Below are positions 1 to 43,880 of a stretch of 43,880 bases of DNA, piece by piece. The notes beneath the pieces are model-generated. The model worked only from the letters and a program-made list of their open reading frames with translations. It ran no database searches and was not told where the DNA came from. Position 1 is the stretch's first letter. The number at the start of each line of letters is the position of its first letter. The position numbers and the translations under genes are program-made. The stretch lies in the IMG/VR virus record IMGVR_UViG_3300045988_187204; one strand, 5' to 3'. Source of the stretch: a virus (lineage: Duplodnaviria > Heunggongvirae > Uroviricota > Caudoviricetes).

Positions 1-426
1 ATGGTATTAGTTAGCATGTTAATGCTGACATTAGAAATTCATGCAGCGTCGGCTGCAACATCAGGAAATGTATCCTCTACCAGCGAGATGGACTGGACTC
101 CAGTGATGGACGCTATCATTCAGGTAGAGAGTAAGGGTGATCCGAAAGCTAAGAGCGGTAACTCTGTAGGTGTGATGCAGATCACTCCAATTTTAGTAGC
201 AGAATGTAATAATATTCTGAAGCGCAAGAAATCGAAGAAGCGCTACACTTTGGCTGATAGATATAATGTAGCTAAATCTAAAGAAATGTTTCTATTGATT
301 CAGAGTGTCTACAATCCTCTTAATAGTATCGAGCACGCAATCCGTTCATGGAATGGCGGTAATCATTTCAGTAAGAAGCGTACTCAGAGATATTTCGAGA
401 AGGTAATGAAACTTTTGAAAAAGTAA
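1..426 (+). CDS. Lytic transglycosylase-like (SLT/lysozyme-like) protein; ORF open at window start, probably 5'-truncated; likely outside the prophage
   Basis: ORF track 1..426; IIQVESKGDPKA...NSVGVMQITP resembles the catalytic Glu-Ser / G-x-MQ signature of SLT-family transglycosylases; hairpin plus T-run terminator immediately downstream. Confidence 0.45.
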   Translation: MVLVSMLMLTLEIHAASAATSGNVSSTSEMDWTPVMDAIIQVESKGDPKAKSGNSVGVMQITPILVAECNNILKRKKSKKRYTLADRYNVAKSKEMFLLIQSVYNPLNSIEHAIRSWNGGNHFSKKRTQRYFEKVMKLLKK

Positions 427-441
427 TTCTTTTTCCATAAG

Positions 442-481
442 GCCCGATTGTTCTGAAAAAGAGCAATCGGGCTTGCTTTTT
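442..481 (+). terminator. Rho-independent terminator after the SLT-like gene
   Basis: GCCCGATTG (442-450) / CAATCGGGC (464-472) 9-bp stem followed by TTGCTTTTT. Confidence 0.5.
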
Positions 482-563
482 ACTCGTTTTCGCCTCTTTT
501 ATGTACGTTTTGTTGCTATTCTGTTTAATAACTGTTAAATATATGCAGATTTCTGACAAAATG

Positions 564-595
564 TTTGGTGGGGTCGGAAAAAAGTCGTACCTTTG
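564..595 (+). promoter_or_regulatory. Bacteroidota sigma-A-type promoter for the tRNA gene
   Basis: TTTG at 564-567 and TACCTTTG at 588-595 with 20-nt spacing, about 30 nt upstream of the tRNA; matches the established Bacteroides -33 TTTG / -7 TAnnTTTG consensus. Confidence 0.45.
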
Positions 596-626
596 CACTC
601 GCAATTCAGAAATGAGTTGATTATAT

Positions 627-702
627 CGCGGTGTGGAGCAGTTGGTAGCTCGCCAGGCTCATAACCTGGAGGTCGCATGTTCGAGTCCTGCCGCCGCAAC
701 CA
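627..702 (+). tRNA. tRNA-Met (anticodon CAU), 76 nt with encoded CCA; initiator-like C1-A72 mismatch
   Basis: Cloverleaf folded by hand: acceptor CGCGGTG/CGCCGCA, D arm GAGC-AGTTGGTA-GCTC, anticodon arm CCAGG-CTCATAA-CCTGG with CAT at 660-662, variable loop AGGTC, T arm GCATG-TTCGAGT-CCTGC (one U-C mismatch), discriminator A, CCA 700-702. A CAU anticodon could also be tRNA-Ile2 (lysidine). Confidence 0.8.
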
Positions 703-818
703 ATATCGGGTAAGAAGTTGGAAACAACATTCTTATCCGATTTTCCGTTTTGGGGAGGGACGGAAGCGAAATACTTTATTGTTGAATATCATTGGCTGGC
801 AACGGACAATGAAAAAAA

Positions 819-1982
819 ATGACTGCAAAAGAAATTGATTTTTTGAGCTCGCGTGAAATAGTAGGTTTCACGCTGCCTGTGTTGCATACCAAGGGCGGTT
901 ACTGGTATGTTGACTTTACTGCCTTTGACCCTGTTTCGGGTCGGATGAAGCGCAAGAAATATATGCTTAATAGGTACAAGACTGACCACAAGAAGCGTAT
1001 GATGGGTACCTTGCTTATCCACAATATCACGGCAAAATTGACCGCTGGATGGAATCCTTGGGTGAATGCCGACAAGTCGAGACAATTCACCGAAATACCA
1101 ATTATCTTTAGTCGTTATCGTGATTATATTAAGTCGATGACCGACAAAAAGTCGATGAAGGAAAAGACCTCTATCGACTACCTCAGCCGCCTCAAGACTC
1201 TGGAGTCTTTCATCACTGAGTGCAAGAGTGTCAAATATGCCTATCAGATTGACCGTGCCTTCGCCATCGACTTCTTAGACCACCTGATGTATGACCGTGA
1301 TGTGAGTGCTACCACAAGAAACAACTATCGCTCTTGGCTTGTCTCCTTCGGCACTTGGCTTATGGATAGAAAATATATCAGCGAGAACCCTGCCATCGAC
1401 ATCAGAAACATCGCTCAGAAGGAGAAGTTCAGAGACCCTTTGACCGAGGGCGCGCTTAAGAAGCTGAAGACTTATCTCTATGATAACAACAGACATTTTC
1501 TCTTGGCTTGCCTCTTTGAATATTATACCTTTATCCGACCGAATGAGTTGACGCAGATAAGAATCAAAGATGTGTCGATTGCTGACCAGACGGTCTTTAT
1601 CAGTTCTGCCATCAGCAAGAACCGTAAGGACGGACTTGTGGCATTGAACGATGAAATCTTGAAGCTCATGATAGAGCTGAAGATATTTGAGCATCCGGGA
1701 CATTGTTTTATCTTTGGCAAGGGGTTGAAGCCTGGTGAGGAGCGAGCACCTTATAACCAACTGAGAGTAGAGTGGGGCAAGATGCGAGATGCTATTGGGT
1801 TTCCGAAGGAGTATCAGTTTTATAGCCTGAAGGACACTGGCATCAGGGATTTGGCGAACGCACAGGGTATCGTGGTCGCCAAGGATCAGGCACGCCACTC
1901 TGATATATCTGTGACGAATCGATATATCAAGAACCAGATGAAAGTGAACGAGGAGACCAAGCACTTCAAAGGTGGGCTTTAG
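819..1982 (+). CDS. int: Tyrosine site-specific integrase
   Basis: ATG at 819 checked; C-terminal ...ARHSDISVTNRYIK contains the H-x-x-R ... Y catalytic signature of tyrosine recombinases; sits immediately downstream of a tRNA gene. Confidence 0.85.
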   Translation: MTAKEIDFLSSREIVGFTLPVLHTKGGYWYVDFTAFDPVSGRMKRKKYMLNRYKTDHKKRMMGTLLIHNITAKLTAGWNPWVNADKSRQFTEIPIIFSRYRDYIKSMTDKKSMKEKTSIDYLSRLKTLESFITECKSVKYAYQIDRAFAIDFLDHLMYDRDVSATTRNNYRSWLVSFGTWLMDRKYISENPAIDIRNIAQKEKFRDPLTEGALKKLKTYLYDNNRHFLLACLFEYYTFIRPNELTQIRIKDVSIADQTVFISSAISKNRKDGLVALNDEILKLMIELKIFEHPGHCFIFGKGLKPGEERAPYNQLRVEWGKMRDAIGFPKEYQFYSLKDTGIRDLANAQGIVVAKDQARHSDISVTNRYIKNQMKVNEETKHFKGGL

Positions 1983-2039
1983 TCTCCTCGATGAGGTGGT
2001 GTCGTGGCTTCGCTGGTTTGTGTTTGATGAGTAGCGAAG

Positions 2040-3938
2040 TTACGACATCATATAAAAATATCCTGTATAGATAGGCTCAATCTGGTCATCCTTGACCTCC
2101 ATCTCTATTTTTTCGCATACGAATTTTTTGTTGTGTATGATGTATGTGTGAGATGGGTCAGGGATGGTATCAGATTTGAACTTGACCTGAAGGCAGTTTT
2201 TGTTGTCTATCTTGAGACCGCTGTCGTGGAGCTCACCCAAACAGGTTCCTGCTTGCCAAGCCTTGTTTAGGGATAGGGAAGCCATCAGAACGGTTGGAAA
2301 CGTGCCAATATTGCCAGGATCGAGAAACTCCATCCTATACATGGAATTGATGCGGCTGTCAGTCATGAACTGCGGCCATCTGGACTTCTCCCCTACCCAT
2401 GAGACGTTGCCATTGAGTGGGTGTTCGTATTTTTGAACTTTGCCAGGCACTATGAAAAACACATTCATGCACTCCTGGTCATCCTCGGAATCATCCAAGG
2501 TGGACTCATCATCGATGGCATCCTGTATGGAGACGTAGTTGTAGCCATCCTCGTCTGTGTCGCCCTCTTTGGCTTCGGCTTCTTTGTCGTTTGGCATAGA
2601 CAGGAGGCAGCGCCATTCGCTGTGTTTATCCTCAAAAAGAAAAGACCTAAAGCTAACATTTTCCACGACCTGTGCTGCTGGGGATATGTTGAGGTCTGTG
2701 TAATCATCGGAGGAGTTATCCCTTATCAGTGGCGACCAGACACCAGCCAACTGCCAGCTCTTGTTGCCGTCGGTATCCTCGACATATATATAATAATCGC
2801 TGCCCAGATGACGGATGATGGTGGTGCGCTTCTTCTTCTCGGACCATCCACTGGTAGTGGCAGGAAACTGAAAGTTGGTACCAACGGCTGTCTCGAACGA
2901 ATCGACTATATCGAAATTATCAAAAACTTTTTTGGGAATGACTTCGTAATCACCTCTGTTGGCTGAGTCGCCTAAGTTGTACTGCAGGTTGGCTGTCGAT
3001 GAGGTTGAGAACGAACCATCGGCATCGTAGTCGGTGGTGTACTCGTCGAGTGTCTCTATCTCTACGGAGTCGGCGGATGATAGCTCTGAGGACTTGATGA
3101 CCTGACAAGTCTTTTTGATGTCGTCGAAGTATATGGTGGCGTTGAAGAGCTTGCGGAACTCCTCGATGAAGGTGTAGCTAGTCCAATGAGGAAGGGCACG
3201 GCGAAGCTCTAGGGTCTTGAAGGCGGAGGCGATGTAGAGCAAGTTCCATGGAGAAACATCGAGGTCGTTGCGTGTGAGGGTGTAGCCCTCGTAGGCGATG
3301 ACTCGCTTGAAGATGTACATCAGGTTGGGCTGCACGGCGACGTTGCTGATGTATGGATCTTTGCTGCCTATGAAATTGCCCGTGCGGTCAACGCCCACGA
3401 AATTGGCTATCATGTCGTTGGTCTCGTCTCTGACTGGCATGAAGCACCACTTGCCCTGCTCGCCCAGAAACTTGCTCTGGTCGGCGACGAGCCTATAGAC
3501 GGATTGAACCTTGGGGATGTTTTTCCAGCCCTGTGAAAAACCTTTATCTACCGTATAGCCTGGTGCGGATGCCTTGCCGAAGTCTATCTCGTCGATGTAG
3601 TGCTTGGTCATCTTGTCGTTGAACTTGATGCGAGACTTGCCGCCCACTATCTGAAGCTTTATCTCAGAGTCGGTGACGCTGATGATGGTACCCACGCCAG
3701 AGAGTACCAGGCGACCGCTCACGTAAAGCTTGCAATCGTTGTAGGTCTGGGTGGATTTGGAGACATCGAAGCGGCTCACGTTGTGGAAAACTCGGCGGTT
3801 GGGCATTATTGCCATGGGGAAATTGATGTCGTAGGAGTATTCGCCATCGTCGGTGACGTATTGGTTGGCGTATGTGAGCTTGATGGATTGGCTGGCAGCC
3901 GGGTAGGCTGCCATGCCATTGATGATGCATGTTATCAT
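2040..3938 (-). CDS. Phage tail-associated structural protein downstream of the tape-measure gene (distal tail / minor tail candidate)
   Basis: 632-aa ORF with ATG at 3938, directly following the tape-measure gene on the same strand; no motif recognised. Confidence 0.45.
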   Translation of the reverse strand: MITCIINGMAAYPAASQSIKLTYANQYVTDDGEYSYDINFPMAIMPNRRVFHNVSRFDVSKSTQTYNDCKLYVSGRLVLSGVGTIISVTDSEIKLQIVGGKSRIKFNDKMTKHYIDEIDFGKASAPGYTVDKGFSQGWKNIPKVQSVYRLVADQSKFLGEQGKWCFMPVRDETNDMIANFVGVDRTGNFIGSKDPYISNVAVQPNLMYIFKRVIAYEGYTLTRNDLDVSPWNLLYIASAFKTLELRRALPHWTSYTFIEEFRKLFNATIYFDDIKKTCQVIKSSELSSADSVEIETLDEYTTDYDADGSFSTSSTANLQYNLGDSANRGDYEVIPKKVFDNFDIVDSFETAVGTNFQFPATTSGWSEKKKRTTIIRHLGSDYYIYVEDTDGNKSWQLAGVWSPLIRDNSSDDYTDLNISPAAQVVENVSFRSFLFEDKHSEWRCLLSMPNDKEAEAKEGDTDEDGYNYVSIQDAIDDESTLDDSEDDQECMNVFFIVPGKVQKYEHPLNGNVSWVGEKSRWPQFMTDSRINSMYRMEFLDPGNIGTFPTVLMASLSLNKAWQAGTCLGELHDSGLKIDNKNCLQVKFKSDTIPDPSHTYIIHNKKFVCEKIEMEVKDDQIEPIYTGYFYMMS

Positions 3939-3971
3939 AAACTAATCATAAATGAGGCTTGATGAAAACCG

Positions 3972-6900
3972 TTATTTGTTTGACTTCATTTTTTGATATT
4001 GGCTCCATTGGCGGTCGAAGCCATCGGGGCCGGTGATGACCACGTATGACTTGATGCCAGCATCGAGCTGTTGGTTGAGTCGGTCGATGGTGTTATGCAC
4101 GCTATCGAGGGATGCGCCCATCTGTTCGGTGTCGCCACCTGTGACGTTGACCACTGGGGCGACCACGGCTGCGCTGCCTGTGCCCATGGCACGGCTCACG
4201 TCTTGTGCGGTGAGCGAGGCGACAGTGTTGTTGCGCTGCGCCATATCGATGAGCTGCAGGGCAGGGAGGAGCTGAGGATTGTTGACGGCGTTGTGGTTGG
4301 CGACGAACTCGCCAGCGTGAACCACGCCAGCCTCTTTCTTGTAATTGCCAGGACCAGTGAAACCACCCTCGTAATAGCCAGCCGCCTCTGCCTGGTGCTG
4401 CTTTTTGATTGTTGCTATCTGGAGCATGCCCGCTGCGGTGGCGAGACCTGCGGCGATAGGACCAAGGATGTGACCCACCACTGGGATGGCTGCGGCTGAT
4501 GAGTAGGCGTTGATGGCAGCCATGGCGGTTGAAGCTATGGCTTGTGCGATCTCTATCTTCATCGCCTTTTTGTTGGCCTTGCTCTTGGCTGCAGCCACCT
4601 CTTTGTCTCGCTTCGCCTCGAGTCGCTTTTTCTTGGCTGAGTTGTTGCCAGCGGCAGAAATCTGCTTATCGTAGTTTTTCTCGATCTTGGCGACCTCTAG
4701 GTCTGAGCAGGCCTGAGAGTAGGCGGAGGCAGCGCCCATCATCGTGTTGATGCTGCTGAAGGCAGCGCCAGCGATGGAGGCTATCTCTTGATAGGTCTCT
4801 TTGTTCATCTGCTTTTTGGCATCTAGATAAGCCTGTTCGCTGATGTTGCCATCTCTACGTAGCTTGTCTAGATTATCGTTGACCATCTTTTGCTGTTGGA
4901 TGGCTGCGATGGCACCACCTGCGATTGTGGCGAGGTTGTCGCTGCCCATGGCATTACTGTTGTCGCCGTTGCCCTTGGTCATCTTTTTGGCGGTGTCGAG
5001 GGCGGTGTTGGCATCCTCTTTGCGCTGCTCGTCGGCGGTAGGCTTGTATGAGGCGTATTTGTTGGCGATGCCCATCTTTGTGCGCTGGTATTCCTCCTCT
5101 CTGATGAGACCTGCCTTGTAGATGGCTTCGAGCCCCTGCAGCTCTAGTTGCATCTGCTCTTCGTTGCCGAGCTTGCCGTATTCTTGGCGCAGCTGAAGGA
5201 GTTGTTCGTCGTGTTGCTTCTGAAGGTCGTATTTGCGTTGCTGTTGGGTCAGCTCTCGCTCTTTCTCGATCTGGGCGTACTCGTCAGATGAGGAGAGGTA
5301 GAGGGCTTGCTTTTTGTTGAGATAGTCCTGGTATGAGAGAAAGAGAGCCTCGTTGACGGCATCCTCATTGTGATAGAGGTTGGAGTCTTTGTTGTAGTAG
5401 TCTGCATTGAGCTTCATTTCTTTTTTCTGTCGCTCGGTCTCCAGGGCTTCGAGGTCGGCGGTCTGCTTCTTCTCGTAGTCGGCGGCGATATTCTCTTTCT
5501 CGGCGCTCAATCGCTTGTACTCTTCGCTCTCTGCCTCGCCATACTTTTTGAGGATGTCGAGGCGAGCCTGAAGCCCCTGCTCTTTGATATTCTTCATCTT
5601 CTCGTTGTATTCGGCGAGTCGAATCTGCCCCGTAGCGTAGAGTGTCTTGGCATCTAGCTCTTCGGCTTGGTTGGCTTTCTTGGCATCGTCTAGCTCTTTT
5701 TTCATGTCGGCCTTGCGCTTTGCCTCTGCCTTGCGAGCCGCAGCCTCACGCTTCTTTTTCTCCTTCTCGGCAGCCTTGCGCTCTTTCTCGGTCATGGTAT
5801 GACCAGAGGAAGGGGTGACGGGTGTCTCAGTAGTTGCGCTATTGTTTAGTAAATTCTTCTTTACAGTCTTGTTGTACTGTTTCTGTAAATTAACGTTTTT
5901 CTCTAATTGCTGATTATAGAAATTCTCTTCAGCATTGACTTTTTTTTGCAGGCTTAGGTTTGCCTGTAGTCTTTGCGTATGAATTTGCTTTTGCTTCTCG
6001 TTGCTCTTCAGTGCCTCGTTTTGTTCGATGAGCTGACCTGTCCATCCATCAGCCACGGCATTGCTCTCATATTGCTTAGGATGAGCCTTGCGCTCAGCAT
6101 CGACAGCCTTCAGAGAATATCGTATGCGGCTCTCTTTTTGTTTGAGTTTCAGTTTCTTTTTATTGATTTCCACTTTGCGTTCATAGATAGCTTCTGCCAT
6201 GGCAGCATTCTCTAGCTCCTTGATGTAGTTTTGGATGGCAATCTGATTGTCGTTATACAACTTGCCCTCTTTGGAGATAGAGGCGTGATATTCTGGGACG
6301 AGCTTTTGCATATTTGCGATAGCTTGCTTGCGCTCGTCAACGGTATAGGCATTGGAGTGGATAACCTTGTTGAGCATATCGACCTTGTTGCGCTCATCGA
6401 GGGTAGCATCAGACACTTTTTTGGCGAGGCTGGCTTGAGCCTCTGCCACAGCTCTGTTGTTTTTAGCCTCTTGCGTGTTGTTGCGCATCGCCTCATTGTA
6501 AGATGTTATGGCTTTGTATGCCCCATAGGCAGCCACGCCCACAACGGTGATTACCGTGGCGAGGGCAGCCCATGGATTGGTGAGACTGGCTAGGCGTGCC
6601 GCCCTCATCACCACGATGTAGCCCTGTATGCCTTTTGTGAGATAAGCCCATGTGGCTTGCAGTGCCACTAAGGCAGCACGCAAAAGGGTAGAAGTTGCAG
6701 CACAAGCTTTATCGACAGCTGAAGCGTATTGCACAGCGGCAGATTTAATCTTAATAGCGATTGTCTCCTTGTACCAGAGAGTAGTACAAACAGCGATGGC
6801 TGTTGACAGCACGGCTATTTGTTTGGCATAGGTGACGGTGAAGGTGATGAGTGTGGACATGACCTTTATAGTCAGGCTGAACGACGTGATGCCATATTTC

Positions 6901-8318
6901 ATGGCAGGGATGAGTTTCTCGCCAAGTTCGATGGTGAGGTCTTGGAATCGCTTCTTGGCCTTGTCTAGCTCTGCCTGAACTGTTGTGTTTTGGGTGTTGA
7001 ACTCATTGAGCACACTGGTACCATCGGCATAAGACTTGGTGGCGATGTCTTGTGCCTCCCTAACTTGGTCGAGGTGTGTAGCTACGGCGGAGAGCACGCC
7101 CACGGCACGGGTACCGTTGAGCTGCATCTCTTCGAACATCGGTGCCATCTCTGTGAAACCTCCCTTCGACTTCATCGCTTGCATGAACTTCATCAAGCCC
7201 TCGTTGGCGTTGGTCTTCATCAGGTTGGAGAACTCCTTGACCTGCATGCCCGCTATCTTGGCAAACTTGGCTGGCTCTTGGTACATTTTTGTGATGAGCT
7301 GTGAGAAGACTGTGGCGGAAGTCGCCTCCTCTTGCATGTTTTGGTCGAGGGCAGAGGCGAGACCCATCAGCTGTGCCTGGGTCATGCCGGCCTGGATGCC
7401 GACACCTGAGAGGTCGGCGGTGAAATCGACGATGTAGCCAGCGTTTGCAGATGAGCTTTGTGCCAGCTCATTGACGGCGGAACCTGTGGCGAGCATCGCA
7501 CCACGAAGGCCTTTGGTCTTATCCTCACCAAACATCTGGGCGAGCTTGCCGATTTTATCGACCGCCCCCTTGCCGAGGTCATCGCCGAGGGCGACATTGA
7601 TTTTGTCGGCACCATCAACGAACTCCTCGATCATCTCTTTGCTGGTGATGCCGAGGCGACCGGCAGAGCCAGCCAGCTCGTTGAGCTGCTCACGAGCTGT
7701 GCGGGTATCCATGCGCTTGAAGTCCTCGTTCATCTGATGAACCTGTTCGTCGGTCTGACCGGTGTATTTGCGCACGTCTGCCATCGACTCCTCCATGTCG
7801 GCATAGGCTTGGGCTGCAGCTCTCAAAGTAAGAGTGAGTGTGGTGAGACTGCCCAGTATCTGGGTGAAGGCACCCCAGTTTTTGTTAAGACCATCCCACA
7901 TTCTAGAGAACAAACTTCTGGAAGCTTTACCTTCGTCGTTGATGTGCTGCATCTCTGCTCGCACTTGCTTTAATTGCTTTTGCAGTTTTTTCCATTCGTC
8001 TGAGTTGCGCTTGATGGCACCGCTTTTCAACTCTCTGTTGAGAGCCTTGGCGACTAGTTGCAGCTCCTTGTATGATGCAGAAGAAAGATTGTTGAGAACT
8101 TGGTTAACCTTCTCTTGGCTAGTCATGTATGCTTTTGTCTCAGCCTTTAATCTCTTTATCTGTCGTTCGAGGGCTGTTGTTGACTCGCCCTTAGCATAAG
8201 CCTCGTCTCTGGCTTTTTGCACTTCTTTCAGCTTGTTTTGCAATTCGTTGAGTTTATCCTTAGCCTCTTTGGTGTCAAGAATAACTCTGCTAACATGGGT
8301 ATCTGTATTTGTTGCCAT
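3972..8318 (-). CDS. Tail tape measure protein
   Basis: 1448 aa; long K/E/A/Q-rich coiled-coil stretches, central hydrophobic block (…LSTAIAVCTTLWYK…AALATVITVVGVAAYGAYKAI…), Gly/Ala-rich C-terminal region; ATG at 8318 checked. Confidence 0.7.
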   Translation of the reverse strand: MATNTDTHVSRVILDTKEAKDKLNELQNKLKEVQKARDEAYAKGESTTALERQIKRLKAETKAYMTSQEKVNQVLNNLSSASYKELQLVAKALNRELKSGAIKRNSDEWKKLQKQLKQVRAEMQHINDEGKASRSLFSRMWDGLNKNWGAFTQILGSLTTLTLTLRAAAQAYADMEESMADVRKYTGQTDEQVHQMNEDFKRMDTRTAREQLNELAGSAGRLGITSKEMIEEFVDGADKINVALGDDLGKGAVDKIGKLAQMFGEDKTKGLRGAMLATGSAVNELAQSSSANAGYIVDFTADLSGVGIQAGMTQAQLMGLASALDQNMQEEATSATVFSQLITKMYQEPAKFAKIAGMQVKEFSNLMKTNANEGLMKFMQAMKSKGGFTEMAPMFEEMQLNGTRAVGVLSAVATHLDQVREAQDIATKSYADGTSVLNEFNTQNTTVQAELDKAKKRFQDLTIELGEKLIPAMKYGITSFSLTIKVMSTLITFTVTYAKQIAVLSTAIAVCTTLWYKETIAIKIKSAAVQYASAVDKACAATSTLLRAALVALQATWAYLTKGIQGYIVVMRAARLASLTNPWAALATVITVVGVAAYGAYKAITSYNEAMRNNTQEAKNNRAVAEAQASLAKKVSDATLDERNKVDMLNKVIHSNAYTVDERKQAIANMQKLVPEYHASISKEGKLYNDNQIAIQNYIKELENAAMAEAIYERKVEINKKKLKLKQKESRIRYSLKAVDAERKAHPKQYESNAVADGWTGQLIEQNEALKSNEKQKQIHTQRLQANLSLQKKVNAEENFYNQQLEKNVNLQKQYNKTVKKNLLNNSATTETPVTPSSGHTMTEKERKAAEKEKKKREAAARKAEAKRKADMKKELDDAKKANQAEELDAKTLYATGQIRLAEYNEKMKNIKEQGLQARLDILKKYGEAESEEYKRLSAEKENIAADYEKKQTADLEALETERQKKEMKLNADYYNKDSNLYHNEDAVNEALFLSYQDYLNKKQALYLSSSDEYAQIEKERELTQQQRKYDLQKQHDEQLLQLRQEYGKLGNEEQMQLELQGLEAIYKAGLIREEEYQRTKMGIANKYASYKPTADEQRKEDANTALDTAKKMTKGNGDNSNAMGSDNLATIAGGAIAAIQQQKMVNDNLDKLRRDGNISEQAYLDAKKQMNKETYQEIASIAGAAFSSINTMMGAASAYSQACSDLEVAKIEKNYDKQISAAGNNSAKKKRLEAKRDKEVAAAKSKANKKAMKIEIAQAIASTAMAAINAYSSAAAIPVVGHILGPIAAGLATAAGMLQIATIKKQHQAEAAGYYEGGFTGPGNYKKEAGVVHAGEFVANHNAVNNPQLLPALQLIDMAQRNNTVASLTAQDVSRAMGTGSAAVVAPVVNVTGGDTEQMGASLDSVHNTIDRLNQQLDAGIKSYVVITGPDGFDRQWSQYQKMKSNK

Positions 8319-8340
8319 AATTGAATATTTTATTTTATGG

Positions 8341-8348
8341 CAAAGGTA
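8341..8348 (-). promoter_or_regulatory. Putative -7 promoter element (TACCTTTG on - strand) upstream of the tape-measure gene
   Basis: + strand CAAAGGTA = reverse complement of TAnnTTTG; about 25 nt upstream of the start at 8318. Confidence 0.3.
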
Positions 8349-8360
8349 ATAAGGAGGAAA

Positions 8361-8403
8361 ATATAATAAAAATACGAGACCGTATGTATTGCGGTCTCGT
8401 ATT
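8361..8403 (-). terminator. Intrinsic terminator (- strand)
   Basis: Perfect 12-bp stem AATACGAGACCG (8371-8382) / CGGTCTCGTATT (8392-8403), 9-nt loop, U-rich tract on the - strand (+ strand ATATAATAAA at 8361-8370). Confidence 0.5.
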
Positions 8404-8744
8404 TACTTGGTTATCTCTTGCTCTTTTTTAAAGAACTCGTATGCAAGATTGTTTGCATCCCAAACAAGATATTTCTTGTTGGTGTTTCTGAGTGTCTGTT
8501 TATCACCTGTTATGGAGTTTGCTATCGTGACGCAGAAGAATCTGCCTCGCTTTACGATTTCGGTTGCCGTATTGTTTGGCGATGCCAGTCTTATAGGCTC
8601 GTCAAAATTCTCATCAAAAGTATCAAACAATGGTTCGGAAGCCACTGTGGCTGGGCAAGAACTATTGCCAAGCTTGTCGAGACCTTTGAGGAGTGCAACT
8701 GTTATAATCGCTAGTATCCAGCATCCAAATATAGTCGTAATCAT
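8403..8744 (-). CDS. Small membrane protein (N-terminal TM segment), function unknown
   Basis: ORF track 8403..8942; start refined to in-frame ATG at 8744 (MITTIFGCWILAIITVALL…). Confidence 0.4.
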   Translation of the reverse strand: MITTIFGCWILAIITVALLKGLDKLGNSSCPATVASEPLFDTFDENFDEPIRLASPNNTATEIVKRGRFFCVTIANSITGDKQTLRNTNKKYLVWDANNLAYEFFKKEQEITK

Positions 8745-8966
8745 AATTTGCAAGTTTATTATTATCTTTGTTGCAAATTTAATAATAATATTTGGAATAT
8801 GCAAGTATTTTGTGTTAAATCTTTGATTTGTTTTGCGGTATGGTGGAAAAATATTATATTTGCAGTGGCAATTTAATTTTAGAAAGTATGAATAAAGATT
8901 TTGCTTTAATATTGGTAAACATAATATGCGCCTTAACGGCATTTGTTTGTATGATAATCACTATTG

Positions 8967-9323
8967 TTATTTCATTAGTGAGATTATAATAGTAATACAC
9001 ATAGATGCGATTGTAATAATCGTGCAAATGATATTGATATATTCTTTGTATTCTTTCAGAAGTGTCAGTCTCTCCTGTCTTCTCTTCTGTTTGTTATAGC
9101 CTTTCTTGGCAGCATTCTCCCCTTGTGGTGTCAGCTTATAATAAGCTTCTCCCCACTCATAAACAAGTCCCTCGTCTTGAAGTGATTGTAGAACATCGTA
9201 TGGCTCAATGTCATATCCATACGTATCATTTATAGCACTGTGTACATCGTCTTTGTTAGGACTACCTTCTAAGAACTGGCTTAAAATGAAATCTGCGATT
9301 TCTATTTGCTTTTTAGTCATCAT
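8967..9323 (-). CDS. Small tail-anchored membrane protein, function unknown
   Basis: ORF track 8967..9407; start refined to ATG at 9323 (MMTKKQIEIADF…); C-terminal hydrophobic segment IICTIITIASMCITIIISL. Confidence 0.4.
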   Translation of the reverse strand: MMTKKQIEIADFILSQFLEGSPNKDDVHSAINDTYGYDIEPYDVLQSLQDEGLVYEWGEAYYKLTPQGENAAKKGYNKQKRRQERLTLLKEYKEYINIICTIITIASMCITIIISLMK

Positions 9324-9375
9324 AATCAAATAAAAACGGCTCGTGCATCGGGAGGGCAGTCCTTCAGCACGAGCC
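9324..9375 (-). terminator. Hairpin with U-tract (- strand) abutting the start codon of the 8967..9323 gene; terminator or 5' leader structure
   Basis: GGCTCGTGC (9338-9346) / GCACGAGCC (9367-9375) 9-bp stem; - strand flank GUUUUUAUUUG. Confidence 0.35.
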
Positions 9376-9506
9376 ATTAACAGCTGTATATCTTTATGTC
9401 TTGCCACTCATGAGACCTGCCCGAATCATGTTTGACATCATTGTCTTTAAATATGGTGCAAAGATAACGCTTTTATCTGAAAGCACCAAATGATTTTACG
9501 AAAACT

Positions 9507-10118
9507 TTATTTCACCACCTCTATGTATCTCGAGTAATCAATCTTGGAGTGGGGATTGTGGCTGACTATCTGCACCTGATAGCCCTTGGTGCCCCATCGC
9601 CACCAGAGGAACTTGTGGCGGTAGGTGCGGCTCACGATGGTCGTCAGGCTGTCTCGAGACGAGTACTGGCACTCTCGCTTGGGGATGTCGATATGGAGGG
9701 AGAGCCATTGGTCTCGGTAGGTGTAGATGGAATCGGGGATGCCGGAACCAGCCACGGCGGCGGTCGGTTCGGGCGTGAGATAGACCGTATCGGCGGTGGT
9801 TGACGAAGCTGTGTGGATAGACTGCACATCTTTGAGCCGCACTTTGAGGTCTTTGATGAGCTTGGTATCGGCGAGGTGGAGCTTTTGCAGCTCGTCGTAT
9901 TTCGACTGAAGGGCGTTGAATATGGCGACATTGAGAGTGTCTCTCACGTTGGCATATTCAATGTCGTAGTTGAGGTTGGCAACGTTGTAGCTCTGTCGGT
10001 CGAGGTCTGCCTGAAGCTGCTCGCACTTGTTGGCGGAGTGTATGAATGCGACTGCGGTCACGATGAGCAGGGCTGCCAGAAGCTGGATGATAATCTTGGG
10101 TGTAATCTTTTTTGTCAT
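9507..10118 (-). CDS. Lysis-associated type II membrane protein (spanin-like candidate)
   Basis: ORF track 9507..10205; start refined to ATG at 10118 (MTKKITPKIIIQLLAALLIVTAVAF…); N-terminal TM anchor then coiled-coil-like region; immediately downstream of the endolysin. Confidence 0.4.
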   Translation of the reverse strand: MTKKITPKIIIQLLAALLIVTAVAFIHSANKCEQLQADLDRQSYNVANLNYDIEYANVRDTLNVAIFNALQSKYDELQKLHLADTKLIKDLKVRLKDVQSIHTASSTTADTVYLTPEPTAAVAGSGIPDSIYTYRDQWLSLHIDIPKRECQYSSRDSLTTIVSRTYRHKFLWWRWGTKGYQVQIVSHNPHSKIDYSRYIEVVK

Positions 10119-10147
10119 TGTCTTTTTGAAAATGATTGGTGAGTGAG

Positions 10148-10573
10148 TTATGCGATGTCTTTGTATTCGTCGATGGCATTGAAGCAAGGACACATCTTCT
10201 TCCATTTGGACTTGTCCTTGCCCCAGATGTCACGATGGCCCATTATCTGGGCATCTGGGAATTGTTGCTTCAGTTTGTGGAGTAGCAAAACGAGGGCGTC
10301 TTTTTGCTCTGGTGTGCGGTTGTCGATAGCCTTGCCCTTAGCGTCGATGCCACCGATATAGGCGACGTTGATGGCTGTGGAGTTGTAGCCCTGCACGCCG
10401 TTGCTCACCTTTTCGATGGCTAGGAGTTGGTGGATGCCGCCGTTTGGGGCGATGACGTAGTGATAACCTGGATTGGTCCAGCCCTTGCGGCGGAACTCTG
10501 CCTTGAGGTCGTCGATGGACTGGCTTTGCGACCCTGCGGTGCAGTGAACGAAAATGCGTTTAATCTGTCTCAT
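10148..10573 (-). CDS. N-acetylmuramoyl-L-alanine amidase (Amidase_2/PGRP-type endolysin)
   Basis: ORF track 10148..10627; start refined to ATG at 10573 (MRQIKRIFVHCTAG…); motifs IFVHCTAG, GYHYVI, MGHRD typical of T7-lysozyme-like zinc amidases. Confidence 0.8.
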   Translation of the reverse strand: MRQIKRIFVHCTAGSQSQSIDDLKAEFRRKGWTNPGYHYVIAPNGGIHQLLAIEKVSNGVQGYNSTAINVAYIGGIDAKGKAIDNRTPEQKDALVLLLHKLKQQFPDAQIMGHRDIWGKDKSKWKKMCPCFNAIDEYKDIA

Positions 10574-10814
10574 TATTTTGCTTGTTATGATTGAACAATT
10601 TGTTTTTGATGTTGTTGAACTTGGCATCGATGGCGATGGCTACGCCGAAGATGGAGCCGGCATACATGAGCGACTGGGCAAAGTACCAGAGCACATTGTC
10701 GGTGACATCACGAGCCTGGGAGGTGAAGTAACTGATGTAAACCAGTATGATGGCGAGGAGGAGCACGGCGATGGCTGAGCCGTATTGTATCCATTCTTTA
10801 GTATTTCTCTGCAT
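10560..10814 (-). CDS. Holin candidate (two TM segments)
   Basis: ORF track 10560..10844; start refined to ATG at 10814 (MQRNTKEWIQYGSAIAVLLLAIILVYISYF…LMYAGSIFGVAIAIDA…); overlaps the endolysin start. Confidence 0.55.
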   Translation of the reverse strand: MQRNTKEWIQYGSAIAVLLLAIILVYISYFTSQARDVTDNVLWYFAQSLMYAGSIFGVAIAIDAKFNNIKNKLFNHNKQNNETD

Positions 10815-10841
10815 GGTGAATCTTGTTTTTGTTTTACAGTG

Positions 10842-10849
10842 CAAAGATA
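10842..10849 (-). promoter_or_regulatory. Putative -7 promoter element (TATCTTTG on - strand) for the lysis cassette
   Basis: + strand GTGCAAAGATA; same extended motif recurs upstream of many - strand genes (20700, 26063, 28748, 37676, 38817). Confidence 0.35.
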
Positions 10850-10861
10850 AGAAGGGTAGGG

Positions 10862-10901
10862 TGATAATAAAAATACGAGACCGCCCTAACGATCTCGTAT
10901 T
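10862..10901 (-). terminator. Intrinsic terminator (- strand) after the gene ending at 10915
   Basis: Stem AATACGAGACCG / CGATCTCGTATT (11 of 12 bp, same stem sequence as the 8371 hairpin), then U-rich tract on the - strand. Confidence 0.45.
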
Positions 10902-10914
10902 ATATGTTTAACTG

Positions 10915-11322
10915 TTAGACCTCTCTTGAGAGAATCTCCTTGGCTATCTCTTTGGCCTCTTTGCGCCACGACTGATAAGCCTCGAACTCTGCCTCGTGAG
11001 TCTCGTCGCCATCGCCACGGTTGGCTAGGATGGCCTCTACCTGGTTTTGGCTGTATCGGGTGCGAACCAAACCAGCGGTGAAATCGTCGTAGGTGGCTGC
11101 GGTCGCCTGAATCTTGGTCGAGCCATCAGGCTCTGTGCCCTCATAGCTGTAAGCAGTGACACCCTCGGAGTTTTCATCTTCTGACTGCTCTGAGGTATCG
11201 GAAGAGCCTGTAGCGGCCTCAGGGTGATAGTTTTCAACTTTCTGCTCACCAGTGTAGAGCAGATAATGGTTATCGTCATATTTGACGAAGCTCTTGCGAG
11301 CTAGATAATACTTCTTGTTCAT
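10915..11322 (-). CDS. Hypothetical acidic protein downstream of the DGR reverse transcriptase
   Basis: 135-aa ORF, D/E/S/T-rich (…SSDTSEQSEDENSEGVTAYSYEGTEPDGS…); 6-nt spacing from the RT stop suggests co-transcription. Confidence 0.45.
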   Translation of the reverse strand: MNKKYYLARKSFVKYDDNHYLLYTGEQKVENYHPEAATGSSDTSEQSEDENSEGVTAYSYEGTEPDGSTKIQATAATYDDFTAGLVRTRYSQNQVEAILANRGDGDETHEAEFEAYQSWRKEAKEIAKEILSREV

Positions 11323-11328
11323 AATTGA

Positions 11329-12972
11329 TCACGTGAATTTATAGAACTTCTTTTTGAATTTATTGTGAAGCTCTGCGACCACGGTGGAGAAGGGTAGCTC
11401 ATCACGACAGAAGTCGTTGAGGGCTTGGTCTATCAAGATCTTGGAGCCTGTATAGAGGTAGTGCTCCAGAGGTTGCCATACCTCGGTGCCGTCTGGCTCC
11501 AGGTGGTCGATGATGCGATAGCGTAGGGAGAGGCGCTTCTTGGGCACCTCTTTGGTGACCATGTGGGTGGAGCCGTCCGGGGCGGTCTCCTCTTGCTGGA
11601 TGGTCTCCTTCTCTATCACCGAGTCATCGACCTTGTAGTCTATCACTTGAACGAGGAACTTGTTCTCGTCCTGACCCTCACGGCAGATGATGTCCTCGAT
11701 GGACTGCTGCTGTGATTTCTCCATACCGTCAAAAGGCACGCGCGCACGGCGAGCCTTGACGAGTTTACCGAATCTTTCCATACCGATTTTCTTATATAAG
11801 TTTTTAGAGTTTGCGTGGATGCCCAGACCTAGGCGAGAGGCTGCCTTGAGCTGTATCTGGCGGTCTGTGAAGCCCGCCTTGCGTAAGTTGGCGATCTGTC
11901 TGCAGAGGTCGTGCTTGAACCGCTTGCGCAACAGGGCGTGGTCGGCGTAGATGATCTGACCGCAGAAGTCGATGCCATCGCAGGTGCGGTGGATACCCCA
12001 AGACTTATTGATGGATAGGTGCCAGTCACGGGCGAGGTGCATCACGGCAAGCTCTGCCATCAGCCTGAGGAACACCTTATCCTCGTGGAGGATGTAGATG
12101 TTGTCCATGAAGCGGTAATAATGGCGAAGACCTTGGCGGCAGAAGCGCTCGAACCTATCGTTGAGCGACTTCACTCCCCCGCATAGCAGTTGAGCTTGCT
12201 GCTGAGTGCGACAGGTAACGAGCATGTCGATCACGTAGCGAGCCTGCCAGTAACGGAACTTGTCGGTGTCTTGGAGAATGTCGAAGCATCGGAGTGCCAG
12301 GTAATCGAAGCGGGCGAGGAAGAGCTGACCCAAGAGTTGGGCGAGCTTGACGCCGAGCACGATGCCTGGATTGAAGCTATCGACCACCTCGTCGATGAAG
12401 GCGAGGAGCTTGCGGTCTTTGATCTTGCGGCGATATTCACTTTTGAGAAGAGCGTGGTCTATGCTCTGAAAATAATGGTGAATATCCATGGGCAAGCAGT
12501 AGAAGGTATCTTGCTGTGGCGAGTTGAAGATGTCTCGCTTGACAAGATTATAGAAATAATGGGTGCCCTTGCCCTTGGAACCAGCCGGACTGTGGCTGTA
12601 GAGTGTCTTGCGAAGGTTATCCTCTACAGGTTGCAGGGCAGCGTGCTGGATGACGTGGTCGATAACGGGCAGCTTGTTGACTTGGCGATGTTTTGGATAG
12701 TCGATATCTTTGGCGACATAGGCTGAGGTATGCCAAGTTTGTTGGGTGTAAGCATCGAGCATGCGTCCGATGTTATGGTCTAGGTTTGCCTCGAATTTTT
12801 GGACCGCACGGCGAGACATCTTTTGTCGGGCGTAGTCATAGAATGCCCGACGAAAGTTGTCTAGTGTCTCGACCTGTGGCGATATGTTGCCAAACCTTTT
12901 CATAAGCGGTGTAATGTCTGTGTTGAACGGTGTATAAACTGTGTATAGTCTGAATCGTCTGCTTTTGTACAC
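11329..12972 (-). CDS. Reverse transcriptase of a diversity-generating retroelement
   Basis: RT-like motifs in order: YFQSIDH (motif 2-like), GIVLGVKLAQLLGQLF (motif 4 with the DGR-typical [I/L]Gxxx[S/A]Q in place of QGxxxSP), RFMDNIYIL (motif C position), GIDFCGQII (motif 7-like); TR lies 140 bp upstream. Track start at 12972 is GTG; first in-frame ATG is at 12903. Confidence 0.85.
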   Translation of the reverse strand: MYKSRRFRLYTVYTPFNTDITPLMKRFGNISPQVETLDNFRRAFYDYARQKMSRRAVQKFEANLDHNIGRMLDAYTQQTWHTSAYVAKDIDYPKHRQVNKLPVIDHVIQHAALQPVEDNLRKTLYSHSPAGSKGKGTHYFYNLVKRDIFNSPQQDTFYCLPMDIHHYFQSIDHALLKSEYRRKIKDRKLLAFIDEVVDSFNPGIVLGVKLAQLLGQLFLARFDYLALRCFDILQDTDKFRYWQARYVIDMLVTCRTQQQAQLLCGGVKSLNDRFERFCRQGLRHYYRFMDNIYILHEDKVFLRLMAELAVMHLARDWHLSINKSWGIHRTCDGIDFCGQIIYADHALLRKRFKHDLCRQIANLRKAGFTDRQIQLKAASRLGLGIHANSKNLYKKIGMERFGKLVKARRARVPFDGMEKSQQQSIEDIICREGQDENKFLVQVIDYKVDDSVIEKETIQQEETAPDGSTHMVTKEVPKKRLSLRYRIIDHLEPDGTEVWQPLEHYLYTGSKILIDQALNDFCRDELPFSTVVAELHNKFKKKFYKFT

Positions 12973-13111
12973 TTGATAACCTTCGACCGGATGACCGTGT
13001 TGTCATCATCTACCAGCTGTCTTATTAATGTGTATGTATCGCCATGGGGCGAGGATTGACCCTGTAATCTCGAAGTGGGAGCAAACGACCCACGAAGAGA
13101 TATGTCTGTAA

Positions 13112-13233
13112 GTTGAGGGCGGCGCCGTAGTTCACATTGGCATTCGAGACAGCATTGTTCACGTTGAGCGTCGAAAGACCGCATTGACCACCATTGTTAG
13201 CGTTAGCACCACGAAGGCAGACACGAAAACCGG
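13112..13233 (-). repeat. DGR template repeat (TR)
   Basis: About 122 bp matching 13523-13644; across 13115-13233 all 12 differences are at TR adenines (sense strand), 0 of 97 non-adenine positions differ. Confidence 0.9.
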
Positions 13234-13267
13234 CACCTAGGGTCACACCCTGGTATCATAACCGCCG

Positions 13268-13275
13268 CAAAGGTA
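13268..13275 (-). promoter_or_regulatory. Putative -7 promoter element (TACCTTTG on - strand) upstream of TR-RT
   Basis: + strand CAAAGGTA at 13268-13275, about 35 nt upstream (- strand sense) of the TR. Confidence 0.35.
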
Positions 13276-13471
13276 ATAAAAATAATCGGTATGGAAGCAT
13301 GTCAAAGAGCTTTTTTGATGTTTTTATTGATATTTTTTTTGTCGCCGACCGCCACAGGCGGTAACTTAAGGCGAGCTACGCTCGCTGGGTGCTTCGGCTT
13401 CGCCGAGGGTGCTCAGGTCTCTTTTGCACACCCAGTAAACCGATGCACACCCAGCAAACTGATGTAGTCTT

Positions 13472-14944
13472 TTAGGCCGCCTCGTAATACACGGGTTCAA
13501 CGGACCACTCGGATGCTGCTTCGCAGAGGGCGGCGCCGAAGTCCACATTGGCATACGAGACAGCAAAGCTCACGTAGAGCGTCGAAAGACCGCACCGACC
13601 ACCACTGCAAGCGTTAGCACCACGAAGGCAGACACGAAAACCGGATGTAGCGCCGCTAGTATTCCAGAAATAGCTAGTCCAATAGGTTGACTCGGATGCG
13701 CCCGTGGCGGTCGGGAAGTTCTCCAGATGCTCCATCGAGAGCGTCTTGATAAAGCCTTCGCCCTTGGTCGGCGAGGTGCTGTAAGCCACCATGCCATCGG
13801 CGGAACCTATCGTCCACGTGCCGTAGATGGACGGTGCCACGAGATGGGTCACGGAAGTGTCCTCGTTGCAACGCACCTGCTCGTCATCCATGTGTCGCCA
13901 CAATAAGCCGAAGCCATTTTTGTAGCCGAAGAAGGATGGTATCTTGGCGGTATAGACCACGGTGCCATCGTCTTTTTTGACCTCGTAGCTCGCCTCGCCG
14001 CAAGCGTCGCCCAGCTCGATGCCGGCAGACATCGGCACGATAGGGCGATAGCCGTTGTAACCACCCCAATCAGGCATCTGTGTCACGCCAGCTCCGAGAC
14101 CACCCTGGTAGAGACCGTTGGCATCTTTTTGGCTGTTGATGGCATCCTGGTCGTAGTGGGTGCCGAAGATGACCCCGAAGAGCACGGCGATGGCAGAGGT
14201 GTGGCGCATGGTGGTGCAGAGCCAGCCTGTACCATTCTTGCGGGCTGCGGCACGCCAGTATTCGGTAGTCTGGTTGGTGGCAGCCTTGCCCAGCATGGTG
14301 CGGTTGGTGTTATCTAACGTTGAGTCGTTGTTGCCGCCTCGGTAGTCTGTGCCCTCGTTGATGTAGCTCACCAGCTTGCCTGTGCTGCGCTCTAGCGTGG
14401 CGAAGCCAGCGGCGGAGATGCTGCCCACAGGTATCTTGTAGTTGTACTCGCCAGGTATTGGCGTAGGGCTGACCATCTCGTAATGGAGTCTGCCCACGGT
14501 CTTGATGACCATGTACCACTCCTTGCCCCAGCCCCACTGGTAATGCCCCTCTGAGCCATCGAGCTTGGCTGTCTCGCCGGTGGCATACTTGTGGTGGTCT
14601 TTGGAGTCGAGCTTGCGACGGGAGTGGTCATTCTTGACCAGATAACAGCCCAGACCCAGCTCCGTTGGTAGGGTCTGCAGTAACTCTAGCGAGCCCACAT
14701 AAGTGGCGGCTTTAGGGGTTGCATTGTCGAGGTTCCACACTCGACCACACCAAGGATGCTGTCCCATTTGGACGGCGCTTTTGAGCGACATCTGCTCAGA
14801 CCTGCCGGATTTTTTGTCGAAGACCTCGACAATCTTGTCAGTGGCGCTCATGTCTGACTGTGGGAGGTCGTCAACCTGTTGACCTCCATCGAAAGCGGCT
14901 ATGATAGCCTTGAGCTTACTCTCTTCTTCTGATGTTAATGCCAT
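13472..14944 (-). CDS. DGR target (variable) protein; C-terminal variable region, likely receptor-binding virion protein
   Basis: ORF track 13472..14992; start refined to ATG at 14944 (MALTSEEESK…); C-terminus …GFRVCLRGANACSGGRCGLSTLYVSFAVSYANVDFGAA… is the VR (TR encodes …GFRVCLRGANANNGGQCGLSTLNVNNAVSNANVNYGAA…); C-lectin/FGE-like fold is inferred, not shown. Confidence 0.85.
   Translation of the reverse strand: MALTSEEESKLKAIIAAFDGGQQVDDLPQSDMSATDKIVEVFDKKSGRSEQMSLKSAVQMGQHPWCGRVWNLDNATPKAATYVGSLELLQTLPTELGLGCYLVKNDHSRRKLDSKDHHKYATGETAKLDGSEGHYQWGWGKEWYMVIKTVGRLHYEMVSPTPIPGEYNYKIPVGSISAAGFATLERSTGKLVSYINEGTDYRGGNNDSTLDNTNRTMLGKAATNQTTEYWRAAARKNGTGWLCTTMRHTSAIAVLFGVIFGTHYDQDAINSQKDANGLYQGGLGAGVTQMPDWGGYNGYRPIVPMSAGIELGDACGEASYEVKKDDGTVVYTAKIPSFFGYKNGFGLLWRHMDDEQVRCNEDTSVTHLVAPSIYGTWTIGSADGMVAYSTSPTKGEGFIKTLSMEHLENFPTATGASESTYWTSYFWNTSGATSGFRVCLRGANACSGGRCGLSTLYVSFAVSYANVDFGAALCEAASEWSVEPVYYEAA
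13523..13644 (-). repeat. DGR variable repeat (VR) inside the 3' end of the target gene
   Basis: Direct alignment with the TR (offset 411 bp); ends 17 codons before the stop at 13472. Confidence 0.9.
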
Positions 14945-14966
14945 AATAAAAATTATATTTAATCGA

Positions 14967-15731
14967 TTAAACAATGCGTAATTTATCACCAACTTTTCTA
15001 AGCTTGCCCGATGCCGACAGGCGAAGGCGAGGCTGGCGCACGGTGATGCTGACCTCTTGCCAGAGCGGTGTGTTGGCGGTGGGGATGACCCAGAACTTGG
15101 TGGTGCCCTCGCCCTTGATGATGAGGTTGCCGCTTGGGTCTGCCACGAGCGAGTCGCCCTCGGCTCGCTGGAAGAGCACGCTCTGAGGGAGGTAGCTCGG
15201 CAGGATCTGCACGGCGATGCGCTGAGCCACCTTGTTGCGTAGGCTTATCTCGGGGAGATAGGTCAGGTTCATGCGAGCTGGCGCGATGAAGCCTGTGGTT
15301 ATCTGAGCGGCGAGACCATCCATCTGCGCTATCTTGGCATCGGCTCGCTTGGATGCCGCGTCAGCCTCTGCAGCCTTGGTCTCTGCCAAGGCTGCCTGTG
15401 ATGCTGCAGCCTCGCCCTGCTCGCCAGCCGCCTTGGCTGCGCTCTGGGCGAGGTTAGCCGCCTTGTTGGCATCGTCGGCCGCACCCTGCGCTCTGACGGT
15501 CGGTGTCTTGTCGAGCCACAAGCGCCACTTGGCGTTGGTATCTGAAGGAGTCGTCGTGTTGCCATCCTCTAGGGAGGCGAAGACTCCTGACGATGTGTGA
15601 ACGATGTCGCCCTCGTCGTAGCCCTTGACGGTCTGGCCATCCTCATCTTGATAGGAGTAGCCCGACTGCCAGGTGCCCTGGTCGGTGAAGGCGACATTGC
15701 CCACGATAATGATGTTTGTGTTATCTGCCAT
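14967..15731 (-). CDS. Virion protein in the tail-fibre cluster (Ala/Gln-rich central segment), function unassigned
   Basis: 254-aa ORF, ATG at 15731; immediately upstream of the DGR target gene. Confidence 0.45.
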   Translation of the reverse strand: MADNTNIIIVGNVAFTDQGTWQSGYSYQDEDGQTVKGYDEGDIVHTSSGVFASLEDGNTTTPSDTNAKWRLWLDKTPTVRAQGAADDANKAANLAQSAAKAAGEQGEAAASQAALAETKAAEADAASKRADAKIAQMDGLAAQITTGFIAPARMNLTYLPEISLRNKVAQRIAVQILPSYLPQSVLFQRAEGDSLVADPSGNLIIKGEGTTKFWVIPTANTPLWQEVSITVRQPRLRLSASGKLRKVGDKLRIV

Positions 15732-15737
15732 AATGAT

Positions 15738-16580
15738 TTATACTTTAATGACTAACTTGTTTCTGCGCTTGACAACGTGTTCAGCGACATGACTGCCGTA
15801 GTCGATCATGAGGAGTTTGTTGCGCCGTTGACGGAACGCCGGATACATGGCACCGCCTCGGGCGATGACTCCTGTATCGACATAGGTGTGCTTGGAGAGA
15901 TCCCACTGCCACCAGTTGCCGTTGTCGCCCATCTTGGGTGGATGGTCGTTGAGCTCCTGGGCTAGGTTGGTCTGCTTCTCGCTCTCGGTGAGGGCTGTGA
16001 GCGTATCATCGATGCGCTTGTTCTCGGCGGTGACACGACCCGCCTCGGCGGCTATGCGAGCATTTTCGGCTGTCGCTCGCTTGGTCTCTGAATCCATGCG
16101 AGCTTGCTCTTGGGACTGTCGGGTCTGCTCGGCAGCTTGTCTCTTGGCCTCGTTGCTCTCAATGGCAGCCTTGGAAGAGAGCGTGGCTTCGGTCGCCTGT
16201 TTGGCAGCCTCGGTCTGCGACTTGCTGGCACTGACCGCATCCTCTACCTTTTTGCGTTCGGCGGTGAGGTCAGTTGTCGCCTTGTTGACGCTAGCCGCCG
16301 CATCGTTGGCTTTGCCTGCTGCGGTGTTGGCCTCCTCTGTCGCCTGTTTCGCCTCCTCGATGCGGATATCCACATCTTTAGTCAAGAGTGACAGCGGTGC
16401 GATGACTTGCTTTTGCACACCGTCTTTGCTGTAGAGGGCGGGCATCGTACTGATGCCATCGAGCGAGGTGGCGAGCTCGCAAGAGAAGATGTTCTTGCTG
16501 TGCCGCTGTAGATATTCGTTGAACTTAGGTAAGAGCCGGGCGCATAGCGCCTCGAACTCTGTGTCATTCTCTATGCCCAT
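15738..16580 (-). CDS. Coiled-coil virion protein (tail-fibre-associated candidate)
   Basis: 280-aa ORF, ATG at 16580; long A/E/K/Q-rich heptad-like region. Confidence 0.45.
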   Translation of the reverse strand: MGIENDTEFEALCARLLPKFNEYLQRHSKNIFSCELATSLDGISTMPALYSKDGVQKQVIAPLSLLTKDVDIRIEEAKQATEEANTAAGKANDAAASVNKATTDLTAERKKVEDAVSASKSQTEAAKQATEATLSSKAAIESNEAKRQAAEQTRQSQEQARMDSETKRATAENARIAAEAGRVTAENKRIDDTLTALTESEKQTNLAQELNDHPPKMGDNGNWWQWDLSKHTYVDTGVIARGGAMYPAFRQRRNKLLMIDYGSHVAEHVVKRRNKLVIKV

Positions 16581-16583
16581 AGG

Positions 16584-16880
16584 CTATGATTTTAAGATGT
16601 CCTGTTTCCACTCGGCAATCTTGGCGAAGACAGCCCCTGCCTCTTCATCGCTCAGCACGGCAGTGTTGATGCGACATGAGAGGTTGGTATCCATAAAGCT
16701 GATGTATCCAGCACCGCTCTCGGAGGCTGGTGCATCATCTTTGGACTCTGTACGTTTATAGACCTCACCGGAAAAAGAGACCTTGTCATCTCGCTTTGTC
16801 TTGGTGAACTTGACGAAAACGCCTGTAACAACCTCAATCTCCTGGATGTCGGTTGTCGTAACTGTTGACTCTACCTTCAT
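16584..16880 (-). CDS. Hypothetical small phage protein
   Basis: 98-aa ORF, ATG at 16880, tightly packed in the structural operon. Confidence 0.4.
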   Translation of the reverse strand: MKVESTVTTTDIQEIEVVTGVFVKFTKTKRDDKVSFSGEVYKRTESKDDAPASESGAGYISFMDTNLSCRINTAVLSDEEAGAVFAKIAEWKQDILKS

Positions 16881-16882
16881 AA

Positions 16883-17185
16883 TTAATCTTGCTCTATTAG
16901 TTTAACAATCTGACAATATACCCCTGGCACCAAGGAAGCCTTGGCGACCTCTTTGATCATGGTTAAGTCTTCGGTCGTACACTCGACCTCACTTGGTTTA
17001 GTGTGCATCTGCACACTCAGGTTGTAGGCTCTCTTAAGAGACTCATCATCAGCCTTGACGCTGTTATTGCTTCCGTTGAACAGATGAAGTCCGAGCACCT
17101 CATTCATCATCTGAGGCTGTCCGTTGCTGTCTGTCATCACCCCGCCCCTGTAGTTACGGATGGCGACCTTAAAATTTCTTTTCAT
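16883..17185 (-). CDS. Hypothetical small phage protein
   Basis: 100-aa ORF, ATG at 17185. Confidence 0.4.
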   Translation of the reverse strand: MKRNFKVAIRNYRGGVMTDSNGQPQMMNEVLGLHLFNGSNNSVKADDESLKRAYNLSVQMHTKPSEVECTTEDLTMIKEVAKASLVPGVYCQIVKLIEQD

Positions 17186-17203
17186 ATCTGTCTAAGTTTA
17201 AAA

Positions 17204-20200
17204 TTAATATGCGTGGTTCAGCTTGCGCGCTGTGTATTTGGTCGTGTAGTCACTCACCTTGTTGCCCATGGTTGAGTTATAGACCAGCAGGAACGTCGCA
17301 CTGTCGCCCTGTCCCATCTCTATGTAATCTTTGTTGCCGCAGTTCTCATCGAGAATCAAAGGTAACTCCTCTTTGTTCCATGCGTAGGAATCGCTTTTGT
17401 CTTTGATCTTGTTGCGCCCATAAATGAAGAAGTTTGTCGTGCCTGGCTCAGCGACCACCGTAAATGTCACGGCGAAGTTGGTAGATGAGCCACAGCCTAA
17501 TGCGCTGCGCACCTCAGACAGTGTTGGCAGCGTTATGCCGCTTGACGAGACGTAGCTGTAGATGAGCCAGACGTTATTCTCAGAAATCTTGGCATAGCCA
17601 TTATAGATGGTGTTTTTTGTGCTAAGCGCATATCTGCTATACTTATATCCACCTATCCATCCATTGAGTACGCCATTGCCAGCACCTGTGAAAGCAAAAT
17701 TATAGGCACCGTTTTTAGCCGAGAGTATGGCTGCGATATTGTAACCAAGCCCCCACCAGTCGCTGCTGTCCTCATTTTCGAATCGAGCCACCGCACGCTG
17801 TCCTGATGACGCTGGTAGTACGTTGCCACCGATGCCCGCAAAGCATTTATGGGTATCGTTGCGAAATATGATGTATGCATCATTGGTAAATGGGTCGTTT
17901 GTCAGACCCGTGCCCTGGATAGTGAATCCAGCGATCTTGCCCGCCAATGCCTCCATGGAGCCATCTTTGTTGATTTTGAAATTGCTGTTGGCCGTGACCA
18001 CACCGTTAAGGTTGATTTGGTCTGCCGTGATGGTGGCAGAGGAGATGCCGTTGGCAATCATTGTCTTGATGGTAGCCTCGGATAGAATCTTGCCATCGAC
18101 ACCCTCGATTTTTGTAGTCAGCGCATTGTAGTCTGCCGTCACAAGCAAGCCACCTTTGTTTTTGAGCGTGCCATCGGCATTGAATCGCTCGCTCATCAGG
18201 GCGTTGTAGTCAGCGGTGGTGATAAGATAGCTCGTATCTTTGAGCTTGCCATTGGCATCGAAACGAGCAACTGCCGAAGACCACGAATCGGCGTTTTGAC
18301 TGACCAACGATATAGTCGGACCATAATCGTTGCGTATGTCTGAGCCTACGCTGTCGGCGTGTCTCCTGGCTTCGGCAACGGAACTGTTGAGGGCATTGTA
18401 GTTGTCAGACATAGTCCCTTGCAAAGTGTTTTTGGCTGCATTCAGCTCGTCTTTTGTCGCAGCCTTGCCCACCGTGGTATTGATGCCATTGACCGTTATA
18501 TTTAACTCAGCGAGTGCCGCCTTGGTGCCGTTGGCAGTATTGGTGACGCTCTCGACACGTGCAGTGATGCTGTCGATGTCGGTGTAGATGCCAGAAATTT
18601 TCTCGTTTGTTCTATCCTGCCAGGTGTTGATGAGGTCGATGCGACCTGCCTCTATCTCTATTCTTGACGAGAGTGTTGTGTTGAGTTCGCCGTATCTCTT
18701 ATCGACATATAGGCGTATTGCCTCTTTCTCAGCGTCCAGCTCGATGCCGAGCTGAGTTGTGGTACCATTGACCTTGTCGATGTTTTGTCCCAGCAGCTTG
18801 ATGTTTTTGGCCGTCTGAAGTATTTGTGTCGAGACGGTCTTGCTCAGGTTGTCGAGCGGCTCGTCGGTGATGGTGAGCAGCGCGACGTAGATGTCTTCTG
18901 TATATCGGAGCACGAAGTCGCCGGTGCCATTCCACTTGCCATTTAGCTCTACCGTCTGCCACTCTGCCGAGTATGGCACGCTGACGCTCTGGGCTGACAG
19001 GTCGTTGGTCTTGCCTTCGACAGCCTTGCAACCCTCGAAGCCAAAGGTGAGGGTGCCAGCAGTCTTGGCGTAGATGCGAGCACTTATATATAAGGTGTCT
19101 TGCACCTCGGTGTAGTCATCGCCAGTGGTGTTCATGCCATCCTCGCCTTTTTCTGCCGATGGCTGGGTATATTCCTTGTGGGTACCGGGTTTGCGGATGA
19201 GATCATTGGCTTGTTTGATGCCGCTGTCCTGTATGTGCAGCATGTTGCGACCCTCGTTGTTGTCGATGCTCACTCGGTGGTTGCCACTCACGGTGGCGGC
19301 ACCATTGACCATGACAGGTAAGCCATTGGCATCGACCCAGAACTGGGACTCGTCTGTATCGTCGATGGTCCAGCCATCAATGAGCTGCTCATCGTTATAG
19401 CCTATCGCCGTCAGAAACTGACCGTTATGGAGGTAGTTGTTCTCCTCTGTCGCCTCGTAGGAGGTCTGTGCGAAGCGGGTGGCGAACTGGTTCTGCAGCA
19501 TCTGTATTTTGGTGTCGATGCTCTCACCTGTGCGGCGGAGCACGAAGTCGCCCGTGGCGTAGAGGTTCTGCAGGAACTCACCGAAGCCTGATAGTGCACC
19601 GAAGAGTGGATGGGTGATGCCCCGTAAGTTGCCGAGGCGACCTTTGAGCGCATTGTCTGGGTCTGTCTTGAGACCATAGATGATGTCCATGTAGGGCGTA
19701 TCGCTGCCCACAGTCATCATCTGTATGATGCCCTTGCGGTCGGGGTCGGTGAGGTTGTCGACCCTAACAAAAGTGTCTCGCTTGGTGATGAGCTGCTCTG
19801 CGGTGGCACCCTCCATCGATGAGGTGAAGTTCTTGAACTTGACCCATGCTTGCATATCCTCGCCACTGCCCTCGCTGCCCACCTCTGTCACGATAAGCTC
19901 GTATCGCTTGGTGACATAGTGATTGTTTTCGGTGGAGGGCATGCCATTGTACTGCTGCACCATCACGTAGTCATCCTTGCGGAATGGGTTGTACATCCTG
20001 CCCTCGTGGGTGTCGAGATAGACCCTGCCTGTCTCTGGATCGTAGTGGTCAACCTCTAGCATCGCCGTGAAGATGCGGTTGTCATTCTCGCCCAAGAGTT
20101 GGGAGATAATCATCTCGAAGATGCGCATGGTACCACGCACGATGAGATTATCGAGCTCTAGACCATACCTATTCTCTTGCACCCCGGCAGCGTTGGTCGT

Positions 20201-20683
20201 GGGGTTGTTGGCGAGTCGCCAGCCCTTGCCATCGAGGAAGCCCGAGACGAAGTCGGGAGAGCCTATGGTATCGTCAAAACGAGCAGCGCCCTTGACGTGC
20301 AGCGCACTGACTGTCGCCAAGCCCCACGCCAGGATCTCTTCGATGCAAAGCTTGTAACCCCCATTCTCTTTTGTGGCGAGGCAGAAGCCTTTTTGACCAG
20401 CCTCGGAGTAGTCATCAGTGGCGATGGAGTGGGCGATGATGTCGCCCTCTTTGGAGAAAGAAAAGAGGTTGCCTATCTTGATGCCCTTGAGAAAGGTGAT
20501 GAGCCCATGGGCTGTATCGTCGTTGATGGCGGAGAGTTTATCGTTGTCAGCAGAGGAAGCATAGTCGAGCAGGGACAGGAAGGCGTTGCCAATGCGGCTT
20601 GCCGTATTGGCGTGCTTGACTCTCTCGTCACGGATGCCCTCGAAAGCCTCTCTGATTTTGTTGATGTCTTTATTTTCTGCCAT
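17204..20683 (-). CDS. Large tail fibre / host-specificity-type structural protein
   Basis: 1159-aa ORF, ATG at 20683; size, Asn/Thr/Gly-rich C-terminal half and position beside the DGR target cluster; no catalytic motif recognised. Confidence 0.55.
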   Translation of the reverse strand: MAENKDINKIREAFEGIRDERVKHANTASRIGNAFLSLLDYASSADNDKLSAINDDTAHGLITFLKGIKIGNLFSFSKEGDIIAHSIATDDYSEAGQKGFCLATKENGGYKLCIEEILAWGLATVSALHVKGAARFDDTIGSPDFVSGFLDGKGWRLANNPTTNAAGVQENRYGLELDNLIVRGTMRIFEMIISQLLGENDNRIFTAMLEVDHYDPETGRVYLDTHEGRMYNPFRKDDYVMVQQYNGMPSTENNHYVTKRYELIVTEVGSEGSGEDMQAWVKFKNFTSSMEGATAEQLITKRDTFVRVDNLTDPDRKGIIQMMTVGSDTPYMDIIYGLKTDPDNALKGRLGNLRGITHPLFGALSGFGEFLQNLYATGDFVLRRTGESIDTKIQMLQNQFATRFAQTSYEATEENNYLHNGQFLTAIGYNDEQLIDGWTIDDTDESQFWVDANGLPVMVNGAATVSGNHRVSIDNNEGRNMLHIQDSGIKQANDLIRKPGTHKEYTQPSAEKGEDGMNTTGDDYTEVQDTLYISARIYAKTAGTLTFGFEGCKAVEGKTNDLSAQSVSVPYSAEWQTVELNGKWNGTGDFVLRYTEDIYVALLTITDEPLDNLSKTVSTQILQTAKNIKLLGQNIDKVNGTTTQLGIELDAEKEAIRLYVDKRYGELNTTLSSRIEIEAGRIDLINTWQDRTNEKISGIYTDIDSITARVESVTNTANGTKAALAELNITVNGINTTVGKAATKDELNAAKNTLQGTMSDNYNALNSSVAEARRHADSVGSDIRNDYGPTISLVSQNADSWSSAVARFDANGKLKDTSYLITTADYNALMSERFNADGTLKNKGGLLVTADYNALTTKIEGVDGKILSEATIKTMIANGISSATITADQINLNGVVTANSNFKINKDGSMEALAGKIAGFTIQGTGLTNDPFTNDAYIIFRNDTHKCFAGIGGNVLPASSGQRAVARFENEDSSDWWGLGYNIAAILSAKNGAYNFAFTGAGNGVLNGWIGGYKYSRYALSTKNTIYNGYAKISENNVWLIYSYVSSSGITLPTLSEVRSALGCGSSTNFAVTFTVVAEPGTTNFFIYGRNKIKDKSDSYAWNKEELPLILDENCGNKDYIEMGQGDSATFLLVYNSTMGNKVSDYTTKYTARKLNHAY

Positions 20684-20699
20684 ATTTTTTATTTTGATG

Positions 20700-20707
20700 C
20701 AAAGATA
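20700..20707 (-). promoter_or_regulatory. Putative -7 promoter element (TATCTTTG on - strand) upstream of the large tail-fibre gene
   Basis: + strand TGCAAAGATA about 15 nt upstream of the ATG at 20683. Confidence 0.3.
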
Positions 20708-20735
20708 GGTATGATGAGAACTATATAAAAATACG

Positions 20736-21194
20736 CTAGATCGGTGTGCCGAACATCTGCTTGAAGATGTCTGCCATCAGTCCCTGGTACTCATCGCCAT
20801 AGAAGTAGCCCTCCATGTCGTTGAGCTTCATGATGGAGGCGTAGTACTTGCGATTGAACCATGGACGGCGCTGTCGTGGCTCGCCGAGGTTGTGCTTGGC
20901 ACGGTACTCAGGGTCGAGGAACTCTAGGTCGCCGGGGTTGCCATGGTAATAGCCATTGCCTGTGCCCGTCTCTTGGTAGAGACCGTAGAGCAGGAACTTG
21001 TGGGCTATCTGGCGAGAGGAACCGCCAAAGGATGTGGCTTGGACAGAGCTGAAGAGGGCACCGGTATGTCGGATGCGATAGTGGATGATTTTCTCTTTCC
21101 AGATATGCACCATCTCCTCTGCCCATCCTCGCTCGTAGGCGTAGATGTCCTCTTGTGAGACGGGTTGCTTGATGTCATTCGTTCCATTCCTCAT
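20736..21194 (-). CDS. Hypothetical virion protein
   Basis: 152-aa ORF in the - strand structural operon. Confidence 0.4.
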   Translation of the reverse strand: MRNGTNDIKQPVSQEDIYAYERGWAEEMVHIWKEKIIHYRIRHTGALFSSVQATSFGGSSRQIAHKFLLYGLYQETGTGNGYYHGNPGDLEFLDPEYRAKHNLGEPRQRRPWFNRKYYASIMKLNDMEGYFYGDEYQGLMADIFKQMFGTPI

Positions 21195-21705
21195 AATTAT
21201 ACTCCAGGTCTAGTGGCTCGCTCACGTCAAGATGGAACTCGACGCCTGTGAGACCGTTGATGAAATAGGCACCTATCTCTCGGCTGTCTATCTGGTCGCT
21301 GAGGGTGTAGGTGTTATAGTTGTCTTGCCAGTTGTATTTGTCGATGACAATCTTGCTCAGGAACTGTCGGAATATCTTGCGGCAGGTGTTGAGCTTCTCT
21401 TGTCGGTCGTTCATGTCGAACTGTTTGTATCGCATGAGAATCCACACGGTATAGGTCATCACCTTGCGATAGCTGCCATCGCCGTTGATGGCGACGTTGC
21501 CCTCGTTGGTGTCGTCGATGACCACGAAGTTTTTGCTCTTCGCCATATTCTGTAGCATGCCCTCAAACGAGGCAGGGGTGCTGCAGGTGGTTGGAGTGAA
21601 GCCAAGCTCGGAGGTGAGCTTGTTTTGGCGGGTGAGGTCTCTAAAGTAAGAGAAGGCATCGAACCCCACCTGAGTGTCGGGAGTCTTAACATCTGTACTG
21701 ATCAT
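21175..21705 (-). CDS. Hypothetical virion protein
   Basis: 176-aa ORF; overlapping neighbours. Confidence 0.4.
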   Translation of the reverse strand: MISTDVKTPDTQVGFDAFSYFRDLTRQNKLTSELGFTPTTCSTPASFEGMLQNMAKSKNFVVIDDTNEGNVAINGDGSYRKVMTYTVWILMRYKQFDMNDRQEKLNTCRKIFRQFLSKIVIDKYNWQDNYNTYTLSDQIDSREIGAYFINGLTGVEFHLDVSEPLDLEYNYEEWNE

Positions 21706-22499
21706 GATTTTTGTTTTAATCGTTTGTCTAACTCGTCAGCCTCGCGAGCCTTGGCATCCAGTTCGGTGAGTGCTCGCCATACGTCTGAGTCTCTAATCTG
21801 CCCTTCTTTGGTGATGTCGCCGCCCGTGAGGGCACGGATCTGGGCGTTCATCGCCTCTATCATATCGTAGTCGCCATCAGCTGAAGCTGGCTTGAAGAGG
21901 TGTGGAAAACTTGTGGAAAAGTTTTGCTTGACCCACATGAACCACAGGAAGGCACCCATCACCTCGACTGGCGTACACTCGATATGTTCGGGTGGGTTGC
22001 CCTTGGCATCGAGATAGAGGTAGCGCATCATCTCTCTGAGCGGTGCGTCGCTCGACTGGTCTGACTGCAGAAACTGCTGGAAGTAGTTGTCGGCGATGAG
22101 GTAATGTTGAAATGGGTACTCGTGCAGCTCGATGTCGGCGGCTTGGAAAAGCCCGATATGATCGAGGCGGTTGTCTGCGCCCTTGCCGTCGAATATGTAG
22201 TCGAAGGCTTGGCAGAAGTCTTGCACTTGCCATAGCTGAAGGAAGAAGCGCACAGTCTTGCCACTGTCTAGCTGGGTTTGGCAGAGCCATCCGTCTTTTT
22301 TCTCGTTGAGCACCTCGATGCCGGCGAAGCGAGCGAAGAGGTAGGTGCGCACCTGCCACTCTTGCCACCCTTGGGTGAGGAGGTAGAGCACGTAGCGCAG
22401 CTGGTCTTGGGTGAGCTCGCCCCAGGAGTGAGGCACGTGGAGGTTGAGCGTGCCGTCAGCCAGCAAAGAAGAAGGTTGTGTCGTCAGCATTGTTTTCAT
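21702..22499 (-). CDS. Hypothetical virion protein
   Basis: 265-aa ORF; 4-nt overlap with the downstream gene. Confidence 0.4.
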   Translation of the reverse strand: MKTMLTTQPSSLLADGTLNLHVPHSWGELTQDQLRYVLYLLTQGWQEWQVRTYLFARFAGIEVLNEKKDGWLCQTQLDSGKTVRFFLQLWQVQDFCQAFDYIFDGKGADNRLDHIGLFQAADIELHEYPFQHYLIADNYFQQFLQSDQSSDAPLREMMRYLYLDAKGNPPEHIECTPVEVMGAFLWFMWVKQNFSTSFPHLFKPASADGDYDMIEAMNAQIRALTGGDITKEGQIRDSDVWRALTELDAKAREADELDKRLKQKS

Positions 22500-23301
22500 A
22501 AGCTATATTGTGGCTAGCCTTGTAGGCGGTGGAATCTCTATATTTGGCGAAGTCATCGATGTTATCGTCTATGAGGGAGAGTAGGCTGAAGAAGAGTTTG
22601 TCTCTCGCCCTGAGGTCGATGGAATCGCCGTTTTTTGTGATATGGCACCCGATGAAATCGTAGATGCGCATGATGGCGACCCGATGGGAGGTGGTCGGGA
22701 ACTGAGCCTTGCGCTCCTCTTCGAGCAACTGGTCTATCTGGGCATCGGAGAGTTCGCGGCGCAGGAAGGTCTCGGCTTGGTCTATCTCGCCCTTGTGCGC
22801 CACGAGGTCATCGAAGGTAAGCTTGCCGGGGATGCCGCAGAACTTGTTGAGGATGTATGGCGACCAAATGAAGGAGCGGATGGTGTTGAAGGCTTGCAAG
22901 CTGTCAGCCCAGCCCTCGACCTGTCGCAATCGGTTGATGACGTTGTGCTGGGCGTAGTCTCGCCTGTAGGCAAGCTCGTGCTCCATGGCATCGACACGAG
23001 CCTGTGAGGCTGGGGCGATGTTGTCGTTGGAGACCACCCCGAAGCCGTTGTCGGTCATGATGATGTCGTGGGAGTGGAGACTATCGAGGAAGGTGGCCAG
23101 TATGACATAGTCTCTGGCGTAGCGCTGCAGGGGCGAGTCTTCGGTCGAGACCGCTTGCTCGGCATCTGCGCCCACGACGGTGGCGATAAGATCGTCAAAA
23201 TGGTTCTCGAAGGATGGCTGCATCTTGGTGAAGACATCCTCGGAGGCTGCCGCCACGAATGGCAGCAGCTGCTCGAACTGGTTTATATCAATCTGTATCA
23301 T
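22456..23301 (-). CDS. Hypothetical virion protein
   Basis: 281-aa ORF. Confidence 0.4.
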   Translation of the reverse strand: MIQIDINQFEQLLPFVAAASEDVFTKMQPSFENHFDDLIATVVGADAEQAVSTEDSPLQRYARDYVILATFLDSLHSHDIIMTDNGFGVVSNDNIAPASQARVDAMEHELAYRRDYAQHNVINRLRQVEGWADSLQAFNTIRSFIWSPYILNKFCGIPGKLTFDDLVAHKGEIDQAETFLRRELSDAQIDQLLEEERKAQFPTTSHRVAIMRIYDFIGCHITKNGDSIDLRARDKLFFSLLSLIDDNIDDFAKYRDSTAYKASHNIAYENNADDTTFFFAG

Positions 23302-24694
23302 CTTGTTGCTTTGATTTTAGGTTGTTGGAAACTTGCTTGGCATCCTTGTTCTCGTCGAGGGTGGTGAGCATGATGAGCGGCACGTCTGGATAGACCTTCT
23401 GCTCCCAGTGGTTGAAGTAGATGACCACCCAGTGAACGGTCTCCATGAGGTCGTGGAACGCCTTCTCTATCGACTGCTTGAGGGTGAAGAGCTCTCGCTT
23501 GTCTGAGCCAGAGTTGTTGGTTTGGCTCTTGCCCGGTGTGGCGCCCACGAGATTAGGGTGGATGTTGTCGGCATAACACTGCATGTTGTTGCTCTCGGCG
23601 ATGTCGTCGCTGTAGTCACCGCCATCCTTTGAGGTGTCGATGCGCGTGATGCGCACCATCTTTACCTCTTTGCCATCAGGTGTGGTGTAATAGCCCGCTA
23701 TCCAGAGCTTGCCGCTATTCTCGATGCCTGAGATGAAGGAGCGGATTTTTTCTTTCTCCTTCAGCTTGCGCTCCTTTTGCTTTGCCTTGTCGGTGATGTG
23801 CTCCTCTTGGAAGATGCCACGCCAATAGTCGTTGTGTATCTCTACGAGGTAAGGGATGGCAGCGTGGTTTTTGAGCTTTGCCATCTTGCCGATGGCGATG
23901 AGCCGGGAGATGTCGTACCACTTGTCTCGGAAGATGGCGCTGTAGTAGGGCACGGGGTAGTATTGACTGCCAGGAGTAGGGAAGCGAGTCACGATGGCGA
24001 AGACTCTGTCTTTGCACTTTGCTCCACCCGTCTGTCTGGTCAGGGTCTGTCCGCTTTGACCGTCGAGCCCCATGCGCTGCTGTAGGTCGCCCAGTGGGTC
24101 TAGCTCGTCGAGGAGTGGCAGCACCTCGATGTTGTCGGGATTGACGGCATTGCGCCAGTTGGCATAGAGCACGTATTCGGAGCGACCGTTTTTGCTCTGG
24201 GTGAACCGACAGTAGCACGCCTCTTTGTGCCGTATGCCCACGATGCGATCGCCCTTTTTGTTGAGGATGATGGCTGAGACACAAAAGAAGAAGTACTTCA
24301 TGTCTGTGATTTGCTCGAGGAAGAAGCGCGAGAGGTTGTTGTGCATCTTGAAGAGGTTGACCTCTTTGTCTTGTGTCGGAAGCTTTGTCTTGATGTCGTT
24401 GTACTGGAAGCCCATGCCGTAGCAGGTGAGCACGTTGAAGAGCTTGTTTTGCGCCATCACGCTGCTCTCGCCGATGTTTTTGATGAGCTGGTAGGGCAGC
24501 TTGTTGTCTGCCCCGAAGGGGATGTAGGTGTATCTTTGCTTGTCCACCTCTACGGAGACGGTGGGTGTGGTACCATCATCATCGAAGATGGATGAGGACT
24601 CGACGAAGCCGCTGGTGGGCGACGAGGTCTGGTAATCGAGCACCTCGCCCATGGTGGCGTATGTGATGTCTATGTTATTGCTTTTGTCTGCCAT
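23288..24694 (-). CDS. Large virion morphogenesis protein (portal or tail-sheath-size candidate), function unassigned
   Basis: ORF track 23288..24865; start refined to ATG at 24694 (MADKSNNIDITY…), 468 aa. Confidence 0.45.
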   Translation of the reverse strand: MADKSNNIDITYATMGEVLDYQTSSPTSGFVESSSIFDDDGTTPTVSVEVDKQRYTYIPFGADNKLPYQLIKNIGESSVMAQNKLFNVLTCYGMGFQYNDIKTKLPTQDKEVNLFKMHNNLSRFFLEQITDMKYFFFCVSAIILNKKGDRIVGIRHKEACYCRFTQSKNGRSEYVLYANWRNAVNPDNIEVLPLLDELDPLGDLQQRMGLDGQSGQTLTRQTGGAKCKDRVFAIVTRFPTPGSQYYPVPYYSAIFRDKWYDISRLIAIGKMAKLKNHAAIPYLVEIHNDYWRGIFQEEHITDKAKQKERKLKEKEKIRSFISGIENSGKLWIAGYYTTPDGKEVKMVRITRIDTSKDGGDYSDDIAESNNMQCYADNIHPNLVGATPGKSQTNNSGSDKRELFTLKQSIEKAFHDLMETVHWVVIYFNHWEQKVYPDVPLIMLTTLDENKDAKQVSNNLKSKQQDDTD

Positions 24695-24699
24695 AATCT

Positions 24700-24960
24700 T
24701 TATAAGTATATTGAATGGTCGTTGTATCTGAAGATGAAAATGTCTCTCACCTTGCGTATCTGGTGGTTGACTGGGTTGTAGAGGGTGTGGGTGCCGTTTT
24801 GCCAGGATGAGGACTTGACGAGCCATCCCCTGTACTGGATGATGGAACCATCGCCGCCCTTCCAACAGTCGATGTCAACGGGCGAGCGGTCGATGCGCGA
24901 GATGTCGAGGGCACGGCGCAGCTCGTTGATGTGTATTGCCTTGGGTGTCTTGTCTGCCAT
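24700..24960 (-). CDS. Hypothetical small virion protein
   Basis: 86-aa ORF with ATG at 24960, ending 6 nt before the next gene start. Confidence 0.4.
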   Translation of the reverse strand: MADKTPKAIHINELRRALDISRIDRSPVDIDCWKGGDGSIIQYRGWLVKSSSWQNGTHTLYNPVNHQIRKVRDIFIFRYNDHSIYL

Positions 24961-24977
24961 ATATCTGAAGATGTTTT

Positions 24978-26039
24978 TTAGTTGAACGTATCGTCGAAGG
25001 AGTCGTCGAAGATGCGACCGCCCGTATTGTCGATGTTTTTGAACACGACATTCTGGACTCGCTGGGCATATTGGTAGCTGAAGGTGAACTCAGCCATGTC
25101 ATCCAGCTCGTTGGTGCGCTCGCTCTTGGAGTCGGTGAAGGTAATCTCTTTGTCCTGTGTGTAGTCACGGAACAGATAGATCTCATCGGAGCGCAGCAGG
25201 TCTTCGGCGAAGTGTGCCATGGACGGAGGAATAACACCTGTGTCGCCCTCGAAGGTGCGGGTCTCTTTGACGGAGTAGTTGATCTTTTTGCCGCTGATGA
25301 CGGCGCTCTTGCGCTCGAAGGTAGGTGCAATCTTCTTTTTGCCTAGGCAATAGAAGATCTCTTGGCACCCGAAGGAGTTGGTGAAGAGGAGCACCGGGTC
25401 GGCGACCGCCTCGGTATGGTCTATCTGGAAGTCTTGCACTCGCTTGCCCACGGTGACGGTGTAGGCGAAGAGGTCGCCACGGTCGGCATCGTAGTAACGG
25501 TCGGGCGAGACATCGAAGGTGGTGATGTTATTCACCGTATGGGTAGGGGTGGCATCGGCGGCGATATTGCCCTCCACGACCTTGCCGTCTTTGTAATATC
25601 GGGCTGTGACGGCGGCAGTGGTTCTGTCGGCACCTGCGGCATGGAGATATTCACGGTGTCCGAGCTGTGTGAGCTTGGCACCATCGAGGAGGGTGAGGAA
25701 GTATTGGTCGAGGAACGACTGGCACGACATGTTGATGTCAACGGTGGCGTAGTAGGCGGTGAACTCGCACGACCAGTTGGCGACATCGCTCTCGCCATTG
25801 TGCTCGACAATCTTGATGGCGCACTTGGCGACCACGGTCGTGCGCACGGCATCGGAGATGAGCGTGCCGAGGTCGTAGATGGTGATGGTGCCAGCCACTG
25901 GGTAGTAAGTCTCGCTGAGCAGCTCTTCGCCCTCGCAGGTGATGGTAACGGTAGCGCGCTCGCCACCTATCTTGAAGGAGAAGGAGTCGAGCGCACTGGT
26001 GAACAATGGCGAAGATGGTTGGTTGGTAACTGTAATCAT
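24978..26039 (-). CDS. Hypothetical virion protein
   Basis: 353-aa ORF, ATG at 26039; preceded by TGCAAAGATA at 26061-26070. Confidence 0.45.
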   Translation of the reverse strand: MITVTNQPSSPLFTSALDSFSFKIGGERATVTITCEGEELLSETYYPVAGTITIYDLGTLISDAVRTTVVAKCAIKIVEHNGESDVANWSCEFTAYYATVDINMSCQSFLDQYFLTLLDGAKLTQLGHREYLHAAGADRTTAAVTARYYKDGKVVEGNIAADATPTHTVNNITTFDVSPDRYYDADRGDLFAYTVTVGKRVQDFQIDHTEAVADPVLLFTNSFGCQEIFYCLGKKKIAPTFERKSAVISGKKINYSVKETRTFEGDTGVIPPSMAHFAEDLLRSDEIYLFRDYTQDKEITFTDSKSERTNELDDMAEFTFSYQYAQRVQNVVFKNIDNTGGRIFDDSFDDTFN

Positions 26040-26080
26040 ATCAATGTCTCATTAAAACGATGCAAAGATAGGAAGGAAGG

Positions 26081-26123
26081 GGAGAAAATAAAAATACCTG
26101 ATTGTCATCACGACAACCAGGTA
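26081..26123 (-). terminator. Intrinsic terminator (- strand) after the small-gene cassette
   Basis: Stem TACCTGATTGTC / GACAACCAGGTA (11 of 12 bp), loop ATCAC, U-rich flank on the - strand (+ strand GGAGAAAATAAAAA). Confidence 0.4.
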
Positions 26124-26216
26124 TCGACTCATGGAGCTGACCACGCCTTGTTAAGCCTAAGGCTCCATTCCGAGACTGTTTTATGTTGTAAATGAAAAAA
26201 AATGTGCTTGTCTTGC

Positions 26217-26528
26217 TTACTCTTCGGGCTGTGCGCAGTTGATTATCCAGACGAGTCTGCCACCCTCGACAGACTTCATCTTGAAGCCGTGCTCGACCAT
26301 GTACTCGGTGATGACGGGGATGGGAGCGACGACCATGCCGCTGATGGCCTCTTGTATATCTTTGGAGGATAGGAAGTCAACGCATTGGCTGTATGGGTCA
26401 TCGCCCGGTGTGTCGCCCTCGAAGTAAGCGTCGAGCGCCATGCGCACATAGTCGATCTTGCTCTCTTGCTCTGACTGTTGCTGCTCGTCGCTGTTAGCAC
26501 TGAAGCCCATCACACGCATACGTTTCAT
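26217..26528 (-). CDS. Hypothetical small acidic protein
   Basis: 103-aa ORF; 4-nt overlap with the upstream gene. Confidence 0.4.
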   Translation of the reverse strand: MKRMRVMGFSANSDEQQQSEQESKIDYVRMALDAYFEGDTPGDDPYSQCVDFLSSKDIQEAISGMVVAPIPVITEYMVEHGFKMKSVEGGRLVWIINCAQPEE

Positions 26529-26794
26529 GCCTCACCTCCTTTCGCCTCCAGTGCTATGTTGATGGTCTTGAAGAGCTTGCTCATGTGGTCGAAGTTGTTG
26601 AGCATGAGTAGCACTTTGTCGGCACCGCCGAGGTCTTCGACACAGTTGGTCACCACCTCGTCTGAGATAAGCACCTTTTTGACTTGCTCTAGGTACTCGA
26701 TGAAGTAGCTGAGCTGGTTGACATCCATCATTTCTACGAGCGCATTCCAGACCTCTGCTGTCATGTGCATATTTGTTGCGTTGTTTGTGTTCAT
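26525..26794 (-). CDS. Hypothetical small protein
   Basis: 89-aa ORF; 4-nt overlap with the upstream gene. Confidence 0.4.
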   Translation of the reverse strand: MNTNNATNMHMTAEVWNALVEMMDVNQLSYFIEYLEQVKKVLISDEVVTNCVEDLGGADKVLLMLNNFDHMSKLFKTINIALEAKGGEA

Positions 26795-27042
26795 GCTACG
26801 ACTCCTCCCATCAGATAACCACCAAAGAAAACCACTGCCATGAAGGCTGCGAAGCCTAGTGTGGCCTTGACCACCTCGCCGTAGGTCACGCTCTCGTCGC
26901 AGAGTGCGGTGAAGGTCTCGCTCTTGGTCTTGGCGAGCTTCTTGATTTCACACTTGAGGGTATTGATGCCCTCGTTGACGTTGATGCCTACAGGTCTCAC
27001 CTGCGCATCATTTAGTAAAATTGAATTCTGCATAATTGCCAT
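26791..27042 (-). CDS. Small tail-anchored membrane protein
   Basis: ORF track 26791..27081 starts at TTG; first in-frame ATG at 27042 (alternative at 27033); C-terminal hydrophobic segment LGFAAFMAVVFFGGYLMGGVV. Confidence 0.35.
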   Translation of the reverse strand: MAIMQNSILLNDAQVRPVGINVNEGINTLKCEIKKLAKTKSETFTALCDESVTYGEVVKATLGFAAFMAVVFFGGYLMGGVVA

Positions 27043-27117
27043 CTTTAACGCATATAGACCGACCTTGATGTATAAATACAATGGTGGCGGTCACATTCAC
27101 CGTTGCGTTAAAGATGG
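27039..27117. promoter_or_regulatory. Operator-like inverted repeat at the head of the small-gene cassette
   Basis: CCATCTTTAACGCA (27039-27052) and its exact reverse complement TGCGTTAAAGATGG (27104-27117), 51 bp apart; a third copy of ATCTTTAACGC at 27283-27293. Confidence 0.35.
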
Positions 27118-27420
27118 TAGCTTTCCCAGCGAAGGGCAAACGATATCTTACGGATCATGCAACCGCCATATTGAAAAGACCTTTTTCCCGCTGCCGGGAA
27201 AATGATACTTTATAGGCATAAAAAAAGCCCACGGCGTGAAGCCTAGGCGAAACAGTCGCCTTCACTGAGTAGATTACTACTATCTTTAACGCGTTGGCAA
27301 AAGTACGAAGAATAATTGGAACCGCCAAAAAAAAAGCGAGAAATTTTGAAATAAATGACTTTTTTATGTTTTAGAGCATAAAACAAAGGGGTTGAGGAAC
27401 GAAAAAGGAATGAAAAGGAA

Positions 27421-27454
27421 TAAAAAAGCCCCGGATGCTCACGCACCCGAGGCT
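27421..27454 (-). terminator. Intrinsic terminator (- strand) after the three-gene accessory operon
   Basis: Stem AGCCCCGG (27427-27434) / CCGAGGCT (27447-27454), 7 of 8 bp, then UUUUUA on the - strand. Confidence 0.4.
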
Positions 27455-27459
27455 GACAG

Positions 27460-27852
27460 TTATTTTTGGAAATAAACTTTTAAAGGGATTGAATTCTCCA
27501 CATTGCCAATTTTGAAAGAGAACTGATAGTTGCCCTCTGCAGGGAACTGGAGGTCGGAGAACTCAAAGATGAAGTTGCTGAAGAGAAACTCATCTGAAGG
27601 GTGTGGCTCAATCTTGGAATTGATGGGCTGGCCAAGAATCATCTTGCCAGTGCTCATCTCTGTAACCTCTGCCGAGAACTCTTGCTGAAGTTTGCTTTCC
27701 TCGCTGTTCATCTTAACTCTCGCTACCATGAAGAGGTTGTTCTTAGGCAGCGGTGCTTTTCTTACCACATAGTGGTCAAAAGTGCCCACGATGGTAAGTT
27801 TGCCGTCATTATCTTGTGCAAAGTCACACAATGCAAGAATATCTATGTTCAT
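27460..27852 (-). CDS. Hypothetical protein (accessory operon, gene 3)
   Basis: 130-aa ORF; 4-nt overlap with the upstream gene. Confidence 0.45.
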   Translation of the reverse strand: MNIDILALCDFAQDNDGKLTIVGTFDHYVVRKAPLPKNNLFMVARVKMNSEESKLQQEFSAEVTEMSTGKMILGQPINSKIEPHPSDEFLFSNFIFEFSDLQFPAEGNYQFSFKIGNVENSIPLKVYFQK

Positions 27853-28289
27853 TTTATATGTCCTTTAATGTTAGACTCGATAGCCGAGTGTTTGAAAAGT
27901 TTTTTATAATTGTCGAATGAATATTTGAGTTTGCTCACCGTGCGCTTGTTTGTGCTCACTAGGTTGGCTCCATGTCTGCCAGAGATGCCTTCCTTGGTAT
28001 TGAACTTCAGAGAATTTCTTTTGGAGTCAACCCAAAGCCTGATGGCATCGCCTTGTATCTTGTCACCCACATTGCCATGGACGTTGAGATCTTCTCGTAT
28101 TTTCTTGTCCTCTTCGTTGAGCTCAAGAGCTTCGGTGATTTCTACGGAACTATTTCGGTCTAGTTCGTATAATGTCATCTTTTTGCCCGTGATAGGTTCC
28201 TCTTTGAGTCCCTTCCACTCAGCCCTTCTGGCAATGACATCAGCTTTTTTGCCCTCTATGATTTCACCTTCTTTGATATATATAGCCAT
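27849..28289 (-). CDS. Hypothetical protein (accessory operon, gene 2)
   Basis: 146-aa ORF; 1-nt overlap with the upstream gene. Confidence 0.45.
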   Translation of the reverse strand: MAIYIKEGEIIEGKKADVIARRAEWKGLKEEPITGKKMTLYELDRNSSVEITEALELNEEDKKIREDLNVHGNVGDKIQGDAIRLWVDSKRNSLKFNTKEGISGRHGANLVSTNKRTVSKLKYSFDNYKKLFKHSAIESNIKGHIK

Positions 28290-28717
28290 TATTGGATACT
28301 TTTTTGCATTGATTTTTCACTGAAAGAGAATACCTCAGCCATATCATCAGGCGAGGTGATGCTCATGAGCGATGGGCTGACCTCAAGAGCCACCTCAATG
28401 TCTTCAATGGAAGCATCTTTATCTTGTTTGATGATGTACTTATCCTCATGCTCTTCAATCTCTTTATCAAACTCTTCTTCGGTAATATTGCCGTCAAGCA
28501 TTTCGCAATATAGTTTGAAGTAGTTGCGCTCACGTGTGCGGTTGTTAACGGCACGAGTCATCAACTCCTTGAGTCTGTCGGCAGTACTGATGTTGAAAAA
28601 GTTAGCCTTATTGGTAACACCAGCGAATGCAACCTTGCCAGTACCTTTGTCTTGTATAGCCACAACAGGGCTGCCATCAGTTTGGTATGTTGTATATATA
28701 GTCGTTGTATTGCTCAT
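28289..28717 (-). CDS. Hypothetical protein (accessory operon, gene 1)
   Basis: 142-aa ORF; TGCAAAGATA -7-like element at 28748-28755 just upstream. Confidence 0.45.
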   Translation of the reverse strand: MSNTTTIYTTYQTDGSPVVAIQDKGTGKVAFAGVTNKANFFNISTADRLKELMTRAVNNRTRERNYFKLYCEMLDGNITEEEFDKEIEEHEDKYIIKQDKDASIEDIEVALEVSPSLMSITSPDDMAEVFSFSEKSMQKSIQ

Positions 28718-28945
28718 AATTCACATCCTGTTTATATTAACACGGTGCAAAGATACGGCTATTTTTTGTAAATCGCAAATTTAATGATAAATTTAACAAC
28801 AAAAATTGCAATAAAGATTGGAAAATGGTATATAAAGAATGCTCGACCGCTTTTTGGCTCTTGCCAGACGCTTTCGCCGCAGGCGAAAATTTTTGGAAAA
28901 TGAGGGGGAAGGTTTTAGCCTTCCCCTTACCTTATTATATATATA

Positions 28946-29629
28946 TTATAGCTTTCCTTTGTCGTGGTAGCTGTAGAAGCCATCCTCAGCCAAGATGATA
29001 TGGTCCATCAAGAAAAGTCTCATCACCTCGCACGCCTTGGCTATCTTCTGCGTGAGCATATCGTCCGCCTTGCTCGGCTGCGTGCTGTTCGATGGGTGGT
29101 TGTGTGCCACGGCGATGATGGTTGCATTGTTGAGCACGGCTTCTTTCATTATCAGTCGAACGTCCACCGCTGTCTCGGTGATGCCTCCCTCGCTGAGCTT
29201 GGTGCACTTTATCAGCCTAAAGTTTTGGTTCATCAGCACTACCCAAAAGCCCTCTGTCTCATTGCAGCCTATCATTGGGCGAAGATAGTTGTAGAGTGCC
29301 AGGCTGCTGCCTAGGTCGGTGTTTCTCGCTACCTTTTCCATTTGGTAGCGTCTGCCTAGCTCGATGGCTGCCTGTAGGGCTATCGCCTTGCAGTCTCCAA
29401 TTCCTGGTACCACTTCCAGGTCTTCTATTCTCGCCTTGCCGATGTTGCGAAGCGAGTTGCCCATGATGTTATAAATCTGTCGTGCCTGCTCTTGGCTGTC
29501 CTTGGTACCTGCCCCTCTGTTGATTACCAAAGAAATCAAGTCAACGTTGGTAAGGGTGTCGAAACCTTGGTTATAGGCTCTGTACTGCGGTCTCTCCTCC
29601 ATACAAAGATTGTTATAATTTTGTCTCAT
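28946..29629 (-). CDS. RadC-like JAB/MPN-domain protein
   Basis: 227-aa ORF, ATG at 29629; C-terminal …TIIAVAHNHPSNSTQPSKADDMLT… carries the JAMM-like H-x-H-P-S…D signature of the RadC family. Confidence 0.75.
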   Translation of the reverse strand: MRQNYNNLCMEERPQYRAYNQGFDTLTNVDLISLVINRGAGTKDSQEQARQIYNIMGNSLRNIGKARIEDLEVVPGIGDCKAIALQAAIELGRRYQMEKVARNTDLGSSLALYNYLRPMIGCNETEGFWVVLMNQNFRLIKCTKLSEGGITETAVDVRLIMKEAVLNNATIIAVAHNHPSNSTQPSKADDMLTQKIAKACEVMRLFLMDHIILAEDGFYSYHDKGKL

Positions 29630-29644
29630 ATCTTTTGTTATTTG

Positions 29645-30169
29645 TTAGTTATACATTCTCTTTGTTCTCGCTAGGAACATCGCTCCCATCACTTGTGCGC
29701 CACATTCGGCTAGCTCGTTGGCGAACTCTCGGGCGGTCGCTCCGCTCGTCACCACGTCGTCGAAGATGATGACTTTCTTTCCGCTGAAGTACTCTCTATC
29801 GAGTGCCACTCTGTAGTCGAAGCTCTCACACACTCTGTCTGTGCTGAAGTGCTTGGCTGTGCGCTCTCCATAGATGGAAATGTGCTCGTTTCCGTTCTGT
29901 ACCTTTGCGCCTTGGCTCACCTTTTGGGCGAAGCGAGAAAAGCGCTTGGTGTACTTCTTTGAGTTGGCTGCTGGAGCGCAAACCATCACGAAGTCGCTGG
30001 CTTTGTCGCCATAGGTGTTGACGAAAGAGCTGACCACCATATCGGCAGCTGCGTCTGTCGCCCACTGCTTTCCATCCTTGAAGGCAAAGATGAAGTTTCT
30101 CACTTGCTCTGCTTGTGCTGAGCGGTCGAAACGCTTGGAGCTGTACTCGTAATAATTGAAAGTTTTCAT
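29645..30169 (-). CDS. Phosphoribosyltransferase-domain protein (ComF-like type I PRTase fold)
   Basis: 174-aa ORF, ATG at 30169; …KKVIIFDDVVTSGATAREFANEL… is a typical PRPP-binding loop. Confidence 0.65.
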   Translation of the reverse strand: MKTFNYYEYSSKRFDRSAQAEQVRNFIFAFKDGKQWATDAAADMVVSSFVNTYGDKASDFVMVCAPAANSKKYTKRFSRFAQKVSQGAKVQNGNEHISIYGERTAKHFSTDRVCESFDYRVALDREYFSGKKVIIFDDVVTSGATAREFANELAECGAQVMGAMFLARTKRMYN

Positions 30170-30437
30170 ACGCTTAAAATTTTTATTCTAGCCAGAGGGA
30201 GGAAGGAGCTTTTTTATTTGAACTCGTCTTTGCCTGCCCGTCTGAGAGTTTTTTTTATTCTGTCCGTCGGTCGTTTTTGTCGCTTTTTACGGTGCGATGC
30301 AGACGAGCGGAGAAGAGGTATGAAAGCCAAGGAATTTTGCAAAAAGTTTATGGAAAACCGTCATCTCTGATTGCGGAAGGCTGCCGAAAAGTTTTTGGAA
30401 AATAGATTTATCGGTACTTGGTGCATGCCGTCCGCCG

Positions 30438-30445
30438 TACCTTTG
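30438..30445 (+). promoter_or_regulatory. Putative + strand promoter -7 element inside the 0.9-kb ORF-free region
   Basis: GTACCTTTGCAC at 30437-30448, identical to the 12-mer in the tRNA promoter (587-598); -33 element not obvious. Confidence 0.3.
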
Positions 30446-31067
30446 CACCCGAAAAAGAGATAATGACCGATGGATAACCGATAAAGGGAAAAGCTCTCGG
30501 ACAGGAAAAGCGGGCAAAGAAAAGGCTCTGCCTTACCTTGGTGGTTAAGCCTTAGCGACGTTTGAGCGCCATCACGGTCACCACCGCTTGAAAATTCGCA
30601 AATTTTAACCCTAGCGTATGAAATGAAAGATGGAAAATTTGCGTCATCAAAAACACCATGTTTTTCAGACTTCAGGAGGAAAAACATACCTTGGAGCGAT
30701 GAAATCGCAGCATTTGGCAGGCTTCGACCCCGAGGTTGAAGATGCCAAATGTGTCGTTTTACGACAGGTTTTCCACACCCACGGATTGGAAAACCCCGAT
30801 TTTATCGTGGTTTTAGGGATTCAAAGGGAAAATAATTCCCCTTTGTCGGCGATAGCACCCCCCACCGCCCTACGCCCGAGCGCGCCTTCCGCCCCCTTGG
30901 AAAAGACGGAATATGTAAAAGACCGTTAACGTTTTTGTAGGAATGTAAAAAGCCAAAAGGCACGAAAAAAGGGAACACGCTTCGCAGCGCACTCCCCTTA
31001 TCTGCGGTCAAGCAAGAATGCCAGCCACCTAACTTATATAAGAATCGTACTATCTAAAGAAATCAAA

Positions 31068-32669
31068 CTATAGCATGGAACCCGTGGCGATGTAGCCATC
31101 AGCCTGAGGGTATTTCTCCATGCCAATCATGAGCGTGTCGTAGGCATCGGAGCCATCGGTGCGAGCCTCCAACTTATCCTCCTCGGTCTCAGCCAGCTTC
31201 TCGCCTCGCTTATCCTTCTTGCCGTTGTAGACCCCGGCCAGGCGGATGGAGATGAGCAGGTCTTCGTTGTTCTCGCTGTTGATCATCGAGCGATGCTCAG
31301 CCTTGCCGAGGAACATGCGGTTGAGCAGAAGCATCTTTTCGAGATGTCCCATCGGGTTGCCCAGATAGACCTCGTTGACATACCAGCCATGGTCGGTGAG
31401 GTAGTCGGTGATGAAGGTATGGAAGTCATCGTTCATCAGGGCGTAGTTGTTGCCCACGAAGGTGGAGTCGTAGTAGAAGTTGACCTCTTTGCACCGATGG
31501 TACTCATAGTACTGCATGAACTTGTCGAGCAGGGCTGGCAGCTTCTCCTCATACTTCACGAAGATGCTCTTGAGGCAGCGTGCCTCGCCCCGCAGGTTGT
31601 CTTGTCCGACGGCTATCCAGTTGATGAGGGCGTTGGCATCGAAGGCGATGCAGAGCGGACGGTCGGGGTCAACGTCGGCATCCATTCTGGAATCTACATG
31701 CTTGAGCTTGTCGATGTCGTAGCCCAAGCCATCGAGGTAGGCGAGGTTGGGCGCCGTGTATAGGTTGGCATCCCTGAGGTTGGAGTAGAAGCCATCGAGC
31801 GAGATGGAAGGTCGCTTGCACATGATGGAGGTCTGGAAGGTGAGGGCAGGGAGGTCTCGCTTCATCTGCTTGATGAACTCCATGCCGAGCACCTCGATGT
31901 TATAGACCGATGAGTACTCTTTATAGAAGAGTGCCTTGGAGCGCAGTTGCGCCAGGAGCTGACCAATCTCTCGGAGTCGGCGCTGGGCATAGCCTGAGAC
32001 ATGGCCCGAGGTCTTGATGCGGTTGCGTATGTCATACTCCTCTACCACGAGCGAGGCGATGGCGTCGATGAGCAGCTGGTCGCAGTCTTTCTTGTAGTTG
32101 AGGAACCAGGAGCCCTTCTTGGTCACGGGCATATCAGAGGTGATGAGCATGCCATGGTGGTAGTAGTGCTGGCCGAAGAGGTTGACGTTGCCTCGATTGG
32201 CAGGGAAGGTCTCGTCTTTGAGCTGTTCGAAGTTGATGAACTTCGCCTCGTCGATGTCGAGGTAGTCGAGCGAGAGGGAGTTGGAGGTACCCTTGCGGTC
32301 TTGCGAGATGATGGTACCGATGGAGCCGTTATAGAAAGAGATGGTGTTCTCCCAGTTGCTGGGCGGTATGACCGGGTCGGGCCATCCCAGTTTTTTGGGA
32401 GGCTTGACCCCGATGAGATAATGCTTGCCCCGGTGGAAGCCCCATCGCTCCCAGTGCTGAAGCATCGACGGTATGGTGTTGGTGAGGCATCGCTTGGTGT
32501 TGGCGGATACGAAGCCGCCGTTGCTGCCAGGCATGCGCTGCATGTTGCGCAGGTTGAAGGTGGCGTGGAGAATGCTCTTGCCGATGCCTCGACCGCCCAC
32601 GACCACGTTGTCGCGGGCGGAGATGAGGTTGACCTCCATCTGGGCTGGGTTGAGATATTGATCTATCAT
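31068..32669 (-). CDS. terL: Terminase large subunit
   Basis: 533-aa ORF, ATG at 32669; N-terminal Walker A …VVVGGRGIGKS… and Walker B-like …LDYLDIDEA…; ATGA start/stop overlap with the upstream gene. Confidence 0.75.
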   Translation of the reverse strand: MIDQYLNPAQMEVNLISARDNVVVGGRGIGKSILHATFNLRNMQRMPGSNGGFVSANTKRCLTNTIPSMLQHWERWGFHRGKHYLIGVKPPKKLGWPDPVIPPSNWENTISFYNGSIGTIISQDRKGTSNSLSLDYLDIDEAKFINFEQLKDETFPANRGNVNLFGQHYYHHGMLITSDMPVTKKGSWFLNYKKDCDQLLIDAIASLVVEEYDIRNRIKTSGHVSGYAQRRLREIGQLLAQLRSKALFYKEYSSVYNIEVLGMEFIKQMKRDLPALTFQTSIMCKRPSISLDGFYSNLRDANLYTAPNLAYLDGLGYDIDKLKHVDSRMDADVDPDRPLCIAFDANALINWIAVGQDNLRGEARCLKSIFVKYEEKLPALLDKFMQYYEYHRCKEVNFYYDSTFVGNNYALMNDDFHTFITDYLTDHGWYVNEVYLGNPMGHLEKMLLLNRMFLGKAEHRSMINSENNEDLLISIRLAGVYNGKKDKRGEKLAETEEDKLEARTDGSDAYDTLMIGMEKYPQADGYIATGSML

Positions 32670-33295
32670 AGTGCTTTGTCCTCCTTGACTTCTTCTGTAG
32701 GTGTATATTCCAAGAGCTGTTCGTCGTAGTCCTCGGCCTCGATCTTGACGAGATCCATGGAGTTGTCGGTGTATTTCTTGACGAGCTTCTTGATGGTCTG
32801 CATCACGTTAGGGATGCGCTTGAGACCCAAGTGTCGTGGGTCGGTGGTAGGGATGAAGACCTGAGGCTGAATCTGGTCGTAGCCGTTGTCGGTAGGATCC
32901 TCTTTGTCGAGCAGGTGATATTTGCCGTATGCAGCTGCGGCGGCAGCCATGGCTCGGGCATCGCCCATGGAGTCGGCCTTGTCGTAGGTGCGCTGTATCA
33001 TCTGGTCGAAGCGATAGCGGGCGAAGTCTTTTGACACTTTTTGCAGGTTGCCCAATATGAGCTTGATGAGGTGCAGGTCGTTGTAAGCCATCATGCGCTG
33101 CACCTTGTAGTCGTGCATATCTTTATAGACCAGCTCTTGGTCGCTCTTGCGAGGGTTGATGAGCCACCAGGCATAGAGGGCACGGATGCGCAAAATGCGG
33201 TCGCGCACTGGGGCGGGCACATTTTGCGCATCCATCTCTTCGGGTGTGCGGTCCATCAGTTCGATGATGGCATCGATGTTGGCGGGTTCTCTCAT
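32666..33295 (-). CDS. Hypothetical protein upstream of terL (terminase small subunit candidate)
   Basis: 209-aa ORF translationally coupled to terL; assignment by position only. Confidence 0.3.
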   Translation of the reverse strand: MREPANIDAIIELMDRTPEEMDAQNVPAPVRDRILRIRALYAWWLINPRKSDQELVYKDMHDYKVQRMMAYNDLHLIKLILGNLQKVSKDFARYRFDQMIQRTYDKADSMGDARAMAAAAAAYGKYHLLDKEDPTDNGYDQIQPQVFIPTTDPRHLGLKRIPNVMQTIKKLVKKYTDNSMDLVKIEAEDYDEQLLEYTPTEEVKEDKAL

Positions 33296-33573
33296 ATTCT
33301 AATCTCCTCTAACATTTGGTTCAGATATTCGTGTGTGCGCTGCACCGCCTGTGGCGAGCCAGCCGCAGCCAGGTCTAGCTCGTTTTTGCGTATCTGCTGG
33401 CGCACCGTCGCCATGCCCAAGTAATAGACACGGTGAAGCTCGGAGTCGGGCTTCAGTATCTCGTCACGCAGATCGTCCTCGCTAATATCCAAAAGGACGG
33501 ACATCTCGGATATCGGAGTCAACGTCTCCGCGAAGTCTTGCACTTTTTTGAGTAATTCCTGAGAAATTTCCAT
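33292..33573 (-). CDS. Hypothetical small protein (start uncertain)
   Basis: 93-aa ORF overlapping the upstream gene; an internal ATG at about 33504 would reduce the overlap. Confidence 0.3.
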   Translation of the reverse strand: MEISQELLKKVQDFAETLTPISEMSVLLDISEDDLRDEILKPDSELHRVYYLGMATVRQQIRKNELDLAAAGSPQAVQRTHEYLNQMLEEIRI

Positions 33574-34057
33574 TGATTCTTAAGCTTTGAGTGTCACAAT
33601 GAAGGGTATATCCGCCGAAGAGGTCGGCGAAGACCTGCGGGTCGGTGGTGATGATGGTTGACTCGTCACGGCTGCCGTAGGTCTGGTTTTGCGAGGTGAC
33701 GACCGACACGACGTGCTGGTCGTTGCGGAAGAGTGTCACCTTGGAGTGGTTTTGCCCCAGGAACACATCGTCGAAGCAGGTCTGCATCATGCGCCACAGC
33801 TGCACGGTCTTTTTGCTCGCCTTGACATCGAGCAGCATCGTTGCCGACAGGATGCTGCCCGACTGGCGCATCAGGCGGAAGCCTCGCAGGAACTCCTCGG
33901 AGGTGGAGTAGGAAGACACCCACACATCTGCAGGGCCTATCTGGGAGAGAATCCACTTGATGAGACCGAGGGTGTGGAGGTGCCGCCCGAAGTAGGCTTG
34001 CGTCTGGGCATCGGCGATGGGACGGAGCAGGTCACTGACCTTGACCTTGGTCGGCAT
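33482..34057 (-). CDS. Hypothetical protein
   Basis: 191-aa ORF. Confidence 0.4.
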   Translation of the reverse strand: MPTKVKVSDLLRPIADAQTQAYFGRHLHTLGLIKWILSQIGPADVWVSSYSTSEEFLRGFRLMRQSGSILSATMLLDVKASKKTVQLWRMMQTCFDDVFLGQNHSKVTLFRNDQHVVSVVTSQNQTYGSRDESTIITTDPQVFADLFGGYTLHCDTQSLRINGNFSGITQKSARLRGDVDSDIRDVRPFGY

Positions 34058-34775
34058 TGGCGGCTAGCTTAGCCTTGGCTACACGGTCACGGTCGGCATT
34101 GGTAACCTGGTATGAGTCGTAGGTGAGCATGTCGGCACGATAGCGCTTGTCGAGGTCGGAGAGTATCTTGAGAAGCTCGTATCGGTCGCATGGCTCAAGG
34201 CGCTCCATCGTCTTGAGCGTCTCGAAGGTCGATTTAATCTGCTTGTATCGCTTGGCGTTGGCATCCCAGAGAGCGGCAACCTCGGCAGGAAGGAACTCAT
34301 GGTCGCTGCGCTTGCCCTTGCGGATGACCGCCACGCCATCGCTCTCGGAGGAAGGCAGCTCGGCATCATCGGTCGAGCCATCATCGTCGATGGAATCGGC
34401 ATTTTTTGCGATTTCATTGCCATTTTCGTCGGTTTCATCGGTCTTTTTGGTCGTTTTCTCGGTCGTATCGGTCGTTTCTTCGGTCGTTGCCACAGGTACG
34501 CCCTCACTGATGATGGCTTGCGCCTCTGGTATGACGATGGCATCCATCTGCTTGACCTCTTCGATGGTCATGCCATCGAGACGAATCTTCAGGAACTTAT
34601 TCAGCTCATACTCGATGTTGGTGCGATAAACCTGTGGCTGTCGGGTGGCACGGAAATGGTAGAAGCGATTGCGGTTGAGACGGAAGAGCATGTCTGCGCC
34701 CTTGATGATGTCAGCGTCGCTCTCGTGCTTGGCATTGAGCCACGCCTGTATCTGTTTGGTGAATTGATGATCCAT
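34032..34775 (-). CDS. Hypothetical acidic protein with a Thr/Glu/Asp-rich low-complexity centre
   Basis: ORF track 34032..34907; start refined to ATG at 34775 (MDHQFTKQIQAWL…). Confidence 0.4.
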   Translation of the reverse strand: MDHQFTKQIQAWLNAKHESDADIIKGADMLFRLNRNRFYHFRATRQPQVYRTNIEYELNKFLKIRLDGMTIEEVKQMDAIVIPEAQAIISEGVPVATTEETTDTTEKTTKKTDETDENGNEIAKNADSIDDDGSTDDAELPSSESDGVAVIRKGKRSDHEFLPAEVAALWDANAKRYKQIKSTFETLKTMERLEPCDRYELLKILSDLDKRYRADMLTYDSYQVTNADRDRVAKAKLAANADQGQGQ

Positions 34776-34891
34776 ATATAAGAATGTTTTTGATGAAAAG
34801 AACAAAGGTGGCTCAGGCACGAAGCGAGAGCCACCTAAGCTTTGAAGTTTAAACCGTATGTAGTTATGCAAAAATTTGGGCAAATGAACGT

Positions 34892-35488
34892 TTATGCCGC
34901 CTCCCATACAGAGCCATCGGAACCCTTGATGTCTCCGGACTCAGTCTCGATCTTGCCAGGATAGAACGGTGTAGGGCAGAAGTCTGTCGCCTCGGTGTTG
35001 ACGGTCGTGGTGCAAGCATCGGTCACGCCGCTGCCCGATGCCTGGCTGACGGTAATCTTAGGTGCGAATGCCTCGCAGCCGATGAGACGGGCACGACCCT
35101 TGCGGTCTTGCACCATCATGATGAGCTCGTCGTTGATAGCCATGGTAGCGAAGCCACTGATGTCCTCGTCGGTACCACCCACCACGAACTCGCCTTTGTT
35201 GAGGAACGTAGCGGAAGGTGCCTCGCCCTGAGTCTCTGCAGTAAAATTGCTCTTGGCATCTACGAGGTCGAGACTGTGCCACTTGGCATCGCTCGCCAAG
35301 GTGAAGTCGCCTGTATATTGAGCCAGCTTGGCCGGGTCTGTGGTCTTGTCATCAGCTGCTGGCAATGTTGGCCAAGTCAGGATCTGACTCTTGAGGATGA
35401 AGAATACACGAGGTTTAATGCCTGGGGCTATGCGAGCCCCAGGACATTTTTTGACTGATTTATATAAATCTTTTGTAGTACAAGCCAT
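34892..35488 (-). CDS. Hypothetical virion protein downstream of the capsid gene (decoration / head-tail joining candidate)
   Basis: 198-aa ORF. Confidence 0.4.
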   Translation of the reverse strand: MACTTKDLYKSVKKCPGARIAPGIKPRVFFILKSQILTWPTLPAADDKTTDPAKLAQYTGDFTLASDAKWHSLDLVDAKSNFTAETQGEAPSATFLNKGEFVVGGTDEDISGFATMAINDELIMMVQDRKGRARLIGCEAFAPKITVSQASGSGVTDACTTTVNTEATDFCPTPFYPGKIETESGDIKGSDGSVWEAA

Positions 35489-35521
35489 AATTTAATCTCC
35501 TATATATAATAAGGTGAAACT

Positions 35522-36625
35522 TTACTCCTTGCCCTCATCGTCAGTGTCGCTTGAAGACGTATCCACTGGGTCGCCACTGGCAGTGTTGCTTGCAGCCTCT
35601 GCGAGCGAAGTCTTCTGGATGAGCGGTGTGGTACCATCGTTGGTGATGACAAGAAGGCGCTCTTTGTTGATGCTCTCGTACTGGCAGCCGAAGAACTTGG
35701 TGGCGATGAAGTCGAGCTTCCAAGGGTGGTATTTTTCCACGCTGATCTTCTCCTCGTCGCTGTTGTTTGCCTCGTTGACACCCACGAGCATGTTGTTGCG
35801 AGTGGTGAGCTGGAAGAATGGCGCATTCTTCTTGTTGACGAGCGGTACCATCTCTACGTTGTCGAAGCCCTCGATGGTGTTGTGGTTGTAACCTGTATTG
35901 TATGGCACATTGCCAAACTTTTTGAGGTAGTTGCGGTTGTAGAGGTTGATGAACGCCTGTGGCACGTAGAGATAAAGCTTCTCTTCGCCAATCAGCTCTT
36001 CGTCAGCCGACTCGCAGATGGCCTGAGCGAAGTCAACGGCGTTGTCGTCGCTGATGGAAGCGTCGCTGCCCAGAATGTCTGAGACCTTGATGAGGTTGCC
36101 GAGTTCGCTAGACAGCTTGGCATTGGTCAACTCAGTCTTGGCGATGGTATCGAAACCATTGAAAAGGTCTTTTGAACCCTTGCCCTGGTCGTTGCGCACG
36201 GCATCGAAGAGGTGGAGGTTGAGATTCTTGCCCAGCTTGAGCGCAAGCAACTGCAGCACCTGAAGGGTGATTGGCACGTTCTTAAGCGCTTCGCCATTCA
36301 TGGCGTTGGCACCCCAGATAGTGGAATAAACCGAGTTAGGGGAGAACTTGATGTCAACGTTGCCGAGGTACACCTGCAGGGTACGAGGTGTAATCTTAAC
36401 GCCACCATCGCCCACACGGTTCTCGTCGTATGGACCGAGCTCAGCGTTGCCGAGCAACTCGCCCACGGTCTCTGAAACTCTGATGCCCGGGCGCAGGGTC
36501 ATATATTTGAGCGACTGAGCCAAGCCCTTTGTCGGCATCGTAATCAACTGCGAACGGTAAGTTTTCGCAGTGTTCTGCAGCTGTACATCGACATCTGCAG
36601 GCGCAATGAATTTATTATCTGCCAT
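35522..36625 (-). CDS. Putative major capsid protein
   Basis: 367-aa ORF, ATG at 36625, starting 1 nt after the protease/scaffold stop; assignment by size and position, no motif confirmation. Confidence 0.5.
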   Translation of the reverse strand: MADNKFIAPADVDVQLQNTAKTYRSQLITMPTKGLAQSLKYMTLRPGIRVSETVGELLGNAELGPYDENRVGDGGVKITPRTLQVYLGNVDIKFSPNSVYSTIWGANAMNGEALKNVPITLQVLQLLALKLGKNLNLHLFDAVRNDQGKGSKDLFNGFDTIAKTELTNAKLSSELGNLIKVSDILGSDASISDDNAVDFAQAICESADEELIGEEKLYLYVPQAFINLYNRNYLKKFGNVPYNTGYNHNTIEGFDNVEMVPLVNKKNAPFFQLTTRNNMLVGVNEANNSDEEKISVEKYHPWKLDFIATKFFGCQYESINKERLLVITNDGTTPLIQKTSLAEAASNTASGDPVDTSSSDTDDEGKE

Positions 36626-36626
36626 A

Positions 36627-37652
36627 TTATGCGAACTGATTTAAAGCATCCAACACTTGATCTGAGCAGAAATCCTCGACCTTGGTGTCATCGACAGCAG
36701 TGTGCGTGTCGCCACCAGGCTCTCCCTCCAGATCCTTCACTTTATCCTTCAGGTCATCTCTCTCCTTTTCGAGATTCTTGACCTGAGTCTCTAACTCCTT
36801 CTTCTCATCCTTGACCTTCTGAAGCTCTGTGTCTTTGTCGGTCACGGCCTTGGAGTCGGCAGCAATCTTATCCTCCAGCTTCTGCATCTGCTCCTGAGAG
36901 ATGGTGCAGTCCTTGGCTGAATCCTCTGCCTCAATGCCCTCGATGTTGAGGACATTGTTGATGTGAGTCCATTTTTTAATCATATTAATAATTTTGTTTT
37001 GAGATTTATCTTTACCGAAAATTCGGTCGATGAAGCTTGGCTTTTTATCATACCAAGAGTTGACGACCTCAGGGAGCACCGGAAGGTTGTTGTACTTGAT
37101 GAAGTCTTGTGTCTGCTCTGTGATGTCAGCAGGTTTGCCATCCATGGACTCATCGACGAGACCCAGTTCGATGCACTCATCGACGGTGTGCCACTTTGCC
37201 TCGGACATCACCTTGACGATGTCCTCGTGCTTCTTGCCCGAGCGATCGCAGTAAACGTTGGCGATGATGTTGTCGATTTTCTGCTGGTTCTCTTGCTGTT
37301 TTTGAAGCTGCTCGATGAGCGAGCCTATCTGCTCCTCGTTGAGCGCAGACCACACAAACTGCTCGGTAGAGCACTTGTGTACCAGGAGCAAGCTATATTT
37401 GCTCATGCGAATCTTGCTGGCACCCATCGCACAGATGGTGGCAGCAGAGGCAGAGAAGCCCGCCTGGAAGTCAACGGTCACATCGCCATGGGACTTGAAC
37501 ATCTGGCAGATGGCGAGACCTGCGGAGACCTCACCACCCAAGGAGTCGATGGCAACATCGACGTGCTTGTCTTTGTTAGCCTTGAGAATGTCGCGGACCA
37601 TGAGTTTTGTCCACGAGCCAATATATCCAGTGATAGAAATTTGGTACTTCAT
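36627..37652 (-). CDS. Prohead serine protease (ClpP/S49-like) fused to a C-terminal scaffold-like coiled coil
   Basis: 341-aa ORF, ATG at 37652; …DSLGGEVSAGLAI… and …FSASAATICAMGAS… resemble Clp-type protease active-site regions; K/E/D-rich C-terminal coiled coil. Confidence 0.6.
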   Translation of the reverse strand: MKYQISITGYIGSWTKLMVRDILKANKDKHVDVAIDSLGGEVSAGLAICQMFKSHGDVTVDFQAGFSASAATICAMGASKIRMSKYSLLLVHKCSTEQFVWSALNEEQIGSLIEQLQKQQENQQKIDNIIANVYCDRSGKKHEDIVKVMSEAKWHTVDECIELGLVDESMDGKPADITEQTQDFIKYNNLPVLPEVVNSWYDKKPSFIDRIFGKDKSQNKIINMIKKWTHINNVLNIEGIEAEDSAKDCTISQEQMQKLEDKIAADSKAVTDKDTELQKVKDEKKELETQVKNLEKERDDLKDKVKDLEGEPGGDTHTAVDDTKVEDFCSDQVLDALNQFA

Positions 37653-37675
37653 ATATCTTTGCGATTTTTACGGCG

Positions 37676-37683
37676 CAAAGATA
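37676..37683 (-). promoter_or_regulatory. Putative -7 promoter element, part of an inverted repeat immediately upstream of the protease gene
   Basis: + strand ATATCTTTGCG (37654-37664) and CGCAAAGATAT (37675-37685) form an inverted repeat; TATCTTTG in - strand sense about 24 nt upstream of the ATG. Confidence 0.3.
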
Positions 37684-37712
37684 TATAATAATGTATAAGG
37701 ATAAAAAAACTT

Positions 37713-38132
37713 TTATTGGATGATTTGGAGCGGTTTTATCACGTCAGACCATGTCACGGTATAAGTGATGAGCGATGAGTCTGTGTGCGAGCTTGGCATA
37801 TTTTCGGTGCGAGTGAGCACCGGGAAGGGACGCTGGTCTCTGCCCAGAAGATAGGCGCACCCATCGGCGGTAGTCACCTTGTAGGCGAGCGGGTGAACCT
37901 CTGAGTCTATCTGCTCGCTCGACTTGAAGGTGAGCTTTGAAGTGAAAATGCGAACCTTGGACTCAATTTTGTCGGTGATTTCACAACTCGACGGCATTTT
38001 GCACTTTATCTGCTGGAAGACTGCACTTGCAGGAATGATGCAAAGATTTTTGGCTGGGAAGATGACAGCCTTGAGGTCATCGGCTCTCACGACCTCAATC
38101 TTGATGATGTTTTTGATGTATGACATAAGCAT
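37713..38132 (-). CDS. Hypothetical protein
   Basis: 139-aa ORF, ATG at 38132. Confidence 0.4.
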   Translation of the reverse strand: MLMSYIKNIIKIEVVRADDLKAVIFPAKNLCIIPASAVFQQIKCKMPSSCEITDKIESKVRIFTSKLTFKSSEQIDSEVHPLAYKVTTADGCAYLLGRDQRPFPVLTRTENMPSSHTDSSLITYTVTWSDVIKPLQIIQ

Positions 38133-38211
38133 GAAAATTTATCTTTTTGTTTGGAATCGACGGATATTTCGGTTTTGTTCGGAGTTGTTTGCAGAGACGG
38201 AAAAATTTGTA

Positions 38212-38796
38212 TTAATCTTTGCTAAATCTTGTTGTAGATATTAAATTTACGCCTCTTTTTGCGTGTTGATCACGCATTCTGTAGAAACATTGGCGTACGG
38301 TATCCTCGTAATCGATGCCAATGCCATGCTGTTCGCACCATGCCGAAATGAGCGATGAAAGCTTGCATGAGCGGTCGGCGATGTCTTTGAGCGAAGCCCA
38401 GAGATCCATCTTGAAGAGGTCGGAAATCATCTCTTTGACGGCACGTCTGGCACGTGGCCCGAGGTAGTTGTACTCTCGCACAGGCTTAGCCTTGGAGTCA
38501 GGCAGCTCGATGGCAAGATACTCTTCGGGATGGGTGAGCCATCGGCTCTGCTCGAACTCCTCGTCGTGGAAGGTATGCTTGACACTTTGGTGCAGTTGGC
38601 TGGCATCAGCCTGCTGCATCTCTTGGATGTTCTCTTGGTCGATAGGCGATAGGTTGACAACGGGAGGTCTGCTGGTGAACTTGCGGAGCACAGCCACCTC
38701 GTTGCCGATGGCAGGGAAGACCACTGGGTTGCCATAAGCTCGGTAAGCCCATTGTCTGATGTGGGTAGGAACTTTGATGTAAACAATTGGATTCAT
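38212..38796 (-). CDS. Hypothetical protein
   Basis: ORF track 38212..38808 starts at TTG; first in-frame ATG at 38796 (MNPIVYIKV…); CAAAGATA -7-like element at 38817-38824. Confidence 0.4.
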   Translation of the reverse strand: MNPIVYIKVPTHIRQWAYRAYGNPVVFPAIGNEVAVLRKFTSRPPVVNLSPIDQENIQEMQQADASQLHQSVKHTFHDEEFEQSRWLTHPEEYLAIELPDSKAKPVREYNYLGPRARRAVKEMISDLFKMDLWASLKDIADRSCKLSSLISAWCEQHGIGIDYEDTVRQCFYRMRDQHAKRGVNLISTTRFSKD

Positions 38797-38940
38797 ATAG
38801 CTATGCAATTTTCGTGCAAAGATACAAAGAAAATTTGAAATAACTAACGATAATCGGTAAAAACTAACTTTTATCAGTAAATTTGGTGTGATATAATTTC
38901 GTCCGAAAAGTTTGTATTTTTGTATCGTACAAACAAGGCT

Positions 38941-39190
38941 CTGTAACTAGCTGATAATCAATACTATTTTTGTGATACAATTTTCTGATACAGAAATTGT
39001 AACTCTTTAGCTTTTGTAACTTGGGGTTTTGTCGAGGTCGAAGACCTGTAGGAGAAGGGGCTTGTTACAAACTTGAAAAACTTTGTAACCGAGTTGTAAC
39101 GCAACTTTGTAAACATCGGCATGGCGGCTTAACTCACTCTTTTTTAGTTATTTACATCTTTTGCTAACATTATGTTACAGAGTTACAAAG
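38941..39190. repeat. Iteron-like array of TTGTAAC / GTTACAA heptamers (candidate replication origin or multi-site operator)
   Basis: TTGTAAC at about 38997, 39014, 39083, 39094 (plus TGTAAC at 38942 and TTGTAAAC at 39107); GTTACAA at about 39064 and 39183; small palindromes TTGTA-tcg-TACAA and TTGT-gat-ACAA nearby. Confidence 0.45.
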
Positions 39191-39334
39191 GATTTGTATA
39201 AAATAAAAGAAAGGGGTGTGGGGAAAACGATGGCACGGGGCGTGAAGGAGGTTAGAAAAGGCCCATCGAGACACCCAGGACACCCCCATTGGCCAATGGA
39301 GGGGTAGCGAGACGAAACATCGCCCATGGCAACG

Positions 39335-39369
39335 AAAAAAGGGAGCGACGGCCAATGCGCATCGCTCCC
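39335..39369 (-). terminator. Intrinsic terminator (- strand) downstream of the primase-helicase gene
   Basis: Stem GGGAGCGA (39341-39348) / TCGCTCCC (39362-39369), then six U on the - strand (+ strand AAAAAA at 39335-39340). Confidence 0.45.
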
Positions 39370-39501
39370 TCGTAACATGGGAAAAGAATTATAAATCAGC
39401 AAAAATCTGCCTATGAAATCAGCCCTCGTCTGCTTGCAAAAATAGTGAAAAATTGCTTGAAAATTTAGCCGAAAATATTTGCATAATTCAGATATTTTTT
39501 G

Positions 39502-39509
39502 TACCTTTG
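39502..39509 (+). promoter_or_regulatory. Putative + strand promoter facing into the 3' end of the primase gene (antisense)
   Basis: TTTG at 39478-39481 and TACCTTTG at 39502-39509, 20-nt spacing; same GTACCTTTGCAC 12-mer as the tRNA promoter. Confidence 0.35.
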
Positions 39510-39550
39510 CACTATAACTTGGGGCTATCTATTCTATTATATATGGATGG

Positions 39551-42504
39551 CTAGAAAGGTTTATCACTATCTTTATCTACCTTGCTCCAGTCAATGGTAG
39601 ATTGATATTCACCCCCAGCTGCAGGGACATCAGCCTTGGCAGCTTGTTTATCCTCTTTTTTATCATCACTCTTCTTGCTTCGGAGATAGATCATCTCGAC
39701 AGGGCTGCCGTCTGGGTTAGCTGGATCGCGTCTGATGATGCGGTGCTGGCTGTTGCAGAGATCAGCTGGGTTCAGCTCTTGGATGTATGGACACAGCTCG
39801 ACGAAGGCTCTGAGCTTTTTGGTGAAGCTCTGTGTGGTCGCCTTGTTGATGCCTGAGAACTGCTTGAAGTCATTGAACGCACGCTCTCTCACGATAAATG
39901 TATCGAGTCGCTCGCTCTCTTCTGAGAAGTAGGATGCAGCCCAGTCTTCGAAGTTGACACCCATGTCGGCCTTGAACTTGCGCTTGATGATGTTATCCAT
40001 CGGTGGCATGATCTTGATAGGTTCGCCAGCCAAGGAGAGATAGAAACGACAGCACTGCAGGAAAAAGTTGATGTCAGCATTCCACTCATCCTCAGTGTAT
40101 GTCTTTGAGAAGAGATCTTCGTCGAAGTCATCACGGATGCTTCGGGTCTCTTGGTAATCATTCTCCTCTGTGCGCTGATGGTAATAGTCGGAGAACACCA
40201 TATAGAGCAGTCTCGCCTCTGAGGAAGGGTCGAAGTCTGCCGGCACGTAGTTGGTGGTGAAGGCAATCTTCGGGCTATCCTCGAAAGGAATTGTGAAGCT
40301 CTGGTTGTTCTTTGGGTTGACTGTCATATCTGAAGTAATGTTATCGTAAAATAAACCTGTGTTGAGATAGCGGTCACAGTCATCGAGGAGCAGCATCTGG
40401 GTGTGCTGTGTCACCTGATCGAAGACGTGTGGGTTGTCCATCAGCTTAGGGTTGCGTCCGGAAAGCTTGACTGTTTTCATCAGCAGTGAAAGCGTCTTGA
40501 AGAAGAAACTCTTACCGGAACGGCCGTTGCACTCGTTGTTTTCACCAATCTTGTTGTCCATCGCCATCGGAGCCCAAGCCCTGGATGGTGCCTTGTAATG
40601 ATGGAGCATGTAGCCGAAGGTGAAAATCTTGTTTATCAAGTTCTGCTTTTGCTCTTGTATCTCGTTGTCGGCAAGCCCTTCGCCAGCGATGTCGAAGAGG
40701 TGTGCCTTGTGGTATGCCTCTTTCTCCTCGATGCTCTTGTCCTCAAAAGCATACTCTAGCTCTTTGCGCCAGTAGGTGCGAGAGGCGTTGATGAGATAGC
40801 CGAAGAAGTGGGACTTCACGTTCTTGACCTCGATGTCGAACTTCGGCCTGCCATCCTCGTCGATGGTTCGTGTGATGGAGAACATGTCATCCAACTTCTT
40901 GAAGTTGTGGTTGATGACATTCTCTTGCCAAACATAGTTTTTGAGCGAGCTGCCCTCACGCTGGTACTCGTTTAGTCCATCTTTGGTGACCTCGACGCTG
41001 ACACGAGGGAAGAAGAACAACTGCGAGTGGTTGGTGTAGCTGGTGAAGTCTAGCGTAATCTCTTGGAGCGAGTCGAGCGCCGATGCCGACAGCTTTGGCG
41101 TGTTGAGCACCAAGTTAAGGATGTCACGCTTCTCAGCTCTCTCGATGACCCATTGGCGGCAGAACTCACGGATGTCTCTCGTGGTGATGAGCTTGACGAT
41201 GTTGCCCGTGATGCGAACATATTTGGTGATGGTCGAGTTGTCATCGTGCAAGGTATAGAAACCATTGAGACGAAGAAAATTGTAGAGGCACGCCGTGTCG
41301 ATGTAGTGGTCCCAGGTGTTAGCCTTTTTGTTGAGCTTGCTCACCCAAAATCGGGCTGGCATCGCCAGTGTCATGAGGTTGCGGAAGTCTTTGCGAGTAT
41401 TGCGCAGCTCCATCCAGTCTCGCAGGTCTTTGCGCCCCTTGCCACGGTTGTCGTGGTAGGTGCGAAGCCAAGAAGGCAACCATATCGTATGGATGTCGAT
41501 GAAGCGCAGGGCAAGCTCTGTGCCCTTGGCGATGCCCGTCTCGTCGATGTCGGGTATATTGTAGAGCACCTCGACATACTTCATAATCTCTCGGTACTCC
41601 TCGTCGCTGAGCTTGTAGGTCTCGGAGTTGAACCATAACGGGTTGTAGCCCATGGAACGGCAGCAGAGACTGTCACGCTCGCCACTGCAGATGAAAGCCT
41701 CGGGAAGTTTCTTCTCCTTGTAAGGCTTGGACTCGTCTGTGTTGGTCTTGTTGTACTCAGCCTCTTCACGGCGGTTGAACTCGTGATAGGCAGCCTTCAG
41801 CTCAGCTAGGCCATTGATGTATTGCTTAGGCTTGATGCCGTCTGGGGTGTAAGAGAATCGCCACTGCTTTTGGTAGTTGAGAGGCTCATATATCTTGTAG
41901 AACTTAACCTCAGGCTTGTCGCCTTCAGCTGGGCGAACCAAGCACTCACGCATAAAGATAGGGTAGTGCTCGTTGCTGTGCTTAATCTTGACCTTGCGGT
42001 CTTTGACGTATCCTATCCACTTGGCGGAATGCCAGTTGAGTGCATCGACGTGCTCTTGCTTGACGTTTGGACCCAGTACCTTCAGTTCATCCTCGGTGAA
42101 CTTCTCGTTCAGCTCGAAAGGTCTGGTACCATCTTTCTCGTTGATGGTGGCATCACGCTCTGTGAATGTAGGCTTGTTGACCTCTTTTTTGAGTTCATCG
42201 CTAACGTTGTATTCGGAAGCCAGTCTCAGGATGGCATCAGGAAAGCGGTCGATGCACTTCTCTCTCATGTAGAGGTCGATAGGTGACTCGGCAGAGCCGT
42301 CGCCGCCGAAGTCAGTCACTCGCCAGCAGTCTTTGAACTTTTTGAGACTGCAGGAAGGTGTTTTCTCATTGCGGATGGCAAAGTGCTTTTTAGGCGTGCC
42401 AGTCGTGCAATATTTCTGGACGCATTCTTTTGCGTCCGGGTATAGTGAGATGATGATGTCGAGACCATCATCTGTAGCTTGATAAATTTGTTCTGCTTTG
42501 ATCA
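39551..42504 (-). CDS. DNA primase / SF3-type helicase (P4/D5-like replication protein)
   Basis: ORF track 39551..42535 starts at TTG; first in-frame ATG at about 42504 (MIKAEQIYQ…); C-terminal half has Walker A …NECNGRSGKSFFFKTL… and Walker B …QMLLLDDCD…. Confidence 0.7.
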
Positions 42505-42567
42505 TAATTCTTTTCCATTGTAAATTTGCTTGCAAAATTATTGCAAAGCGAGTTCAAAACAAAATAC

Positions 42568-42687
42568 TTATTTTTTGTCGCATAGAGCCTTTGGCTCATA
42601 CTCGACGTATCTGTGGAGAGGGTGGCAGTATCTGCCATTGATGCAGTTGCTGCCATCCTCGCACTTTTGGCATTTAATCGGTGGCAT
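42568..42687 (-). CDS. Possible 39-aa Cys-rich micro-protein (zinc-ribbon-like), not in the ORF track
   Basis: Hand translation MPPIKCQKCEDGSNCINGRYCHPLHRYVEYEPKALCDKK; ATG at 42687, stop at 42568; between the 103-aa gene and the primase gene. Confidence 0.25.
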   Translation of the reverse strand: MPPIKCQKCEDGSNCINGRYCHPLHRYVEYEPKALCDKK

Positions 42688-42985
42688 CGACTTTTATATC
42701 AAAAGTGTCGTTGTGTAGCAACATCTTGGTATGAACATAAATTGGTTTTTGTTCATCCTCATCCCATCCAACCTCTCGGAAGTCTCTGCCATCGATATAG
42801 CATTCGGTGGCGTATCCTTTGTCGGTCCACTCTACGATATGGTCTTTGTCGAACTCGTCTCTTGCTGGCACTGTAGCCAGAACACGAGTGCCAAACTTGC
42901 TGTAGCTAATCTCGTGTATAGTGACGTTAGGGTATTTCTCGATGATTGCCTCCTCGATAGATTTTGTCTTAGTCTTCTTTTTCAT
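42674..42985 (-). CDS. Hypothetical early protein
   Basis: 103-aa ORF. Confidence 0.4.
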   Translation of the reverse strand: MKKKTKTKSIEEAIIEKYPNVTIHEISYSKFGTRVLATVPARDEFDKDHIVEWTDKGYATECYIDGRDFREVGWDEDEQKPIYVHTKMLLHNDTFDIKVDATD

Positions 42986-43175
42986 TGTTCTTCATTCTGA
43001 ATTTAACAATACCTGCCACGATGCCGTCTTCTTGGTCATCGTAGAACATATTTAAATCTGTTGTGCCCTTATGGAGTGTACCATAGGACACGTCAACGGC
43101 AACGCTGGCATCCTCGAAATCTTTGAGGATGGCTTGAAGCTGTTTGCTGTTGCATCTGACTGTCATTTTTCCCAT
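42969..43175 (-). CDS. Hypothetical small early protein
   Basis: 68-aa ORF. Confidence 0.35.
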   Translation of the reverse strand: MGKMTVRCNSKQLQAILKDFEDASVAVDVSYGTLHKGTTDLNMFYDDQEDGIVAGIVKFRMKNNEKED

Positions 43176-43381
43176 GATCCATCATTGATAATTTGCTCGA
43201 TGACCTCTCTGTCGATGGCACGCCAAGTATTGGTGCGCATCTTATTGTAGATGGTGTTCTGGCTCATCTCTAGCTTTAGCTGCAGTGTGGCCATGAACTT
43301 GCTTCTCTTTTTGCGTGGTATCTCATTATACCATGCGAGGATGATATTTTCATCATCATTTTTTTTGTTTTTTTCTTGCAT
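43163..43381 (-). CDS. Small basic DNA-binding-type protein (Cro/excisionase-like candidate), first gene of the leftward operon
   Basis: 72-aa Lys/Arg-rich ORF divergent from the HTH regulator; TAACTTTG -7-like element at 43410-43417 (- strand sense). Confidence 0.4.
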   Translation of the reverse strand: MQEKNKKNDDENIILAWYNEIPRKKRSKFMATLQLKLEMSQNTIYNKMRTNTWRAIDREVIEQIINDGSWEK

Positions 43382-43502
43382 ATTCCAATATTTATTATTA
43401 ATTTTGTTGCAAAGTTAGTAATAAAAATCGGAAAATACTAACGAAAGTAAGTAAAAACACCTATGATAATAGGTTAAATATTATTAATTAAATTAGGTAA
43501 TT

Positions 43503-43880
43503 ATGTTTAATGGTCAGATAATCAGAAAGTTAATGTCGGATGCTGGCTTAACTAAAAAAGAGTTTGAAAGACGTATGTTCGGTAGTAAATCGACCGACCT
43601 CAACCATTTGGAAAAAGCGAAGAATCTTCGCAGTGACACTCTCGAACGTCTGCGTGAGGTGTTGAAGTGCTCTATGGATGACTTCTTTACAGCACCCTCA
43701 TGGGCTGAGAACGGAAAGGGGACAGTCGTAGGCTCTAACAATGTGCTGTCAACAGTAGCCATCGGCAACGAAGTGATGGAAGCCCAATATCTCAAGGAGT
43801 TGCTCTTGGAGAAGGACAAACGCATCAGCACTTTGGAAAATTATATCAAGCTTCTGGAGACTAACTTAAATAAGGACTAA
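43503..43880 (+). CDS. XRE-family helix-turn-helix transcriptional regulator (prophage repressor candidate)
   Basis: 125-aa ORF ending at the window edge with stop TAA; N-terminal …IRKLMSDAGLTKKEFERRMFGS… is HTH-like; on the + strand like the integrase, opposite to all lytic genes. Confidence 0.55.
   Translation: MFNGQIIRKLMSDAGLTKKEFERRMFGSKSTDLNHLEKAKNLRSDTLERLREVLKCSMDDFFTAPSWAENGKGTVVGSNNVLSTVAIGNEVMEAQYLKELLLEKDKRISTLENYIKLLETNLNKD

Follow-up and report, generated by a model that had tools for sequence, protein, structure and literature searches.

SaPI/PICI origins are served by Rep or PriRep proteins, which are self-loading SF3 helicases, and in the SaPI origin a central A/T-rich spacer is flanked on both sides by two or more iterons, in opposed orientation and downstream of the rep ORF (PMC9371898). 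The P4 alpha protein is built from a DnaG-type primase, an SF3 helicase, and a C-terminal origin-binding winged helix (PMC2777425), and the pRN1 protein ORF904 from a primase-polymerase and an SF3 helicase together with a winged helix (PMC4234260); the pRN1 origin lies 3' of the terminator of the rep gene (PMC2777425, PMC4234260). We analyzed a stretch of 43,880 bp (the window) whose source virus is a prophage of the gut bacterium Segatella/Prevotella. Beyond its primase-helicase gene lies an array of heptamers, a known kind of element that has not yet been described for this phage family and is most likely an origin. We consider it probable that the core of this region (39064-39188), together with flanking conserved tracts, is a phage replication origin of the SaPI-Rep/P4-alpha type.

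Genes at the locus are transcribed from the minus strand, on which the stop codon of the primase-helicase gene is followed by a terminator, a variable GC block, a conserved C-tract, two heptamers, a 60-bp A-rich spacer, three opposed heptamers, further copies, and the head-operon promoter. A first-pass annotation had described an ORF-free region of 725 bp (38826-39550); the intergenic limits are in fact 38797-39550, and mechanical ORFs of 30-75 aa lie inside, none of them conserved. On the minus strand, the position that it gave (downstream of the primase-helicase gene) is right; the identity of that gene was settled by structure. At the nucleotide level, the region matched none of 50,697 phage records. 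The features of the locus are as follows.

39551-42505, minus strand: primase-helicase gene (984 aa, from the ATG at 42505).
39671-40015, minus strand: coding region of the C-terminal domain (residues 831-945), with the wing strand "RIIRR" at residues 922-926; proposed iteron reader.
39478-39509, plus strand: antisense promoter consensus TTTG-N20-TACCTTTG, of the Bacteroidetes type, pointing into the primase 3' end; an accessory feature.
39335-39369, minus strand: intrinsic terminator ending the primase-helicase transcript, with a 10-bp stem followed by T6.
39229-39334, no strand: variable GC-rich block, including a 14-bp palindrome; length and sequence vary even among 90-99% relatives.
39191-39228, minus strand: conserved border of the array, made up of a C-rich tract (G-runs on the plus strand), a T-run, and TATACAAA.
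39174-39188, minus strand: left iteron pair, TTGTAAC-tc-TGTAAC, 8 nt from start to start; kept in all close relatives.
39114-39173, minus strand: central 60-bp spacer, purine/A-rich on the sense strand; candidate unwinding region.
39064-39113, minus strand: right iteron set, TTTACAA (39113-07), GTTACAA (39100-094), and GTTACAA (39089-083), opposed to the left pair.
38941-39020, minus strand: distal copies, GTTACAA (39020-14 and 39003-38997) and GTTACAG (38947-41).
38885-38910, minus strand: cttttcggacgaaattatatcacacc, a conserved block that separates the array from the head-operon promoter; kept in the window clade, L047, and L051 (related loci carry L numbers).
38817-38824, minus strand: -7 box TATCTTTG of the head-operon promoter, with no clear -33 TTTG, 20 nt upstream of the ATG at 38796.
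38212-38796, minus strand: first head-operon gene, whose 194-aa product is of an orphan family and possibly DNA-binding; a neighbor, not the iteron reader.

The primase-helicase comprises a remnant of a DnaG-like zinc domain, a DnaG/T7-type primase (Toprim), an SF3 helicase with the Walker A motif GRSGKS and the Walker B motif LLLDDCD, the C-terminal domain, and an acidic tail that ends in PF ("...DKPF"). Searches with this protein of Pfam and NCBIfam (even at E<=10) and of PDB sequences returned nothing; its sole family match is PHROG 28855, a family without functional annotation, and the BT-TP2 orthologue has only a weak match to DUF5906. The structure model identifies the protein as a fusion of a DnaG-type primase with an SF3 helicase, and RFX aligned to some part of that model. 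Its C-terminal domain, which diverges much faster than the remainder of the protein, is modeled as a winged helix (strand-helix-helix-strand-strand-strand, pLDDT 80-88). A profile of this domain gave a chance match only among PDB sequences, and none to the winged helix of P4 alpha or SaPI Rep.

GTTACAA/TTGTAAC is present in 10 exact copies in the window, against 3.24 expected, and none of 100 shuffles reaches 10. Six of the exact copies lie within 38997-39188; shuffles of the 754-bp intergenic region hold a mean of 0.16, and 0 of 5,000 reach six. With one mismatch, there are 16 matches versus 3.5 expected. The first-pass annotation had counted at least eight heptamers, which does not hold for exact copies (six) and does hold once in-register copies with one mismatch are included: 38941 GTTACAG, 39107 TTTACAA, and 39174 GTTACAG bring the total to nine sites in 38941-39188. 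One could still argue that no dedicated element exists and that these are chance words in an AT-rich spacer, promoter-like TTTG motifs, or sites for a host nucleoid protein: TTTGTAAC includes the Bacteroidetes -33 word TTTG, and in a look-elsewhere control some 7-mer, mostly an A/T run, reaches six copies in about 7% of local shuffles. Because of this control, we take conservation in relatives as the decisive support. There, the positional layout is conserved across genera, and the word changes in concert, including to the TTTG-less GATACAA and TCACAA within one host genus. This concerted, lineage-specific change, together with the shuffles for GTTACAA/TTGTAAC itself, makes the absence of an element extremely unlikely, and in our view the change rules out a host factor or chance.

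The same layout was found at protein identities as low as about 50%, in Prevotella, Bacteroides, Muribaculaceae, and the isolated phage BT-TP2. Across nine lineages whose primase identity is 54-93%, one of them the isolated Bacteroides phage BT-TP2, the terminator, C-tract, two heptamers, spacer, and opposed heptamers recur in surroundings that are unalignable. All 9 distant representatives have an equivalent of the left pair made of the lineage's own heptamer, and every lineage has an equivalent of the right set, in which three or four copies in direct orientation are spaced 10-14 nt apart; in the window, the spacing is 13 and 11 nt (about one helical turn), followed by an inverted copy, TTGTAAC, at 39070-64. 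The spacer measures 50-61 bp in 9/9 lineages and is AT-rich in seven of them (19-37% GC), the other two being L047 and L051 (45-51% GC); in the window its GC content is 35% overall and 20-23% in the lowest-GC stretch of 30-40 nt. The distal copies, interspersed with GATACA/TGTATC words and small palindromes, are only partly kept in 90% relatives. The array begins 363 nt and ends 610 nt past the primase-helicase stop codon, with the terminator and the GC block in between, and extra ORFs part it from the primase gene in L064, L074, BT-TP2, and L120. As an outgroup, the Salinibacter ruber plasmid pSR14, whose primase-helicase is 24% identical, has 11-bp-phased GGTGGTCCAGG repeats in both orientations directly 3' of the primase-helicase gene. 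No comparable repeat array was seen near the gene in Polaribacter phage Leef_1 (primase 36% identical).

Other intergenic elements fared unevenly in the same comparison. The C-rich tract was found in every lineage examined, though its flanks are unalignable. The hairpin annotated as a terminator at 39341-39369 is real (-25.9 kcal/mol, z -4.4) and terminates the minus strand only, because the T-run lies at 39340-39335. It is kept in relatives, partly via G-U wobble changes in the stem (L012/L020/L024), and a stem plus T-run also occurs 3' of the replication genes in distant lineages. The small palindromes were located at 38920-38932, 38970-38980, and 39036-39046, and the perfect 14-bp palindrome at 39286-39299. 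A role of the latter as a component of the origin was rejected on its chance-level frequency (three perfect 14-bp palindromes in the window vs 2.7 expected) and its lack of conservation: it is present only in L001/L002 and missing from 90-93% relatives. The GC-rich block had likewise been counted as part of the origin; most of it is lineage-specific, and sequence comparison suggests that it is probably filler and not essential. We rejected the block as a small ORF (an "MGD..." start is common to the window, L047, and L051), since peptides and frames are not conserved, and as a structured element, its single-stranded DNA fold reaching only z -3.1 without conservation. Rfam 15, at gathering and permissive thresholds, gave no family in the block or the region, only chance-level matches with E>2. 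Promoters were read by eye with the Bacteroidetes consensus TTTG/TAnnTTTG; a scan for sigma-70 promoters and terminators stayed at chance level and is ill-suited to Bacteroidetes. The full antisense pattern TTTG-N20-TACCTTTG occurs in 13 of 83 related loci (two clades) versus 2.9% of random segments and is deleted in L004.

The reader of the array can be sought in what varies with it. Depending on the lineage, the heptamer is GTTACAA, ATTACAA, ATCACAA, GTCACAA, GTAACAA, GATACAA, or TAGACAA, and all copies, left and right of the spacer, change together, which points to a lineage-specific reader and not a host factor. Among 44 dereplicated loci with at least five heptamer copies, residue x of the wing motif R-I-x-R predicts heptamer positions 1-3 in 38/42: I, T, or V goes with xTT (15/17), Q with xTC (12/13), S with GAT (5/5), and L with GTA (6/7), the exceptions being L147, L158, L098/L064/L071, and L162. 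On a tree built without the C-terminal domain, the heptamer classes are not monophyletic. L120 and L118 are 85% identical in the primase core and 91% in the head gene, versus 60% in the C-terminal domain, and carry GTTACAA and GATACAA, respectively, nine times each; in L052 and L075 (93% identical in the core, 98% in the head gene, and 54% in the C-terminal domain) the heptamers also differ. In these pairs, DNA identity falls exactly across the C-terminal coding region and the array and then recovers; the two have been replaced jointly in natural recombinants. Pairs whose C-terminal domains are at least 85% identical never differ in heptamer repertoire, and the window and BT-TP2 share an identical heptamer with head genes only 21-24% identical. 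The reciprocal case, an array changing along with the head gene, was not seen. Judged from these sequences, heptamer type tracks the C-terminal domain of the primase and not the downstream gene. The signal lies in pairwise and within-clade comparisons only, as per-domain identity to the window alone does not separate the heptamer classes; moreover, the C-terminal coding region adjoins the array, and this linkage could mimic functional co-variation.

Co-variation shows that domain and heptamer are paired, not what binding achieves. The heptamers might thus bind the C-terminal domain for another purpose, such as copy control of the titration or handcuffing type, incompatibility among related prophages in one host, or self-regulation of the early operon, while replication would start elsewhere; P4 has, besides ori, a second cis-acting iteron site, crr, which is distant from it. 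We give this explanation little credence. The window has no second heptamer cluster, even with one mismatch allowed, and so offers no alternative origin candidate with cognate sites; the array is positioned downstream of the primase-helicase gene, not at its promoter; and opposed sets around an A-rich spacer are the arrangement that is linked to helicase loading in SaPIs (PMC9371898).

Toward the head operon, the array lies between an efficient terminator and a promoter with a -7 box and no clear -33, and a large intergenic region directly precedes the gene of the 194-aa family in most relatives. The array could accordingly control transcription of the head (late) operon through activator or repressor sites for the promoter at 38824-38817, read either by the first head-operon protein or by the primase-helicase in a regulatory role. 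The 194-aa protein is weakly similar to winged-helix and homeodomain folds, and its BT-TP2 counterpart, gp8, is annotated as a "transcriptional regulator." Such control nevertheless seems improbable as the function of the array. Proteins of the 194-aa family that are 91-98% identical stand beside differing heptamers, and ones 21-24% identical stand beside the same heptamer. A TAnnTTTG box occupies the equivalent place in all relatives, and its distance from the array ranges from about 110 to more than 1,000 nt (at least 115 nt in the window), exceeding 1 kb in L118/L120, where a 205-aa ORF fills the gap. No heptamer copy overlaps the promoter, and opposed sets around a fixed 50-61-bp spacer have no obvious operator logic. 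The multi-site operator that the first-pass annotation had offered as its alternative is weakened by these distances and by the cI/cro intergenic region (43382-43502), which has no heptamer and no motif in common with the array; sites that abut a promoter and recur at the repressor gene, as expected of a repressor-operator system, were not found in the window. An origin may also have a dual role, its firing being coupled to late transcription.

Repeats in two orientations at the head of morphogenesis genes also resemble the R sites of lambda cosB and the P1 pac site, which are repeat-bearing packaging sites. We rejected a pac or cosB-like site read by the small terminase, which is very unlikely given that the terminase candidates are elsewhere, about 6 kb from the array (31068-32669, TerL-like; 32666-33295, an upstream ORF that overlaps it; and 33482-34057, HNH-like). 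The genes that adjoin the array encode the orphan protein, a 139-aa protein, and the head protease, and the heptamer tracks the C-terminal domain of the primase.

The reading as an iteron origin fits all comparative tests run: the neighboring gene encodes a primase/SF3 helicase, the layout is SaPI-like, and the heptamer co-varies with the C-terminal domain. Cumulative GC skew, a check proposed in the first-pass annotation, was run and is monotonic with no inflection at 39 kb; it is uninformative on the origin because all genes are co-oriented. From the comparative evidence, we infer binding, melting, priming, and origin firing in the following order. After induction, the 984-aa primase-helicase would be expressed from the early operon, whose transcript would end at the terminator (39369-39335). 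The modeled winged helix would recognize the GTTACAA heptamers, with the beta-wing "RIIRR" implicated, and the opposed iteron sets (two versus three phased plus one inverted) flanking the 50-61-bp A-rich spacer would place SF3 helicase hexamers on both sides of it. The spacer would then melt, the fused DnaG-type primase would lay the first primers, and the host polymerase would be recruited, perhaps via the acidic "...DKPF" tail.

Compared with SaPI/PICI origins, the locus has an initiator of the same kind, an SF3 (D5/P4-like) helicase that is optionally fused to a primase. Short iterons number six to twelve in SaPI/PICI elements and lie downstream of the rep ORF; here there are nine sites, although not immediately adjacent to the gene; opposed iterons around an A/T-rich center are common to both, the spacer being AT-rich in 7/9 lineages. 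The C-terminal domain of Rep is specific for its own iterons, as co-variation suggests here. Unlike in SaPIs, the primase is of the DnaG/T7 gp4 type and retains a remnant of a zinc domain, the iteron core is 7 nt instead of 5-6 nt, the array starts about 360 nt past the stop codon, beyond a terminator and a variable GC block, and the element is a complete temperate siphovirus-like Bacteroidales prophage instead of a satellite; no sequence similarity is detectable. The predicted three-part single polypeptide, with its modeled winged helix, resembles P4 alpha, and by analogy the short repeats in direct and inverted orientation recall the type I iterons of P4 ori; such repeats are reportedly the binding sites of P4 alpha. 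In contrast to P4, the 43.9-kb window holds no crr-like second cluster, and the protein has no match to TIGR01613 or to Pfam D5_N and Pox_D5 (Pfam, NCBIfam, E<=10). Classical iteron origins (lambda ori, R6K, pPS10, F) likewise have phased direct repeats beside an A/T-rich unwinding region, the replicon's own initiator as reader, and a specificity that diverges between relatives. However, their iterons are 17-22 bp and all direct, versus 7-bp cores at 11-14-bp spacing in opposed sets here; a separate Rep or O protein recruits host DnaB, whereas here the initiator itself is helicase and primase; and lambda ori lies inside the O gene. With pRN1, the locus shares the order of rep gene, terminator stem-loop, and origin, with one multifunctional initiator (ORF904; PMC4234260), and an origin sequence that is poorly conserved next to better-conserved flanks. 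The pRN1 origin differs in being a 100-nt stem-loop without iterons, on an archaeal plasmid with an archaeo-eukaryotic primase.

As a class of element, such an origin is expected rather than surprising. Related prophages abound in human-gut Segatella/Prevotella and Bacteroides, and their replication biology is not described; single protein clusters of the locus represent thousands of member sequences, and relatives of BT-TP2 are found in many strains (PMC12694917). A defined origin with its cognate initiator domain would provide a candidate minimal replicon for Prevotella/Segatella genetics, where good vectors are lacking. Origin specificity, and possibly replication interference among co-resident prophages, would be predictable from sequence, and the matched pairs of winged helix and heptamer offer a natural series for the evolution of DNA recognition. 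Tentatively, and with the odds against it, we propose that the C-terminal domain and the array may form an exchangeable specificity cassette in Bacteroidales temperate phages, with a nearly one-residue-to-one-base rule (T for wing I/T/V, C for Q, A for L, and GAT for S). On this reading, the module may also include unusual additional elements, namely the conserved C-tract with its G-runs next to the iterons and, in some clades, the antisense promoter facing the primase 3' end, which would hint at a step in priming or control that SaPI and P4 origins are not known to have. The cassette, if real, would set replication specificity and hence incompatibility or cross-talk among related prophages that co-reside in gut Prevotella and Bacteroides.

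The window represents a temperate phage in its integrated state, with a tRNA-Met (627-702), an integrase gene (819-1982, plus strand) and a cI-like HTH gene (43503-43880, plus strand); nearly all of its remaining genes are carried on the minus strand. It is matched by IMG/VR contig 3300045988_187506, and its 90% relatives are located in Segatella copri genomes. The gene for a 984-aa protein, correctly labelled a primase-helicase in the first-pass annotation, occupies 39551-42505 (minus strand) and is upstream, by transcription, of an array of heptamers (GTTACAA, or TTGTAAC on the other strand). Downstream of the array, the head operon begins with a 194-aa gene (38212-38796, minus strand); next come a 139-aa ORF and a ClpP-like head maturation protease (36627-37652). 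Between the primase-helicase and 194-aa genes lie 754 bp (38797-39550), the true extent of the intergenic region. The 194-aa protein is from an orphan family in which none of 54 homologues carries a name or a Pfam domain; it folds confidently (pLDDT 85), and its winged-helix/homeodomain-like matches are weak. The gp8 protein of the isolated Bacteroides phage BT-TP2, annotated as a "transcriptional regulator" (L081 5501-5989), is just a remote homologue (hhalign probability 90%). Elsewhere on the minus strand are a weak TerL match (31068-32669; PHROG 2, E 1e-4), an overlapping 209-aa ORF (32666-33295) and an endonuclease-like ORF (33482-34057); packaging functions apparently follow the protease and capsid genes, an unusual module order. 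An Rfam RT-17 RNA, a motif linked to reverse transcriptases and to diversity-generating retroelements, was detected at 12955-13056 (minus strand; 59.9 bits, E 2.5e-9), and such retroelements have been reported in BT-TP2-like phages (PMC12694917).

Features of the intergenic region, in minus-strand order
39551, minus strand: stop codon of the primase-helicase gene
39478-39509, plus strand: Bacteroidetes-type promoter consensus TTTG-N20-TACCTTTG, antisense, aimed into the primase 3' end
39369-39335, minus strand: terminator
39334-39229: GC-rich block, variable
39228-39191, minus strand: C-rich tract with a T-run and TATACAAA, conserved
39188-39174, minus strand: heptamer pair TTGTAAC-tc-TGTAAC (left pair)
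39173-39114, minus strand: 60-bp purine/A-rich spacer
39113-39083, minus strand: heptamers in the opposite orientation, TTTACAA, GTTACAA and GTTACAA, 13 and 11 nt apart
39070-39064: single inverted copy
39063-39021: variable spacer of ~40 nt
39020-38941: further heptamers, less conserved
38910-38885: conserved block
38824-38817, minus strand: head-operon promoter, seen as a -7 box (TATCTTTG) with no clear -33 element
38796, minus strand: ATG of the 194-aa gene

The hairpin at 39341-39369, proposed earlier as a terminator, is strong and intrinsic (-25.9 kcal/mol, z -4.4; T-run at 39340-39335) and works for the minus strand only; it terminates the primase-helicase transcript. Between this hairpin and the primase stop codon sits the antisense promoter, a perfect consensus with no ORF after it; both of its boxes (-33 and -7) persist in 13 of 83 related loci from two clades, where the spacer between them has diverged (background for the pattern, 2.9% of random segments). 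The C-rich tract reads GGGGTGTGGGG on the plus strand, and these G-runs may give it G-quadruplex or i-motif potential. The small palindromes that had been pointed out are present, as is a perfect 14-bp palindrome (39286-39299); however, such palindromes occur in the window at chance level (3 versus 2.7 expected), and this one is confined to two identical contigs (L001/L002). It is lineage-specific, together with most of the GC block, and lies outside the putative origin element.

The window contains 10 copies of GTTACAA/TTGTAAC versus 3.24 expected, and six exact copies fall within 38997-39188. The first-pass figure of "at least eight" therefore holds when the in-register one-mismatch copies at 38941, 39107 and 39174 are counted, but not for exact copies. 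Dinucleotide-preserving shuffles of the intergenic region alone (n=5000) contained a mean of 0.16 exact copies, and none reached six, which places the heptamer frequency above the base-composition expectation; with one mismatch allowed, the region has 16 matches versus 3.5 expected. No second heptamer cluster was found in the window, the cI/cro region included, and no Rfam family matched the intergenic region.

A scan of viral contigs yielded 80 related loci, whose primases are 54-100% identical, and a genome scan contributed another 80 (Prevotella, Bacteroides, Muribaculaceae, Porphyromonadaceae and Alloprevotella); the primase-helicase of BT-TP2 (PQ571279) is 67% identical to that of the window. 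Close relatives have retained both heptamer sets (the left pair, and the right triple with its inverted copy) as well as the C-tract and the terminator; their GC block shows large insertions and deletions, and one locus (L004) is missing ~124 nt beside the stop codon. In nine distant lineages the flanking DNA is unalignable, but the parts keep their order: terminator and C-tract come first, then two heptamers and, beyond a spacer of 50-61 bp, three or four heptamers of opposite orientation spaced 10-14 bp apart. The C-tract is kept in every lineage examined, beside a hypervariable GC block. Purines predominate in the sense strand of the spacer, whose GC content is 19-37% in seven lineages and 45-51% in two (L047 and L051). 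The heptamer itself is GTTACAA, ATTACAA, ATCACAA, GTCACAA, GTAACAA, GATACAA or TAGACAA, altered per lineage in every copy, left and right of the spacer alike. Because this concerted change occurs within one host genus, the sequence comparison implies that the reader of the heptamers is phage-encoded. Together with the shuffles and the layout kept across nine lineages, it makes chance or host-factor sites a scarcely credible explanation. In L064, L074, BT-TP2 and L120, additional ORFs separate the primase gene from the terminator, and thus the array behaves as a self-contained module. One such ORF, of ~100 aa (L081 4592-4906; motif "...QVYRYLERM.../...KVYHY..."), has same-motif counterparts in L120 (3-350 after the primase stop) and L130 (335-601 after it) and is not in the window. 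In L071 (4698-5000) and L064 (5780-5920), tandem-like short words (caacttgtRaactcatcaac...) with inverted partners flank the array and look like a small inserted repeat element.

The primase-helicase carries Walker A (GRSGKS) and Walker B (LLLDDCD) motifs. Its residues 831-945 are modelled as strand-helix-helix-strand-strand-strand (pLDDT 80-88), which we read as a winged helix; a sequence profile of this C-terminal domain found no solved relative. The domain diverges much faster than the remaining protein (56-63% identity, versus 87-98% for the core, in the L047/L049/L051 group). An acidic tail with an aromatic end (39551-39580, minus strand, in the window), modelled as disordered, terminates nearly all of the homologues compared; the end is mostly PF (DKDSDKPF, EDEKPF, EDETPF), AF or AY in a few, and absent from BT-TP2. 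The tail resembles the C-terminal tails of SSB and T7 gp4, which recruit partner proteins.

Among 44 dereplicated loci with at least five heptamer copies each, residue x of an R-I-x-R strand in the C-terminal domain (the wing residue) predicts heptamer bases 1-3: I, T or V goes with xTT (15/17 loci), Q with xTC (12/13), S with GAT (5/5) and L with GTA (6/7). The exceptions (L147, L158, L098/L064/L071 and L162) show that further residues of the domain contribute. On a tree of the core only (residues 1-830), these classes are not monophyletic: L120 (RII, GTTACAA) branches within the RIS/GATACAA phages and L111 (RVM, TAGACAA) within the RII/GTTACAA phages, and RIL/GTAACAA is found in a Prevotella clade and in Muribaculaceae.

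The clearest test of the reader comes from natural recombinants. L120 and L118 share 85% identity in the primase core and 91% in head gene 1, versus 60% in the C-terminal domain, and carry nine copies of GTTACAA and GATACAA, respectively; L052 and L075 (93%, 98% and 54%) also differ in heptamer repertoire. In both pairs, sliding DNA identity runs from ~90% to 45-70% and back to 85-100%, and the dip sets in exactly where the C-terminal coding region begins and lasts exactly until the array ends. On the other hand, the window and BT-TP2 have the same heptamers, with 68% identity in both core and C-terminal domain and 21-24% in head gene 1. Repertoires never differ between C-terminal domains at least 85% identical, and no case was seen in which array and head gene had changed together beside a constant C-terminal domain. 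Taken together, co-variation and recombinants indicate that the heptamers go with the C-terminal domain of the primase-helicase rather than with the 194-aa gene; linkage contributes to the pattern, as the C-terminal coding region adjoins the array. The position of the array, between a terminator and a promoter without a clear -33 element, would suit a control region for the head operon, perhaps doubling as an origin. However, the heptamers do not co-vary with the 194-aa protein, and the array-promoter distance varies, exceeding 1 kb in L118/L120 with a 205-aa ORF in between; we consider such control unlikely.

The array core (39064-39188) is probably the phage replication origin, as its layout matches a published one. 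In SaPIs, the winged helix at the C terminus of Rep reads short iterons, 6-12 of which lie downstream of rep around an AT-rich centre, with at least two per flank that point opposite ways, and each flank is believed to receive one of two self-loading hexamers (PMC9371898). The three-part organisation of the window protein is common to P4 alpha (PMC2777425) and SaPI5 PriRep5 (PMC9371898). The array, its recurrent layout, the domains of the protein and the co-variation are established by the data; by analogy, we infer heptamer binding, spacer melting and origin firing: the primase-helicase would bind the heptamers through its C-terminal domain, assemble at both flanks of the A-rich spacer and melt it, and its own DnaG-type domain would do the priming. 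The same binding might serve copy control or incompatibility with no initiation, which seems rather improbable; a packaging site is more doubtful still, the terminase candidates being 6 kb away.

A similar arrangement exists in the Salinibacter ruber plasmid pSR14 (L163, NZ_CP030359.1), where the gene for a "primase-helicase family protein" (24% identity) terminates at 4754 and GGTGGTCCAGG repeats follow directly 3' (4764-5101): four direct copies from 4764 at 11-bp spacing, more at 4871 and 4880, and inverted copies at 4994, 5069 and 5078, about 200-300 bp further on. The order of gene, then phased repeats, is thus a trait of the primase-helicase family across phyla. A terminase gene is also on pSR14, which may be a phage-plasmid.

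We found no description of a replication origin for these phages in the literature, and the BT-TP2 paper mentions neither primase nor origin. On the one hand, an SF3 primase-helicase with a cognate iteron origin is a known kind of element and will not surprise specialists. On the other hand, this family comprises abundant gut Bacteroidales prophages, and its comparative signature is unusually clear; it could make replication specificity predictable and be of use in building Prevotella/Segatella vectors.
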